Positions 1 through 64,000 of a stretch of 64,000 nucleotides of DNA are shown piece after piece (position 1 is the first letter of the stretch; every line of letters begins with the position of its first letter). The notes beneath the pieces were generated by a model that did not search any database, was not told where the DNA came from, and saw nothing but the letters and a program-made list of their open reading frames with translations. The translations under genes and the position numbers were made by a program. The DNA is from a virus: positions 32,001 through 96,000 of the IMG/VR virus record IMGVR_UViG_3300025168_000033. One strand, 5' to 3'.

Positions 1-75
1 TAGATTATTATTGTCCTCCATTAAGACAGTAAATCTGTCAAATCCTGATATTAAAGCGCCTAATCCTTTGAACAT
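1..75 (-). CDS. 5' end of a gene running off the window (possibly tape-measure/baseplate protein)
   Basis: ATG at 75 reads MFKGLGALISGFDRFTVLMEDNNNL, open to the window edge; follows the tail tube and chaperone genes. Confidence 0.4.
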   Translation of the reverse strand, partial: MFKGLGALISGFDRFTVLMEDNNNL

Positions 76-82
76 TCACGTA

Positions 83-334
83 TTATAATTTTATATTGGG
101 CATGCTTGGAAACTTAGGCATGCTCATACCAGGTAGCTTTGGTGCACCTTTAGTATATTTATTCAACTGTGCCTGCGGATTTTGCATTTTATTTGCATTA
201 TATCCTTCAGACTGTTCTGATTCAGCATCAGACTTCTTTTTAAGAAGTTCAGTTAAATTTTGAACTATATAATAATATCGCCAATAAGATAGTCTATCGA
301 CCTCAGACGGTTGAAGTCTGAGGTGATAAAGCAA
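83..334 (-). CDS. gp51-like baseplate hub/tail assembly protein (reading frame extends upstream, probably reached by frameshift)
   Basis: SLTNWYKTETYLLYHLRLQPSEVDRLSYW resembles T4-like gp51 (SLENYYKTNFALMQHHKYSLTEIENM.PW); lies directly after gp26-like gene. Confidence 0.6.
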   Translation of the reverse strand: MLYHLRLQPSEVDRLSYWRYYYIVQNLTELLKKKSDAESEQSEGYNANKMQNPQAQLNKYTKGAPKLPGMSMPKFPSMPNIKL

Positions 335-347
335 ATAGGTTTCAGTT

Positions 348-1358
348 TTATACCAATTCGTCAGAGAAATCTGAAATAACGAAAAGAGCTTTGATGCCTC
401 CGGGAAACGTTATATCCGCTGAGATCTCCACACCACAGCTATTACATTTTGAATACATTTTAGTTTCAATACCCACTCTAGAATCATCACATAATTTTAA
501 CATTAATGGAAATTTCTTCTTGGACCAGGTTGAATAATCTGCTTCTAATTGCTTAATTTTTTTAGCATTTAATCCTCGCCAATCAAGGCAAATATATGAT
601 AGTATTTTAGCAAATGTTAAATCTAATTCTACACCTGCTTGACGTTGATCAGCAATATATGTTGAAATAGCTTGCATTATTCCTATTGTTGGCGGCTTAA
701 TTTTTATTTCGCCGTAGGTTTTTGTCCTTACAACAAATAATTTTTCCTGTCCATCGTAATATTTTTTCATTGTAGAATTGATTTCAACAGACCTAAAATT
801 ATCATTACTTAATTTCATGTTATTTTCATGTCCGTCACTACAAGATACCTTAAATGTTAATTCATTTTCAGGTTCAGGAAAAGTAAGCTTACGAATTTCT
901 AAAAGTACATAGATTCTATCTTCTTCAAGAATATCTTTATATGATCCACCTCTGTCACCATAAGTAACTTTAGCACAAGATTTTAACATATTGTTAAAAG
1001 CTTCATCAATAGACATTCCATTAGATTCGTCAATTTCTGACCATTGTCTTACTTCCGGTGTATCACCGGCACGTATCATTAATTTAAATCCTGTATCGTA
1101 AAATAAAAATCCTTTACGAGCACTAGGTAAATTATTAACATCTATAAGTTGCCAACCATATTTATCAACAACATCCATGTGAGTTTCTTGTCTATACTCA
1201 TATTCTTTATTAGGCATTTTTCCAAATGATGTAACAGGTTCTTGTTCTTCAATCACAACTTTATCGGATTCATTATTTACCCCTCCTTGATAAGCATTGC
1301 CTAGTTTAGCTTCTTGCTCTTCAATATGTTTTTTCATTGCTTCGTCTTCTGTACTCAT
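348..1358 (-). CDS. gp26-like baseplate hub / tail assembly chaperone
   Basis: LPS..FY, EEDRIYVLLEIRKLTF, Cys/His pairs (CSDGH, CNSC), PPTIG; located downstream of tail tube. Confidence 0.65.
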   Translation of the reverse strand: MSTEDEAMKKHIEEQEAKLGNAYQGGVNNESDKVVIEEQEPVTSFGKMPNKEYEYRQETHMDVVDKYGWQLIDVNNLPSARKGFLFYDTGFKLMIRAGDTPEVRQWSEIDESNGMSIDEAFNNMLKSCAKVTYGDRGGSYKDILEEDRIYVLLEIRKLTFPEPENELTFKVSCSDGHENNMKLSNDNFRSVEINSTMKKYYDGQEKLFVVRTKTYGEIKIKPPTIGIMQAISTYIADQRQAGVELDLTFAKILSYICLDWRGLNAKKIKQLEADYSTWSKKKFPLMLKLCDDSRVGIETKMYSKCNSCGVEISADITFPGGIKALFVISDFSDELV

Positions 1359-1606
1359 TTCTTTGCTTTGTTTATTTTTAATTCTTCTAGATTTCGTATA
1401 AGTCTTTTTGCTTCTTCATCAACAAAAGATTTTTGATCTTCACCTTGATATTCTTTAATATGATTTAAAAGTAATTCTCTTATATATTGTGGTTGTGAAA
1501 TATGGTCTCCTCTAGAATAAGCTACTAAGTGAATTATTCTATTTAGCTTTGTTTCTTCCTCAGCCGATAGCATAGTTTGTAATTTTCTATCTCGTGACAT
1601 GATCAA
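1355..1606 (-). CDS. small ribbon-helix-helix-like DNA-binding protein
   Basis: RKLQTMLS (beta strand)-helix-SQPQYIRELL pattern; late-type promoter at 1616-1624. Confidence 0.45.
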   Translation of the reverse strand: MIMSRDRKLQTMLSAEEETKLNRIIHLVAYSRGDHISQPQYIRELLLNHIKEYQGEDQKSFVDEEAKRLIRNLEELKINKAKK

Positions 1607-1879
1607 TTGTTTGAATTATATATCAAGAACAATATGATTATTTGATCAAATGAACATTATTTTATTGAGGCGTTTGAATCTTGTTATCTGATACTAACCT
1701 TTTCACTCATCTGATAACTATTATATACTTACGTGACACGCAATGTTTCAAAAAAATCATCTTTTTTAAAGATAGTTTTAAGGCGAATGATGACACTTCA
1801 AAAATTATTAAATTACCTATTGTCATATTATTTATAAGTCCTTAGAAGCCATCTTATAATACGTCATATATACCAGAAA

Positions 1880-1905
1880 GACCTGTACAAATAAATGTAC
1901 AGGTC
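1880..1905 (-). terminator. intrinsic terminator after tail tube gene
   Basis: perfect 10-bp stem GACCTGTACA/TGTACAGGTC flanked by T/A runs. Confidence 0.7.
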
Positions 1906-1928
1906 AAAAAATAAAAGTAAAAAAAATA

Positions 1929-2480
1929 TTATACCATTGATTCTGACCACCAGTCAGCTCTAAAATTCATTTCCATTCCTACAGGCTCAGCTGCATCATA
2001 AGCTAATGCTAATTCAGGAACATCTCCAGTTGGAAAGCATTCATGGAAAGTACGTACCCAAAAAATATCACCGGTTCTAGTATAGCATGTAACTATTATA
2101 GTTCCAATATAATCTTTTTTAAGTGATTGTTCACCCGTTAATGGATTCCAAATTAATCTCTTCCAGTCTCTAATTTTCTTGTATGTGTATACTTCGTTTC
2201 CTGCATTAAGATTTAAACTAAATCCTATTGTTAAATCACAAGTAGTTTTAGTTGGTACACCAGATGCATAACTTCTTGTTGCTTGCTTGTATTTTTGCTC
2301 TGCAACCTCTTGTCCTGGTTCAGTAATCAATCCACCAATTGAAGTAACATGTTCTAGTAAAAAACTTCCGTCTCCTACAGATGCAGGCGGCAAAATATTT
2401 ACTTCGAATAGGTTTCCATAAAATGGTTCATGTGCATTACGTGCAGCATTTGCGTTATTATAGTGTGGTAATCCAGCCAT
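1929..2480 (-). CDS. gp19: tail tube protein (T4 gp19-like)
   Basis: 183 aa, NLFEV..W...I.NPLTG...KKDY.G.I......G......F...FP motifs; adjacent to sheath. Confidence 0.85.
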   Translation of the reverse strand: MAGLPHYNNANAARNAHEPFYGNLFEVNILPPASVGDGSFLLEHVTSIGGLITEPGQEVAEQKYKQATRSYASGVPTKTTCDLTIGFSLNLNAGNEVYTYKKIRDWKRLIWNPLTGEQSLKKDYIGTIIVTCYTRTGDIFWVRTFHECFPTGDVPELALAYDAAEPVGMEMNFRADWWSESMV

Positions 2481-2503
2481 ATTGTAAGTTTATTTTAATT
2501 AAT

Positions 2504-2512
2504 TTATATATC
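2504..2512 (-). promoter_or_regulatory. late-type promoter GATATATAA (tail tube)
   Basis: identical 9-mer recurs just upstream of many structural genes. Confidence 0.7.
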
Positions 2513-2517
2513 AAAAA

Positions 2518-2545
2518 CTGGAAGTGATATTTCTATCACCTCCAG
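2518..2545 (-). terminator. intrinsic terminator after tail sheath gene
   Basis: CTGGAGGTGATA-GAAA-TATCACTTCCAG followed by TTTTT on minus strand. Confidence 0.75.
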
Positions 2546-2560
2546 AATTTTAAGTATTGT

Positions 2561-5500
2561 TTATATGAAATCTCCAGTTGAGATAGCTCCAGTTTTAAGA
2601 ATAGTAGTTCTGTGAACCAATATTCCCATTCCTCTTGCAGGTTCTATGTAAGTATCAAGAATACCCATATTAGAATCAATTATATCTGCAGTGTTATTTG
2701 TTGAATCCATTATATTTTGGAAGTCATAAACACCAGAATCATTAAGAATCTGTCCAAGGAATCCATCAGCTAAAGTTTTAATCTCTAATCGATTTTGAGC
2801 AGTATTGAATTCCCATCTGTAGTTTTTCAATATAGCTTCAATTCCATCTTGAATGTAAATTATTAATTCTCTTACGTGAGCTTGAGATAAAGCAGATTTA
2901 ACTGATTGTTGTGCAGTTTGATTAGCGTTAATTACAAATCCTAATCCTTTCTTTGCAACAATTGCATTGATTCCAAATGGTTCAATGAAATCTAGATCAG
3001 CTCTATCAAAGTTGTATTCCAATCCAACAACTCCACCACCACCGATGACACCTCTTCTAGGTCCTGCAATGATTGACCAAGGCAGTGCAGAAGTAAATTT
3101 ATCAATGTATAGGTTAGATACCCATGCAGCTTGTGGAACCGAGATATTTTTACCTCTTTCTCTTACTATTAAGTTAGGTCCGTAGAATGCACAGAAGTTA
3201 CCACCTTCAGAATTTGGAGGCAATGAATATTGTACAGTCGGATTCAATGATTGATTTCCACCGTCAGCAATAAATCTAGCATCAAATTTCTTAGTAACAT
3301 CAGCCTTAAATAATGGATCCGTAGAATCTTTAAAGTTCTTAACCGACGGTGTATTTAATATTGCAAATGCGTTTTGTCTGTCTTTTGCAATTTTAGATAA
3401 CTTTGATTTTGAACTTCCTTCAATACCACCATTAAATGTGTCTATGATGTATCTAAAGTTAATTACATCTCTATCAATTAATGCATTTTTAATGTTAGTA
3501 GTATACATAACATTAAGAATTTCATTTTGTCGATCATTTTGTCCATTAGGGATCTGTGCATCTCTCATAGTGAATCCTTTAAGGGATTTCATTTTATAAT
3601 GAGTTGCAAAAGAATCTATTTCTTCATATTTTTCAATTGCGCCTGTAGCAGATGTTCTATAAATCGGTCCAAAAGCAGTAATAGTATAAATGTTCGTAGT
3701 AGAATTATAAGATACCGATTTTACTTTTGTTAATCTTGATTTACCGGTTATAGCATCTATATTAGTTGTTGTCCCAGTTGAAGTTCCACTTACTAAGTAA
3801 TCACCTTTCTTAATAACTCCAGCTGCTAGATTTGTACCAGAAACTCTAGCAACATTTTCAGCATCCGTTGCATTGTCTAGTACTGGACTAATAGTTTGAT
3901 TTAAGTTTCCAGTAAGTGTTTGTATAATCCACGGTCCGTTGGCATCAGTAGCAAATCCTGTTGTCATAGGAGTAGTAAATGCAGCATCAGTATAAGGAAT
4001 TAATTTTACATAATTTACTGGATGAGAAAATACTCCTAATGCTTCTCCGTCAGCTGTGCTTGCATTAGTACCTACAGCTAAAGTATATTGAGTAAATTTA
4101 ATCGGATAATTTACACTTCCAGTTCGATAATTATCACCAGTTGTAATTCCACCATTTGCCCAATCAGTATATAATCCTGAATCTTTAAATGCAATTAATT
4201 CTGTAGAATTGTCATCAACAAAATCTAATTGTGGAATAACATCAGGTAATGCATCTTCTGCAATAAATAGAAAGTTTGAACTAGAGCCAGCAATATAATT
4301 TCCAGCAGCACCTCCAGTAGTAATTTCAATTTGTATCGAGATTTTTTCCGTTGTTGCAGATACTGATTTTACTAATGCATGATTAGGAGCAGTTCCAGTT
4401 GCAGAAGTAGATAATGCAGAACATTCAACATAAGATTTACCAGCTGCTACTGCATTTACAAATGCAGTATATGCTGCAGTCGTTGCAAATGGAGATAAAA
4501 CTGAATTAGCAATAACTTCCGTAGAACCAGGTGCATAAAATGTAACAATATCAAAATGAGCTACAGAAGAATAACCCGCAGCGCCTGCTAAAGTAGTTGA
4601 TGCAGTTAATAAACCACCTTTTAATGAATTTAATGCAGATGAAACCGTTGCACCAGTTACCGCATTTGCAGTAGTATTAATAGCATTTTGTGTAGTATAA
4701 GAATTATCAGCCTTAATAGATCCTGAATAAGATAGGAAATTTAATGTGCTAATAGATCCATTTTCTATTTGATGTCCAATGAAATCAATCTCATCACCAG
4801 AAACATAAGCTCCAGCATCATCAAATTTAGATTTATCAATAGTACATAAAGCACCAGTAATAATTGAATCTGCATTTACCATATCCTCAATAAATAGGTT
4901 TGTACCATTTTTATCAACGAAATCTGGAATTATAGATCCGATATATTTTCCAAGAACTTTAACTTCTGGAAGATTTATAAATGAATCAATACCATCTATT
5001 TTAGTACCAAAATTATCTGTATATGTTTTCTTTAATCCTTTATCATCAAAATAAGGACCAAATACTGGATCATTTTGTAATGCGGCATTATTTGAATAAT
5101 CACCTTCAATAATTAATGTTTCTAGCATGTAATCAGATATTACATCTGCACCATTTAGAAATTCAGGTAATTCAGCAACACCATACCATTCTTTAGCAGT
5201 TATATCAAAACCAGTTACATCTGCCTTTCTTACTAATACCGAAATATTTTTTCTACCAACATTGGCAAAATTAAGTAAATTAGGTGTAGAATCTACTGAT
5301 TTTATATTTGCAAAAGCATCTTCTTCATCCAAGAACCAGAATTTATCACTATTGTAATAACCAGCCAAAGGAGCAGATTGAATTGCTTTATTAGCTGTAT
5401 CCGGTGCAGTAGAAAATGATATAAAATCAGTTTTATCTGTAGCGTCATTTAATGATAATAGGTTTAATACAATGATCGGACCTCTGTCAAGACATTGCAA

Positions 5501-5737
5501 TGCAGTTCTATGGAAGAACGAACCTTTTCTTTCTAATTTTCTATCAATATTTCCAAAAACTGATGTAAAAAATTCTGGGTCTGGAACAAATATTGGAGTA
5601 TTGAAAGGACCTTTCTTTGAGAATCCTACAACTAACCTGATAGTCTCAGCTGGTATACTAGCTGTTTGTGACTTATCAAAAGTTAACCTATATATGCCAG
5701 AGCTTTTAAATTGTTGTAAATTTGCGTCTATAGCCAT
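2561..5737 (-). CDS. gp18: tail sheath protein (gp18-like), enlarged
   Basis: N-term SSGIY..VVGFSKKGPFNTP..F...FG; C-term AGPRRG, GIN.I, HVRELII, EFNT..R, GVYDF, NT.DIID. Confidence 0.9.
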   Translation of the reverse strand: MAIDANLQQFKSSGIYRLTFDKSQTASIPAETIRLVVGFSKKGPFNTPIFVPDPEFFTSVFGNIDRKLERKGSFFHRTALQCLDRGPIIVLNLLSLNDATDKTDFISFSTAPDTANKAIQSAPLAGYYNSDKFWFLDEEDAFANIKSVDSTPNLLNFANVGRKNISVLVRKADVTGFDITAKEWYGVAELPEFLNGADVISDYMLETLIIEGDYSNNAALQNDPVFGPYFDDKGLKKTYTDNFGTKIDGIDSFINLPEVKVLGKYIGSIIPDFVDKNGTNLFIEDMVNADSIITGALCTIDKSKFDDAGAYVSGDEIDFIGHQIENGSISTLNFLSYSGSIKADNSYTTQNAINTTANAVTGATVSSALNSLKGGLLTASTTLAGAAGYSSVAHFDIVTFYAPGSTEVIANSVLSPFATTAAYTAFVNAVAAGKSYVECSALSTSATGTAPNHALVKSVSATTEKISIQIEITTGGAAGNYIAGSSSNFLFIAEDALPDVIPQLDFVDDNSTELIAFKDSGLYTDWANGGITTGDNYRTGSVNYPIKFTQYTLAVGTNASTADGEALGVFSHPVNYVKLIPYTDAAFTTPMTTGFATDANGPWIIQTLTGNLNQTISPVLDNATDAENVARVSGTNLAAGVIKKGDYLVSGTSTGTTTNIDAITGKSRLTKVKSVSYNSTTNIYTITAFGPIYRTSATGAIEKYEEIDSFATHYKMKSLKGFTMRDAQIPNGQNDRQNEILNVMYTTNIKNALIDRDVINFRYIIDTFNGGIEGSSKSKLSKIAKDRQNAFAILNTPSVKNFKDSTDPLFKADVTKKFDARFIADGGNQSLNPTVQYSLPPNSEGGNFCAFYGPNLIVRERGKNISVPQAAWVSNLYIDKFTSALPWSIIAGPRRGVIGGGGVVGLEYNFDRADLDFIEPFGINAIVAKKGLGFVINANQTAQQSVKSALSQAHVRELIIYIQDGIEAILKNYRWEFNTAQNRLEIKTLADGFLGQILNDSGVYDFQNIMDSTNNTADIIDSNMGILDTYIEPARGMGILVHRTTILKTGAISTGDFI

Positions 5738-5757
5738 AATTTTATTGTTATTTTAGT

Positions 5758-5766
5758 TTATATATC
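5758..5766 (-). promoter_or_regulatory. late-type promoter GATATATAA (tail sheath)
   Basis: recurrent motif about 20 nt upstream of ATG. Confidence 0.7.
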
Positions 5767-5800
5767 ATTTGTATGATTTGAAACTTTCATGTATGTGCAC

Positions 5801-5827
5801 AAAAAAGGTCGACAAAAATCGACCTTT
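5801..5827 (-). terminator. intrinsic terminator
   Basis: stem AAAGGTCGA/TCGACCTTT with T tract on minus strand. Confidence 0.7.
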
Positions 5828-5870
5828 AATATTTTATGATTATTTTATTATTTAATATATCTGAGTCTTA

Positions 5871-6515
5871 TCAGTCTTCATTCATCTTTGGTTTTTCATG
5901 AACGTAACCTAATTTACTAAACTTTTCGTGATCTTCTTGAGTTTCTGCTTTATATTCCTTTCCAGACTTAGGACAGTACATCATATGAGGTTCAAAATCT
6001 TTTCCTTCATTAGTTTCATCGTCATCACCATGTTTCTTACCACATGATTCATTTACAAAAACACCTTTAGGTACATCCATTAAAGTAACAGTTTTTCCGT
6101 CCCATGATATTACACCTACAGTATTTTTTTTCTTATCTACAATATAATAAGTATCTTTGTCTTCATCACCACCTTCTAAATTATGATCATCGTTAGATAA
6201 CATATCTTCTAGTTGATTAATGTCACCATCAAATTTGAAACTATTTTTACCTTCGTTAACTGATTCATTTGCTTTATACCATTTTGACAATTTTTTAACG
6301 TCTTTAGGCTTTAATTTGCTTGTTGAATCTGTTAATTCATAAGTAATCTTAGCAATAAAGTCTTTCTCATTATTAGCAACCTTTAAGGTATCTTCTAATG
6401 AAGCTTCTATTTGATCGTAATCTAAGGTTACTGTTTTACCTTCATATTCTGAATCTATTGAAAATTCATGTGAACTTTCATTTAACCATTCTTCGTAGCT
6501 TTGTAAATTTTTCAT
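5871..6515 (-). CDS. tagged putative internal head polyprotein
   Basis: N-term MKNLQSYEEWLNE; internal VNE/TNE sites; late promoter at 6537-6545. Confidence 0.65.
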   Translation of the reverse strand: MKNLQSYEEWLNESSHEFSIDSEYEGKTVTLDYDQIEASLEDTLKVANNEKDFIAKITYELTDSTSKLKPKDVKKLSKWYKANESVNEGKNSFKFDGDINQLEDMLSNDDHNLEGGDEDKDTYYIVDKKKNTVGVISWDGKTVTLMDVPKGVFVNESCGKKHGDDDETNEGKDFEPHMMYCPKSGKEYKAETQEDHEKFSKLGYVHEKPKMNED

Positions 6516-6545
6516 TTGTATAATGCTTTTGTTTTATTATATATC

Positions 6546-8354
6546 TTAGTCAACTATTTCATATATGTTAAAAGTATCACCTCCGCCATCATGAATTTCT
6601 AATATTTGATTTATTGATTCAGATATTGCCGGATCAATATAATCCAGTAATTCTTCTACCATTTCAGAATAATCTGAAGTATCAAAAATAGAAGTTACAG
6701 TTACACATGTCATTATTGCATCGTCATTTCCAGACTGAGCTGCATAGGATCCATTTTTAGTTCGTGAAAAGGTTGTAGCTTCTTCAATAGTTTTTATTTC
6801 CTGTATTACTAATCTATTCTTTCTAATACTTTCTTTTAATGCTTGACAATAAAGTTTTTTATTTTCACCGTTTAATCTTACACCATGTGAAGTTTTTTTA
6901 GAATTTAATCTGTGTCTATATTTTACAATTATTTCTTCGTCAAATTCATTTCTTGCAGGATAAAGTGTTTGTAGATTTTTAATTAATTCAGATCCGTATG
7001 TATTATATTCCAATACAACTCGTAAATTTTCTGGTTCAAAAATTGATACACATAATTCATAAATAATCTTAGATAAATCTGGGATTGACATTACATTGCA
7101 TCTAAATATTCCAACCTGTTTTAATTGAAAGAATTCATAAATCGATCCTGGATTTGTAATTTCCTTATGATATTTAGGGTCTATAGGAACAACCTTGAAT
7201 ATGTTTAAAATAGAATAATCCAGTCCCACACCCTCAGCTAAATCAATAGACAATACAAAGAAATTTTTATTGTCCTTTAATTCATCATCTACATTAAAAT
7301 CTGGATGCCATTTTAAAAATGAATAATCTAATCCAAGATCGTCCAAATCATCAAATTCATAAAACTTAAAATGAGTTTCATGCTTTTTAAGTTTCTTTAT
7401 TTCATTAGATCCTAATAATAACGAATCCGCATTTATAAATTGACAACCATATTGCTTATTAAATTCTTCTACATCACCACCAAGATTTGAAATTTCTCTT
7501 GCTTTCCAGACTTCATCACGGCCAGGCACATCCCACCAGTCTACTTTAAATCCAACATAATCTGAATCACCATCTAGAGCATCCTGCCATAAACGCTGAA
7601 ATAAATTATAGCCGTTCGGTGTTGATGTAATAATTATTTTTGATATTTCTGATGATGATAAAGTTGGATAAACGTTACCATAAAATTCTTCTGCTATATT
7701 AGCTTCTACGTGAGCAAATTCATCTAAAAATAATAAATGAATAGTAAAACCAATACCGGCATTTTTTGTAGTATTTTGACCCATTATTCTACATTCATTA
7801 TCAAACTTCATAGACATTACATCCTTTTTGATAACTCCTGGTTTCATGAAAAATGGAAGTCCTTCAACTACAGCTCTAATCTTATCTAGAATTTCTCTAG
7901 TAGTTGCGCCTTTATTTGCAAGTAACATTACATTCTTATCAAAGTTAAAAACTAAAAACCAGGTTAAAAATATTGCTGAACAAATAGTTTTACCTACCTG
8001 TCTAGGAGCAAGACAAATATTGAATCTATTTGCCTGAAAAGATCTAAGCATATCCTCCTGATAAGGTCGTAATTCAATTTTTGTATATCCTTCGTCAGTC
8101 ATTACCTGACAATATTTATTTGCAAAATATACAATATCTCTAGCACATTTCTTTAATTCTGACATCTCCATGTCAGTATATTCATATACTATATTTCCTT
8201 TCTTATATGCACTATGCCCCTCATAAAACGGATGTGGTACTTCATATCCATTTTCAATAGCTTCTATAGTTTGTTCAACCTTTTCAGTTGTCCATACTAC
8301 CCTATTGTCCTGTTCTTCTTTTTCTGGTTTAAACTTTGGTATTTTAAAACTCAT
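6546..8354 (-). CDS. gp17: terminase large subunit
   Basis: LRPYQ, Walker A PRQVGKT, Walker B LLFLDEFAH, STPNG, nuclease SIDLAEG and GNDDAIM. Confidence 0.95.
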   Translation of the reverse strand: MSFKIPKFKPEKEEQDNRVVWTTEKVEQTIEAIENGYEVPHPFYEGHSAYKKGNIVYEYTDMEMSELKKCARDIVYFANKYCQVMTDEGYTKIELRPYQEDMLRSFQANRFNICLAPRQVGKTICSAIFLTWFLVFNFDKNVMLLANKGATTREILDKIRAVVEGLPFFMKPGVIKKDVMSMKFDNECRIMGQNTTKNAGIGFTIHLLFLDEFAHVEANIAEEFYGNVYPTLSSSEISKIIITSTPNGYNLFQRLWQDALDGDSDYVGFKVDWWDVPGRDEVWKAREISNLGGDVEEFNKQYGCQFINADSLLLGSNEIKKLKKHETHFKFYEFDDLDDLGLDYSFLKWHPDFNVDDELKDNKNFFVLSIDLAEGVGLDYSILNIFKVVPIDPKYHKEITNPGSIYEFFQLKQVGIFRCNVMSIPDLSKIIYELCVSIFEPENLRVVLEYNTYGSELIKNLQTLYPARNEFDEEIIVKYRHRLNSKKTSHGVRLNGENKKLYCQALKESIRKNRLVIQEIKTIEEATTFSRTKNGSYAAQSGNDDAIMTCVTVTSIFDTSDYSEMVEELLDYIDPAISESINQILEIHDGGGDTFNIYEIVD

Positions 8355-8608
8355 TTAGCCTTTTTTAAAGTAATACTATCAACATTGACTTTTGAAACAT
8401 TAACTTTATCCTTCTTTGCGACCTTCTTGATTTCCATTTCGACCTTTTTGAATATCTTGTTTTTAACGCCTTCAAGTTCGCCACCAGGACCTAATAATTT
8501 TCTAGTAGCCTGTCCTTTTACGGCATTAGCTTTACGCTCTTTAGATTTTAATTTTGGTGGTCTTGCTCTTTCATTTAAGAATTCTTCGTATGATTGTAGA
8601 TTTTTCAT
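8351..8608 (-). CDS. tagged small basic putative internal head protein
   Basis: MKNLQSYEEFLNE followed by Lys-rich body. Confidence 0.65.
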   Translation of the reverse strand: MKNLQSYEEFLNERARPPKLKSKERKANAVKGQATRKLLGPGGELEGVKNKIFKKVEMEIKKVAKKDKVNVSKVNVDSITLKKAK

Positions 8609-8616
8609 ATTATATT

Positions 8617-9207
8617 TTATAGTTCAATTGATTTTATATCATATGCTGACGGACCCCAAAATAATACTTGTTCAACATCGTCACCAAAGTGATAATTTTT
8701 AATTGCATCAGTGGATTTAAATGTAATAGGATAAGATCCCCAATGCTTTGCGCCTTTTTGTAAAGTTCCGTATTTTTCTAACATATCATCATAATCAAGA
8801 CCATAGTTGTATCCAATATCTCTTTTAGGCTTATGTCGTGAAGACCAATTCATACCTAATTTAAGATAATCAGATTCACCGTAAATAAAGCCGTTTTTAA
8901 CAATATTTTGTCGAATTTTTTCTGATGATACAAAATGTACAATTAGTTTATCTGATGGATGATCTTCAGCAGGTGCATCAAAGAAATACATAGTTGGCAG
9001 TTTACTATAGTATTTTCGGTTATTAACTTTTGTAATTAGCTTAGCTGCATCAGACTCAGAATCAAGTTTTTCTTGAGGTAATATATGATCTTTGATCCAT
9101 TTTGCAAGTGACATATTGGTTCTATCAAAATGTTTCTTTAGAACATCAGTCCTTTTTCTACTAGCAGATTCATTCAAAAATTCATCGTATGACTGTAGAT
9201 TTTTCAT
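8617..9207 (-). CDS. tagged protein, possible ADP-ribosyltransferase-like fold
   Basis: MKNLQSYDEFLNE; LIVHFVS..I.KNGF, GYNYG, HFGDDVEQVLFWG. Confidence 0.45.
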   Translation of the reverse strand: MKNLQSYDEFLNESASRKRTDVLKKHFDRTNMSLAKWIKDHILPQEKLDSESDAAKLITKVNNRKYYSKLPTMYFFDAPAEDHPSDKLIVHFVSSEKIRQNIVKNGFIYGESDYLKLGMNWSSRHKPKRDIGYNYGLDYDDMLEKYGTLQKGAKHWGSYPITFKSTDAIKNYHFGDDVEQVLFWGPSAYDIKSIEL

Positions 9208-9208
9208 G

Positions 9209-9580
9209 TTATTTCTTTTTTATGTCATCATGTTTAGGCTTTGGTCCTTTACCTTTTAACCAATCTGCAATATCTTTATCCGCAGTTTTATATGCAGTTC
9301 CTTTTTCTGTAAATACCGTCATTCTAGCATTACCCCATGCATTAAATGCAGCCGGCTTTCCTAGCTTTTTTATGTGTGGTCTTACAGCACCCCAGTTAGT
9401 AATTGCTGCACCATATCCTCTTAAAAATGCTGCCATTAATGCATATTCTAAATCTTTTGCATTTTTAGCTCCTAATGATTTTTGTAATTTTGGATCTTTT
9501 GAAAGTTTTTCTGCTCTTGATTCTGCTGCACTTTGCTTTGCTTCATTCAAGAATTCATCATACGATTGTAAATTTTTCAT
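9209..9580 (-). CDS. tagged protein, DUF5824-like motif
   Basis: MKNLQSYDEFLNE; F.RG.GA......RP....W..AR pattern. Confidence 0.5.
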   Translation of the reverse strand: MKNLQSYDEFLNEAKQSAAESRAEKLSKDPKLQKSLGAKNAKDLEYALMAAFLRGYGAAITNWGAVRPHIKKLGKPAAFNAWGNARMTVFTEKGTAYKTADKDIADWLKGKGPKPKHDDIKKK

Positions 9581-10242
9581 ATTGTATATTGTGCTTTTGG
9601 TAGATTTTTTTTAGCAAATGTAATCCAGGTTTTAAGTACCTTATTTCTTTCAGTTTTAGTCATTAATTTTTGATCGATAAAATAATCAAGATATTCATTA
9701 AATACATCATTTAACGGTCGCTTTTCTGTTTTTGCTTGACGATACATTCCGTTTGCCATTGCTGGAACTTCATCCTTTAATAGAAAGTATTTATATAGAT
9801 TTCCTTTATCTCCGCTTATTTTATTTCTAATAATCGATCCAGTTATTTTAACCTTACTTGGACGTCTATTTTCACCGCCTTGAGTTAAATGTTCTATTTC
9901 ATGCCTAGCTGCATCCTGTAAAACTGCATTTAATTTTTGATAGCTTTGCGGTTCTTTAGCCGGATCCAAAGTAACAATAAATTCTATACCATTTACTGAT
10001 GGATAAGCACCAGCATCAACAATAACTCCTCGAGAATTTGATACCGCTTCACGTTTTATAAATAATTGTGCGTCATCAATAAATACCTTATCATTAAATT
10101 CACCTAAATCAAATTGTAACATTTCATGCTCTCCTTTAGGACTTGTTAATTTGATTATTGGCCAAATAGCATCTACTATTTCACCGGCAAGTTTATCATA
10201 ACTTCCTTCATTTAAGAATTGATTGTAATTTTTATATCTCAT
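9577..10242 (-). CDS. tagged zincin-like metallopeptidase
   Basis: MRYKNYNQFLNE; HEIEH zinc motif plus downstream YF...DEVPA glutamate. Confidence 0.6.
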   Translation of the reverse strand: MRYKNYNQFLNEGSYDKLAGEIVDAIWPIIKLTSPKGEHEMLQFDLGEFNDKVFIDDAQLFIKREAVSNSRGVIVDAGAYPSVNGIEFIVTLDPAKEPQSYQKLNAVLQDAARHEIEHLTQGGENRRPSKVKITGSIIRNKISGDKGNLYKYFLLKDEVPAMANGMYRQAKTEKRPLNDVFNEYLDYFIDQKLMTKTERNKVLKTWITFAKKNLPKAQYTI

Positions 10243-10246
10243 TTAA

Positions 10247-11026
10247 TTATTTATCTTCATCAGGATCAAAATCTACATCCTGAATATCTGCCTGAATTTG
10301 TTGCATCATATTTCTATTGCCACGATTAATATGACCGTCTGTTGATTTTGCCGGAGCATCACCTGTTTCAATAGCTTCTGATGGCGAATAAATATCTATA
10401 TCATGTTTAAGCTTTTTAGCACCTTCTTCCATTGCATGTAAATGTAATGTTTGATGCTTCATAATATCTAGCATTGTTTTTTGTAATCCTCCCAGAACTT
10501 CAAACATTCTTGGATGTAATTCACCACTATCAATAGTTCTTAATAAGGTTGTAAGTGCATGTTCAGCAGTTTGCATTTGAAACATTAATGATGCTAATGT
10601 CATTTCATCGACATGAGCTTTCATTTTAATATATTCGTTAGTTTCTATGACGTCAGCACTTAAATATAATTTAAGCAATGAGTTCATTAATTTTTTCCCT
10701 TTCTTTGCTGAATTAGATTTTACTTCCAGATAATCCATTTGTGGAAGGTCAATTCTTGCAGGAAGGTCTGAATCATTAGCTGTTTCCACCGGTAATGATG
10801 ATGCTTCAGCCTGATCCAATAAATCTTTAATTGAATCTCTAGCTTCCTGTTTTGCCGGATCAACTTTATTTTCTTCTGGATTTTCCATAAGTTTTTGTTT
10901 TATATGTATTAATGCTAATTCCTGTGATTTGAATTCTATTGTTTCTAGATATGCATTATCAGGCATATCAAATAAATCTACGGCCCAGTCCTTTCCGTCT
11001 TTATATGGCTTAGAATATCTTATCAT
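10247..11026 (-). CDS. gp16: terminase small subunit (gp16-like); start likely at 11026 (MIRYSKPY)
   Basis: GELHPRMFEVLGGLQKTM resembles the T4-like gp16 HPRAYEV.GQL.K motif; upstream of gp17. Confidence 0.65.
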   Translation of the reverse strand: MIRYSKPYKDGKDWAVDLFDMPDNAYLETIEFKSQELALIHIKQKLMENPEENKVDPAKQEARDSIKDLLDQAEASSLPVETANDSDLPARIDLPQMDYLEVKSNSAKKGKKLMNSLLKLYLSADVIETNEYIKMKAHVDEMTLASLMFQMQTAEHALTTLLRTIDSGELHPRMFEVLGGLQKTMLDIMKHQTLHLHAMEEGAKKLKHDIDIYSPSEAIETGDAPAKSTDGHINRGNRNMMQQIQADIQDVDFDPDEDK

Positions 11027-11027
11027 T

Positions 11028-12797
11028 TTATCTACGACTATTTCTTGATAATCTAAGAGCTGGTAATGCATTATCTACAAGTGTAGCTTTATGACTATCA
11101 ACAACAACATATTGATTTAATATGAATGGTTGTTTTTCTTCTTCAATGCTTTCAGTAAATACTCTTAAATTTGTAAGTGAAATTTCACCACCATGCAATT
11201 CATAATATGTATTAGCTGGTTTTTGCGCACCTATTGAAATAGATTTTGTTTCACTAAATACTAATTTTAAATCTGTTGTTTGTGCTGTAGTTGGATTATT
11301 TTCATGTAAAGTCGGATTATATTTCATTTCCCATAAATATACAGATCCTTGAGAATATTTATTTGATAGATTTACAACTAACCCATACCACTTATTTGTG
11401 CTTAATGCAGTAAACGGGCCGTATGAATATGATGTAGCACCTATTGTTACATTTATTCCTGTAGTTCCTGTAGCACCAGCTCCTGTAGTATGTGCAAGAT
11501 CGATTGAAATTCCTGTAGTACCGTCAGTTCCATTTATTATTTTTGATGATGTTGCCCCAGTAGCTCCCCATACAGTTTTAGAAATATTGAACCATCCAGT
11601 ATAAGCTCTATTATCTGTAGCTTTTATGTCTACAGCTTTTTTATATTTTACAGCCAATGATCCGGTTGTAACAGTATTTAATTGATATCTGTATTTAGCT
11701 ACAATTGTCCAATAGTTATTGATGTCCTCATTATCAATTTTAAGTAATGTGCTCATCTCGGATCTAATAAAATCATATCCGCCTGTGCTAATAACATTAT
11801 ATTGTAACGGCTTTGTAACTTCTAGAAATTCATCATTGCGTTCAACACCTAATATTTCTTCAAAGTCATTAGTCAGATCTTCTACTATGGTATCAACGGC
11901 ATCTGTTCGTTTTACATTTTTTCTATCCTGCCATTTACGTAATGAAACTTTATAATAGATTCCTTCCTGCATAAAATCTTTAAAAAGATATGCGGAATTT
12001 ATTTCATACATTCTATCGGTCAATGGAAAGTATAAATAATCTCTTTCTTGTGGCCTTGCAACCTGACCGAATACAGTTTCAAATACTTCCTTTACAATAT
12101 GAATTTCAAAGTCCTGTTCAAAATCCATGTCAAGCGGTCCAAAATTTATTGCATTTTCTGGAAATTCATTATCGGGTACAACTATTTTTATTTCTTTTAC
12201 GTCAGTAACATCATATAATGAATATTCTCTAAGAATAACGTCTTTAGATCTTTGTTGTGGATCTACTTTAAAGTACTTTACACAATGTCCAAATAAATCA
12301 GAAATTCCTAATGCTAGCTGTTCCTGAAGACAGGCAGCTTTGGATGCAGTTTCATAAGGATTCCATAGATTTTTATCACATTTTATTCGTACTCCAGCAC
12401 AAAAATTTGGCTGTCCACAAGCTGTACCGACTGGCGGTAATTGAACAGTTTCAGTATTATTTAAAGTTATATTTGTTGTAATAGATTCTACTGAAAGATT
12501 TCCTATTCCAGTTCCTCCACGAGTATATCGATATTCTACCCAGATATCAGTTCCAGCAACACCTGGAATTCCATTAAATGAAGTAGCACCAGTACCAACT
12601 AATGTACTCCAAGCCGAGAATGAAATTGAATCATCCGACCATCTAAATTCTTTAGTAAAAAATTTATCTGAAGTTTCACCGACAATAACATCACTATAAG
12701 AATCTATAGATAGTACATCTAAATATGCACTATCAAATGATATAATTATTACTTCGCCTGTGGTTGTGGTATTTGTAGTACCTGAGATTGTAGGCAT
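11028..12797 (-). CDS. neck protein gp14-like with N- and C-terminal (LamG-like) extensions
   Basis: D.ILRE, FG.D.EQDFEIHI.K..F...FG..RPQERDYLYFPL..RMYEI; beta-rich C-terminus; late promoter at 12813-12821. Confidence 0.65.
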   Translation of the reverse strand: MPTISGTTNTTTTGEVIIISFDSAYLDVLSIDSYSDVIVGETSDKFFTKEFRWSDDSISFSAWSTLVGTGATSFNGIPGVAGTDIWVEYRYTRGGTGIGNLSVESITTNITLNNTETVQLPPVGTACGQPNFCAGVRIKCDKNLWNPYETASKAACLQEQLALGISDLFGHCVKYFKVDPQQRSKDVILREYSLYDVTDVKEIKIVVPDNEFPENAINFGPLDMDFEQDFEIHIVKEVFETVFGQVARPQERDYLYFPLTDRMYEINSAYLFKDFMQEGIYYKVSLRKWQDRKNVKRTDAVDTIVEDLTNDFEEILGVERNDEFLEVTKPLQYNVISTGGYDFIRSEMSTLLKIDNEDINNYWTIVAKYRYQLNTVTTGSLAVKYKKAVDIKATDNRAYTGWFNISKTVWGATGATSSKIINGTDGTTGISIDLAHTTGAGATGTTGINVTIGATSYSYGPFTALSTNKWYGLVVNLSNKYSQGSVYLWEMKYNPTLHENNPTTAQTTDLKLVFSETKSISIGAQKPANTYYELHGGEISLTNLRVFTESIEEEKQPFILNQYVVVDSHKATLVDNALPALRLSRNSRR

Positions 12798-12838
12798 AGA
12801 TATACTTTTATTTTATATATCTACGCCTATGAATGATG

Positions 12839-13426
12839 TTATTTTTTTTGAGCTAAATAACCTTTAATTGCATCTATTGCATTATCATCGCCCATTGTAT
12901 ATCCAAGGCCAACAAATTTTCCAGTATCAACTTTTTTACCGTTTAATGATAATGTCCACGTTGTGCGTTGACCCATTTCTTTATAGTGGTCACTCCAAGC
13001 CTCACCTCCAGATACTTCAGTATACTTCCATTTATCTCTACCCCATTTAGCTTCAAAATAATAATCAGTATCATCATAATCATCTTTTGTGATTTTGATT
13101 TTATCATGCTTAGGTTTTTCTTTATTAATTTTATCGACTTTACCATATTTTTTCTCTAGGCCTTCAATATATTCAACAAGTTCTTTTTCATATTCTATTG
13201 TTAACTGCATATTAGTATCCCAACGGTTTGGCTCGTTATTCAATAAATTAATACTAAATTCAACACCACGCTGATAATATTTGTAGACTTTAAGAATTTT
13301 ATTTTTTTCTTTTTTAAAAGTAACATAAAGATCCTCATTGTAATTGGCATCTTTTAATGCTGCTAAAACTGAATTTATTTTAACAGCTTCATTTAAAAAT
13401 TCATCGTATGATTGTAGATTCCTCAT
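12839..13426 (-). CDS. tagged putative internal head protein
   Basis: MRNLQSYDEFLNE. Confidence 0.65.
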   Translation of the reverse strand: MRNLQSYDEFLNEAVKINSVLAALKDANYNEDLYVTFKKEKNKILKVYKYYQRGVEFSINLLNNEPNRWDTNMQLTIEYEKELVEYIEGLEKKYGKVDKINKEKPKHDKIKITKDDYDDTDYYFEAKWGRDKWKYTEVSGGEAWSDHYKEMGQRTTWTLSLNGKKVDTGKFVGLGYTMGDDNAIDAIKGYLAQKK

Positions 13427-13428
13427 AA

Positions 13429-14127
13429 TTATTTTGTTACTTTTCCTACGACTTTATAGATATATCCTTTATGACCATCTCTCATTCGGGCTTCTCCTTC
13501 GTTTTTTCTTTCTGTTATTTTGAATTTTGCACTACCAAAAATATTTTTGAAATATTCCATAGCAAGCTTTACTACATGGAATCCTTCTAATTCAGTTTCT
13601 ATTTCTTTTTCGTTTTTCTTGATTTCTGAACTGGATTGTGTATCACCATGTCCTTTTTCGTAATGTATCCAGGTCAAGACAAAATCACTAATATTAAATA
13701 TATATTCTTCCTTCTTTTCATCATATTTAAACATGACGTCATTACTATTGCCATATTGATATTCCTTGTTTTTGATGCCTTCTATCATTTCAGCAATCTT
13801 TCTATCTAGGTCGATTGATTTGCCTTCTTTACCATCAGGTGACATGAAAAAAACTTTTCTTCCTTTCTTTGCTGCTATTAGCTCACCATGTTCAACCAAT
13901 GAATCCACCCATTCATATCCATATTGAGTACCTCGATTAACCTTGAAATGATTTCTAGGAAGTTCTTTTACTTTACCTGAAAGAATATCTTTTACCGATT
14001 GAATCCAGCCTTCTAAATAAGTTGATCTTTTATGATTGCTTCTTAATGCATTATAATAGTCATCCATACTGGATCTTTTATAATAGCTCTCGTTTAAAAA
14101 TTCGTCGTACGATTTAAAATTTTTCAT
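13429..14127 (-). CDS. tagged putative internal head protein
   Basis: MKNFKSYDEFLNE. Confidence 0.65.
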   Translation of the reverse strand: MKNFKSYDEFLNESYYKRSSMDDYYNALRSNHKRSTYLEGWIQSVKDILSGKVKELPRNHFKVNRGTQYGYEWVDSLVEHGELIAAKKGRKVFFMSPDGKEGKSIDLDRKIAEMIEGIKNKEYQYGNSNDVMFKYDEKKEEYIFNISDFVLTWIHYEKGHGDTQSSSEIKKNEKEIETELEGFHVVKLAMEYFKNIFGSAKFKITERKNEGEARMRDGHKGYIYKVVGKVTK

Positions 14128-14129
14128 TT

Positions 14130-14564
14130 TTATCTATGTATTTTATTTTCTTCACCTTGAATTAATTTACCTTTTGATGTAAACACCATAGGTCCGTAAA
14201 TATCATAAGATTTGCTTGAATTAAAAACAATCTTCATGTTAGCTACTACTTTACGCATAGCTGATAATGATTCCATGAAAAGAAAGTATTTACCATTTTC
14301 TCTTCTATCATCTAACAAATTAATGTGTCCAAATCGATTTAAATCCATCCCAGCTGTTATTTCTTCTATCATGTTAGATAATTCAAACCCTTTAGGTTTT
14401 TTTACTTTATCATCTTCACTTTGACCAAAATCTTCGCGATCAATAAACACACCATAATAATCAGTAGCATTATTAACATTAAATCCTTCTAACCATGGTG
14501 AATAAATAGATTTAGGTTTTCTTGCTTCGTTTAGAAATTCATCGTATGATTGTAAATTTTTCAT
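14130..14564 (-). CDS. tagged putative internal head protein
   Basis: MKNLQSYDEFLNE. Confidence 0.65.
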   Translation of the reverse strand: MKNLQSYDEFLNEARKPKSIYSPWLEGFNVNNATDYYGVFIDREDFGQSEDDKVKKPKGFELSNMIEEITAGMDLNRFGHINLLDDRRENGKYFLFMESLSAMRKVVANMKIVFNSSKSYDIYGPMVFTSKGKLIQGEENKIHR

Positions 14565-14573
14565 ATTATATTT

Positions 14574-15041
14574 TTATTTACGCCAGTCCCAAACACTGTC
14601 TTTGTTTTTAATTCTAGAAGAACTACCATAGTCAATTGATGTTCCTCGATTTATAAAAAGTACTTTATTATATAGCAAGGCATCACCAAAGTTAGTTCCA
14701 AAAAAATCAGACACTTGTCCATATTCTTTAGCACCTTTTTCTTTAAGAAACTTAAAAAATTTAGAAATCATTTCTAATTTTATGTTTTTATTAGGTTCAA
14801 GATTTCCTTTACGCGTTGGTTTAGGAACTATTGAATCCATTTCTTTGCTTTTTTTACCATCACCCCTTTTATACCATTGATGTTTTACTTTTTGTTCAGG
14901 AACAATAACGAATCCACTTTCTATATATGAATCATCGCTTTCATCATTAAATTCCATAGAAATAGTATAAGCTACTTTCATTAGTCTTTCTTCGACTTTA
15001 CTTTCATTCAAGAATTCATTATATGAATGTATATTTTTCAT
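14574..15041 (-). CDS. tagged putative internal head protein
   Basis: MKNIHSYNEFLNE. Confidence 0.65.
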   Translation of the reverse strand: MKNIHSYNEFLNESKVEERLMKVAYTISMEFNDESDDSYIESGFVIVPEQKVKHQWYKRGDGKKSKEMDSIVPKPTRKGNLEPNKNIKLEMISKFFKFLKEKGAKEYGQVSDFFGTNFGDALLYNKVLFINRGTSIDYGSSSRIKNKDSVWDWRK

Positions 15042-15046
15042 GAATA

Positions 15047-15214
15047 TTATTCGATTTTTGTATTGGATTTTTTATTTTTTTTATCATCCAAAAGGCAGGT
15101 CGTCTTATTAAAAATGAAATTTTCGTTATCTCTATAATTTGGATTTCCTCCCATTATAATATACATGTCTTGAAATTTAGGAGGTATTTTTGCTTTGTTT
15201 TTTCTTTTACTCAT
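15047..15214 (-). CDS. small hypothetical protein (55 aa, not in ORF track)
   Basis: manual translation MSKRKNKAKIPPKFQDMYIIMGGNPNYRDNENFIFNKTTCLLDDKKNKKSNTKIE fills the gap. Confidence 0.5.
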   Translation of the reverse strand: MSKRKNKAKIPPKFQDMYIIMGGNPNYRDNENFIFNKTTCLLDDKKNKKSNTKIE

Positions 15215-15252
15215 TGCTAAATCATCTCTTTTCCAGTATGTAACGGATGTAA

Positions 15253-15552
15253 TTACGAATTTAATATTTCTTCTGGCGGTTTATTATCTTTAGGTTTTTT
15301 TATTTTTTTATATGCATCAATAAATTTTCCACCGAATACATAACCACCAAATAAGGTCATTGCATATTCCAATGCATTTATTATAATTTTAAATTTGTCG
15401 ACCTGGACTTCAGACTTAAATATTCCTGCATAAAGTAATATTCCTAACGTTAAATAATATGCAGCAACAGACCACAGCAAATATACCCTACCTTGAGAGT
15501 ATTTATTATTTTCTGTTAGCATGTCCTTGAAAATATTCAAAACCTTGTTCAT
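15253..15552 (-). CDS. small two-TM membrane protein (holin-like)
   Basis: SQGR followed by two hydrophobic helices and a basic tail; late promoter at 15575-15583. Confidence 0.5.
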   Translation of the reverse strand: MNKVLNIFKDMLTENNKYSQGRVYLLWSVAAYYLTLGILLYAGIFKSEVQVDKFKIIINALEYAMTLFGGYVFGGKFIDAYKKIKKPKDNKPPEEILNS

Positions 15553-15582
15553 TCTTTTTGCTTTAAAGTATAGATTATATAT

Positions 15583-16236
15583 CTATTCTTCTAGCATCAA
15601 AAGTATCTTAGTATTGTCTCTTTCTAGTTTTTCATCAATAACTTCCAGAATTGGAATCATTGTTTCATCGAAGTTTTCTTCAAACATACCTATTTGATCG
15701 TTATCACCAAAAATTGAAAATAATTGATCGACACTTAAGGTAACATAAGGAGTCTTGAAGATTTTAGATTTAGGAATAAAGTTTGATTTTCTTAATAGAT
15801 TTTTAATTATCTCTAGATATTCTGTATCAACGGCTTCAACAAGATTTAATTTTGCATAGCCAACAGTATATTCAAAGTTTATATTCTTTTTATTCTCGTC
15901 CAATCGCGTATAATTTCTTGTATTTGAAATTTTAACCTTGAAATACCGCAATTTAGAAAAATGAGATATCATTTGATTGATATGATAAATTGAACTGGAA
16001 TTATCAAATAATTCATTTTGCGACATGGAATTTAATTCAGCTAATTGAGTGCTAAATTTTGAATCTATTACGTTTGCCATGTCTCGCATAGAAAGATAAT
16101 AAACTGAAGGCGCGCCAGGCAAATTAAACATTGCTGATGAATTTTTAAGAGCCGCTATAAGTTTATTATCACGCCAGTTATGACGATACAAAATTATTTC
16201 TATGACTATTGGATGTACGTGATTAATTTTTATCAT
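15583..16236 (-). CDS. hypothetical protein
   Basis: 217 aa ORF packed in the operon. Confidence 0.6.
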   Translation of the reverse strand: MIKINHVHPIVIEIILYRHNWRDNKLIAALKNSSAMFNLPGAPSVYYLSMRDMANVIDSKFSTQLAELNSMSQNELFDNSSSIYHINQMISHFSKLRYFKVKISNTRNYTRLDENKKNINFEYTVGYAKLNLVEAVDTEYLEIIKNLLRKSNFIPKSKIFKTPYVTLSVDQLFSIFGDNDQIGMFEENFDETMIPILEVIDEKLERDNTKILLMLEE

Positions 16237-16660
16237 AAACCGCTAATTGTTGATCGATCATTTTAAGGTAATTATTTATCTCTACAGGAAATAATCTATT
16301 AGCTTCAAGAAATTGATCTTTGGAAATTTGATTTTTTTCAATATAGAATTCTATTGCTGCATCAGTAGGTTTGTATTTTAATTTCTTAACTGTTATTTTA
16401 TCAGCCTTATTCATTTTTGTATACAACCAACCTGGTGAACGTTTTAATTGTTTTGCTATAGTTCGCCAGGTTTCAATAGTGGAAAGTGGATTCATGCCAT
16501 TGACATTCATATATTGAGCCTGAATAGGAAATTGAATAGCCATCATACGATTTAACATAAATGCATGTTTTGACTTATCATGATTTTTATGTGATCGCCA
16601 TTGAATATCCGAGTCAGTAAAAATCTTAGTCATTATGCCATTCTTTCCAAATAAATCCAT
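16223..16660 (-). CDS. clamp loader small subunit (gp62-like)
   Basis: FMLNRMMA....AQYMN and R.PGW..K patterns; near gp44. Confidence 0.5.
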   Translation of the reverse strand: MDLFGKNGIMTKIFTDSDIQWRSHKNHDKSKHAFMLNRMMAIQFPIQAQYMNVNGMNPLSTIETWRTIAKQLKRSPGWLYTKMNKADKITVKKLKYKPTDAAIEFYIEKNQISKDQFLEANRLFPVEINNYLKMIDQQLAVYDKN

Positions 16661-16691
16661 AGTTATTTTATTATTGTAATTCTAATTTGTT

Positions 16692-17153
16692 TCACACATA
16701 TATGTAATGTCTATCATTATATTGTGAAGGTATAGCATTTCTTTCCATATACTCTTTTGTTTTAGTATATAGATATTTGTATCCATCTGATGTTTCTTGC
16801 ATTATAGCATATTCATCAGCATTTAAATAATTCATATTGATTGTAACAGTTTTAGCATCCACACCAATAGTTTTTACATCAATTTTAGTTCCTTCAACAG
16901 TTACAAAATCCCATCCGGGATCTGCATTTTTTGATATAGTTAAATCCGGCTCATTTTCTAGAAATCCTTCATGTAATCTATGGAATGCTACTTCACCGCA
17001 TTTTCCTTGAACAATATTAGATTTTATTTTATCTAGTGTTCTTCCGTTTCGTTGATGATATTTTGCAGTATTTTTTGCAAATTCACAACATTCGTTAATT
17101 TCCGCTTTCGTTAATCTTATTTTCATTTCTTTGTTTTTTAGCTTCAAGGACAA
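16692..17153 (-). CDS. PD-(D/E)xK nuclease-like protein (start may be the internal MKIRL)
   Basis: QGKCGEVAF...DPGWDF...KIDVKT. Confidence 0.55.
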   Translation of the reverse strand: MSLKLKNKEMKIRLTKAEINECCEFAKNTAKYHQRNGRTLDKIKSNIVQGKCGEVAFHRLHEGFLENEPDLTISKNADPGWDFVTVEGTKIDVKTIGVDAKTVTINMNYLNADEYAIMQETSDGYKYLYTKTKEYMERNAIPSQYNDRHYIYV

Positions 17154-17280
17154 TTTTTTTCTCCTCGATTTTAGTATAATTTTCTAATGCTTTGGCTAAT
17201 CGATTGTTAGATTCGATTAACGCGGGTATGTCCTTTTGATAGTACTTTCTACCCATTAATGATTTTTCAAAATCTGCCAT
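17095..17280 (-). CDS. hypothetical protein
   Basis: 61 aa, coiled-coil-like, A-rich upstream. Confidence 0.5.
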   Translation of the reverse strand: MADFEKSLMGRKYYQKDIPALIESNNRLAKALENYTKIEEKKIVLEAKKQRNENKINESGN

Positions 17281-17307
17281 AGTTTATGTTTATGTTTAGT
17301 TTAATTT

Positions 17308-18525
17308 TTAGTCAAGATTGAATGAATTAAAGAATCCACCTGAACTTTGTTTTTTCTTTTCTTTTTCTTCGTAGCTTGTTTCGTCTAGTATATTTTTGAA
17401 ATCTTTAAGTGCATTTAATTCTGATTTATTTATTTCAAGATTTGAAAATACCGCAATATTATTAGTCATTGATTCCATGATAGGAGTTGGTATAGCCTTT
17501 TCATGTAGAATCATAAGATTCCTATTATCTGCATAATTTTTTTCCAGTTGTTTCATTGAAACATCATTATATTTGCAGGTCATTTTAACTAATCCACAGA
17601 TTTCACTTATGATATCTTTATTCCAGAACATTACAGGATTTATAGTATCATATCTTTCATTGAATGTTTTCAATACTTCATTGATTTGTTTATCGCTTGG
17701 AGTTGAAAAATATTCTTGACCCTTTTTCTTACCTGATTTATATACTTTAGGTTGAGCATAAATCGGTGCAACATTATCACCTGAATCTCCTTTGATTATT
17801 TTTTTGAATTGAAATTCCGCTGTATTTACATCCGTAGAATCTAGAGATTTAACAATAGATTTTAATCCGTCTTTAGAATTGTCTGTAATATCTATAGGTT
17901 GATTGAATATATCTATTGCCTGTATTTTAGTTTTAGAGACCCAATCAGTGAATCCTGGGGCTACATATAGGGTCTTTGCAAATTTATTATAGTATATAGT
18001 ATTGGCATTATTAGTATCATCATGATTAACTAATTGGGTTAAATCGCCATCACCTGATATAACTAAAGCGTTACGACCTTTAGCATTTAAAACCGATGAA
18101 TATGCAAATATTAAATCATCGGCTTCACATCCATCTAAACGAACAGTTTTAATTCCTAGCTTTTCAATACCTTTAGCAAATTCCTGATGAGTTTCATAGA
18201 TTAATCCCCAGTCTATATCATTTGATTGTACGCGATTTGCTTTATATTTTATGTTTTCGCCTTGTTCAATATCCGCTTTAGGAAAGTAATGCTTTCGCCA
18301 TGATGAGCCATCAATACAATAAATTACGTTTTCTATTATTGCATCAAACCTTTTTAATTCTGATGCAAAATCCATAGATAGTTTCCATAGCAATAAATTT
18401 TTATCCGCAGCCGGATCTTTAATAAAATCGAATTTTCCGTTTGAAATATGCTTAGCTACATGATAAGTTTTATGTAACAGAAAGTTTCCGTCTATTAAAA
18501 TTGTGTACTTGTCGTTTTTAGTCAT
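17308..18525 (-). CDS. rnh: RNase H / 5'-3' flap exonuclease (T4 rnh-like)
   Basis: LIDGN, SWRK..Y..KANR, EADD, SGDGDLTQL, GDSGDNV. Confidence 0.85.
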   Translation of the reverse strand: MTKNDKYTILIDGNFLLHKTYHVAKHISNGKFDFIKDPAADKNLLLWKLSMDFASELKRFDAIIENVIYCIDGSSWRKHYFPKADIEQGENIKYKANRVQSNDIDWGLIYETHQEFAKGIEKLGIKTVRLDGCEADDLIFAYSSVLNAKGRNALVISGDGDLTQLVNHDDTNNANTIYYNKFAKTLYVAPGFTDWVSKTKIQAIDIFNQPIDITDNSKDGLKSIVKSLDSTDVNTAEFQFKKIIKGDSGDNVAPIYAQPKVYKSGKKKGQEYFSTPSDKQINEVLKTFNERYDTINPVMFWNKDIISEICGLVKMTCKYNDVSMKQLEKNYADNRNLMILHEKAIPTPIMESMTNNIAVFSNLEINKSELNALKDFKNILDETSYEEKEKKKQSSGGFFNSFNLD

Positions 18526-18542
18526 TTGTCTTTATTTTAATT

Positions 18543-18580
18543 ATAGTTAAATATAACAATAATAGTTGAAATAAAAAAAT
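18543..18580 (-). promoter_or_regulatory. early-type promoter (TTTTTTA...TATATTTAACTATA)
   Basis: same core as the repeats at about 20.4, 21.05, 21.47 and 57.43 kb. Confidence 0.55.
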
Positions 18581-18595
18581 ATTTTAACACTTATT

Positions 18596-19546
18596 TTATG
18601 TATTTATAATCGAATTTAATTTGAAAATTAATGAAAGTAAACAAACATAAGGGTCAATTACAAATCTGGATTGATATGAATGTTGATTGACTTCATATGC
18701 AATTAATGGTAATTTAGATGTTGCAGCTGGATATTCAGCCTGAATAAATTCTATAAATTCAGTTCCTAGTGATCCTATTACTTCATCGGTTTTAGATGAA
18801 TATTTACCTAGTTCTTTATAGAAATCTTTAGGTGCTTTTTTGCTAAAGATTAATTGATAAACATCTTTATGAGCTCCATGAAATTTTACAACAGTATCTT
18901 TTGTAATTGATGTTGTGCCTTCCATTTTATAGCCATGCAATGCCTTTATTGTCGATCTTAAATCTGGAAATTTTCTTCTTACTAATTCGACCAATGCATC
19001 ATTTTGAATTGTAAGGCCTTCAACAGAACAAATCTTATGAACACGACGCATATAGGATTTTTCAACCTCTTTGATTTCATCTTCGTTAAAATCAAAATTA
19101 ATACATTCAAATCTTGATTGTACGTTATCTGGTATTTTATTAAAGTAATTACAGGTTGCTATAAATCTTGTTGTCATGTGAAATTGTTCGATTGTTCCAC
19201 GTAATGCTTTAAAATATGCATCGGACACACCATCAAGCTCATCAAGAATTATGATTTTTAATTTGTCGGCACCACCCATAAGTGAATATGAAGATGCAAA
19301 ATCAGTAATTTTATTTCTTACACTATCTACGCCTGTTTCGTTAGAACAGTTGATATAAATGCTATCATGTGATTTTGCTAATACTTTGGCAGCCGATGTT
19401 TTACCTGAACCTGGAGGACCATGTAATAAAAAATGTGTATATGCGCCTTTGCGTATTTTTTCATCCACTCGATCGGGTAAAATTAAATCATCGAATGATT
19501 GAGGGCGATATTTTTCTTCCCAAAGTAATGTTGAAATGTGGTCCAT
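18596..19546 (-). CDS. gp44: clamp loader ATPase subunit
   Basis: LWEEKYRP, GPPGSGKT, ILDELDG, CN, SRF, FPDLR. Confidence 0.92.
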   Translation of the reverse strand: MDHISTLLWEEKYRPQSFDDLILPDRVDEKIRKGAYTHFLLHGPPGSGKTSAAKVLAKSHDSIYINCSNETGVDSVRNKITDFASSYSLMGGADKLKIIILDELDGVSDAYFKALRGTIEQFHMTTRFIATCNYFNKIPDNVQSRFECINFDFNEDEIKEVEKSYMRRVHKICSVEGLTIQNDALVELVRRKFPDLRSTIKALHGYKMEGTTSITKDTVVKFHGAHKDVYQLIFSKKAPKDFYKELGKYSSKTDEVIGSLGTEFIEFIQAEYPAATSKLPLIAYEVNQHSYQSRFVIDPYVCLLSLIFKLNSIINT

Positions 19547-19590
19547 AAATGTTTATTATTAATATTAAAATCTATTTAATTTGTTTCATT

Positions 19591-19740
19591 TTAGTCAAAG
19601 CTTTTCATCCAAATAGATAATATTTCTCTAGCTTCTTTTTTGCTTATGTCGAATACTCTTTCTAAGTAAGGTGCAGCACCTAACATATTAGTGATTCCTG
19701 AGTCTCTTAATTTATTTAAGTAATTGAAATATTCTATCAT
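19591..19740 (-). CDS. small conserved phage protein (49 aa, not in ORF track)
   Basis: manual translation MIEYFNYLNKLRDSGITNMLGAAPYLERVFDISKKEAREILSIWMKSFD; ATGA overlap with upstream ORF. Confidence 0.65.
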   Translation of the reverse strand: MIEYFNYLNKLRDSGITNMLGAAPYLERVFDISKKEAREILSIWMKSFD

Positions 19741-20000
19741 GATTTTTGATTTTTAATGTGTTCGATTATATCTCCTATTGTTTCTATTCCTTGAGCTGAA
19801 TTATCTAATGCAACTACCTCAGTGTCTGGTGGTAACAGATTTGCAAGTTCATTTGTGAAGTGCATTTGAGCTCCGTTTTTTGTACCGACTCTTCTTGCTA
19901 TTTCAACTTTTTCCATAAATGGTGCATTATCAAATGCAGTGTCATCTGTGGTACTTACTATATCATTTCCGATTTTGAATATTCCGAATGTTGTGCTCAT
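19737..20000 (-). CDS. hypothetical protein
   Basis: 87 aa, ATGA-coupled. Confidence 0.6.
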   Translation of the reverse strand: MSTTFGIFKIGNDIVSTTDDTAFDNAPFMEKVEIARRVGTKNGAQMHFTNELANLLPPDTEVVALDNSAQGIETIGDIIEHIKNQKS

Positions 20001-20170
20001 GATTCTTTGTTTTTATGTTTTGGTTTCCGTGTATACGTCTTTTTACTTTTGTGAACCTTGTGAGGAGGTTGACTACCACCTTGTTCTATCTCAATATTTC
20101 TTCGTGCAGCTCTATCCATTTTGTGGATTTGCTCTTTAGTAATTTTGAGTGATTTGATTTTCTTAGCCAT
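19997..20170 (-). CDS. small basic protein (ArfA-like K..K.Y.RK.KHK tail); start likely MAKKIK at 20170
   Basis: HKVHKSKKTYTRKPKHK; start overlaps stop of upstream 57-aa ORF. Confidence 0.5.
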   Translation of the reverse strand: MAKKIKSLKITKEQIHKMDRAARRNIEIEQGGSQPPHKVHKSKKTYTRKPKHKNKES

Positions 20171-20336
20171 TACAATAATCTTTTGCATCTTCTAAAAGAC
20201 CGTTGAAATATCCGAGTAAATCGTATAGTTCCTCTTCGTTAATGAATTCTACGTTTGGAACTGTGAGAGTATCAAGACCGTTAACATCGATAAAATCTTG
20301 AACTTTTGCTGTTGGAATTGTTTTTGCGTTTGTCAT
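20163..20336 (-). CDS. small acidic early protein (57 aa, not in ORF track)
   Basis: manual translation MTNAKTIPTAKVQDFIDVNGLDTLTVPNVEFINEEELYDLLGYFNGLLEDAKDYCNG, directly after the repeated promoter cassette. Confidence 0.65.
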   Translation of the reverse strand: MTNAKTIPTAKVQDFIDVNGLDTLTVPNVEFINEEELYDLLGYFNGLLEDAKDYCNG

Positions 20337-20418
20337 GTGTATGTGTATTTGTGAGTTATTAATTAATTTATAGTATAAATATAATCAAAAGGATCGACAG
20401 TAAAAAATCCTGCCGAAC
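20337..20418 (-). repeat. early promoter/leader cassette, copy 1
   Basis: minus strand gttc..caggattttttactgtcgat...ttatattta.ctataaa..taataac...tacaca ATG. Confidence 0.75.
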
Positions 20419-20546
20419 CTTTTTTTTCATTAAAAGTATTTTGATTTGTAATAATCTTCAAGACTTTGACAGCTTACTCCTAGAGCAATTACTGATAGTA
20501 TTATAAATGTTGTCCACATAGTGCGTATATTTAGTGTTAGTTAAAA

Positions 20547-21011
20547 TTATTTTATTTTGATTCTATTCATGTATGTGATCTTGTGTCCCATCTGTTCGTA
20601 ATGTTTAGTTGGGGTTCCGTCGATAGTAATTTCTTCACCTAACTCAGCAGAGATGTAAAGTTTGATTTTGTTGCCATCGGCAGTTTCAGCTATCACACCT
20701 TCATATTGCGTTTTTGTGATAGTTAATTTTAAATCTTTAATTCGCTTCTTAAGAGTTCCAAAGAATTCGCTTGTAGAATTTTCTTTGTTTCTTTTTGCGA
20801 TTGAATCGAAGTATTCAGAAACCTTTGCTTTTGCAGCACTCAACAAATTTAATTTTTTGTTGATTGTTGCTTGACCAACTCGCCAACCAGATTGAGAGTA
20901 ATATGGATCGTAATTTTTAGTGAACCAGATTAGCCAATTGATATCACTTAATGCGATTTCAGCGATTGTTCTTCCTGTGTGTTTTCCGAATGTAATTGTC
21001 AAATTTTCCAT
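20547..21011 (-). CDS. early protein with FGKH (DUF3820/ExoX-C-like) N-terminal domain
   Basis: ITFGKHTGRTIAEI..D..WL.W. Confidence 0.6.
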   Translation of the reverse strand: MENLTITFGKHTGRTIAEIALSDINWLIWFTKNYDPYYSQSGWRVGQATINKKLNLLSAAKAKVSEYFDSIAKRNKENSTSEFFGTLKKRIKDLKLTITKTQYEGVIAETADGNKIKLYISAELGEEITIDGTPTKHYEQMGHKITYMNRIKIK

Positions 21012-21012
21012 G

Positions 21013-21096
21013 TGTGTGTATTTATGTGTTATCAGTTATTAATTATTTATAGTTAAATATAATCAAAAAAATCGACAGTAAAAAATCCTGGTGAAC
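21013..21096 (-). repeat. early promoter/leader cassette, copy 2
   Basis: 21013-21062 identical to 21433-21482 (50 bp), with further similarity to gaac. Confidence 0.85.
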
Positions 21097-21100
21097 TTTT

Positions 21101-21430
21101 TTAAAAATCTTTATTTTTAAGCTCTGCTATTTCGTATTCCCAGTTCTTATCGAGTTGTAGTAATGCAAATACCAGATCCTTTTTGCGTTCATAGCTATTG
21201 TAATCTTCGAAGTATTCATATAGATTTTCATCTACATTATCATCAAGTATTGCAACTTCCCACCAGGTAGTTTCGCAACTATCTTCGTTGAAATTAACTG
21301 TGAAATTTTTTCCTGTGTATGTGTAGTAACCGGGAAGTTTAGTAATTTTGTCGTTAATAAGAAGTTCGGCTTTAGTAACTCTACTTCCGAAATCTCTTAC
21401 TTGTTGTGCAACTGTACGATATTTTTTCAT
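21101..21430 (-). CDS. hypothetical early protein
   Basis: 109 aa between two cassette copies. Confidence 0.6.
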   Translation of the reverse strand: MKKYRTVAQQVRDFGSRVTKAELLINDKITKLPGYYTYTGKNFTVNFNEDSCETTWWEVAILDDNVDENLYEYFEDYNSYERKKDLVFALLQLDKNWEYEIAELKNKDF

Positions 21431-21432
21431 GA

Positions 21433-21516
21433 TGTGTGTATTTATGTGTTATCAGTTATTAATTATTTATAGTTAAATATAAACAAAATAATTGACAATA
21501 AAAAATCCTGATGAAC
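21433..21516 (-). repeat. early promoter/leader cassette, copy 3
   Basis: direct repeat of 21013-21096, 420 bp apart. Confidence 0.85.
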
Positions 21517-22014
21517 TTATTTTTTGGATTTTTTCAAATACTCCATGAATGCCTTCTGGTCTTTACGTAATAAGGCTTTACAGTAATGTGTGAATGCTAA
21601 TGAATCTTCAAGTATTAAATTAGGCACCATTTTTGCATCCTTGACATAACGCTCGTTACATGATTCACACACAAAATTATCAGGCTTAAAATAATCCATC
21701 TGTGATTCTATCGGAATTTTACAGTATGCACAATCCCATTTTACTAGTTTAAGATTTCTATTCATCTCAACCAGATTAGTAATTTCTTTTGTGTGCGGAT
21801 CTACATAAACTTTTCTAAACATTGGATTGTCTAGAATTTGATCCTCCATTTTAAATATGATTTTTAATGCGGCATCATCGGGTGAGATTTCATCCAACAA
21901 TTTATCTTGTGTTAATAGCTTTACGTGCCTAGGCAAAAGAAGGTCCAGAATAATTCTGAACCTTGTTTTTCTTCTTCCTTTATTTTGTCTTTTTATAATA
22001 GACTTTCTAGCCAT
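21517..22014 (-). CDS. hypothetical zinc-binding protein
   Basis: CAYC...CESC pairs, basic N-terminus. Confidence 0.6.
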   Translation of the reverse strand: MARKSIIKRQNKGRRKTRFRIILDLLLPRHVKLLTQDKLLDEISPDDAALKIIFKMEDQILDNPMFRKVYVDPHTKEITNLVEMNRNLKLVKWDCAYCKIPIESQMDYFKPDNFVCESCNERYVKDAKMVPNLILEDSLAFTHYCKALLRKDQKAFMEYLKKSKK

Positions 22015-22021
22015 TTATTAA

Positions 22022-22933
22022 TTAACCTTTAAGTTCCTTAATTTTTGCTTTAAGCTTTTTAAGAGCCGTTGCAGAAGTTGCAAGTTCCTTTTCAGCTTTA
22101 TTTCTTTCAGAACCAGCTTCTATATCTGCAAGTTCTTTCTTTTGGAAATCTATATCTATCTGAGTTTCGTCAGCTTGATCTTGCAGTTTTTCAATTTTTT
22201 CCTTGTTTTCCTTGTCACCTTCAGATTTCTTTTCATCATCTTCAGATTTCTTACCTTCGTCTTCTTTAGCTTTTTTAGCTTTTTCTGCTTTTGCTAATTT
22301 ATCAAGTTCCGCAGATGCTTCTTCTTCACGTTTTTGTGTTTTATTTATTTGAGCTTTTAAAGATGTTCTTTCTGCATCACTTGCAGATTCTAGATCCGCT
22401 TCTAAAGCAGCTAATGTACCTTTAATTCTTAATTTAGCCGTAAATTTTTTCAAAAACGGCGTCGTAGCCTTTTCATCTGCGACAGATTCTAATTCACTTA
22501 CTTTTGATGAAATAACTTTTTGTTTTTTAGTTACCATGTCATCAATCTTTTTCTTTTGATCAGATCTTGAAGTTCTATCTAGATTTTTATTATCATCAAG
22601 CTTTTGCTTTCTTTTATCACCAGAAGATTCTACTTCAACAGAATCTAGCTTAGCCTTATTAGCTTTTTTCTGAGTCTTTTTAATTTTTCTTGCCTTTAAT
22701 AAAGTACCAACAACCTCATTAAGTTCATCAAAATTTTCCATTGATTCGGTAATACCACCGTCATGGCCATTAAAATAAATTGCCTTTATATAATGTTGCA
22801 ATTCCTTTTCAGTTAATCCTGGATGTTGCATTTTTAACTCATCCAATAAACTATTACTGGTTTCAGTTAATTCTATATGCTCATTTAAGCTATGTAATTT
22901 CATAATATTATTTGTTTTATTTATATATTTCAA
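22022..22933 (-). CDS. coiled-coil charged protein with degenerate tag (likely starts MKLHSLNE)
   Basis: LNE/LTE/ITE sites in N-terminal part; K/E-rich helical body. Confidence 0.55.
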   Translation of the reverse strand: MKYINKTNNIMKLHSLNEHIELTETSNSLLDELKMQHPGLTEKELQHYIKAIYFNGHDGGITESMENFDELNEVVGTLLKARKIKKTQKKANKAKLDSVEVESSGDKRKQKLDDNKNLDRTSRSDQKKKIDDMVTKKQKVISSKVSELESVADEKATTPFLKKFTAKLRIKGTLAALEADLESASDAERTSLKAQINKTQKREEEASAELDKLAKAEKAKKAKEDEGKKSEDDEKKSEGDKENKEKIEKLQDQADETQIDIDFQKKELADIEAGSERNKAEKELATSATALKKLKAKIKELKG

Positions 22934-22954
22934 TTTTTTTAATTATCTATAGAA

Positions 22955-23671
22955 TTAACTAAAACTATCTTCATCCCAGTCGTCTTCGTTATTAATCCAA
23001 CCTTGATCTGGATCGCTTTCAGCAGATGTAGTAAAATCATGACGCTTCCAGTTAAAATTACTTTTAGCTACTAAAGCAGGATATAAAATTTTTCCTCTTG
23101 GTGCTTTTGTTTTTTTCTTACCAAATTCAATATCTATTCCAATTGATCTGTCTGCATCAGGATATCCGTTCATTTTAGCAAGTAATTCATAGTAATCCAT
23201 ACCACCAAATTCACCGTATCCTTCATATTTATTTTCAGCCCATTTATTACCTTCATTATCAAACATAAACATTTTGATTCTATTTCCAGGCATGTTACCT
23301 ATTTGCTGACCTGTGTCCTGAGTAAACCAAGAATATTGTCCTTCGTTTAATTCATTAGATTCATTTACAGGTTCCATACCTGTTCGGCGTTTAACATATT
23401 CCATTATTTCTGTATAAGAAACAGATTCAGGATATTCAGGTTTTCCAGTAGTAGTTAAAGATTTCTTTTTAAAATCTGCAGTTATTGTAAAGCTTCCTGA
23501 TGCTGGTGTAATTTCTAAAATATCACCGCTTACTGAGGCAGTAAATCTTTTAGGCTTTAAAAATGAACTAAAATGTTTAGATTCTTTATTTAAGAAATCT
23601 GCAAGAGTCGATGGAGATTCATCATGTTTAGATTCATTAACGAATTCGTCAAATGACTGTATATTTTTCAT
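22955..23671 (-). CDS. tagged two-domain putative internal head protein
   Basis: MKNIQSFDEFVNE; internal PVNESNELNE|G splits two domains. Confidence 0.65.
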   Translation of the reverse strand: MKNIQSFDEFVNESKHDESPSTLADFLNKESKHFSSFLKPKRFTASVSGDILEITPASGSFTITADFKKKSLTTTGKPEYPESVSYTEIMEYVKRRTGMEPVNESNELNEGQYSWFTQDTGQQIGNMPGNRIKMFMFDNEGNKWAENKYEGYGEFGGMDYYELLAKMNGYPDADRSIGIDIEFGKKKTKAPRGKILYPALVAKSNFNWKRHDFTTSAESDPDQGWINNEDDWDEDSFS

Positions 23672-23690
23672 GTTATAATATTGTTTTTAA

Positions 23691-24098
23691 TTAGTATGCA
23701 AGTTTAATTTCTAATGCTTGTCTTTTTTTGATAGCTTTTTCTATTTTATCGTCTATGGCATTTAATTCATTACCATATCTATTTGCATCATCATCGGTCC
23801 AATCGTCTCCTTTTTGACCAGCTTCATTTTCCATGTCTGAAAAAATTTCACTTTTGTTAGAATATAATTCTTTGAGGTCTGCAATAATATCATCAAGCTC
23901 ATCTTCAATAGCTTGTCTTTTCTTACCATATACTCTCTTTTTCATTCGTTGCTTATAGTATTGCTTATAGTCTGCCATTTTCTTTTCACGTTCCATTTTA
24001 GCGGCACGAATAGCAATAAGTACTGGATCATTATTTGATATTTCATTTAATTCATAAGATTCATTTATGAAATCATCAAAAGACTCAAAGTTTTTCAT
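23691..24098 (-). CDS. tagged putative internal head protein
   Basis: MKNFESFDDFINESYELNE; late promoter at 24118-24126. Confidence 0.65.
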   Translation of the reverse strand: MKNFESFDDFINESYELNEISNNDPVLIAIRAAKMEREKKMADYKQYYKQRMKKRVYGKKRQAIEDELDDIIADLKELYSNKSEIFSDMENEAGQKGDDWTDDDANRYGNELNAIDDKIEKAIKKRQALEIKLAY

Positions 24099-24140
24099 AT
24101 TGATTTTATTTATTTATTTATATATCTTTTAATAGAGCAC

Positions 24141-24172
24141 AAAAAAAGGTCAGGACAAAGTCCTGACCTTTT
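24141..24172 (-). terminator. intrinsic terminator after major capsid gene
   Basis: 13-bp stem AAAAGGTCAGGAC/GTCCTGACCTTTT with T7 tract on minus strand. Confidence 0.85.
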
Positions 24173-24192
24173 AAATATTAAAAAACTATTGA

Positions 24193-25869
24193 TTAATATA
24201 TTCCGTATTGAGAGAATATACCAAAAGTAATATAGTTTGTTTCTGGGTGATGTCCAGCTTCAACTAATGCGAATCTAGATTTAACCGCAATTTTAGGAGC
24301 CATTGTTCCTTCAGCGATAGTTTCTACTGATTCAGCCATTAAGTAAGGCATGAATACCAATCCAGGTGAATTACCATCTCCTTTTCTTCCAACTAATACT
24401 CTGTTGTCAGACCAAGCCATGTTAGGATCAACATAAACAGCTACACCTCCAATTGTTCCAACTGGGTAAAGTGAACCACCTACTTGATTTAAAGTATTTG
24501 CCATTGGCGCAGCGATAAAACCAGCACTATCTTGTAAAGCAGTAGCGATTTGACCGTTTGTTACCATGAAGTTAGCATTACCTCTTCTTCCTCTGATAGC
24601 AATCATGTTAGCACAAGCAAGAACCTTACTAAAGATCTTTCTTTGTCTTGTATGAATGTTTTCTGAAGTAGATATAGTAGTACCTTCAGTTGCAGGAACA
24701 GGAGTAGTAAAATCACCTACTCTGTTAGCTCCAGTAGAATCAATTGCAGATCCAAAAGAACCAATTGCAGTTGTAGTATTAGATAAGTTCAAGTGGAAAT
24801 GAACATTTTGAGTTTTAGAAATATTTGCATGGTTTTTAACACCTAATTTAAACAATCTTTCTAAGATGTTTTTGTTGATTGATTGAGTCAATTCATTTGC
24901 AAGAACAGCTTCAACCTGAGCAACAGCATCAACACCAAATTGTTTTAAATCTTGAACTTGTTCTCTTGTAACTGCAGCAGCAACTTGGAAAGTTTTAGCT
25001 TCAACAGATTGATTGAACAATGTCAAGTTCATGATATTATCTTGAGTTGTTTCACCAGCATCTCTTGAATAAGGATCATTAGATCCATAAGAATTACCAG
25101 AGAATCCAGTAATATGATCTTCTAGAGATTTTACTAATGAAGCAGCAGAAGTTTGATCAGCTCCGTCTTGAACACCAACTGCGGTTGCAGAAGTAGCAGC
25201 ATAAACAGCCCATGAACCATCAATACAATCAGCAATTGAAGGAGCAGTAGTAGTATTACCTACACTATAAACATTACCAGTAGCAATAGTACCAGTAGAA
25301 ATTACTTCAAAGATACTAAATCCATCAATTCTAGAAGTTCCTAAGAATTTAGAATAAATTGCGTTAGCATTGTTACCAGTTGTTCCAGCAGAAGCTAAGA
25401 AGTGATTATCATTAACAACAAGAGTTGAATCAGTAGTATCAACCTTGATTATAGCAGGATTATTATCAGTTCCTTTAGCATCCAATTTTCCACCTCCGTA
25501 AACGAAGTCTAAATAAGTTAAAACACCCATTGGTCCAGGCATTGGTATAACTGGTACTAGGTCTAAACCTACAGTATTTGCAGCAACTTGCATTGCTAAA
25601 GGTAATAAAGTGTGAGCTTTATCTCCTGATCCTTTTACACCACCGGCAAAACCGTCTTGTGATCCTGGGGGTCCAGGGAATTTTGTTGCTCCCATTCCGT
25701 TTACACCACCTAAAGTTGCGTAAGCGTTGTTTTCGTAAAGCTCATGGTTATGACAGTATTTTGACATCCATTCAACAGTATTACGGTCTTTAATTCCCGT
25801 AGTAGACTCGATGATCGGTGCCCATTTACTCATAACCTCAGCTTCGTTAATCATTTTATGTCCGTACAT
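24193..25869 (-). CDS. gp23: major capsid protein
   Basis: KWAPII, V.PM.GP.G...YLD..Y, V.AK......T.E..QDL...G.DA...L.NE..Q.IN..I, RG..NF, YVDP, G.KG....GL.F.PY, PK..VKSR. Confidence 0.93.
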   Translation of the reverse strand: MYGHKMINEAEVMSKWAPIIESTTGIKDRNTVEWMSKYCHNHELYENNAYATLGGVNGMGATKFPGPPGSQDGFAGGVKGSGDKAHTLLPLAMQVAANTVGLDLVPVIPMPGPMGVLTYLDFVYGGGKLDAKGTDNNPAIIKVDTTDSTLVVNDNHFLASAGTTGNNANAIYSKFLGTSRIDGFSIFEVISTGTIATGNVYSVGNTTTAPSIADCIDGSWAVYAATSATAVGVQDGADQTSAASLVKSLEDHITGFSGNSYGSNDPYSRDAGETTQDNIMNLTLFNQSVEAKTFQVAAAVTREQVQDLKQFGVDAVAQVEAVLANELTQSINKNILERLFKLGVKNHANISKTQNVHFHLNLSNTTTAIGSFGSAIDSTGANRVGDFTTPVPATEGTTISTSENIHTRQRKIFSKVLACANMIAIRGRRGNANFMVTNGQIATALQDSAGFIAAPMANTLNQVGGSLYPVGTIGGVAVYVDPNMAWSDNRVLVGRKGDGNSPGLVFMPYLMAESVETIAEGTMAPKIAVKSRFALVEAGHHPETNYITFGIFSQYGIY

Positions 25870-25897
25870 AATATTTTGATTTTTTTAAGTTTGGTTT

Positions 25898-27736
25898 TTA
25901 AATTTTGTTTGTTTTGAATCGTTTTGCTAATCCTTCAGTAACTGCATCCATATAAGAACTTGTAACTTTAACTTCGTTTATCGATTCAGAATTTGCAATT
26001 GCAGATTCATTAATCGGTTGAATTATTTCAGATCTCAAATCTCTTGTCGACCAAAAATGATCGATTTGATATTGTGATTCTAAAACACTAACAGAAGCTT
26101 GTAATTTAATTTCTTCTTGTTTGCTTTCACTTAAAGAATCATAAGACTCTTTATATTTAGCTGGGATATTTTCCAACCAATTTAAAACTTTAGGTTCGGG
26201 TGTTGTTGCTGATTCCCATATTCTTTCAACATCTCTAGTTCCGAAGTATTTGTTATTTTTAAATGCAAGTATCAAGTCACCTTGAGAGCTTTCATTTAAT
26301 TTTGCAAATTCACTTCTCTTAGATTCCGTTACAAAATGTAGGAAATGCAAGTCCTTATCTTCAGTTACTGCTTTTTGCTTCTTAGCAGATTCAAGTAAAG
26401 TATTTATCTTAGTACTGATATCATTCTTAAAGTTATCATTACTTTCTATAATTAAATTTTCTTTAGGTTCCGATTGCTTACTTATTCTACCATTACCTTC
26501 ATTAATTAATTTTGCACCGTTAAGTTCAGCAAAATTTTCATTAATATCGTTAATAGAATGTTCGGTATATGAACCTAGAGTTTCTAGATTTTCTTTAATA
26601 TATTCAGTAAAATTAGCAACATGTTCCATGTTCTCAACAATATAATCGTTATGAGAAATAAGAGTATCTACTGATTCATTAATTGTAGTTTGATATTCAA
26701 ATCTTGAATTAACTTCTTCACTAATGTGTTTAGAATATTCAATTGAATTATCAACTGATTCAGCAACCATTTTACTATATTCGATTGAATTATCAAGGTT
26801 TTCAGCCAATGATTTACTATATTCAATTCCTTGATCGGTCTTAAGAGCAACCAATTCACTATAATCTTTAACTGATTCAAGACCTTCAACAATATAATCA
26901 TTATGTGCAATTAGGTTGTCTGTATTTTCTTCAACCTTATTGATTTTTGAATTCATTGAATTTACTTCCTTAGCAATAGTTTCAACCCACTCTACAATTT
27001 GTGATTGTTCCTTTGTATTATTAGAAGGTATATCAGATTCGTTTATAGATTTGATTGATTCCTGGATCTTATTGAATTGTTCAGTGATATATTTTGAATA
27101 TTTATCGAACTGATCCATTGAGATGAATGATTCACCTTTAGTTTCGTTTATTGCAACTTCTGGTGCGTCAACTTGAGTTAAACCGTTATTTGTGTTATCC
27201 ATTTCAAATATTTGTATTGTATCGTCGTTTTGTAAGCCAAATGATTCATTGACTCTGTTTAATTGTGCATTTTCAAATCCTGGATCTGCAACCAAATCAT
27301 AAGTAAATAATCTTTTAACTTTTACATGATTATTTGATTCAACAACACCAGCTGCTCTAGATGAAATATGTATTGGAACTCCTGCATCAACTAATGCCTT
27401 TGCTTGTTTTCCAGCATCAGTATCAAGTAGCTTAATTCTACCTCTTACTTGTTTTGAAGATTTATCGTAAGATATTTCTTCTATAACATGTGATACATTT
27501 TTTAATGATACTTCGAATTGTTTTGGATGATCCAGTTCTCCTAGAATTTTTCTATCTTTAACTTTTTTAGCTAATTCTTCCACATGAGGAACAAATTCAG
27601 CTTCATCGTAAATTCGATTGTTTTTATTTTTTGTGCCTATTTCCGAAAAAATTCCTTCCAGTATATAATCGCCATTAGCGGTTTTCTGGAATTCTGCCTC
27701 AGAAACTGATCTTTCAAGAATCAGTAAGTTTTTCAT
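25898..27736 (-). CDS. gp21: prohead protease (gp21) fused to scaffold/core (gp22-like); start likely MKNLLILE at 27736
   Basis: LEGIF, NKNNRIY, LGELDHP, VSH.I, ISSRAAG, YDLVADPGF; long helical repeat C-terminus; late promoter at about 27769-27779. Confidence 0.88.
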   Translation of the reverse strand: MKNLLILERSVSEAEFQKTANGDYILEGIFSEIGTKNKNNRIYDEAEFVPHVEELAKKVKDRKILGELDHPKQFEVSLKNVSHVIEEISYDKSSKQVRGRIKLLDTDAGKQAKALVDAGVPIHISSRAAGVVESNNHVKVKRLFTYDLVADPGFENAQLNRVNESFGLQNDDTIQIFEMDNTNNGLTQVDAPEVAINETKGESFISMDQFDKYSKYITEQFNKIQESIKSINESDIPSNNTKEQSQIVEWVETIAKEVNSMNSKINKVEENTDNLIAHNDYIVEGLESVKDYSELVALKTDQGIEYSKSLAENLDNSIEYSKMVAESVDNSIEYSKHISEEVNSRFEYQTTINESVDTLISHNDYIVENMEHVANFTEYIKENLETLGSYTEHSINDINENFAELNGAKLINEGNGRISKQSEPKENLIIESNDNFKNDISTKINTLLESAKKQKAVTEDKDLHFLHFVTESKRSEFAKLNESSQGDLILAFKNNKYFGTRDVERIWESATTPEPKVLNWLENIPAKYKESYDSLSESKQEEIKLQASVSVLESQYQIDHFWSTRDLRSEIIQPINESAIANSESINEVKVTSSYMDAVTEGLAKRFKTNKI

Positions 27737-27819
27737 ATTTGTAGGTTTATTTTTAGCTTGGCTATTTGTTATATATATCAAGTTCACATTTACAAATGTG
27801 GTATCATTTTATAATACTT

Positions 27820-29418
27820 TTAAAAACCATCGTCATCCGATGTTAATTTTGCTTTCTCTGCCATTTCTTTCTCCTCTCTCTCTTTTAATTTAGCATTTAA
27901 TTTCAAATCATCCGCGGATAATCCAAGATATTTTCTAACTAAGAATTCAGATGAAAAGAATTTTGATTCATTCATATCAGCATCAGTATCAACTAATCCG
28001 TCTTTCATTGTTTGAATAAAATTGATTTCTTTCTCTAATACTTCCATTTCCTGCATCTTAATAAACATATTATTCTTCTGATATACTATACCTATTTGCT
28101 GTTTAAAATTATCATCATTGGCTAATTCTGGAAAGTCTAAGGCCATTTGTTGCCATAAAGGTTTTACAAGTATTTCTTGGAATTGTGTTCTCATACGATC
28201 AATAAAACGACCAAATTTTAACTCATCTCTAGTAGCACCTTCAGCCTGCATTTCCCATGATGGCGGCGATTCCTGATCAAATCTAGATAAAGGAATCTTA
28301 GTAACTTTATGAAATTCTTCTCTAAAATATCTAATTGCATCCGTATCACTTAAATCAGGACCATCATTTGCAAGTGTTTCAATTTCTGGTTGACCTGCAT
28401 CATTAGATGGTAACCAGTATTCCTTATTGAAAGGCATCATAGGTTTTCCATTTACCTGCAATTCACCAGATTCTACATCAAAATCCATTACTTCACGATA
28501 AGATTGCATTAGTACTCCTAATGATTGTTTTGCTCTAGTTTTTGATTTACCTCCTACTGGAATTATAAATTTAGTTTTAAATGATGAATTTACAACAGAC
28601 CATATAATTCTGGAATGTTCCATGATTCGTAAGATATTAAATGTTCTTACTAATCGTTCTACATAACTTACACGTCCAGGTGAATTAATTTGAGAATAAG
28701 AAAGATAAATTACTTGAGAATCATATAGTTCTCTTTGTTTTCTTACGTCACCTTTAAATTGAGTCCACATTTTCTTACCATCACTGTCTAGACCAGGCTC
28801 AATTGATGAGGGGTCTATTTCTTTGAATCCAATGATGTTTCTCATGTTCTTATCATAAATGATTTCAAACGCAAGATATCCATCAATCAACCATTTTCTA
28901 AAAAAGTTCCATGCAGAAATATCGTTATTGAATCCAAAATATTGATAGATTTTTTTGAAATTAGTTTGTACTGCATCAGAGATTTTCTTGTTAACATCAA
29001 CGGTAATTAATTCATCATCAAATATTTTTGGATATGCAAAGAAATTGGTTGCATCATATACAATAGCTTCATCCGCAAGTACATCCAATACATCTTCAAT
29101 TTTATCCTGAACAGAAAAGCGTCTTAAGTCTTCTCTTTTCTTTACATAGTTTCTATCATAAATAGAAATATTTTTACGAAGATTTATATCTGCCATTGAA
29201 AGATTAGCAAACATTCGATATTCATCATATTCGCCACCCATAAGGTTTGCCTGATCATATCGCCAACCATATTCATCTTCAGTAATACCGATAGATCTGG
29301 AATTTCTTAATACCATATCGTCATACTTCATTCCAAATGAACTAAGCTTCTTAATGAATTTTGTTACTGGATTTTTACTTTCCAAATAACTACCATTCCT
29401 ATTTACAAATCCTGACAT
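27820..29418 (-). CDS. gp20: portal protein
   Basis: FRKWLIDG, SY.ER....N.LRIME....I, YWLP, EIETL, KIPLSRF, RDELKF.RFI.RMR.QF. Confidence 0.92.
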   Translation of the reverse strand: MSGFVNRNGSYLESKNPVTKFIKKLSSFGMKYDDMVLRNSRSIGITEDEYGWRYDQANLMGGEYDEYRMFANLSMADINLRKNISIYDRNYVKKREDLRRFSVQDKIEDVLDVLADEAIVYDATNFFAYPKIFDDELITVDVNKKISDAVQTNFKKIYQYFGFNNDISAWNFFRKWLIDGYLAFEIIYDKNMRNIIGFKEIDPSSIEPGLDSDGKKMWTQFKGDVRKQRELYDSQVIYLSYSQINSPGRVSYVERLVRTFNILRIMEHSRIIWSVVNSSFKTKFIIPVGGKSKTRAKQSLGVLMQSYREVMDFDVESGELQVNGKPMMPFNKEYWLPSNDAGQPEIETLANDGPDLSDTDAIRYFREEFHKVTKIPLSRFDQESPPSWEMQAEGATRDELKFGRFIDRMRTQFQEILVKPLWQQMALDFPELANDDNFKQQIGIVYQKNNMFIKMQEMEVLEKEINFIQTMKDGLVDTDADMNESKFFSSEFLVRKYLGLSADDLKLNAKLKEREEKEMAEKAKLTSDDDGF

Positions 29419-29420
29419 TA

Positions 29421-30014
29421 TTATCTTGTTTTATTTATATATTCAATAAATAATTTGTCTCTTTCGGCTTCTCCGAGCTTGACAAAATTAGGGTTATTAA
29501 TTAACATTGCGCTTGCCCAAACATCTATATTATTTGAAAAAACGTATGAATTACTTATTCTTTTATTTATGTATTTTCTTGTTGCAAATCCAATACCATA
29601 TTGTTTATATGTCGCCATAAATGATTTAGGTGAAAATTTATTATATGACTGATCTCTTGCTGGGGTGTTTCTTTTGCTGTTATAAGCACTTCCATATCGT
29701 GTCCAGAATGCATCTATAAATTGATACTTTATTTTTTCTGGAAAAAAGTTTAAATTAACACCAATATCCATAAAACCTTCAGCTGACATTAATTCATCAA
29801 TCTTTATTATGAGTGGGTTAGTATTCCAATATGCTAATTTATCTCGAGTCTTTGGGTCATAATAATTAAACGAATATAATCTACCATATTGCATACGACC
29901 ATTAGTTGATCCAATTATTTTACCTCTCGCACCGTCGCCTTTAGCTTTAGATGCCCAACCAGAAGCATCAAATTTTGAGCCTTTAAGATCGTTAATTTTT
30001 CTAGCCATTTCCAT
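29421..30014 (-). CDS. gp2: DNA end protector-like protein
   Basis: GRLYSFNYYDPKT.DKL.YW...PL, GVNLNF.P, RKY. Confidence 0.7.
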   Translation of the reverse strand: MEMARKINDLKGSKFDASGWASKAKGDGARGKIIGSTNGRMQYGRLYSFNYYDPKTRDKLAYWNTNPLIIKIDELMSAEGFMDIGVNLNFFPEKIKYQFIDAFWTRYGSAYNSKRNTPARDQSYNKFSPKSFMATYKQYGIGFATRKYINKRISNSYVFSNNIDVWASAMLINNPNFVKLGEAERDKLFIEYINKTR

Positions 30015-30022
30015 ATTATCAA

Positions 30023-30496
30023 CTATTTGAATCCATTAAAAAATCCTTCAGTAACAATCTTAAAAATATATCCGCGACTATCACACCATTTTTTAGCTGC
30101 GGCAAACTTTGCCATATTTAGAATATATTGTTCAGACAAATATTTAAAGTTTTTAATTGTTTTAGGAGTTTTTCTTTTAGGTTGTTTAGGTTTTTTAATT
30201 TGAGCTTCCGGCTTTACTTCTATTACAAGTTTCTTACCATCATCCAATAACATAAAGAAATCTGGATGATATTTAGAATACTTTTCTCTTAGTGGATTCC
30301 AATATTTTATTTCAAACGGTTCAGATGACCATTTAATTACTTTAGCATTTGATTCACAATAAATACAAAATTTTTGTTCCCAGCTACTTCTATAAATAAT
30401 AGGACCGTTACCAATATATTTAGCACATTCATTCAACGGAAAATATCCTTGTTTGAATCTGGATTTTTTGGTTGGCTTATTATTCTTTATGCTCAT
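30023..30496 (-). CDS. gp4: head completion nuclease (TnsA-like)
   Basis: KY.G....YRSSWE.KF...C......WSSE, Y.PDF, IEVKP, AK..AA..WC. Confidence 0.9.
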   Translation of the reverse strand: MSIKNNKPTKKSRFKQGYFPLNECAKYIGNGPIIYRSSWEQKFCIYCESNAKVIKWSSEPFEIKYWNPLREKYSKYHPDFFMLLDDGKKLVIEVKPEAQIKKPKQPKRKTPKTIKNFKYLSEQYILNMAKFAAAKKWCDSRGYIFKIVTEGFFNGFK

Positions 30497-31578
30497 ATTT
30501 TAATATCACCTATTGACGCACCAACTCGAGTTTGAGCTGCATCTCCCCATTCAATTTGATTATTAAAATATGTGCTTGTAAATTTGTGTATTTGTTCAAA
30601 ATTTGAATCTTTACAATTTAATGTACACAAATGTTTTCTGTCATTAGTAGTAGTAAATAGCCAATCAAATCTTTCTTCTCTATAATATCCGTCTAAATGA
30701 ATAGCGGTTATAATTGCTTTAAGTTTATTACTTGCCTTTGATGAATTCGCTTCGTTTATGAATACAGTACTAATATAATTTACAGTTGTTTTTGATAATA
30801 ATTCGTTACTAGCGGTATAATTAGATAATGCTACTATAAGTTTTTTAGTAAGGAGCTTTGTTTGATTTATATCTAATTTTTGAATTGTATCTGAAAAAGT
30901 TTTGGCTAAATCAAGTAATGCACCTGGCCCAAATGATTTAGTTTTAGATTTCCAAGAAACACCATGAGGTTTAAATGCCTTCTGTATTTCTGATTCAGAT
31001 TTAGACCAGTTTTTAGTATTTTTTGTTCCGCCAAGACGACCTCTACGTTGCTTAACTTCGATCAATTCATTATTTGGACCTTTTATATCACCACCAGTTG
31101 TAGAATTACTAAAATGTGATAGCATACAATAATATAATTCTGTACGACCGACTACTGGTAATCCAAGCCCTGATAATTCTATTAATTTTTCAAAGAATTT
31201 TTTATCAAATAAATGAGCAAAATGATTTTCTATTTCTGCTAACGGTATATGACCGCCATTAGTTGGATTTAATTTAAATTCATTTTTTGATGGATTAGCT
31301 AACCAATTTAATAAGTCATTATCATTACCAATAAAATGTTTTTCCATAAGATTTAATATAACAGGTATATTAGATTTAGGAATTTTTTTATCATCCAAAA
31401 AATTACCTATTGGTCCTTTTAGATCTGGTATCAGTATATTTTTAATTTGAGTAATCTTATTAGAATCTTTAGTTGTATCTAATTGTCCTAATGTTATTTG
31501 ATCGTTTTTTATTGTATCTAAATTAACATAATTCAATGCCTCGGATAAAAACTCACTATAATTTTTGTATCTTCCCAT
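30493..31578 (-). CDS. tagged PD-(D/E)xK endonuclease-like protein
   Basis: MGRYKNYSEFLSE; VGRTEL...GGDI......IEVK...GRL; late promoter at 31593-31601. Confidence 0.55.
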   Translation of the reverse strand: MGRYKNYSEFLSEALNYVNLDTIKNDQITLGQLDTTKDSNKITQIKNILIPDLKGPIGNFLDDKKIPKSNIPVILNLMEKHFIGNDNDLLNWLANPSKNEFKLNPTNGGHIPLAEIENHFAHLFDKKFFEKLIELSGLGLPVVGRTELYYCMLSHFSNSTTGGDIKGPNNELIEVKQRRGRLGGTKNTKNWSKSESEIQKAFKPHGVSWKSKTKSFGPGALLDLAKTFSDTIQKLDINQTKLLTKKLIVALSNYTASNELLSKTTVNYISTVFINEANSSKASNKLKAIITAIHLDGYYREERFDWLFTTTNDRKHLCTLNCKDSNFEQIHKFTSTYFNNQIEWGDAAQTRVGASIGDIKI

Positions 31579-31599
31579 ATTAAGGATTTATTTTATATA

Positions 31600-31968
31600 T
31601 CAAATTGAATAGATGCCATCACCATTAGAATTACTCAATGATATAGTTCCTTTATATTTCTTTGGATGTAATTTATGCCAGCCTTTTGCATATCCGTTCA
31701 TACACATTGATGTAAAATATGAGAATGCATTTGTAGTTTTTTCTGGCTTAAAACTTCTCCAATATTTCATTAAATCTAAAATAGCAAATGATAAGCAATC
31801 TTCTTGATCCTGTGGATTAGCATATTTTAATTTTCTTTGCGCTCGTTCGGCTAACATTGTTAACATTTTAACTGCTGTTCGAGTTAATTCATCCTGCTCT
31901 TTTGATAAAACAATTTGATCATATAAATCTCTATTGTTTAAATAATTCTTTGATTTTCTTCGTGCCAT
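31600..31968 (-). CDS. gp55: late transcription sigma factor (short gp55-like)
   Basis: NYLNNRDL, A......KY......ED....A......Y...F.PEK..NAFSYFT. Confidence 0.8.
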   Translation of the reverse strand: MARRKSKNYLNNRDLYDQIVLSKEQDELTRTAVKMLTMLAERAQRKLKYANPQDQEDCLSFAILDLMKYWRSFKPEKTTNAFSYFTSMCMNGYAKGWHKLHPKKYKGTISLSNSNGDGIYSI

Positions 31969-32000
31969 AATAATTGTTATCTTTGATTTGTTTATACTTC

Positions 32001-32030
32001 ATTATATACCAGTCACATGTTATTGTTTCA
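32001..32030 (-). promoter_or_regulatory. middle-type promoter TGAAAC-N16-TATATAAT upstream of gp55
   Basis: same architecture upstream of several replication genes. Confidence 0.6.
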
Positions 32031-32038
32031 AAACCCCT

Positions 32039-32063
32039 AAAAAGCCTAGACGAATCTAGGCTT
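32039..32063 (-). terminator. intrinsic terminator with UUCG loop
   Basis: AAGCCTAGA-TTCG-TCTAGGCTTTTT on minus strand. Confidence 0.8.
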
Positions 32064-32076
32064 CTTGAGTATTTAA

Positions 32077-32373
32077 TTATTTTTTCCAAATATAATATTC
32101 AGCACCGTAATCTTCAAAGTAAATTATTTTGTTTTTAGCATCATAATCGGCTATACGTCCAGGAAAACCAAATGCTATATCATTTTCAGTTGCATTAAAC
32201 ATTTTTTTAACTTTGTTATATGTAGCTATTTCATCGTCATCTTCATCTTGCGAACTAGCAATAAATGCTTGATTAGCTGATTTGATATTCAATTTTTTTA
32301 GAACATACTTTATCTCACTGGGAAGAAAACTAGCATCATTTAATGTATAATTTCCTTTCAATGCTTCATTCAA
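32077..32373 (-). CDS. small domain, probably the -1 frameshift extension of the upstream gene
   Basis: TTG start overlaps an A9 run; frame reads KKSLNE|ALKG. Confidence 0.55.
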   Translation of the reverse strand: MNEALKGNYTLNDASFLPSEIKYVLKKLNIKSANQAFIASSQDEDDDEIATYNKVKKMFNATENDIAFGFPGRIADYDAKNKIIYFEDYGAEYYIWKK

Positions 32374-33632
32374 GCTTTTTTTTTGAGTAAAGTAGATAAA
32401 GAAGCTTGTTCATTATCTAAAGATTCCTTAATAATTACTTTAGCTTGATTCAATTCATCCGATTGTCCTATTTCTGTTTCAGCAGCATAAATATTACCAA
32501 GTTGCTCATTTAAAAATGCAATTCTATCATTGATCAATTGTTTTGATTCGGAAATTTGTTCTTCAAATTTTTCTTCAGTTCCAAGTAATCCAACTACAAA
32601 GTTAGAAACATCATAACATACAAATTCCTTTACCATTGCAACTGCATCAGTAGCTGTAGCTGAATCTAATGTATTAGACATCATTGATCTGTTAATTTTA
32701 TTAACAAATATTGATTCATCCAATTTAACAACATTAGCTGTAACACCTTCATAATGATTAGATTTAATTGTAGTAATATTATCCATTTCTACAATTTTAT
32801 TTGCATGTTGAGATGCAAAATCTATCATTTCTAAAATATGCATTTCATTAAGATAGAATGCACCAGATGCAGTAAGTGTGGATCTAACAGATCCTTCATC
32901 AACTTTAGCACCATTAATAAAAGTTTCACAATTGTCTTCGTTTATAGCGATTTCTATTGCTTGATTTTTATGATTATATTTTAATCTATTGTCAACTATA
33001 TCAAATTTTTCACAGATCTGAACTAATTTATTGAATATTGGCGATGTAGCTTTATCACTTACAGTAATACCGTAATCATCCATTTCATATAAAGTTCCAT
33101 CCATTGCAAAAACAAAAGATTCGTCTTCATTAATTTCTACAGGACTATAAACCTTTCCAACTGTTACATCAGGATTTAATGAATCTACAGAATTTGTAGA
33201 AGATTCAACAACTGAAATTAGATTTTTAATTGCAGGAATCCATGTAGATTCTTGTAATGATATAATCAATTTGTCGGTATTTAATTCCTCAGCCATTAAT
33301 CCTTCTAGAATTGAAATAGCACCGTCGTAAGAATTGAATTTGTTATCCATTTTCATTCCTAATAATGTACTTTCTAATGTTAATTCAACATGATTAGAAT
33401 TAACATCGTTTCTTATTGAAGTACAGAATTCATTAATAGCATCGATCCAATCGTATACTTTAAATTCTCTTAACATGTTAGAGATTAATGAAGTTGTGTC
33501 TACATCATTTCTAAATTTAAATGCATTAGCATATTTCTTTATAATGTTATTTGAAGAATGATTCTCATCTAACATAGACTTTAAAACTTCTAGCTTGTTA
33601 ACTACATCTAGTTTTGTTCTGATATTTGTCAT
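32370..33632 (-). CDS. putative prohead core/internal protein
   Basis: 420 aa with several INE/LNE/xxE sites; GATAAATAA at 33654-33662; in head/neck cluster. Confidence 0.5.
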   Translation of the reverse strand: MTNIRTKLDVVNKLEVLKSMLDENHSSNNIIKKYANAFKFRNDVDTTSLISNMLREFKVYDWIDAINEFCTSIRNDVNSNHVELTLESTLLGMKMDNKFNSYDGAISILEGLMAEELNTDKLIISLQESTWIPAIKNLISVVESSTNSVDSLNPDVTVGKVYSPVEINEDESFVFAMDGTLYEMDDYGITVSDKATSPIFNKLVQICEKFDIVDNRLKYNHKNQAIEIAINEDNCETFINGAKVDEGSVRSTLTASGAFYLNEMHILEMIDFASQHANKIVEMDNITTIKSNHYEGVTANVVKLDESIFVNKINRSMMSNTLDSATATDAVAMVKEFVCYDVSNFVVGLLGTEEKFEEQISESKQLINDRIAFLNEQLGNIYAAETEIGQSDELNQAKVIIKESLDNEQASLSTLLKKKA

Positions 33633-33680
33633 TTTATATTGTTTTTATTTTAATTATTTATCTATTGTTTGAGTGGTAAT

Positions 33681-34160
33681 TTATATGTCTAGTTCATCAG
33701 AATCCTCTTCCTCGTCTTCCTTTTCATCAGATTTTTTAGATTTTTCTGCATCTTCTTCATCATCTTTCTTTACGATACCTTTGATTTTTGCCATCTTTTC
33801 AATGTCATTGACTGCGTTTTGTAATGCAGTCTTTTTAGCTTCTGTGTCCGCTTCTGGAGCATCATCAGATTCTTTTTCATCTTCGGTTGGATCTTCCTTT
33901 TCCTTTTCATCTTCAGTATCATCATCAGCACCACTTAATAAATCATCTAATGATTCTTCATCCTCGTTTAATGATTCTTGGATACATCCACATGATGCTA
34001 ATGCTCCCATAATTTTAGCTTTAGGAATATTTAATATATCCAAATATGCATAAATTGCTTCATTAGTTTTACCTTCAGATTTTAGCTTGTTTACAATAGC
34101 AACTAGGTAATCTGCGGTAAAGCTTTCGTTTAAGAAATCCTTATAATTTTTAAGCTTCAT
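33681..34160 (-). CDS. tagged acidic prohead core-like protein
   Basis: MKLKNYKDFLNE; IQESLNE; D/E-rich. Confidence 0.6.
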   Translation of the reverse strand: MKLKNYKDFLNESFTADYLVAIVNKLKSEGKTNEAIYAYLDILNIPKAKIMGALASCGCIQESLNEDEESLDDLLSGADDDTEDEKEKEDPTEDEKESDDAPEADTEAKKTALQNAVNDIEKMAKIKGIVKKDDEEDAEKSKKSDEKEDEEEDSDELDI

Positions 34161-34207
34161 CGTGTAATTGTTTTATTTAGTTTATATATTTAAGTTGTTC
34201 AGTCTTT

Positions 34208-35122
34208 TTATTGGGGTGCAGCACCACCTTTTGATTGTGAATTTGGCCAAGTCCCATTATCAATTTCTGGATCGTCAATTGAACTATTTGTAGATTTTTG
34301 ATTGCTTGTAACAGATTCAGATCCCATTTTAAATGTAGGATCTATATAAACTCCTGCGGCTGCTGTAGCTCCTAGTCCAGTAGCACCAATATTATCAAAG
34401 ACCGATATATGAACCATACGATTTCCATTAAACATTTCAGTATTCTCAGCACCAGTGAATCCATTTTTAGCATTTTTAAATACTGGATATGTTACATCGA
34501 CTTCAGTACTAAAGGTAATTTTAAATTCTTTTTTGTCTGATGCTCCTTCACTAAATTCAATATTTCTTTCTAACGCATTTGAATCAGACATACTAAACGA
34601 ACAAGGTAATCTAATACCCGCAACATTTATTTGAAAATTATTTGTTTTATATGTATTTCTTATTATTGATTCCAGCGCTTTAAATTGATCTAGAACAGTA
34701 TCAACAACAATAGTAACATCCATTGAAAGTTTAATTGGAATAGGAATAAATTCTGCATTATAGGTTTTAAGAACACCATTTTCAACCTGCTTATCATAGG
34801 TTCCGCGAACATATTGACTTGTATTTTTTGATGGATCAATATCAACACCACTCATATCTACGTGAGCTCGAGGAATTTGATTATAAACGGTTTCTGCTAC
34901 AGTACAATCTGGATCTGTCAAGATATCCTTTAAAAATATATCTTGCATAAATCTTTCATCTCCTGTAGTAGTAAAGAAAAAGGGAATATCAACTATTTCA
35001 GTTTCCGTATTTGATATTTTTTGTTCCCAACATATTCTATTTTGTAAATGTGCTAGAAATCCAACTATTATGTTTCTTAATAATACATCGTCTTTATTAA
35101 ATTCTAAATCGTATACTGACAT
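34208..35122 (-). CDS. gp15: tail terminator / sheath stabiliser (gp15-like)
   Basis: LRNIIVGF..L, IPF, ERF, PR, P.P..L, D.....E.I; GATAAATAA at 35136-35144. Confidence 0.7.
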   Translation of the reverse strand: MSVYDLEFNKDDVLLRNIIVGFLAHLQNRICWEQKISNTETEIVDIPFFFTTTGDERFMQDIFLKDILTDPDCTVAETVYNQIPRAHVDMSGVDIDPSKNTSQYVRGTYDKQVENGVLKTYNAEFIPIPIKLSMDVTIVVDTVLDQFKALESIIRNTYKTNNFQINVAGIRLPCSFSMSDSNALERNIEFSEGASDKKEFKITFSTEVDVTYPVFKNAKNGFTGAENTEMFNGNRMVHISVFDNIGATGLGATAAAGVYIDPTFKMGSESVTSNQKSTNSSIDDPEIDNGTWPNSQSKGGAAPQ

Positions 35123-35144
35123 TAAATTGTTTATGTTATTTATC

Positions 35145-36812
35145 TTAATTCAATAATTCAATATCTAATTGTGAGAATCCACTGTCAAAATATACTTCAC
35201 CTCTACGATCAAATAATTCTATAGGTAATTCTGAATGATTAATAACCCATGAAATTAAATTAGATTCTCGTACAGTTTCTCTTAGAATTTTTAATATTTC
35301 ATGTCTTCCACTAGCATCTACAGATGATAATAATTCATCTAAGAAAAGTAGATTTAATTCAGGGTATCTTAATTTCATCAGCCTAATTAGTGCAATAATA
35401 ATGATAAAGTCAGACTTTTTTCTTTGACCACTGCTTAAGGTTTTTGCAGAAATTCGTGTTCCTAAATGTGTAATTATACAATCAAATTTTTCATCAAAAT
35501 AAATAGAATAAGGAAGATGCATTTGAGCCGCCATTTTTGTTATATTGGCATTTAATGAAGGTAATATAGATTTAACTGCTAAATTTTTAACTCCGTCATC
35601 ACCAAGAATAGATTCCAGAATTACTAGGAATGAATCTTCATTTGCATCTTTACCTTTTAATATATTTTTAGATTCTTTACTTTTTTCATTTTCTAATAAC
35701 AATTCATTTAAATGCTTAAATTTTGTATCATCATTCTCAACAGAATATTTTTTAAGATCAGCTATAACGGATTGTAACTTACGATTTAATTCAGCTAATT
35801 GAATTCTAAACTTTGATTCGAACTGCCTAAATTTTTGAATTTGTGATGTTGAATCTGTAAGTTCTTTATTTAAATCATCTTTCTTGACCTTACATTTCGT
35901 TAATGATTTACTGGTTTCATCTTTATTTTTAAGGTCATGTGTATCCCATGCTCGTTCACATGTTGGACAACAGTCATTATCATATAAATCAATCATTCGT
36001 TGTTTTTGACTTATTTCAGTATTTAATTTACCTAACGATGAATTGACTTCTTTATATTTTTCCTGTATTAATGCTTCTTTAGTTTTTAGCTTTTCTAGAT
36101 TTTCATTTACTAGTTTCTTATCTTCTACAAGCTTGGTTGCATCAATTTTTAATTGCGATATTAAAGACTTTTTATCTTCTTTTTGTTCTTCATTTAATGA
36201 TAATAATTTAGCTGAAATAGAATCTATTGATTGATTTATTATATTTAATTCATCATCATAAGTCTTAATAGAAGCCTTTAATTCGCGCCTTTCTAGCTTC
36301 ACAGAGTCTTTCATTTGATTTATAATACTGAATCCAAATAATCTATCAATAATATTTCGCTTATCACCAGGTGTCATTGTAAGAAATGATTTGAAATCTT
36401 CTATTGATAAAACAATAATATTTTTAAATACTTGAAACGGAATATCGTAGAATTCTGTTTCCAGATATTCTTGAACATTGCTTTTACCAGCTTGATCGTA
36501 TGGCTCGCCATCAATAAAAACATCAAATATTCCAGGTGATATTCCTCGAATAATTGTAAGCTTTCTACCTTTACATATAATATTAATTTGAACCCATAAT
36601 TCTTTATTGATTCTATTTGGAAGATCACTCATCTTCTTTCCATCAACTTTACCATAAAGAGCAAATGTAATTGCTTCAGCAATAGTAGATTTTCCATGGC
36701 CGTTTTCACCTATCAACAAATTTAATTCACCACCGGCCTGATTAAATTTAAGTGTTTGTGTATTATTACCGTAGCTGTTAAAATTTCTCCAGCTAATATC
36801 AAGAATTTTCAT
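35145..36812 (-). CDS. gp46: recombination endonuclease ATPase subunit (Rad50/SbcC)
   Basis: NFNSYGN, GENGHGKST, hook CPTC, LSSGQ, LFLDE, INH. Confidence 0.93.
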   Translation of the reverse strand: MKILDISWRNFNSYGNNTQTLKFNQAGGELNLLIGENGHGKSTIAEAITFALYGKVDGKKMSDLPNRINKELWVQINIICKGRKLTIIRGISPGIFDVFIDGEPYDQAGKSNVQEYLETEFYDIPFQVFKNIIVLSIEDFKSFLTMTPGDKRNIIDRLFGFSIINQMKDSVKLERRELKASIKTYDDELNIINQSIDSISAKLLSLNEEQKEDKKSLISQLKIDATKLVEDKKLVNENLEKLKTKEALIQEKYKEVNSSLGKLNTEISQKQRMIDLYDNDCCPTCERAWDTHDLKNKDETSKSLTKCKVKKDDLNKELTDSTSQIQKFRQFESKFRIQLAELNRKLQSVIADLKKYSVENDDTKFKHLNELLLENEKSKESKNILKGKDANEDSFLVILESILGDDGVKNLAVKSILPSLNANITKMAAQMHLPYSIYFDEKFDCIITHLGTRISAKTLSSGQRKKSDFIIIIALIRLMKLRYPELNLLFLDELLSSVDASGRHEILKILRETVRESNLISWVINHSELPIELFDRRGEVYFDSGFSQLDIELLN

Positions 36813-37879
36813 ATTCGATCAGTTATTGTTTTATTGTAAAGACTAAATAATTTACTATTCAGCTTTTTCTTGGTTTCATCATCAACAGATAATTGTTCTA
36901 CATATTTCTCACATAAAGAGTAAATATTTAATGATTTGTCATAATCAACATTTATGTCTAATTCTTCTTCTTCATAAGCAACTACTTCCAATTTACTTGC
37001 AATATCATTTAGCTCATTAATTAAGCCGTTGATAGGATACTTTACAAGATATTCAGATTTAACATAAACATCAACAAAATTATTTTTACATTTTTCTTTT
37101 AGTTGTCCTATTGTTAGTTCATGACATTTATCAAGATATAATCTAATAAATTTAGGTGAATAATTATTTTCATAAAATTCAGTTTCGCTGGTTTCAAGAT
37201 TTAAACAGTGAATTCCTTTTCTGTTACCCGCATCGGATCTTGTCATTTGATATGGATTTCCAACAAATGTTACATTACCATTAGTTTGTGCATAATGAAT
37301 ATGACCAGAAAATACCCTTCGCAATTTTGAATATGCATTAATATCTGATCCATGTTCTATTAACCTTCTAGCATCAAATCGCATTCCAGAAATATTAGCA
37401 TGACAAAAACAATAATGTGCTTCAGTATATTCAAGTATGCAATCAACTTCATCCTGATGACTTTTTCTCCATGGCATTAATAGGATATTATGTTCATCAA
37501 TTTCAAGAATTGTAGGCTCTTTATGAATTGTAATATTTGGAAGATATTTTAAAACATCGATCGATGTAATATCATTAGAATTTTTTCTTAAGATATCATG
37601 ATTTCCTGCAATAATATGAATACCATCTTCAAATATTGCAGAAAGCTCTTCAAAAACTCGTAAACCTTTATTCATTACCAGTAGATTTAATGATTGTCTA
37701 TTATCAAATACATCACCACTATGAATAAGTATATCTCCCTTTTTATAATGTTTCTTGACTAGAGGAATAAAGAAATTATCAAAATAATTTATCATTCGAT
37801 CTAGCCATTCAATAGAATTATTTCTAGCACCTAAATGCGTGTCAGAAATAATCCAGATTTTAGGTTTATGATTTGTCAT
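36809..37879 (-). CDS. gp47: recombination endonuclease nuclease subunit (Mre11/SbcD)
   Basis: SDTHLG, GDVFDNR, GNHD, SGHIH. Confidence 0.93.
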   Translation of the reverse strand: MTNHKPKIWIISDTHLGARNNSIEWLDRMINYFDNFFIPLVKKHYKKGDILIHSGDVFDNRQSLNLLVMNKGLRVFEELSAIFEDGIHIIAGNHDILRKNSNDITSIDVLKYLPNITIHKEPTILEIDEHNILLMPWRKSHQDEVDCILEYTEAHYCFCHANISGMRFDARRLIEHGSDINAYSKLRRVFSGHIHYAQTNGNVTFVGNPYQMTRSDAGNRKGIHCLNLETSETEFYENNYSPKFIRLYLDKCHELTIGQLKEKCKNNFVDVYVKSEYLVKYPINGLINELNDIASKLEVVAYEEEELDINVDYDKSLNIYSLCEKYVEQLSVDDETKKKLNSKLFSLYNKTITDRI

Positions 37880-37893
37880 TATAATTTGTTATT

Positions 37894-38355
37894 TTAAAAT
37901 AATTTACCGCCTATTTTTTTAGTTACGGTATCATCACCATATTCCAATTCTTCAATTAATTTTTGTTTAAATGTATTGGAAAGTGAATCATAAAACTTAT
38001 GATAATTAATATCAAAATATTCAGATAACATTGAAAAAATTTGAATTTTGGATACTTTTGGAATTTTATTTACTACAAAAGAATATAGTTTATTGATTTC
38101 TGCTTTACTTAATTTTTTGTATTTTCCTTCATCATTAGGTTTATTTAAAGATTCAAAATCCGATCCAAGTATACAATTTTCAATTTTAGTATAAATTAAA
38201 TCATGATCAATTTGATCTTCCATTGACATTTCAGTATCTACACTTGAGTCAATAACAAAATCAATTTTTGTTGTGCTAATATCCGTAGATTCATATGAAT
38301 TATCGAATATTTTTTTAACATTTACTTCACTTGTACCCTTTTTCTTTTTTGCCAT
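37894..38355 (-). CDS. hypothetical protein
   Basis: 153 aa in replication operon. Confidence 0.6.
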   Translation of the reverse strand: MAKKKKGTSEVNVKKIFDNSYESTDISTTKIDFVIDSSVDTEMSMEDQIDHDLIYTKIENCILGSDFESLNKPNDEGKYKKLSKAEINKLYSFVVNKIPKVSKIQIFSMLSEYFDINYHKFYDSLSNTFKQKLIEELEYGDDTVTKKIGGKLF

Positions 38356-38357
38356 TT

Positions 38358-39662
38358 TTATGCGTCGTTATCATCTGTTATTAATGAGTCGGTTTCAATT
38401 AATCGCATATATTCATATAGAATATTATACATTTTGCGATAACCTCGACCATGACCATCCCTGATTTTCAGGATTTTTAGCCAGTAAATTCGATCCCTAT
38501 GTTGATCCGATGTTTGAATAATTCCATAAATCATATCAGCCGTATGAGATAATCCAGCGGATTCAGCAATATGAGAAAGTGTAAGTTCAGAAGAATCATA
38601 ACCACCACGAGTAATTTGAGTTGCAGTAATTATTAACCAATCATTTCTTACAGCCATTGCACGTAAATCTTCCGCAATTTGTTTAATTTTCATGTAAGTA
38701 TTTTCCGTATTAGGGTTACGGTAATTAGCTAAAATATTGATGTAATCAATTACAATTGCTTTTAATTTTATTCCTTTAGTATCTTCAAGGTCTTTTAAAT
38801 AGGATTCAATATCAGGAACCGTAGCTTGTGATGTAGGATATTCTTTAACAAATAATTGACCTGGTGGAATTATTCCACCACCAACAGCTTGTAATCGTGA
38901 TTTCATATAAGCTGTATCAACAGATTTCTTATCATAATCATCCATTGAAATATTAAGAAGATTAGATCCGATTCTTTTCATTACTTTTCTATCAGCCATT
39001 TCAGCAGATATAAAAGCAACATTATGACCTGCTTTTACAAAGTTAGATGCATCATTAGCAAGCCAAATAGATTTTCCTATATTTTGTTCACCTGCATATA
39101 CAATTAATGTTTTTGCATCGTATCCACCACCAGTACAATTATTTATGAATTCATGGCCTGAATCTATTTTTGGATATTTTCTTTGAGTATGTGAATCTAT
39201 ATCAAAGAAAGATAAGCCAAGATTATTATCAAAATTGACATTGTTTCGTGTTAAAATAATATCTTTAACCTTAGCAATAATGCTATGAACATTATCTGGA
39301 TTTACTTTTGTTGTTTTAACAAATTCAATTGTATCAATTAATGATGCATCAAGATTTTTCCAAAGAATCCATGATTCAGCTGTTTCCTGTAACCAATTGT
39401 CATCATAATCAGATAATTTACTATCAAAGATTAAATCTACAATATTGTCTTTTATTTTGTCAGGATATTTACTTTTAACAATAGCTTTTACTTGTTCTCG
39501 TGTAGGAGTTTCTTTAAATCTTTCGTAAAATGCTTTTGTAATATATGATAGTGTTTCTAGATCAGGATTGTCGTAAAATGATTTCTTTACGGATTTAAGA
39601 TACTTTGGATTTTTAATAGTGTATATGTAAAATATTTTTTCAAAGTCGTTAGATTGTATCAT
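38358..39662 (-). CDS. gp41: replicative DnaB-like helicase
   Basis: GEQNIGKS, SAEM, VKEYPT, IDYINI, AEDLRAMA, TATQ..R, AES.G...TAD. Confidence 0.93.
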   Translation of the reverse strand: MIQSNDFEKIFYIYTIKNPKYLKSVKKSFYDNPDLETLSYITKAFYERFKETPTREQVKAIVKSKYPDKIKDNIVDLIFDSKLSDYDDNWLQETAESWILWKNLDASLIDTIEFVKTTKVNPDNVHSIIAKVKDIILTRNNVNFDNNLGLSFFDIDSHTQRKYPKIDSGHEFINNCTGGGYDAKTLIVYAGEQNIGKSIWLANDASNFVKAGHNVAFISAEMADRKVMKRIGSNLLNISMDDYDKKSVDTAYMKSRLQAVGGGIIPPGQLFVKEYPTSQATVPDIESYLKDLEDTKGIKLKAIVIDYINILANYRNPNTENTYMKIKQIAEDLRAMAVRNDWLIITATQITRGGYDSSELTLSHIAESAGLSHTADMIYGIIQTSDQHRDRIYWLKILKIRDGHGRGYRKMYNILYEYMRLIETDSLITDDNDA

Positions 39663-39687
39663 ATAATTTGAATTTAATTATTTTATT

Positions 39688-40011
39688 TCATAAATAGTCA
39701 TTTGTTTCAAATCGAAGATATCTATTATGTTGTGTTTCCTTTGGAACTGTAAGTATGCCATCAATTAACATTTTTTCAATTATAGGTTCAAGCTTGCTAG
39801 CTTTTAATCCTGTTAAAGCTTCCGCATTTTGAATTGTAAAAACTGGATTTGAAATATCATCTATTGAAGTATGATTTTTTATATGAGCCCGACCACCATC
39901 TTGATAGTACCATTTTGAGACCTCATAGCAAAGATCTTCCGGTGTTGGATATTCCGGAAGATCTTTATACATTGAGATTAAATGTTTGACTTTAATCTTG
40001 TCTTTATTCAT
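39688..40011 (-). CDS. hypothetical protein (possible winged helix)
   Basis: 107 aa between uvsX and gp41. Confidence 0.5.
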   Translation of the reverse strand: MNKDKIKVKHLISMYKDLPEYPTPEDLCYEVSKWYYQDGGRAHIKNHTSIDDISNPVFTIQNAEALTGLKASKLEPIIEKMLIDGILTVPKETQHNRYLRFETNDYL

Positions 40012-41227
40012 TATTATCGTCTATTTCTTCGTTTAGCATTGCATCTATTTCAGTACCAAGGTGATCGTCCAGATGACCAAATTCAAACATTGGCTTTATT
40101 ACTTTTTCATCTAGTTCATCAATTATAGGTTCCCATACTTCAGGCTTAAATAATTCTGATGCTTTACGAGCTTCACCTAAATGACGAATAACATATTTTT
40201 GTGCTGTTGCTTTTGGATAGAAATAAAAGATTTCACCTTTATGTTCAAATTTATAGTTGTTTTCTTCAGCTTGAATTTTTTCCGCATCAGTCCATTTAGC
40301 ATATTGTTTTTCTGTAAAGATATTTCCTCTACCTATTCCACAATTTTCCCATGACATAAATTCATGAAGACCGATATATGGATTCATACCTTTCTTAAAA
40401 TCAATATGAATCTTAACATTATGTGGTTGAGCAAATCGATTCTTCCAGCATTTAGATGTTAAAATCATACCAGTTTGTCTTTTTGCATCATCTTTATCTT
40501 CTTTTAATTTTGCTTTTGAATAGCAAGAAATAATAGAAGCAGAATATTTTAATCCTTCACCACCACCCATAACGACTGGATCACCATAGCCACCGATGTT
40601 TACACCAATGTGATTAGTTAACACAAATGGCACTTTACAACCAGTCAAATCATTTGTAATAATTCTAAATAAGGATCTAATTTTCTTAGCTCTTGTCATG
40701 TCGGATTTATCAGATCCACTCATGGCATCTTCTATTTCCTTTGTAGTTGCTAACATTCCAAGTGAATCTAATGCAATAAATATTTTAGGTAATTCACCAC
40801 CACTCATTTTTACATCAATCAATGTTTTAGTTACAGTAGTAATTGATGTTCTAAATTTATCAATATCAGAAATAGGTTCATGCTGGAATTTATTAGGGTC
40901 TATGCCAAATGTTTTTGCCATATCTCTATCCACTGCACCTTCCGTGTCATAATAAATTATTGTATATCCCATGTCCTGTGCCTGCTTACATAGATTTAAT
41001 AAAACAAAAGTTTTACCTGCACCGGATTCACCAGCAAGACATATTGATCGATTATTTGGTATTCCTTTTCTTAAGCTTCCAGTTAAAGTTGCATTAAGAA
41101 TATAATTACCGGTACTAATAAATTCAGAAGGTAATGCAAAATCCGATGTAGCAAGTGAATCACCAAATGGATTTATTTTTTTCATCTCTTTAAAAAGATC
41201 TGTTACTGTTATGTTTTTCTTTGCCAT
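40004..41227 (-). CDS. uvsX: RecA-like recombinase
   Basis: STG..LN..L.G, AGESGAGKT, YDTE, LDSLGML, DMTRAK, TNH, GGG..Y.AS, KNRF. Confidence 0.93.
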   Translation of the reverse strand: MAKKNITVTDLFKEMKKINPFGDSLATSDFALPSEFISTGNYILNATLTGSLRKGIPNNRSICLAGESGAGKTFVLLNLCKQAQDMGYTIIYYDTEGAVDRDMAKTFGIDPNKFQHEPISDIDKFRTSITTVTKTLIDVKMSGGELPKIFIALDSLGMLATTKEIEDAMSGSDKSDMTRAKKIRSLFRIITNDLTGCKVPFVLTNHIGVNIGGYGDPVVMGGGEGLKYSASIISCYSKAKLKEDKDDAKRQTGMILTSKCWKNRFAQPHNVKIHIDFKKGMNPYIGLHEFMSWENCGIGRGNIFTEKQYAKWTDAEKIQAEENNYKFEHKGEIFYFYPKATAQKYVIRHLGEARKASELFKPEVWEPIIDELDEKVIKPMFEFGHLDDHLGTEIDAMLNEEIDDNNE

Positions 41228-41246
41228 AATTTAATTTAATTTAGAT

Positions 41247-42419
41247 TTAAAAAAGTGCTGTTGTATAAACAAGATTTCTATTTAATTGTGGTAATCCAGA
41301 AGGGACTATTATTCGATTAAGAGGTTCAAGAATAAATTTTTCAAATTGCTTTTCATATGATATTTGTGCAGCAAATTCATAAGGATAATCCCCAGCTATA
41401 TAAGCAAAGACATTACAAAATGGATCATCTGTATGATAGAATCTAATCTTTTGGCCTGACGTAATTAACTGATATTTATTTTTGTATTTTGAATTATTTA
41501 ATAGATAATTGTAGTATCCACCAGCCCTAACATGAAAAGGACATTTTGATGCTATTTGAAATTCTGTTTTATCATCAATTATGTATTTCTTATAGTTTGA
41601 TATTGACCGATTTGCGCTTATATCTTCAATGTTAGCCATCTTAAATTCATCTTTAATATCCTTTAGAACTCCTATAAGCTTATCGGATCTTAATTCATCC
41701 TGAGCAAATATCCAGGAAACAAGATCTTTTAGTTTTTTACGAGCAAATGACGGTGTAGAAGATTGAATTAATTCCAGACCTTTTGCTTTTATTGAAGATA
41801 AATTATCATAATGCTTACCATCTTTCCAGATTATATTTTGAACATATTTCTTTTTAGCTACCCATATTCCGTTAGTTGCTATAGTTTCAAGTTCAAAATT
41901 TAAGAAGTTTTCTGAATTATGCTTGTTTGCATAAATTTCAAAACATTTATTTAAGTAAGGACCTAAACGATATTCATTAAGCTTTAGAATAAAATCGATA
42001 ATGCCACCAGACCAGTTAACCGCTTTCATTGCTTCATTAAAAACTAAATAACCTGAATCCGTATCTGTATAAATCCATACAGATTCTTTCATCGACGGTA
42101 ATGGCTTATCATTATCTAATCCTAATATTTTATGCAATTTATAATCAGTTGGCCAAAAGTCCTTGAAATATCGTTGAACACATTTTTCAGAATATTTAAT
42201 AGCATCTTGACCTTGTAATGTAATTGCTTCAGCAATATTTAAATTAAAGAAGTGAAAATATTCATTAGCAAAGGCTCCATAAATACTGTTAATTATAAGT
42301 TTTATGGCTTGTTCCTGTGTAGAGCAATCTAAAGATTCATTTTCTAGTTGAATAATATATTCCGATAATTCAGCTTTAGTCATTCCACTAACATCCAAGA
42401 TATTAGCAAATTCAGTCAT
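41247..42419 (-). CDS. gp43: family B DNA polymerase, C-terminal subunit (split gp43)
   Basis: KLIINSIYGA, ITLQGQ, YTDTDS, AKKKY, KGLE..SSTP. Confidence 0.92.
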   Translation of the reverse strand: MTEFANILDVSGMTKAELSEYIIQLENESLDCSTQEQAIKLIINSIYGAFANEYFHFFNLNIAEAITLQGQDAIKYSEKCVQRYFKDFWPTDYKLHKILGLDNDKPLPSMKESVWIYTDTDSGYLVFNEAMKAVNWSGGIIDFILKLNEYRLGPYLNKCFEIYANKHNSENFLNFELETIATNGIWVAKKKYVQNIIWKDGKHYDNLSSIKAKGLELIQSSTPSFARKKLKDLVSWIFAQDELRSDKLIGVLKDIKDEFKMANIEDISANRSISNYKKYIIDDKTEFQIASKCPFHVRAGGYYNYLLNNSKYKNKYQLITSGQKIRFYHTDDPFCNVFAYIAGDYPYEFAAQISYEKQFEKFILEPLNRIIVPSGLPQLNRNLVYTTALF

Positions 42420-42420
42420 A

Positions 42421-43188
42421 TTAATCTGGGGTATTTGAATCTACACCTAATGCCAAGTTAATAGCAACTTTAGTATCCGTAGATATTGAATTACAAATTA
42501 TTTTATTTTGAGCACCTGAACATACAGTTACAACATAACTTTCAGCATCGATTCTTTCTAGCTGTTTATTATGAACATGAACTTTTTCATGTACTTCAGT
42601 TACAGAATCATCAATAATATAATCGTAAGTGGATCCTTTAATATGAATTCCTTGTTCATCACCATGAATAGAAAAGATATCTGAATTACCTATTGTATTT
42701 AACGATATGATTTTCTTTAAATCGGTTTCAGTCATTTGAAATTCAAATTTCTTAGCAGTATCACTAAATGCTATATCCTGTTGAGCACTTGTCATGGAAA
42801 TAAATCCTAAATCGTGATGTAAGCAATTTAATTTGATTTTTAATGTATTGTCTTGTAATTCAAGATATTGTACAAAATTTTCATCATTAAGTGTTTCATA
42901 AACAATATGGCCATGAATAGCCGACATGTCAAAATAATTTAATGCTTCAATAATCTTTTTGCCATTAAAGAATCCCATTTTTAAAGGAGATTCTAAATCT
43001 TGATCCAGATCAAATACATCCGCAATATTGACAGTTGTAGATTTTACAACATCTTTAGTTGGTAGATATACATTGGAAGTTACTACTTCATTAGATAAAG
43101 TTAAATAGACCTGTGGATCCATTCGTAACATTTTTGTTAAAAGGTTGCTTAATGCATTTCCTTTTATTCTGTTGATTTTTACTTTCAT
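42421..43188 (-). CDS. probable sliding clamp (gp45-like)
   Basis: 255 aa alternating beta/alpha; adjacent to polymerase; gp44/62 present elsewhere in the window; no clear motif. Confidence 0.45.
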   Translation of the reverse strand: MKVKINRIKGNALSNLLTKMLRMDPQVYLTLSNEVVTSNVYLPTKDVVKSTTVNIADVFDLDQDLESPLKMGFFNGKKIIEALNYFDMSAIHGHIVYETLNDENFVQYLELQDNTLKIKLNCLHHDLGFISMTSAQQDIAFSDTAKKFEFQMTETDLKKIISLNTIGNSDIFSIHGDEQGIHIKGSTYDYIIDDSVTEVHEKVHVHNKQLERIDAESYVVTVCSGAQNKIICNSISTDTKVAINLALGVDSNTPD

Positions 43189-43282
43189 TTATTACAATTT
43201 AGTTAATTTATTAGTTATATTACTTTTTATTATTATTGTTTCACTCTTTATAACACTTACGCATTATATATCTTAATCAATA

Positions 43283-45451
43283 TTATGCGTCGCATCCACC
43301 ACCCGCACAAGTAAACATTGAATTTTCTGGCCTTTTTGGTGTAGCCTTTGAAGTATTTTCCGATGCAGATAACTTTTTATTTTTATCGATTTTTGATTTT
43401 GTTCGAGTATAGTAAACACCGGTTTTTAGTCCTTTCTTCCAGGCATAAGTTAATGCACTTGATATTTTGCTATATTTAGCATCTTTATGATAAACATTCA
43501 TGCTTTGAGATTGATCAACATATTGGTTTCTAATAATTGCTAAATCTAAAAGAATTTTCTGTGGAATTTCCCAAACAGTTTTATATCTATATCTAATATC
43601 ATCAGGAATTTCCTGAATATTTTGAACACTACCACCATGAGCAATTACCTTATCCCTAATATCCTGATTCCATAATCCAAGTTCATCTAATTCATTTACT
43701 AGATATTTGTTTATAACTATAAATTCACCATCACCAACCATTCTTGTAAAAATATTAGAAGTTACAGGTTCAAAACATTCAAATGCTCCTAGTAAAATAG
43801 CACTTGATGCAGTTGGCATTAACGCAATTAATAATGAATTACGCATAGGAATAGGTTCTCCTGCGGGTGCCGGCGACCATCCTTCTATATATGTTTCTCC
43901 TTTGCTATATTTACTTCCTTCCCAAGCTGGGTAATTTTTATCTTCTTCTATTGCTAATATCATGCTTTCTTCGGCTGCAGCTTTATACATTGTTGAAAAT
44001 ATTTCATCGTTATATTTTTTAGCTTCTTCTGATTCAAACGATATTTTCCTTAACGCAAGAAAATCAGCCATACCAGCAACACCTATTGCAATTGCTCGTT
44101 GATCTTCTCCTGCATTTTTACTCCATTCATCAGACCATTTGTTTTTATCAATTACACGATTCAAAGCTCTTACTAAAACCTTTGTAGATTTTGCAATAGA
44201 TTTCATTGTTTTATGTTCCGCTAAATTTACAGATGCTAATGTACATTGTGGTGTATAGCCAGGTTTACTAGCTTGCATGATTTCAATGCATAAATTAGAT
44301 TGTCCAATAACGCCTATGTTATCTTGCATATTTACTTTATTGGCATTATCCTTGTAGAACACGTATGGCGTACCAGATTCAACACAGGATCTAATAATTG
44401 CATCCCATATTCTTTTAGCTGGTAATTCAGTTCCTAATCCTAGCTCAACCGCTTTATTATATTCATCTTTTAGTTCCGATCCATGTAAATCGTAGAATGG
44501 TTTTAATCCGGCTAATTTAATATCATTAGGACAAAACACATAATACGGCGTTTCATTTGTTAAAGATTCCATAAATATATCATCAACTGAAACCGCCGTA
44601 AATAAATCTCTAGCTCTATTTAATTCTTCACCTATTGGCAATCTTAATTCTAAGAATTCTAAAATATCCGCATGCCAAGTTGAAAGATAAAGAGCACAAC
44701 TACCAGATCTATTTCCTTGTTTATAGAATCTCATGTGCGATTGAACCATATCAGAAAATCTTACAACACCACCAGCAAATCCTTTGAAACTTGACACCAT
44801 ACTTTTTGAGCTTCGTAATCTATCGATACAAAGTCCTATCCCTGATCCTTCTTTAGATCCGTGTGAAATTTTATCTAGGGTTTCATTGATTCCTTCTATA
44901 CTATCATCTTTTAATGTAGTCAAGTTACAGCTAATCATTCCATTTCGTCCTTCAATACCAGAATTAGATAATGTAGGCGTAGCAAAATTTATTTGCTTTG
45001 CATACAATTGATCGAGTAATTTTCTTCTTTCTTTAAATGACTCAGGATAAAGATGATTAGCAACTCTATTATGCATCATAGATGGTATTTCAACTGGAAC
45101 ACCATCATCATTCTTTTTTGAATATTTTGTAAGAAACGTCGAAGCCGCAAATGAATCAAATTTTTCATCTACAGCTTTTGTTTCAACTTCCAGTATTTTT
45201 GCCTGCCTCGTAATTAAAATTCTACCACCAAGAGTTGAATAATCTTGATGTTCGATTTGTAAATCCGCTGCTTGAAAAGCAATAATCTCATCAATATCAG
45301 TTGCAGTCATTTCATCTTTAATGTGCGGTACAACTCTTTGAAAAAGCTTGTCCGGATTAACATTAAGACCTTTTGATTGTCTTTTTAATCTTGTGAGAAT
45401 TTTATTTGGCATGAACGATTGTCTCGTTCCATCACGTTTAATTATCTTCAT
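43283..45451 (-). CDS. nrdA: ribonucleotide reductase class Ia alpha
   Basis: ATP-cone KIIKRDG, ATPTL.NSG..SC, SNLCIEI, CTLAS, MPTAS, DQSQS, KTGVYY, C-terminal CAGGGC. Confidence 0.95.
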   Translation of the reverse strand: MKIIKRDGTRQSFMPNKILTRLKRQSKGLNVNPDKLFQRVVPHIKDEMTATDIDEIIAFQAADLQIEHQDYSTLGGRILITRQAKILEVETKAVDEKFDSFAASTFLTKYSKKNDDGVPVEIPSMMHNRVANHLYPESFKERRKLLDQLYAKQINFATPTLSNSGIEGRNGMISCNLTTLKDDSIEGINETLDKISHGSKEGSGIGLCIDRLRSSKSMVSSFKGFAGGVVRFSDMVQSHMRFYKQGNRSGSCALYLSTWHADILEFLELRLPIGEELNRARDLFTAVSVDDIFMESLTNETPYYVFCPNDIKLAGLKPFYDLHGSELKDEYNKAVELGLGTELPAKRIWDAIIRSCVESGTPYVFYKDNANKVNMQDNIGVIGQSNLCIEIMQASKPGYTPQCTLASVNLAEHKTMKSIAKSTKVLVRALNRVIDKNKWSDEWSKNAGEDQRAIAIGVAGMADFLALRKISFESEEAKKYNDEIFSTMYKAAAEESMILAIEEDKNYPAWEGSKYSKGETYIEGWSPAPAGEPIPMRNSLLIALMPTASSAILLGAFECFEPVTSNIFTRMVGDGEFIVINKYLVNELDELGLWNQDIRDKVIAHGGSVQNIQEIPDDIRYRYKTVWEIPQKILLDLAIIRNQYVDQSQSMNVYHKDAKYSKISSALTYAWKKGLKTGVYYTRTKSKIDKNKKLSASENTSKATPKRPENSMFTCAGGGCDA

Positions 45452-45461
45452 GTTTTATATT

Positions 45462-46421
45462 TTAAAATTCTTCGTCGTCAAATATTCCTTCGTTTGATAC
45501 TGGTACATCTACTCGTGTATATCCACCACCTGTTCTTCTTTCAAAGAAATTATTCTTTGAATCTAATCCTATCTTTTTCATAAAGTCTAAAGGATTTCTT
45601 GTATTAAAATGTGTTTCGCCAGTAAAGTCATTTAAAACTATGTCTGTTACAAATTCAACATATTCTATCATCATTTCTTTTGTCATTCCTTGTAATCCAC
45701 TAGGCAAACTTTCATTTACAAATGTCTTTTCAGTTTCTGAACAGGATAAAATAATTTCTGTAATTCTTTCTTTAGATGGCTTATATTCATCTTTAACATA
45801 ATCCTTAAATAGCTGTAATGCAAATTCATAATGAAATGATTCATCACTTAATATTAATTCATTCATTTCAGCAAGTCCAGGCATTTTTTGTCTGCTTCTA
45901 AACCAGAATACACCAGCAAAAACAGATGAAAATGCAATTCCTTCAACACAAGCAAAAGCAATTAATTTTTCTATAAATGTACCATTATCTAACCAATGTT
46001 CAGCCCATGATGCTTTTGCATTTACAGATTTATTGGTTGACATAGAATCAAATAATTCCTTCTTTTCATGCGGATCAGTAATATAGGTATCAATAAGCAA
46101 TGCATATCCATTAGCATGTACTTGTTCTATAAACATTTGATGATTATAATAGTATTTAGCCTCGGATATATCTATATTGTCTATTACATTTTTTGAAAGA
46201 TTATCAATAACCAATCCGTCAGATATAGTAAAAAATGCCAATATGTTTTTTAAATAAAACTTCTCGTCATCATTTAATTCATCATAATTATCTTGTGCTA
46301 AACTTACTTCTTCAGCCACCCAAGTTTGTTTTTCTGCAGATTTATAAGCATCCCATAAATCTTGATTCTTAATAGGAAATATTGAATATCGCTTTTCGAT
46401 ATCGGCGTTTTTTAGATACAT
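45462..46421 (-). CDS. nrdB: ribonucleotide reductase class Ia beta
   Basis: W...EV.L..D, LAFF..SDG.V, E.VH..Y, VEGI.F, DE..H, NFFE. Confidence 0.95.
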   Translation of the reverse strand: MYLKNADIEKRYSIFPIKNQDLWDAYKSAEKQTWVAEEVSLAQDNYDELNDDEKFYLKNILAFFTISDGLVIDNLSKNVIDNIDISEAKYYYNHQMFIEQVHANGYALLIDTYITDPHEKKELFDSMSTNKSVNAKASWAEHWLDNGTFIEKLIAFACVEGIAFSSVFAGVFWFRSRQKMPGLAEMNELILSDESFHYEFALQLFKDYVKDEYKPSKERITEIILSCSETEKTFVNESLPSGLQGMTKEMMIEYVEFVTDIVLNDFTGETHFNTRNPLDFMKKIGLDSKNNFFERRTGGGYTRVDVPVSNEGIFDDEEF

Positions 46422-46452
46422 CTTGTTAATTTATTTTGTTAGTTTATGTTAA

Positions 46453-46932
46453 TTAATAATTACGTGCTTGGCGATCTTTATTTTCAGCCGCTTTAGCAAA
46501 ATAAAATGAAAAAATTTCTTCAGGCGTAAATCCAATTGATATAGGAAAGTTAAGCATGAAATGTAGAATATCTATCCATTCCATAAACAATTCCTTACGA
46601 TCTCCGTCACTTAAATCACTTATTTTTTTATCTTTATATGAATCATGTTTTGATTTCCAATATTTCCAAACTGCATTACCATCACCATCTTTAATTCCTC
46701 CTAAAGCATCCATCATTTCATGCATTTCATCCTGAACTGCAAATGTATTAGTCATCCAGAAATCTTTTATTTCTCGAATTGTCATGTTTTCAAAATCAAA
46801 TCCGTATGTATTTTCTTGCATTTCCTTTTGATGATTATAAATTGCAGCAAAAGTATCTACGCCATTTTTCATTGCCTCAGTATGTAATTCGTTTACTTTA
46901 AGGTCTTTGCATTCATTATCAATATTCGCCAT
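46453..46932 (-). CDS. dimeric all-alpha dUTPase/dCTPase (gp56-like)
   Basis: DE..E, WKYWK, EL.ME.IDILHF, Y..K..EN..RQ..NY. Confidence 0.8.
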   Translation of the reverse strand: MANIDNECKDLKVNELHTEAMKNGVDTFAAIYNHQKEMQENTYGFDFENMTIREIKDFWMTNTFAVQDEMHEMMDALGGIKDGDGNAVWKYWKSKHDSYKDKKISDLSDGDRKELFMEWIDILHFMLNFPISIGFTPEEIFSFYFAKAAENKDRQARNY

Positions 46933-46935
46933 AAT

Positions 46936-48345
46936 TTACTTGTTTTTAAGTTGTTCTTTTAATTTTACTAATTCAATTTCTAAAAATAAATGTCGTTTCT
47001 TAAGTGTTTTTCTTTGACCATATAATTCACCTAGCACCTGTTTTAATATAGAATCTCCTTCATTTTTAAATACTGCACCAGTGGATGACACAATTAAAGA
47101 TTTATCTTTTCGTTTTTCTTCAATTTCATTTTGATCGCTTAATTTTTCAACAAATACTTCAGGAGATATATTTATTTGGCGCATTACGGAAGGATATAGT
47201 GAAGCAAAATCAAAGCATGCCACTGCATCATAAAGACCAGGTACTGGTTGCTTTACATAAGCACCTTCATAAGCACCTGTTACTTTAGATGTATATTCAT
47301 CCGCAATAACCATATTATTTTGATAAAACTTTTTAAACATTAATGCTTCAGTAAGATTTACTGCAGAACTCGCTTTATAGATAGTTAGATTATTTAATGC
47401 CGCTACAGAAAGAATTGTATTAACAGTCTTTAGTTTTCTATGAATCAATGTTACTAATCCTGCATCAGCAGCATTATAAGCAACATATTTTAAATAGTCA
47501 TTTTCATACATATCCTGTATCGATCCTTGATATTTTACTTTATTAATACCAAGAACCTGTCGGCCTGCAGTATCTAATGAATGATTTTCTTTTGGTGAAA
47601 CAGTCCTATCGTATGACTTATAAATTTCCATGTAATCTATCATTCCTAGATGAATAGGCAGATCTCCGCGATATGATAATTCATTTACTGGTGATGCAAT
47701 TGCTGGATCGATTCCAAGATTTCTAGCTCGTTTAGTTAAATAGGCCCAGTCAAATCTAAACCAGTTCCAACCTGTTACAAGTGCAAATTTAGGAAGCATC
47801 TTTGAAAAGAATGTATATAACATATCAAATTCAGTTTCAAAGCAAATATATTTAAATTTAAATGTAAGGCCTAATTTAGCAAAATGTTCATCAATCATAA
47901 CTTGAACTCGTGATTGATCCGCTTGACTCATTGGTTTCCAACCTAATACAATAGCTTGTAAATCATCAGTTGTTACAGCAATAGTAGTAACACGTTCTTT
48001 AGCTATTTCAGTATTCGGGAATCCATCAATTACTTCGGTTTCAATATCAATAGAACTCATCTTAGGAAAATTGACAGCCGTAATTACATCTTTATCTTCT
48101 TTAGGAAGGTTTTCAATAATTTCATAGATATCAAATTTAGATAATTTACCTTTGACTGGCCTTACTTTCTTAACTGATTTACCATCCCAGTTTTTAAATT
48201 CATCAGATTTATTTGGATCTGTATCTGCACATACTTTCCAGGATTTGAAATTAGAAATATCGAATTTTTTAATTTGCTTATTTCCTTTAGCATCAAAAAA
48301 TGAAATATTCAATGCGCCATATTGTTTTTGAATATCTAATATCAT
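46936..48345 (-). CDS. gp43: family B DNA polymerase, N-terminal subunit with 3'-5' exonuclease (split gp43)
   Basis: DIETE, TGWN..FD, SLD, YN..D, YEGAYV..P, DFASLYPS, NISPE; ends in the fingers helix. Confidence 0.92.
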   Translation of the reverse strand: MILDIQKQYGALNISFFDAKGNKQIKKFDISNFKSWKVCADTDPNKSDEFKNWDGKSVKKVRPVKGKLSKFDIYEIIENLPKEDKDVITAVNFPKMSSIDIETEVIDGFPNTEIAKERVTTIAVTTDDLQAIVLGWKPMSQADQSRVQVMIDEHFAKLGLTFKFKYICFETEFDMLYTFFSKMLPKFALVTGWNWFRFDWAYLTKRARNLGIDPAIASPVNELSYRGDLPIHLGMIDYMEIYKSYDRTVSPKENHSLDTAGRQVLGINKVKYQGSIQDMYENDYLKYVAYNAADAGLVTLIHRKLKTVNTILSVAALNNLTIYKASSAVNLTEALMFKKFYQNNMVIADEYTSKVTGAYEGAYVKQPVPGLYDAVACFDFASLYPSVMRQINISPEVFVEKLSDQNEIEEKRKDKSLIVSSTGAVFKNEGDSILKQVLGELYGQRKTLKKRHLFLEIELVKLKEQLKNK

Positions 48346-48572
48346 ATATCTTCTAATTTATCGTTAGGAAATTTAGGAGTAAATTCATCATTTATGTGAC
48401 CACAGGATGCACATGCGAGTACAGGCATAGGAACAATTTGATCTTTATCGGATGCCATTATTATTTTTGAAATTCTTCGTAAAAACGTTTTATTCTCAAA
48501 TACATCATGGCTGCATTCATCACAAGTAACAGGTGTTGACATCATGATGTGTTGCATTGGATTGTCTATCAT
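48342..48572 (-). CDS. small zinc-ribbon protein
   Basis: CDEC...CASCGH. Confidence 0.65.
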   Translation of the reverse strand: MIDNPMQHIMMSTPVTCDECSHDVFENKTFLRRISKIIMASDKDQIVPMPVLACASCGHINDEFTPKFPNDKLEDI

Positions 48573-48629
48573 ATAATTTTGATTTAATTATTATATTCCT
48601 AGCAAGCTTCTATGTTTCATCTAGACTAT

Positions 48630-48656
48630 CAATCCTGAATAAAAAATTCAGGATTG
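48630..48656. terminator. hairpin between tagged-gene cluster and polymerase operon
   Basis: CAATCCTGAAT-AAAAA-ATTCAGGATTG perfect stem; weak T tract. Confidence 0.45.
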
Positions 48657-48719
48657 TAGTTACTATATTAAGTTTATAAAAGTGTATTAGATTGTATCAG
48701 ATGTCTTCATGTTACTTCA

Positions 48720-49358
48720 TTAATCAATACCCATTACGTTATTAAAACCTTGCTGTTTCAAAGCTTTTATTCCGTTATCTTGATGTCTTTTATTTTCACC
48801 TTCAACTTCGTAATATCCGCCATTTGCATCAACATGAGCTTTAATTTTTTTAGATGCAAAGTATTTTTCAATATATAATAATTGTTGAGACCTATTAAAA
48901 TCTCTAAATTCATTATGATCGAATTCCATTGATTCATTTACGAATCTTGAGAATTTCATAAATGCTGATTCATCTACTTCATCCTCGTCTTCATCATCAA
49001 TATCGCCATTTAAGCTATGAATTTTATCACCACTTCCGTTAGGTAATCCACCGTCGGCTCCAGGCATTGAAGTAGGACCCATTCCATTTACATTTCCTGG
49101 AGTTACTTCTTCTATCAATTGATCATTATCAAATTTTATGGCTGAAGTTGTATTATAATCACTAATTCTTGATTTAATACCATAAAGATCCATCATCATT
49201 TTAACAACAGTAGAACCTTTCTTTTTATCTTTCAATTGAAAGTAAGTTACTTTATCATTTGATTGAGATATTATTTGACTCACATATTGACTCAACTCTT
49301 TAGAAATATCTAATGCTGAATCACCTGATAATTGTCCTTTAAAGTTTGATTCGTTCAT
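48720..49358 (-). CDS. putative internal head polyprotein with internal tag and capsid-like N-arm motif
   Basis: MNE|S start, LIEE|VTPGNVNGMG...GSGDK, internal FMKFSRFVNE. Confidence 0.55.
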   Translation of the reverse strand: MNESNFKGQLSGDSALDISKELSQYVSQIISQSNDKVTYFQLKDKKKGSTVVKMMMDLYGIKSRISDYNTTSAIKFDNDQLIEEVTPGNVNGMGPTSMPGADGGLPNGSGDKIHSLNGDIDDEDEDEVDESAFMKFSRFVNESMEFDHNEFRDFNRSQQLLYIEKYFASKKIKAHVDANGGYYEVEGENKRHQDNGIKALKQQGFNNVMGID

Positions 49359-49364
49359 ATTGAT

Positions 49365-50102
49365 TTATTTTTTATAAGGAGCTCTAACATCGATTTTACC
49401 GCCACTTAATTCTTTTGCAACTTTATCAACCTGTTCTGGTTCAATCTTTGGCATATCCGCTCTTGGTGGTGCACCTTCTGGTGGTCCAACTCTTTGAATA
49501 GCAGCTAAGGCTTTTGCAATTGTAGCTTCACCTCTTTTTTCAAACCAAGCAATAGCTTTTTCTTTATTATAGAATTTTTTATCCATTCCTTCACCGTCAT
49601 AGATTGCAGCTTTAACATTATCCATAGTTGATGTGAAAATATTAGCATCTCCAGCAACAGCTAGACCTCTTTTATTTCCTAATGCATCTCCGGCAGCTCT
49701 AAGAACTGGAACTAAATCACCAATATTTAATTCAGATTGTACTCCTGTTACTTTTGCAGAAGGATTGTTGAACATTGTAGCAGCCCATCTATGATGACCA
49801 TCTAGAATTCTGTTATCTTGTGAAATAACAGCACCAAGATCTCCACCTTCAACTCCTACAATAGCCATACTTAATGCCTTAGCTAAATAAACTGCATCCT
49901 GTGATGGCTTTAATGATTTAGCTGGAATAGAAGCTTTTTTAGTTACTACTACATCGTCTTGAGTATCTCCATCTTTTTTACCAGCTTTAAAAAATTCCTT
50001 GTCATTTTTATTTCCAGGATTTGGAAATTTTGATGGATCGATTTCTTTAGTTTTTAAGCTTTCATTAATAACGAATTGCTCAAATGATATTAATTTTTTC
50101 AT
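49365..50102 (-). CDS. tagged ParB/sulfiredoxin-like protein
   Basis: MKKLISFEQFVINE; LKPSQ, VISQDNRILDGHHRWAA. Confidence 0.7.
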   Translation of the reverse strand: MKKLISFEQFVINESLKTKEIDPSKFPNPGNKNDKEFFKAGKKDGDTQDDVVVTKKASIPAKSLKPSQDAVYLAKALSMAIVGVEGGDLGAVISQDNRILDGHHRWAATMFNNPSAKVTGVQSELNIGDLVPVLRAAGDALGNKRGLAVAGDANIFTSTMDNVKAAIYDGEGMDKKFYNKEKAIAWFEKRGEATIAKALAAIQRVGPPEGAPPRADMPKIEPEQVDKVAKELSGGKIDVRAPYKK

Positions 50103-50144
50103 GTTTAAAAGTATTTATTTTATTTATCTTGTTCTATATGTAGT

Positions 50145-50459
50145 TTAGTCATAAACTACTGCACCATCATCACCATAAGTAAATACTGCGGTTTCACCTT
50201 CTAGATCTAAAGCAATTACATCTTCATCAGGCTCTAAAAAATCTCCGGCAGTTCCAGAATCGTCATATTTTTTAAGGTCTTTCATCTTGCCTTTAGCAAT
50301 AACATTATAGACATCTCCATGATAATCCTCAGCTTTATCACCAACCTTTACTTTATTAAAAGGCTTTATTTTTTTAGCTTCATTAACTTCATCGTTAGTT
50401 GATTCTTTTAAATTATAAGATTCATTTACAAAATCTTCAAATGATTCAATATTTCTCAT
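50145..50459 (-). CDS. tagged small SH3/KOW-like protein
   Basis: MRNIESFEDFVNE..LKE..VNE|A; KVKVGD. Confidence 0.6.
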   Translation of the reverse strand: MRNIESFEDFVNESYNLKESTNDEVNEAKKIKPFNKVKVGDKAEDYHGDVYNVIAKGKMKDLKKYDDSGTAGDFLEPDEDVIALDLEGETAVFTYGDDGAVVYD

Positions 50460-50487
50460 ATTTATTTATTTATTTGTTTTATTTATC

Positions 50488-52713
50488 TTAAAGTGATCTA
50501 TATTTCTTTTGAATAGCCTGCCAAACTTTTTCTGGTGTAGTATTTCTACCGGTAGCAAATTTATTAACGCTAGTAGAACCACGTTTATTAGGTGAAGTTA
50601 TTGATAATTGAATGAAAGGTTTGTCACCAATTTCGTTATATTGGAATGCCCATATTAATGCTAATTCATCAACTTTAACAGTGAATTCTACTGCACCATA
50701 AAAGTTTTCTTTTACATCTTCAACCTTCATATTTCCTAAATATTTGTCACCCTTTAATAAAAATTCCGTAAAAGATTTATACCAGTCGTTCGATCTTTTT
50801 TCAAATTCTGACAACGGCCATGCTTCATTAACAGATTCAAATTTCAGATTTTGAGTAACTTCTGGTGGAAGATCGTTATATTCAGAATCAATATATTTTT
50901 CTACATTATCTGGGTCTTTAACTGCTGTTAATAGTGCTGATTCTCTTTCGTCATCACTTAATTCATCCCATTTAATTGATTTTTGAGATTTCTCGTTTAA
51001 AAATTCGTCTAGTGATTCCGCAACTAATTTCATGTTTGGCTTTGATTTTGTCTGATTAATATTATCAAATATTCGTTGTCCAAATTTAGAAAGTTGATAT
51101 GTTTTTTCACCGCTTTCATTTTTTGATACTTTAAAGTAATTCATGTTTGATTTGAACCATCGAGTTTGATTAACTGATTTTCCTAAATCTTCTTCAACAC
51201 GAATTAACATATCCTTGATTTGTTCTTCGGTCATTATATTGTTACCAATATATTTGATAATTGAATTACGTAAGGGTGCTTTTTCATTTATACGTCTAGC
51301 ATCATAAATTCCATATTTACGTTTAATAGTATGTTTAGCTTCATTAACACTAACTATCTTAGCTTGTTTTATACGTGATTTATTTACTAATTCTTTTTCT
51401 TTCGTTTCAGCTTCTTCTTTAGTTTTAAATATTCCAGATTTAGCATTTTCCCCATCTTGGGTTTTATATTCAACTCTAAAACCTTCCCCTGATTGATTAA
51501 CTGATTCAGTTATAGAATTCAACATTTCCTGTTTACTAAATACTAAGCTTTTTGGATGACTTGAAAGTTCAAATGTAGTACTATACATAGCACTAAGTTT
51601 AGCACCAATTTCTTTACCATTTTTATCTGTTACGATATATTCATTGAAAGCGTTTGACTTTCTACCATAATCAGTAACAGTATAAACATTAGTATCTGTA
51701 TTAAATTTAGATCCGATTTCTATTTTATTGAAAATTTTAGTACCTAGCATACTGATTTTACTTCCAGAAATAGTTCCCTCATTTAAGTCATAAGATTCAC
51801 TAAATAATCTTCTACCTGTTTTATCTTCTAGATGTAATTTTGCTTTAGGATATTTCTCTTGCATTACATTAAATGTAGCAGGAGCAACATCTGGAGTAGA
51901 AACTGGTTCTTGATGAATTACTTTGCCATCTTGTATAACTACAATTACTGCTGGATAGCTTCCTTGAGTTGCAGCTTTATATACTTTACGTCTAGATGCT
52001 TCAGTAACTAATGATTCATCCATTACCATATATTTAGATGGAACTATAAATTCTCCTTGTCCACTTTTTACAATCATTCCTTTATTACCACGAGTCATCT
52101 TAATAACTTTATAAACATCGTCATAATCTAAAGAAACACCTTCCTTATCTAGAATTTCTTCAACAAAATGTGGAGCTCCCAGAACTACAAAATCACCTTT
52201 CTTGAATTTAGATTCGTTAATTTCTTTATTTTCCTCATTTGCTAAAGGATTAGGAATAGTAATTGATTTACCTTGATAAAATCTCTTTTTTAGTTTATCA
52301 ATAGTATCATTCTTCTTTAAATAGTAAGGATGCTCATATTGATCTGAATCATCTCCTACAATAAGAATAATATGTTCTCCTTCATCAGAACTATATATTT
52401 TAAAGTCTGAACCTAATACTTTACCTTTTATATTCTTTTTAGCCTCATTTACAGATTCGGTATATAATATTTCAGAATCAAAATTATATTTAGGACCATC
52501 TTGTTCAGCATCTTGTACATCTATAGTTCCGTTTTTATTAATATTGATAACTCTGAATTCAGTTCCAACTGAGGCACCTTTATGCATTTCTTCATCTCTA
52601 TCATCGTCACCAGTTTGATATATTACAACAATATCACCGACTTTTGATCGTTCGCCATTGTAATATTTTGCAGATGCCTCATTCAAGAAGTCTTCAAATT
52701 TTTCTATTGCCAT
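50488..52713 (-). CDS. tagged multidomain polyprotein
   Basis: MAIEKFEDFLNE; about 8 internal (V/I/L)(N/T)E junctions separating small domains. Confidence 0.65.
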   Translation of the reverse strand: MAIEKFEDFLNEASAKYYNGERSKVGDIVVIYQTGDDDRDEEMHKGASVGTEFRVININKNGTIDVQDAEQDGPKYNFDSEILYTESVNEAKKNIKGKVLGSDFKIYSSDEGEHIILIVGDDSDQYEHPYYLKKNDTIDKLKKRFYQGKSITIPNPLANEENKEINESKFKKGDFVVLGAPHFVEEILDKEGVSLDYDDVYKVIKMTRGNKGMIVKSGQGEFIVPSKYMVMDESLVTEASRRKVYKAATQGSYPAVIVVIQDGKVIHQEPVSTPDVAPATFNVMQEKYPKAKLHLEDKTGRRLFSESYDLNEGTISGSKISMLGTKIFNKIEIGSKFNTDTNVYTVTDYGRKSNAFNEYIVTDKNGKEIGAKLSAMYSTTFELSSHPKSLVFSKQEMLNSITESVNQSGEGFRVEYKTQDGENAKSGIFKTKEEAETKEKELVNKSRIKQAKIVSVNEAKHTIKRKYGIYDARRINEKAPLRNSIIKYIGNNIMTEEQIKDMLIRVEEDLGKSVNQTRWFKSNMNYFKVSKNESGEKTYQLSKFGQRIFDNINQTKSKPNMKLVAESLDEFLNEKSQKSIKWDELSDDERESALLTAVKDPDNVEKYIDSEYNDLPPEVTQNLKFESVNEAWPLSEFEKRSNDWYKSFTEFLLKGDKYLGNMKVEDVKENFYGAVEFTVKVDELALIWAFQYNEIGDKPFIQLSITSPNKRGSTSVNKFATGRNTTPEKVWQAIQKKYRSL

Positions 52714-52730
52714 AATATAATTTTCTTTTA

Positions 52731-53585
52731 TTATTTATCTTCAGATAGTTCGTCTTTTAATTGAGGATAATATTGATGTGTAGTTGTATCAGTCATGGAT
52801 TTGAATGATTTTATATCATCTTCTATTAAAGCTTTACGAACTTTAGATGCACTAATATTATCATCAGTACGTTTTATTTCATGAGCTTTAAATTCTGGAT
52901 CTACATTTAAATCCAATCTATAAGAATCTTTTTGAATTTGACCGCTATAGGCTTTTAATCTATCTGATCCAGTACCCCACAAAATAGGCTCATATTCAGG
53001 ACGTAATTCATTATAAATTGTATCTATACCCGCTCTTGAAATAGTTCTGAATCCTTCTATAAATTTATGTTTCTTTGCAAGATCGTTAAATATTTGCTCT
53101 ATTAAACCTTCACTAAACGGTGTTTTTTCCTTGTTAATTTTCTTTGCACGCACCATAAGTACTATTACAGGATATCCATTTTCTTCGGACAAAGATTTAA
53201 GAACTTTTATATGTCCTAGCGTCGGAGGTTGAAAACGTCCCGCAATAATATTAACTTTTTTATTGCCAGGTTCTGTTGAATCTACCTTTAAAGCTTCATT
53301 TAAAGATTCAGATATTTTTCCGGTTTTAGATACTTTATAATATGTAGGTATTTTATCCCAATCTTTACCGTTAGTTTTTATGCCTGAATACATTTGATTT
53401 TTATCACTTTTCCATGCACCACCAGTTCCATCTTTATATTTGATCATGGTTGGTGTTTCTTCATAAAACCACCAATCGCCATCAGAATGCTGTGCTAAAT
53501 ATCTTGCCCAATCTGGGATATTTTTAAATTTAGGAAATTGTTTTCCTTCATTTATGAAATCAAAAAATCTTTTGAATCTATTCAT
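52731..53585 (-). CDS. tagged HxGH-type (cytidylyltransferase-like) nucleotidyltransferase with an N-terminal extra domain
   Basis: MNRFKRFFDFINE; ISESLNE| then GRFQPPTLGH, GSDR, ISASKVR. Confidence 0.75.
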   Translation of the reverse strand: MNRFKRFFDFINEGKQFPKFKNIPDWARYLAQHSDGDWWFYEETPTMIKYKDGTGGAWKSDKNQMYSGIKTNGKDWDKIPTYYKVSKTGKISESLNEALKVDSTEPGNKKVNIIAGRFQPPTLGHIKVLKSLSEENGYPVIVLMVRAKKINKEKTPFSEGLIEQIFNDLAKKHKFIEGFRTISRAGIDTIYNELRPEYEPILWGTGSDRLKAYSGQIQKDSYRLDLNVDPEFKAHEIKRTDDNISASKVRKALIEDDIKSFKSMTDTTTHQYYPQLKDELSEDK

Positions 53586-53586
53586 G

Positions 53587-54816
53587 TTAATTGTTTAATT
53601 TTAGAAATTCAGAAAATGATAAAGTAACATCAGATTCATTTGTATTTTTAGCTATTGTAACATTATCAATATTTGTAATGATTTGATTGATGTCATTAAT
53701 CATAGCCTTATCTATAACCTGTGTTGCTCGTTTACGTAATTTTTTAAATGTTCCAATAAGAACTTTAAAAGTATCATGATAAAGCGGCTTAGACTTTATT
53801 AATTTTAATGCTTCTTTATTATCTATAAATTTATAGTTAACTTTGAATTCAGGTATTTTTGCAAAATCTGGAGTATCAAATTCAAATCCATCTATGACAG
53901 ATTTCTTTTTAGATACAAAGTCTACAAATATCTGTGACATTAAATCGATATATCTATCGTCTTTTGTATTACCCGATATTGAATAAGAATCAACACCATT
54001 AATTCTCATAAATTCAACCATTTGCATAATAGCAATTGCCGTTGAATCCGGTGTTTGTCTTGGCTTTTGTCTGTCTTTTGATTTTAATCTAGCATTTGCA
54101 GTAAAAAGTGGATCGACCATTTTAGCACTAAATTCTTCTTTAGGACCGCTTATGAATTTAAAAACAATTCCTTCAATAGGCTTGTCTAGATCATTTTGTA
54201 ATGCAGTTTTTTTAAGCTTTGGATTAATTATAGATAGAATATATCTTACAAATGAAGTAGTTTCAAATTTCTTAACTAGATCTTCAAATGGTGTTTGAAT
54301 AAATTCCAATAGGTCTTCTCTTTGTTGTGGTTTTAATTTGCCACTAAAATATACAGGCGGTTCATCAACATTAATTATATTAGCCCATTTACTAAGAACC
54401 TTTGGATCGGTAATAACTTTCTTGGTTCTTCCACCTGAATCAACAATTTTTATATCTGTAAGAACTAAAGAATTTTTAGGCATTTTATCATATAACGTAT
54501 TGACTGGCTTCTTGTTTACAAAATATTCAAATCCAAATCTAAAATCTGTTGGCAATAATTTCTTTTTAGAATCTGCAATAGCCTCAATAAATTCAATAGG
54601 CCTTTCAAATACAGACATCATAGTTCTTTCAACCTTACTAATAGGATTTTTAGGATCTCTTTTATAGAATAAAATTGATTGATCCGATTGCTTTTGAAAT
54701 TCAAATCTAGTACCATCCAATTTCTCAGATACTAATACATAATTATTTAAAAGTGACTTAACAAATTCTTCTCCTTTTTTAGAAGATATATCAAATAAGT
54801 GTGGTAATCCGGCCAT
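53587..54816 (-). CDS. ATP-dependent RNA ligase-like (covalent nucleotidyltransferase) protein
   Basis: motif I SEKLDG, FGFEY, IEGIVF, AKMVD; C-terminal TNE..LSFSEFL. Confidence 0.7.
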   Translation of the reverse strand: MAGLPHLFDISSKKGEEFVKSLLNNYVLVSEKLDGTRFEFQKQSDQSILFYKRDPKNPISKVERTMMSVFERPIEFIEAIADSKKKLLPTDFRFGFEYFVNKKPVNTLYDKMPKNSLVLTDIKIVDSGGRTKKVITDPKVLSKWANIINVDEPPVYFSGKLKPQQREDLLEFIQTPFEDLVKKFETTSFVRYILSIINPKLKKTALQNDLDKPIEGIVFKFISGPKEEFSAKMVDPLFTANARLKSKDRQKPRQTPDSTAIAIMQMVEFMRINGVDSYSISGNTKDDRYIDLMSQIFVDFVSKKKSVIDGFEFDTPDFAKIPEFKVNYKFIDNKEALKLIKSKPLYHDTFKVLIGTFKKLRKRATQVIDKAMINDINQIITNIDNVTIAKNTNESDVTLSFSEFLKLNN

Positions 54817-54835
54817 TGTTTTTGTTTATGTTGTA

Positions 54836-55990
54836 TTATTTTATTTTCATTCCAATCATCATATTCTTATCGGAAATACCAATAACAATACCATCTCTTT
54901 CATATTCAGTTCCGTCAGCATAAGCACCAATTGGCTTAACATATTTAAATCCAAGATTTTTAATAAGTTTTGAAGTAATATCAAATCCTAGACTGGATTC
55001 AAATCCAGTAACTTTACCAAATCCAGTAACAAATCCTGTTTTAGCTGCAATTATACCTTTAGGATTTTTTTGAAATGCTTCAGGAGCAACAGTCTTAAAT
55101 TCTTTTACAAATGCTTTCCATATTGGATCACTAGATAATGTTTTTCTGTCCCAAGTAAAATCACGAATCATTGAAAAACTATCCGATTCAAATACTTCTA
55201 TTCCATTATCACCATAGAATTTTTTAATTATATCGTAAAGATCGTCCTTTGCATCTTGATTATTTTTTATAAAAACTTTTAACGGTCTTATTAGATTTAA
55301 AAAGTTTTTTCTACTAAGCTTCATTTCTTCATCTATAAATTCAGACTCATTAATAGATTTAAGATTTAATTCAATTAAAGTATTAACACCATCTCTATGA
55401 ACCTCAGAAAATTTGACATCACCAAAATCAGATAAAATATCTTTTAAAATTGTTGTATCTAATTCTATTATCTCATCTTTTAAATGTTCATAAGCAGAAG
55501 TATAAAATTGTAATTTGCCACTTCTTAATCGTGCTATTAATATTCCAATATTTTCAACTGCTAGCCAGGCATGCCTATTTCTTTTGCCTCTTCGACTTAC
55601 TTTACGAGCCATTAATTCTTCTATTAAAAGCGCTTGAAATCTAGAACTAGCCTGATCAACACCACTATAAGTAATATTATCTGTTACAAAAAAATCATAT
55701 AGTGTATCAGCTTTAAAAGTTTCATTTAATGGAAATGACCATTGTCTTGATGACATTGGTGCATAAGGAGCTAATTTCTTCCATGCCTTTTCAGCATCTT
55801 TACGTTTACCAGCTTTATCCAGATCCTGTATCATTTGATTAGTTGTTTCCCAATCAGCAATACCAGCCTTATAAGCTCTCGGATCATCACTCATCATATA
55901 AGTCCAATCCATAGATTTTAATTGTGCCTCAAGATCCTTGATAGTAACTCTTTCATTTAAGAAATCGTCAAACTTTTTAAATTGTCCCAT
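54836..55990 (-). CDS. tagged multidomain polyprotein
   Basis: MGQFKKFDDFLNE; DWTYMMSDD domain; PLNE, SINE, VFE junctions. Confidence 0.6.
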   Translation of the reverse strand: MGQFKKFDDFLNERVTIKDLEAQLKSMDWTYMMSDDPRAYKAGIADWETTNQMIQDLDKAGKRKDAEKAWKKLAPYAPMSSRQWSFPLNETFKADTLYDFFVTDNITYSGVDQASSRFQALLIEELMARKVSRRGKRNRHAWLAVENIGILIARLRSGKLQFYTSAYEHLKDEIIELDTTILKDILSDFGDVKFSEVHRDGVNTLIELNLKSINESEFIDEEMKLSRKNFLNLIRPLKVFIKNNQDAKDDLYDIIKKFYGDNGIEVFESDSFSMIRDFTWDRKTLSSDPIWKAFVKEFKTVAPEAFQKNPKGIIAAKTGFVTGFGKVTGFESSLGFDITSKLIKNLGFKYVKPIGAYADGTEYERDGIVIGISDKNMMIGMKIK

Positions 55991-56004
55991 TGTAATTTAT
56001 AATT

Positions 56005-56943
56005 TTAATTCCATCCGCCAGAATAGTAATCACTACCACCTGAAACTTTTGGTATTTTGAATGTTTTTCCGTTTATTGTAAATGTAGCTGTGTAAAAATA
56101 TGTAGTAGAAAATGAAGAACTAACAACTGCGCTATGCTCACTTCCTAGCATCTTGATTTCTTTTACATCTATTTTATCCCACTTAACATCATCACCTTTT
56201 AGTATAATTTCTTTAATGTATGCAAATGGTTTAGCCATTGGAGGTTGAACCCATGCCAATTTACCAAGATTAGTTCCGTTTCCACCAGGTCTATCTGCAA
56301 CTTTATACATGTCTGTCTTATATTCTATTAGTTCTCTGATATTGAAATCCGTCCACCAACTTCTTGCAAATTGAGCCATCTTTGGAATTCCAAATTTTAA
56401 TATATGAGCCTTCTCAACATCAGTAAAAGTTTTAATTATATCATAAAGCTTGTATTTTTTGTTAAGTTCACGTCTATCTTTACTTGCAAGACCAGACCAT
56501 AATGCATATATAATCTCATCATCGTCATTATCTTCAATTAGCTTAGTATATGAAGCTGCTAATCTAACTGCTTCTTCCTTGCTTCTAGGATCTGCATTAT
56601 TACGATGTGCATCTTTATAATCATCACCAAAGTTTCTGAATACCTCTGTAAATTCCTTTATCATCTTTGAATTTGGTGTTCTACCTGTTCCAGCTGCAGC
56701 TAATATATCATTTTTATCGTTTTCACCGAGTTCAGCAAATTTAGGATCTTTAACAAGCTTTGCTAATGTTATATTTGTATCAATTCCAGCATTTTTTAAT
56801 GACCAAGCAAGATCTCCTTGTTTACTTTCAACATCACCTTTACTATAAGAATTCTTTATTGTATAAACTTTCTTTACAACTTTCATATAATCGCCGTAAT
56901 AAGCTTCGTTTAAAAATTGTTCATAGGATTGTATCTTCTTCAT
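56005..56943 (-). CDS. tagged putative internal head protein
   Basis: MKKIQSYEQFLNE. Confidence 0.65.
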   Translation of the reverse strand: MKKIQSYEQFLNEAYYGDYMKVVKKVYTIKNSYSKGDVESKQGDLAWSLKNAGIDTNITLAKLVKDPKFAELGENDKNDILAAAGTGRTPNSKMIKEFTEVFRNFGDDYKDAHRNNADPRSKEEAVRLAASYTKLIEDNDDDEIIYALWSGLASKDRRELNKKYKLYDIIKTFTDVEKAHILKFGIPKMAQFARSWWTDFNIRELIEYKTDMYKVADRPGGNGTNLGKLAWVQPPMAKPFAYIKEIILKGDDVKWDKIDVKEIKMLGSEHSAVVSSSFSTTYFYTATFTINGKTFKIPKVSGGSDYYSGGWN

Positions 56944-56952
56944 AATATGTAT

Positions 56953-57384
56953 TTATTTGTTTAGGTCTTTATTAAAATCAATGTAACTATCACGATCTGT
57001 AAGTTTTTTCATTCCTTGAACCATATCTCTAGTTAATGATTCTTTATTATCGTATGCAATAACTAAAAAGAAGTCTGCGTTGTTACCACTGTCATTTTGT
57101 CTATCTGAAGATTCCCATCCCGGACCCCATTTCACCCAAGATCCATTTACTGATTCAAGATTTTTCACATCCTTAGTATAAAGATCACCAGCAGCATTGG
57201 TTGTTAACAAATATGCAAAGTCTTCTTTATATTTGAAGTTTTTGTCTTTTGGTTCATAAACATCGAATCCGAGTTTCTTAAGACCTTTTTTGATATTAGG
57301 CATATCACGTATAATGTAATGTGGTTCATATCTAGAAGTATTAGCTTCGTTTAAAAATTGTTCATATGATTGTATCTTCTTCAT
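56953..57384 (-). CDS. tagged putative internal head protein
   Basis: MKKIQSYEQFLNE; late promoter at 57403-57411. Confidence 0.65.
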   Translation of the reverse strand: MKKIQSYEQFLNEANTSRYEPHYIIRDMPNIKKGLKKLGFDVYEPKDKNFKYKEDFAYLLTTNAAGDLYTKDVKNLESVNGSWVKWGPGWESSDRQNDSGNNADFFLVIAYDNKESLTRDMVQGMKKLTDRDSYIDFNKDLNK

Positions 57385-57453
57385 AATCGTACTTTTGTTT
57401 TTTTATATATCTTTGCACTATCTATAGTTAAATATAAACAATTTTTTTGACAT

Positions 57454-57486
57454 AAAAAAATCTGGAAGTAACGAATTTCCAGATTT
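57454..57486 (-). terminator. intrinsic terminator after NTase gene
   Basis: AAATCTGGAA...TTCCAGATTTTTTT on minus strand. Confidence 0.7.
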
Positions 57487-57525
57487 AAATGGTCGTAACC
57501 ATCCCGGTCCTAAAATCGGTTTATT

Positions 57526-58455
57526 TTATGCCATTTCACTTGGATAAGGAAATCCAGCCTTGACAATTCCTTCTTTATATACTTTTATTATTTCACTTAA
57601 TTTGTGTTTGTGAATAAATTTAGATGAATTCATCCAGTTCCAAATAGATTCGAATGAATTTAAATCATTCACCTTTCCTTCGGGTCCTAAAACAAATTTA
57701 GCAATATCATCAATATTTTTTGTAATAGCTTTGTCTGCACCTTTAATTGTAGATGCATTTTTCTTTCTTCCCCTTTTACCGTCAAATGATTTAGTTTGTA
57801 TTTTTAAACCGTCATGTGCAGTAAGAGTATATTTTTGAAAGTCTTTTACTAATCCTTCATATTCACCGCCAAATTCTTTCTTATAGATATTTGGTTCACC
57901 ATCAAAATCGATATTTTGAATAATATCATAAATAAGTTTAGTTCTATAAACTCCTTTATATTTTGATTCTTCTTTTGTAAAGTCTGGTGAATGATAAATG
58001 AATGTTGCTAATTTAATATCATCAACAACCATAAAATCTATTTGAACAAATTTATCTGTAATCTTGCCTTTTTCATCATACTGTGGAAATTTAATGTTTG
58101 TAACACCTAATCCTTTAGTAAGATTTGTTTCATATTTAGGAAATGTTTTTGTTAGTTGATTATAAACTTCCGTAACAACATCGCCAAATGATAATTTATT
58201 TGCAGCACCATAAACTAATCCGTTTATTGAAATATCAATATCACCAGATGTAGATCCAGCTTTCTTTTTAAATGTACTTCCTAATACACCATATTCATCT
58301 TTATTTAAACCAAGAACTGGCTTGATAAATGTCTTTAATAAAACGTCAAATGTCGGTTTTTGATATTCCGCTGGAATAGGATGAGTGCCATTAAATGCAT
58401 TACCTGATTCCAGTAATCTTTCTTCAACAAAAGCTTCAAATAATTTAAATTCCAT
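57526..58455 (-). CDS. tagged Pol-beta-superfamily nucleotidyltransferase
   Basis: MEFKLFEAFVEERLLE|SGNAF; LGS..KK....SGDIDI; VQIDFM (third Asp). Confidence 0.7.
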   Translation of the reverse strand: MEFKLFEAFVEERLLESGNAFNGTHPIPAEYQKPTFDVLLKTFIKPVLGLNKDEYGVLGSTFKKKAGSTSGDIDISINGLVYGAANKLSFGDVVTEVYNQLTKTFPKYETNLTKGLGVTNIKFPQYDEKGKITDKFVQIDFMVVDDIKLATFIYHSPDFTKEESKYKGVYRTKLIYDIIQNIDFDGEPNIYKKEFGGEYEGLVKDFQKYTLTAHDGLKIQTKSFDGKRGRKKNASTIKGADKAITKNIDDIAKFVLGPEGKVNDLNSFESIWNWMNSSKFIHKHKLSEIIKVYKEGIVKAGFPYPSEMA

Positions 58456-58470
58456 TTATTGATTATATTT

Positions 58471-58896
58471 TTAAGCTATTTTATACAATGCCTTATATAC
58501 TGTATTAATTTGCTTTTCTAATGTATTTAACTTTTTAGGATCCATTTTTTTAATAGATTCAGCAACCCAATACTGTGTACCTTCATGACCTAAAAGAGCA
58601 ACTAAGTCACCGAATGCTTTCATAGTCGAACCTGCATTAGCTTCATTTACTACATCATTAACCGATTCATAAACATCGATTTCTGGATTTTTTGATTTAA
58701 TTAATTTCTTTTCCGCCGAGTCAATAGCATCACTTAAATTATCCTGATATTCAGGATTAATAAATCCTTCCCAATCACCAGAATTTTGTAATTCAGTTAA
58801 TCCAACTATACAGGCTTCTATTTCCATCTCTTCTAATTTAATATTAGATGCTTTACCCTCAGTTAAAAAGTCTTTATATGCTTTTATATTTTTCAT
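58471..58896 (-). CDS. tagged putative internal head protein
   Basis: MKNIKAYKDFLTE; internal VYESVNDVVNE|A. Confidence 0.6.
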   Translation of the reverse strand: MKNIKAYKDFLTEGKASNIKLEEMEIEACIVGLTELQNSGDWEGFINPEYQDNLSDAIDSAEKKLIKSKNPEIDVYESVNDVVNEANAGSTMKAFGDLVALLGHEGTQYWVAESIKKMDPKKLNTLEKQINTVYKALYKIA

Positions 58897-58913
58897 ATTT
58901 AAAAAAATGATTT

Positions 58914-59357
58914 TTATTTAGTTGTAGAATCCATACTTGGTGTATCTTTATCACCAGTAACTTTAAATGTTTCTCCTTCAAATTCAAATTCATCTTTACC
59001 ATCATCGATAGCTTTTTGTCTAGCTGCAGAAAATGCATTACCTTCTTTTATTTTAGCTTCATTAGCTGCTTCTTCTTCTTCACTTTCACCATCACCGTAT
59101 TCATTAGCTGCTTCTTCTTCTTCTTCACTTTCACCATCACCATATTCATTAGTTTTAGCTTCCATCATAGGTTTTAAAGAATCATAAAATTTAATTTGAT
59201 CCTCTTCGCTTAGTTCGCTTGGACTAGATACTTTAAACTCTTTTAATTTTTCGTTAAAAAGTTGAATATGCTTTTTATATGCATTCTTTTTTGAAGCTTC
59301 AGCTATTGCTGCAGTTCTTTGTTTCTTGAATTTTGAAAATTTTAAAATATTTCCCAT
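58914..59357 (-). CDS. acidic protein with degenerate tag and internal tandem repeat
   Basis: MGNILKFSKF..IAE; (NEYGDGESEEEE[E]AA)x2; late promoter at 59381-59389. Confidence 0.6.
   Translation of the reverse strand: MGNILKFSKFKKQRTAAIAEASKKNAYKKHIQLFNEKLKEFKVSSPSELSEEDQIKFYDSLKPMMEAKTNEYGDGESEEEEEAANEYGDGESEEEEAANEAKIKEGNAFSAARQKAIDDGKDEFEFEGETFKVTGDKDTPSMDSTTK
59058..59152. repeat. in-frame tandem repeat (42 bp + 45 bp units)
   Basis: ttcattagctgc(ttc)n actttcaccatcacc[g/a]ta twice, differing by one TTC. Confidence 0.9.
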
Positions 59358-59397
59358 TATAGTTCTTTGTTTTAATTTATTTATATATCCTTTTGTA

Positions 59398-60906
59398 TTA
59401 ATAACTTTTTGTCAAATCCACTTTAGAAATAGTAAATGGAAAGTTCTGATCATTATAAATTTCCTGTCTTGAAATAGCATGTCGAAATAAATAATTTGTA
59501 AATCCTGCAATACAGAAATTATCTACAAAATCTATAATTAATAGTTCGTCTTTATCTTCATGTTTTCTTAATCCTCTACCTATTGATTGTCGTATTATTA
59601 CATCAGATTTAAATGATTCAGCAAATCCAACATTATGTAGATTTTTTACATTTATACCTGTTGAAAATGTTCCGTAAGATGCAACTAATATTTTATCATT
59701 TCCACTTTCCATTTCTGCTTTATATTGTTCACGTATATCTTTATCGGTTTCACCTGCAATATAAAAGATTTCTCTATCGGATTTTTGCCGTAGCATATTA
59801 TAAATTGCATCACCGTAATCTAATCGATAAAACAAAATCAAAGTATTATTTTTTAATGATAGAAGAACATCAGTTATAAATTCCAATCTCATACGATTTT
59901 GAATAACAAAAGCCTGTTCTAGATTAAGCAATCTTTTCCTATCTTCTTCAGTCTTTGTTAAATCTTTAAATGCCGCCTTTACGTCCTGATTAGCATAATC
60001 CATTTCTATTATCTTAACTCTACATGGAGTTATGTGTCCTTTCTTAATAAGATAATCCGCAGATATTTGAGTAATTACTGGACCCGTATATGCCATTAAG
60101 GTTAAATAATCTAAAGTATCTGATTTTGGAATAGTTCCAGATACACCAAATTTTCTATTAGAATTACATTTTTCTAGAATATTTTTTATTGATGCAGATT
60201 TTGCTTTATGAGTTTCATCAACACAAATCATTCCAAATTTATCAAAATATTCTTTAGGTCGCTTTACCAGTGATTGATAAGTTCCAATAACAATATTACA
60301 ATTTGTACGTTCTTTTTGACCAGCAAATATCTGTTGAATATTAAGCTTAAGATCTGGATTTCCTGAATTATATTCATAGAAATCTTCAGTTGCCTGAACA
60401 ACTAAAGAAACATTAGGTACTATCATTAAAATCTTTTCAGTCAATTCATGTTCTAGCATATACGCAAACACAATATAAACAATTAAAGATTTACCTGCGG
60501 ATGTTGCTAATTCTCCTAGACAAGATTTATATCTTAAAATTTTATATGCAGTATCTATTTGATAATCTCGAGGAGTTAAATCATGACCTTCAAATCTTTT
60601 AGCAACCCAAGCTTTAAATTCAACTTCATCTATAGTATTATCAAATTTATCATCCAATCCATCAATTTCAACAGGCATATTAAATCGCTTGCCAATATCT
60701 AGAATTTCATTCCAAAGGCCGGCTGGAGCAAATTTGTTATTTTTAAAATATGAAATCTTACCATCCCAGTATCCTTTCTTAACTCTTGGATCCCACTTCC
60801 AGCTAGCTATACGACGAGTTAAAGATAGATTTAATTGATCGATTTCTATCTCAGTTGCATCTACTAGAGTAAGTAATTGTTCGTTATGTGTTAATTGAAA
60901 TTTCAT
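59398..60906 (-). CDS. uvsW: SF2 helicase UvsW
   Basis: WDGKI, PRDYQ, ATSAGKS, TYQS, DETH, SGT, ASYGTFSTGIN, QSIGRGLR. Confidence 0.93.
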   Translation of the reverse strand: MKFQLTHNEQLLTLVDATEIEIDQLNLSLTRRIASWKWDPRVKKGYWDGKISYFKNNKFAPAGLWNEILDIGKRFNMPVEIDGLDDKFDNTIDEVEFKAWVAKRFEGHDLTPRDYQIDTAYKILRYKSCLGELATSAGKSLIVYIVFAYMLEHELTEKILMIVPNVSLVVQATEDFYEYNSGNPDLKLNIQQIFAGQKERTNCNIVIGTYQSLVKRPKEYFDKFGMICVDETHKAKSASIKNILEKCNSNRKFGVSGTIPKSDTLDYLTLMAYTGPVITQISADYLIKKGHITPCRVKIIEMDYANQDVKAAFKDLTKTEEDRKRLLNLEQAFVIQNRMRLEFITDVLLSLKNNTLILFYRLDYGDAIYNMLRQKSDREIFYIAGETDKDIREQYKAEMESGNDKILVASYGTFSTGINVKNLHNVGFAESFKSDVIIRQSIGRGLRKHEDKDELLIIDFVDNFCIAGFTNYLFRHAISRQEIYNDQNFPFTISKVDLTKSY

Positions 60907-60907
60907 C

Positions 60908-61333
60908 TTAAAATTTTATTGCCAACGATACTTTATTTGATATTGCAAATCCCATTTTATCTAGAGTATCTATTGTCATTTGATAATAAATTAATTGAGT
61001 TTCTAATAATGATATAGTGAGAATTGTATCTTTTACATCAGCATCAATAAATTCATTGATTTCTGATTGATTTAATTTAATATTGTAATTTGTCTTGTAA
61101 TGAATATATCTTGTTCTTCGAGTTTCCCAGCTTTGAGCCTGTTGGCTTTTAACTATATTTTTCATTTCAACTAATTTATCCACTAATTGATGTCTATAAG
61201 AAAGCATTAAAACCTGTGCTTCAGATATATTATCTACATGGCGTATCATTGCAACAAGATCTTTTACTGTATCATTCCACTTTTTCTTTTCCGCTTCAAG
61301 CTTTACTTCAAGCATTTCTTTTTTATTTTCCAT
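60908..61333 (-). CDS. uvsY: UvsY-like recombination mediator
   Basis: helical 141 aa next to uvsW; Y.HY, FIDAD, I..L..MGFAI.N. Confidence 0.65.
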   Translation of the reverse strand: MENKKEMLEVKLEAEKKKWNDTVKDLVAMIRHVDNISEAQVLMLSYRHQLVDKLVEMKNIVKSQQAQSWETRRTRYIHYKTNYNIKLNQSEINEFIDADVKDTILTISLLETQLIYYQMTIDTLDKMGFAISNKVSLAIKF

Positions 61334-61518
61334 TAGAATAATGAGTTTTTAGATTTCTTAATACCAATCGACTTGGTCTTTTTAATAATTACTTTCTTAA
61401 CAGGTTTTGACACTTCAAATTCACCACCATCATATTCTAATTTATCATCAAAATCAATAGGCATTTTGATTTTACGTTTTTTCTTTGGTGCATCTTCACC
61501 TTCTAGTATATTTATCAT
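61333..61518 (-). CDS. hypothetical protein
   Basis: 61 aa coupled ORF. Confidence 0.5.
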   Translation of the reverse strand: MINILEGEDAPKKKRKIKMPIDFDDKLEYDGGEFEVSKPVKKVIIKKTKSIGIKKSKNSLF

Positions 61519-62609
61519 ATATAGTATGAGTCGAATTTGTTATCACTAAAACAACCTTCTATGAGTTTAAATCCAGTGTCTTTTTTACGATAGCAATATA
61601 ATAATAGATCGTTATAGTCTTTTATTTTTCTATCTGGGATTCCAGTAGTTTCAAAGAATTTCTTCCATAAAAATACTTTCTTTTTTATTTTTAATTTGTC
61701 ATTCATGATTCCTTTACCAACCTTATCATTATCAAAGAAATATCGAGTATTAGGATTGTCATCAAACATTACAGTATTTTTACCAGCTCCTGATATTGCT
61801 ATTGAATTTCTTGGAAATAAAAAATGATCCATAGGACCTTCAAATATAGTAAATTCTTTAGTAAAATCACAATAAAACAATCCAAAATATAATGATAATG
61901 TGTTTATTTTTTCGATATCTTCAATACCAATAAGGGCATCAGAATCCTTTAAAACATCTTTATATATTTTTTCTATTGTATAGCTTACATATTTAGCACC
62001 ATAATATTTATCATTCATATTACGGACTTGATATCCAATCACGCGATCTTCAACCATGTTTAAAATATACAATTTATTTTTTCTTTGATCAAATAAGAAA
62101 TTATCTACCTGTTTATGTAATAATCGACATTTTAAATAATTATATGCGCTATCCGTTTTCCAAAGTGGCCTTGCTCCTAGTGCCTTTCCTAATGTTACTT
62201 TATCTATGCTTAATTTATTTAATGATTCAAATACGCTAAATTTTAAAAAGTCCGCAGTAACTACTTCAACTTTATTTTCTTTAATATATTCTAAAACATT
62301 ACTTAAATCACTTAAATTATTAAATCCCTGATCAAAATCTTTTAAAAGAGTTACTATGCTTGCATGTGGTTTTGAACAACCTGCATTATAACAATGAAAC
62401 ATTAATGTATTCCAATATAAATTACCACGTTTTTTATGCGATGAATCTGAATCACCACAATAAGGACAAGCAAAATTTAATCTTCCATGCTTTTTATCGC
62501 ATTGAGATTTAGATCCTGTAAATTCTTTAGATAACACAGTTTCAAGGGATCTTGTAATTTTATCCTGTATTTCTGTCGTTAATTTCATGTTTTTTGTAGA
62601 TATTTCCAT
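61515..62609 (-). CDS. gp61: DNA primase
   Basis: NFACPYCGDS..KKRG, HCYN.GC, TOPRIM EGPMD, FDND, KDYND. Confidence 0.9.
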   Translation of the reverse strand: MEISTKNMKLTTEIQDKITRSLETVLSKEFTGSKSQCDKKHGRLNFACPYCGDSDSSHKKRGNLYWNTLMFHCYNAGCSKPHASIVTLLKDFDQGFNNLSDLSNVLEYIKENKVEVVTADFLKFSVFESLNKLSIDKVTLGKALGARPLWKTDSAYNYLKCRLLHKQVDNFLFDQRKNKLYILNMVEDRVIGYQVRNMNDKYYGAKYVSYTIEKIYKDVLKDSDALIGIEDIEKINTLSLYFGLFYCDFTKEFTIFEGPMDHFLFPRNSIAISGAGKNTVMFDDNPNTRYFFDNDKVGKGIMNDKLKIKKKVFLWKKFFETTGIPDRKIKDYNDLLLYCYRKKDTGFKLIEGCFSDNKFDSYYI

Positions 62610-62613
62610 AATG

Positions 62614-62646
62614 AAAAAATGCCTAGGATTTTTAAGTCCTAGGCAT
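62614..62646 (-). terminator. intrinsic terminator after ssb
   Basis: ATGCCTAGGA...TCCTAGGCATTTTTT on minus strand. Confidence 0.8.
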
Positions 62647-62662
62647 ATAGTTTAGATTAATA

Positions 62663-63604
62663 CTATGCATTAAGTCCATTAAGGAAATCATCTAGATCAT
62701 CCACTGGTTTAGCAGCATCATTAACTGCATCCAATGAAGCAACAGGATCCGGTGTCGGAGTTGATACCGGTGTTGATACCGCAACAGGTTTAACAGCTTG
62801 ATTTGATGATGCTATTGCATTATAAGAAGCACCTGGATTTGATGTATCAATATCACTTAAAACGCCTGTTAATTGAACATCTTTTTCAGCATCAATTGCC
62901 TTATATTCATACATTTTAATATTTGGCGTATCACTTAAATATGCTAATGCAACTTTTTGTGATTCTGGTGTTCTTTCAATTACCGTACCATCAATTGATA
63001 ATGCTGTTTTACTATCACCGAATTTACATTCATCATAATTCCAGTAACCACCTTTGACAGTAACTTTAATATTGAAGTTTTTACCTTCATATAAATCAAA
63101 TACGTTACAAGGTTCTTGGCCCATTGCCATATCTTCTTTAGAAGGAGTAGTTTGTGCATCAACAATTTTCTTGATTGTTTTTGGATAACGATAAACCTGA
63201 ATTGTTCCTTCCATTTCTGGATTTTGAGGATCTTTTATGATTTGAACCAATGAGAAATAATATTCCTTTCTTTGTAATCTTTCAGCAGCTTTTTGATCCG
63301 CAGCAGATTTTGATTTTGAAAGTTTATAATATAAATCAGCAATTCTACATTTTTCATCCCATGAAATAGATTTAGGTGAATCATAATATGATCCGTTTCC
63401 TGAACTATCTTCTAGCCAATAGGTAAATTTCTTGATTGCAGATTGTTTTGGATTTTCGACTCTAGGTAAGAATCTTACGACAGCTCGATAAATGTTGTCT
63501 TTTCCGTTTTTAGGATCAGGCTTATATAGCTGATTTCCTTTTGATTGAATTTCTTCCGTTTGAAAGTCTTCCAGTTTTAAATTGAAAATGTCTTGATTTT
63601 CCAT
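62663..63604 (-). CDS. gp32: single-stranded DNA-binding protein
   Basis: AVVRFLP, KDPQNPE.EG, FDL.EG.NF.IK, NYD...F, acidic DDLDDFL tail. Confidence 0.9.
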   Translation of the reverse strand: MENQDIFNLKLEDFQTEEIQSKGNQLYKPDPKNGKDNIYRAVVRFLPRVENPKQSAIKKFTYWLEDSSGNGSYYDSPKSISWDEKCRIADLYYKLSKSKSAADQKAAERLQRKEYYFSLVQIIKDPQNPEMEGTIQVYRYPKTIKKIVDAQTTPSKEDMAMGQEPCNVFDLYEGKNFNIKVTVKGGYWNYDECKFGDSKTALSIDGTVIERTPESQKVALAYLSDTPNIKMYEYKAIDAEKDVQLTGVLSDIDTSNPGASYNAIASSNQAVKPVAVSTPVSTPTPDPVASLDAVNDAAKPVDDLDDFLNGLNA

Positions 63605-63764
63605 AATACACTTTAGTTAATTTGATTATTTAATTTGTTTTATTACTCTTGATTTACTTTGTTTCACTTTCCTTTAATTCATTCTATCTCCTTATTACAT
63701 TAAAATTACACTTTATTACTCTTTACATTATTATATATCTATCCCCTTATTGATTGTACTGGAA

Positions 63765-64000
63765 TTATTTCAATAATTTTTTAACTAATTTATCACCACG
63801 TCTTGAATGTTCAAAGGCTTTATCTCTTGCCTGCTTTGCAGTTTTTGTAACCGCTTTATCAAATTTCACTTTATTGCGAACCTTTTCATTACGATCAAGA
63901 AAGTCTTCCTTAATTGAATCTAATAATTCACGACCAGTATCAACTTTTAATTTACCACCTAAAGCATTATTCAAATCCATAGTTGCAGCAAATCCTTTGA
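63765..64000 (-). CDS. hypothetical protein, possibly 5'-truncated by window edge
   Basis: frame of 63765..63980 stays open upstream to the edge. Confidence 0.45.
   Translation of the reverse strand, partial: KGFAATMDLNNALGGKLKVDTGRELLDSIKEDFLDRNEKVRNKVKFDKAVTKTAKQARDKAFEHSRRGDKLVKKLLK

Follow-up and report, generated by a model that had tools for sequence, protein, structure and literature searches.

A closely comparable system is that of bacteriophage T4, in which the prohead protease gp21 cuts after Glu in the motif L/I-x-E (first observed at a Glu-Ala bond) and in which the 10 residues of the capsid targeting sequence (CTS) alone suffice for packaging, positions 4 and 7 serving targeting and positions 8 and 10 serving processing (PMC9026906, PMC8442874). 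Many head and ejection proteins of giant phages are processed by gp21-like proteases (phiKZ gp175, that of 201phi2-1, SPN3US gp245), which cleave behind the Glu of a three-residue motif and in some proteins do so more than once (PMC10052503, PMC9026906). Polyvalent proteins, known from phages and conjugative elements, are predicted to enter the host together with the DNA and are possibly freed by proteolysis (PMC5512222). Our literature searches returned no description of cargo polyproteins composed of a tag plus linkers.

The ORF considered here combines such a tag with a series of linkers. Its source is a large uncultured marine phage, represented by a metagenomic contig of 108 kb; coordinates refer to the window, i.e. 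the whole stretch of 64,000 nucleotides that was analysed.

50488..52713, minus strand: multi-module ORF with a candidate capsid tag, 741 aa, 84.7 kDa
52678..52713, minus strand: N-terminal tag, residues 1-12, ending in F-L-N-E↓A (the arrow marks the predicted cut)

The leader finishes in F-E-D-F-L-N-E, with the same spacing as Y-Q-E-F-I-A-E of T4 (PMC8442874, PMC9026906), and a leader of this type is found on 23 ORFs of the 108-kb contig that encode otherwise unrelated proteins. As stated in the preliminary description, the ORF is punctuated by hydrophobic-N-E linkers: the motif [VILM]-N-E occurs at residues 10, 88, 165, 310, 456, 475, 572 and 628 (n = 8), versus ~0.79 occurrences expected from the amino-acid composition of the contig (0.107 per 100 aa; Poisson P ~2e-6). 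Two variant sites, L-V-T-E (235-238) and I-T-E (401-403), the latter followed by a degenerate S-V-N-Q, complete the series, and A, G or S occupies P1' in 8 of the 10 sites. The tail sheath protein (1058 aa) has no [VILM]-N-E, nor do the contig's other untagged ORFs of very large size (1013, 1060 and 1210 aa). Elsewhere in the contig, N-E sites number 1-4 in each of the other tagged ORFs and 9 in the scaffold tail of the protease ORF described below; the enrichment is specific. Hydrophobic-x-E triplets also occur within modules (residues 184, 284, 494, 506, 634, 667 and 681), so any cutting must depend on accessibility. Searches of Pfam and PHROGs assigned no significant family to the 741-aa ORF and gave no similarity to T4 IPI-III.

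At the sites the ORF falls into the 12-residue tag followed by nine modules, each of 6-14 kDa. The multi-module parse had been recognised earlier, with a count of about 8 domains instead of the nine that follow the tag.

52444..52677, minus strand: m2, residues 13-90; 8.8 kDa, acidic, orphan, with sites after 12 and 90
52213..52443, minus strand: m3, residues 91-167
52000..52212, minus strand: m4, residues 168-238
51778..51999, minus strand: m5, residues 239-312; the commonest cassette
51505..51777, minus strand: m6, residues 313-403; 15 relatives
51340..51504, minus strand: m7, residues 404-458
50992..51339, minus strand: m8, residues 459-574; predicted basic arm, winged-helix core (~474-559) and linker
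50824..50991, minus strand: m9, residues 575-630; acidic, helical
50491..50823, minus strand: m10, residues 631-741; orphan, beginning after F-E-S-V-N-E↓A

Module m3 is 79-87% identical to P0004 and P0151, where it lies right behind the N-terminal tag with the border N-E↓A. Module m4 is internal in P0152, flanked by a tag-like F-L-N-E and a V-I-N-E site. Module m5 is present in ~100 of the best 150 clusters, with Glu directly before it in all matches listed; it occurs standalone (P0082, 89 aa), tag-proximal (L001, L004-L007), internally (L002, L003) and twice in P0002. An ESM Atlas look-up of m5, using a low-confidence model as query, returned unnamed or DUF clusters alone (TM ~0.6). Module m6 stands alone behind a tag in P0087 (102 aa), and its C-terminal end reads I-(N/T/L)-E, often followed by a second site S-x-N-E. 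A stretch of m7 is found at 78% identity in L008, with the borders M-N-E↓ and L-N-E↓. Module m8 has ~40 relatives and is co-linear with m9 in P0059, P0094, P0149 and P0062. Its linker consists of V-A-E↓S and a tag-like octapeptide. The preliminary description had taken this region (561-574) for a second full tag inside the ORF: the tag-like octapeptide is indeed there, preceded by the cut-type V-A-E↓S, and since its Met corresponds to one that is conserved in the linker of the m8 family, this Met need not be the relic of a start codon. The same description overlooked the I-N-E at 475-477 inside m8, whose Glu is not conserved in relatives.

IMG/VR scans with residues 13-239 and with residues 575-741 gave no match. 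In a word-index search, residues 13-239 yielded three relatives, none of the three covering m2, and residues 575-741 yielded none; no relatives of m2 or m10 were thus found. Both are putative separate units, delimited by their bounding sites. The KOW-like label originally given to m2 and m4 found no Pfam KOW or SH3-type match, and the single-sequence AF2 model of the whole ORF is unusable, with a pLDDT of 37.

Among 1.84 billion proteins, the 741-aa ORF has 520 relatives, each of which shares single modules (m3, m4, m5, m6, m7, or m8 together with m9). No full-length match except the ORF itself exists among the 1.84e9 representatives, and tblastn against 50,697 deposited phage genomes gave 0 matches. 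For an architecture seen exactly once, and on a metagenomic contig, a chimeric assembly or a mis-called ORF joining separate genes might be suspected. We regard this as extremely unlikely, because the frame is open over 2226 nt in the standard code and because analogous chains, up to 1531 aa long and with joints of this type, are found on dozens of independent contigs.

The relatives comprise standalone tagged single-module genes of 89-150 aa (among them P0082, P0087, P0004 and P0151) as well as multi-module chains of 879-1531 aa with up to 15 linkers. Module content varies from phage to phage, and six modules (m3-m8) have independent relatives in other contexts. A homology search per segment had been proposed as a check, and its outcome bears out the proposal: segments occur alone or shuffled in related phages, and the matched stretches begin and finish at sites. 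The triplet x-(N/T/A/S/H/D)-E, being part of either an N-terminal tag or an internal linker, stands directly before the module in the matches listed for m5 (45 of 99), m8 (40) and m6 (15). Internal BLAST HSP ends fall at -6 to +12 residues from a strict site in 57-67% of cases, versus 16-18% for random positions; the count, made with a symmetric window over all HSPs across the family, is dominated by m5 and its entries are non-independent. In 152 family proteins, [VIL][NT]E occurs 623 times versus 70 in shuffles, and E-S-type linkers occur 348 times versus 18. The modules behave as cassettes that exist either as a tagged gene alone or as a bead in a chain, with a cut site as the joint. In a second lineage the tag is of the G-L-F-K-F type, and that same tag is also found within the internal linkers of this lineage.

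The joints themselves bear on whether the chain is cut at all. Some linkers keep nearly the whole tag, and the modules are known as separately tagged genes; the protein could be packaged via its N-terminal tag and stay intact as a polyvalent protein, the linkers being tag remnants from the fusion of neighbouring tagged genes. There is a precedent in N4 vRNAP, a polyvalent protein that is packaged uncut (PMC5512222). We nevertheless consider such an uncut protein unlikely: most linkers are trimmed to the processing-relevant residues, and the P1 Glu is kept in all matches listed while modules diverge to 30-40% identity. At the m8 border, for example, the site Glu is at least 90% conserved, with m8 itself down to ~30-40% identity. 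A decaying scar would not keep Glu in this way, and closely spaced double sites, a few residues apart, are common among the relatives. The synonymous codons of tags and linkers vary, which argues for selection on the peptide. A DNA-level recombination repeat behind the conserved joints is ruled out, as the codons differ from joint to joint.

A structure model was obtained for residues 450-640. AF2 without an alignment gave an unusable model of the whole 741 aa (pLDDT 37), and a whole-ORF MAFFT alignment stacked m8 and m3 relatives on m5 columns; the fold was hence computed from an alignment of m8 relatives only. The model has a folded core at 480-557 (pLDDT 93-97), and m9 appears as two helices (pLDDT ~86). 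pLDDT is ~50-60 in the stretches that contain the sites at 458, 477, 574 and 630: 458, 477 and 630 are coil, and 574 is the end of a lone low-confidence helix formed by the tag-like linker. Sites inside folded domains had been named as the finding that would speak against a polyprotein; in this model they lie outside the confident fold, with the internal I-N-E (475-477) at the edge of the winged-helix core. For the borders outside 450-640, the putative assignment follows from homology breakpoints only. The predicted topology of the m8 core is H-H-H-strand-strand (wing) plus an added C-terminal helix as in MarR/PadR-type proteins. The best VIA match is RosR (6ez1_A; Z 9.3, rmsd 3.1 A over 81 residues), followed by MarR, PadR and TubR, and the best Foldseek rows are winged-helix proteins too, at a weak E of 5e-3. 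Module m8 is therefore modelled as a winged-helix fold; DNA binding does not follow from the shared fold.

Sites of the same kind split five further tagged ORFs of the contig, in agreement with the preliminary description, and a sixth ORF is directly adjacent.

5871..6515, minus strand: tagged ORF, split behind residue 88 and again behind residue 156
22955..23671, minus strand: tagged ORF with a double site, residues 102-110
52731..53585, minus strand: tagged ORF consisting of a small module, a site after residue 97, and a nucleotidyltransferase
54836..55990, minus strand: tagged ORF, split behind residue 90 and again behind residue 215
58471..58896, minus strand: tagged ORF, split at a single internal site behind residue 85
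50145..50459, minus strand: tagged ORF next to the 741-aa ORF; in another phage its module follows an m8 module in a fusion

Pieces of the first three recur as modules elsewhere, with borders near sites: residues 83-160 of 5871..6515 within P0107, a 1090-aa chain; residues 102/108-225 of 22955..23671 in a tag-proximal position in P0147, P0071 and P0008 and internally in P0050; and residues 10-98 of 52731..53585 internally in P0135, the Pfam CTP_transf_like domain of this ORF starting at residue 114. Residues 268-384 of 54836..55990 recur in P0078. In the adjacent ORF, residues 4-103 match residues 208-315 of P0003 and residues 19-104 match P0103.

The machinery expected to act on tags and linkers is encoded in the same contig.

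25898..27787, minus strand: prohead protease, Peptidase_S77 (T4 gp21 family; Pfam PF03420), with a scaffold-like tail
24193..25869, minus strand: gp23-like major capsid protein, site-type motifs at residues 7-9 and 19-21

The PF03420 match has an E-value of 6e-11 (42.6 bits versus a cut-off of 27), and a related contig with m5 likewise encodes an S77 protease-scaffold ORF. The scaffold tail consists of 14-residue repeats with a site at the end of each, amounting to 9 x-N-E sites. The capsid protein is 56% identical to the capsid protein of LR756500, in which both N-terminal sites are kept, and 40% identical to that of Lak phages.

The tie between tag and head is drawn from sequence, and the tagged gene cluster at 49-59 kb sits between replication genes, not among head genes. 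Leader and linkers could accordingly be thought of as a sorting, folding or translation signal without relation to the capsid, or as sites for another, cytoplasmic protease. We judge this very unlikely, since the spacing of the leader is that of the T4 CTS, the motif recurs at the capsid N-terminus and throughout the scaffold, the head protease family of this genome cuts exactly such sites (PMC9026906), and other tagged ORFs are located among head and tail genes. The density of the motif in the scaffold tail could point to a different role, that of an assembly accessory: a part of the prohead core, such as a filler or size determinant, that is chopped like scaffold and whose fragments are expelled before DNA packaging. 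The T4 core proteins gp22, gp67 and gp68 are indeed cut to many pieces that mostly leave the head (PMC9026906). Such a role has a low probability in our view. The modules differ from one another, are conserved and move independently, and for at least one of them a confident globular fold was modelled (the winged helix); sister tagged ORFs carry enzymes, for instance the nucleotidyltransferase; and module content differs between phages, unlike that of an essential core part.

Taken together, the 741-aa ORF is probably a capsid-targeted cargo polyprotein that is cut by the S77 prohead protease; targeting, cleavage, retention in the head, injection and an effector function are what we infer. The 12-residue leader, as this phage's own form of the T4 CTS, would bring the chain into the prohead core during assembly, where the gp21-family (S77) protease would cut after Glu in hydrophobic-(N/T)-E motifs. 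Removal of the leader and cleavage of the linkers would yield about nine separate proteins of 6-14 kDa, one of them a basic winged-helix protein, and the released modules may be kept in the head and reach the host together with the DNA. The predicted products are about the size of T4 IPI*. Fragments of 6-9 kDa might also exit the prohead, as T4 scaffold peptides do (PMC9026906). A cargo polyprotein had been suggested from the outset: the shuffling of modules, the S77 protease and the motif in scaffold and capsid N-terminus agree with it, and packaging, cleavage and release are its predicted part. Packaging "through one tag", as then worded, is doubtful, because the linkers resemble shortened or complete tags.

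In the heptad of the scaffold repeat, Y-S/T-x-x-hydrophobic-A/N/S-E, the residues are spaced as in the N-terminal tag and the T4 CTS. We tentatively consider, as a possible though not the expected case, that tag and linkers are copies of one scaffold repeat: cargo would be loaded by mimicking a scaffold repeat in the core lattice, and one protease rule would dissolve scaffold, tags and linkers alike. If so, the arrangement would amount to a plug-and-play cargo bus, in which a small gene becomes packaged and deliverable by gaining ~7 residues and in which chains of tagged genes form and break freely at their joints. It would also mean that marine jumbo phages inject a very large set of proteins that can be recognised by computation, and that these proteins probably serve anti-defence or take-over.

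Little is known of the proteins that large phages inject with their DNA, since only a few such phages have been grown in culture and the proteins cannot be assigned to families. Should the tag and the cut-site joints be marks of packaged proteins, a phage's payload becomes readable from sequence alone; the wider family holds hundreds of modules, and m5 occurs in about a hundred clusters. That a protease site delimits each cassette also suggests how new cargo is gained and recombined. The ORF would moreover offer a natural blueprint for packing several proteins into one capsid out of a single gene; the engineering of T4 nanoparticles loads one protein at a time.

Compared with known systems, the likeness to the T4 CTS system is extensive: a short leader is common to unrelated proteins, with the spacing aromatic-x-x-aromatic-hydrophobic-x-Glu (PMC9026906, PMC3012670, PMC8442874), the genome encodes an S77 protease, with cutting predicted after Glu in hydrophobic-x-E, and the cargo is small, diverse and fast-changing, a few modules being basic. 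In T4, however, each cargo is a separate gene and is cut once by its tag, whereas here up to nine modules share one ORF (at least 15 in relatives), a cut-type site lies at every joint, and modules move between genes as cassettes. The contig also has 23 tagged ORFs, versus a handful of CTS-carrying proteins in T4.

Polyvalent proteins likewise join unrelated modules in one polypeptide, 2-15 in number and nine here (Iyer et al. 2017; PMC5512222). Their modules are large, recognisable enzyme domains, often with a MuF or portal anchor, and are predicted to be self-processed by a zincin-like peptidase (PMC5512222). In contrast, Pfam and PHROGs searches found none of the hallmarks (MuF/portal anchor, zincin-like MPTase, ART, DdrB-ParB and primase, among others) in the 741-aa ORF, which has a T4-type tag and joints matching a separate head protease.

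In the giant phages, extra cuts shred a disposable N-terminal propeptide and leave one mature fragment, whereas each piece here is a conserved, independently occurring module, m2 and m10 being without relatives. As in the polyproteins of RNA viruses and retroviruses, one ORF has several predicted products and its joints are predicted sites of the virus's own protease; consistent with this class, homology breakpoints coincide with sites, and the 450-640 model places its sites outside the confident fold. Those polyproteins encode replication or structural machinery in a fixed order, whereas the modules here are accessory and free in order and number, and the 741-aa ORF would, unlike them, be cut inside the assembling capsid of a DNA phage. 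By analogy, the comparison suggests that the 741-aa ORF is a variant both of the T4 internal-protein system and of polyvalent proteins.

The long ORFs of the contig all lie on the minus strand (GC 29-34%); the contig carries genes for a portal, tail sheath, terminase and replication, as well as a gp23-like major capsid protein with 56% identity to its counterpart in LR756500, a 462-kb uncultured phage, and approximately 40% identity to that of Lak megaphages. One leader type (consensus MKNLQSYDEFLNE) opens 23 ORFs in a regular-expression scan of the 108-kb record, followed by unrelated sequence. Two ORFs are central to the analysis:

50488-52713, minus strand: main ORF, 741 aa
25898-27787, minus strand: protease-scaffold ORF; Peptidase_S77 (T4 gp21 family) in the first ~190 residues, E 6e-11, above the curated cut-off

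The main ORF contains the motif [VILM]-N-E at residues 10, 88, 165, 310, 456, 475, 572 and 628, that is, 8 occurrences versus 0.79 expected (0.107 per 100 aa, computed from contig composition; Poisson P ~2e-6). Variants are L-V-T-E ending at 238 and I-T-E ending at 403, the latter followed by a degenerate S-V-N-Q, and A, G or S follows the Glu at 8 of 10 sites. The sites delimit a 12-residue leader and nine pieces (m2 to m10) of 55-116 aa (6.2-13.7 kDa) with mixed charge, some basic and some acidic. In ORF 25898-27787 the scaffold tail carries nine N-E motifs, and the other tagged ORFs contain one to four apiece; the enrichment is not general, since the motif is absent from the tail sheath (1058 aa) and from untagged ORFs of 1013, 1060 and 1210 aa.

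The T4 protease gp21 cleaves after Glu in L/I-x-E, as first observed at a Glu-Ala bond, and the 10-residue T4 capsid targeting sequence (CTS; MKTYQEFIAE) is sufficient for packaging, where positions 4 and 7 are important for targeting, and 8 and 10 for processing (PMC9026906, PMC8442874). The leader of the main ORF shares the spacing of this CTS. The protease ORF has a tail built of 14-residue repeat units, each ending in hydrophobic-x-E, and a protease-scaffold fusion is also found on a related contig carrying m5. The repeat contains a heptad Y-S/T-x-x-hydrophobic-A/N/S-E (26528-26920, minus strand; also in L009), spaced as in the N-terminal tag and the T4 CTS; the tag may imitate a single unit of the scaffold repeat. 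The capsid protein N-terminus (25804-25869, minus strand) contains M-I-N-E/A and P-I-I-E/S (slash: expected cut). Both sites are conserved in LR756500 (L010, 295-360; S/G after the second), pointing to a very short propeptide (9 or 21 residues). The propeptide of T4 gp23 is far longer, with 65 residues.

On balance, the main ORF probably belongs to a T4-type internal-protein system whose cargo is made as chains: the chain would enter the prohead core by means of its leader, cuts by the S77 protease would then remove this leader and open the joints, and the resulting small proteins would remain with the DNA.

The preliminary description had expected the segments to recur standalone or shuffled in related phages, and the outcome is clear. 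Among 1.84 billion representative proteins, HMMER yielded 520 matches at E < 1e-3, none of them full-length except the ORF itself; the relatives range from 89 to 1531 aa, and no more than one or two pieces are matched by any of them. Module m5 (residues 239-312) is found in ~100 of the best 150 matches, m8 (459-574) in ~40 and m6 (313-403) in 15 relatives; m3, m4, m7 and m9 are also matched. Query coverage steps at 227-238, 306-313 and 454-460, and falls more gradually at 558-575. With each match projected onto the first residue of its module, x-(N/T/A/S/H/D)-E directly precedes the module in all listed instances of m5, m8 and m6, its Glu being part of either an N-terminal leader or an internal E-S-hydrophobic-x-E linker. 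Modules thus placed include single-module tagged genes (P0082, 89 aa; P0087, 102 aa), two proteins with m3 immediately behind the tag and other sequence beyond (P0004, P0151), and long chains with a module behind an internal linker (L002, 1247 aa; L003, at least 1315 aa; P0002, 879 aa, with m5 twice; P0043, 1531 aa). Together, 152 family proteins contain 623 copies of [VIL][NT]E (shuffles: 70) and 348 E-S-type linkers (shuffles: 18). Internal alignment ends fall -6 to +12 residues from a strict site in 57-67% of cases, versus 16-18% of random positions, in all-against-all alignments that are not independent because m5 dominates. Pieces of tagged ORFs 5871, 22955, 23691, 50145, 52731 and 54836 likewise recur within other chains; the shared stretch begins or ends at a site for 5871, 22955, 23691 and 52731, and for 50145 only in the best match, P0103.

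No other cassette is nearly as widespread as module m5 (51778-51999, minus strand), which has ~68 conserved residues and 75-90% identity even among very different chains; no fold or function assignment was obtained for it. On the related contig L003 (4228-5823 and 5845-9792) the portal gene is immediately followed by the polyprotein of at least 1315 aa, which has 14 sites; in the window this slot is taken by the protease-scaffold ORF. The first 88 residues of ORF 48720-49358 (minus strand) match an internal module of this polyprotein; the ORF begins with M-N-E/S, a minimal leader overlooked by the tag pattern, and m8 relatives often bear minimal M-x-x-L-N-E leaders. Because such leaders escape the pattern, the tagged set exceeds 23. 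Tagged ORFs 49365-50102 and 57526-58455 (both minus strand) have no Pfam match at E 0.01; the former has a D-G-H-H-R motif, ParB/sulfiredoxin-like by eye.

Synonymous codons differ among tags and linkers, and the joint is therefore not a DNA repeat. The Glu at the m8 start is at least 90% conserved in a family whose modules are just 29-54% identical to the query, whereas in the I-N-E within m8 (475-477) the Asn is retained and the Glu is not. A main rival is that the chain is loaded yet kept whole, the joints being fusion scars; against this, just the processing residues are strictly conserved at the joints. In a second lineage (P0080, P0084, P0093, P0097, P0112 and other m8 relatives; m8 alignment A1) the leader is of the G-L-F-K-F type, and internal linkers contain the same peptide with an x-N-E site on both sides; a change of tag type is therefore accompanied by a change of linker type. 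In the main ORF the corresponding linker is V-A-E/S plus a tag-like octapeptide with 574 as its last residue. The earlier suggestion of a tagged gene fused into the ORF is thus only partly right: the tag-like peptide is present, but Met 561 occupies the alignment column of a Met conserved in the m8-family linker.

A single-sequence model of the main ORF was unusable (pLDDT 37). A model of residues 450-640, built with a 33-sequence m8 alignment, consists of a confident core (480-557, pLDDT 93-97) preceded by coil (450-479, pLDDT ~60) that holds the sites at 458 and 477, a lone low-confidence helix (561-574) ending at the 574 site, and two helices of m9 (pLDDT ~86); the 630 site is in coil, with pLDDT < 50 just upstream (625-628). 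Sites inside folded domains would have spoken against the preliminary description; in this region, the sole one testable, no site lies in a packed core. The modelled m8 core is a winged helix, matching RosR (VIA Z 9.3 over 81 residues) and next MarR, PadR and TubR proteins; Foldseek again returned the winged-helix class, weakly. The other main rival, in which the chain fills the core and is then shredded and expelled, fits poorly with modules that are conserved, mobile and folded, and with sister ORFs that bear enzymes.

In the literature searched, we found no description of tagged chains of shuffling modules with head-protease-site joints, and such chains are unmentioned in the recent description of a large, Lak-related aquatic Bacteroidota phage lineage (PMC12619734). 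Part of the system is covered by each of three known ones: the T4 CTS, phiKZ-like multi-site head proteolysis (PMC10052503) and polyvalent proteins (PMC5512222).
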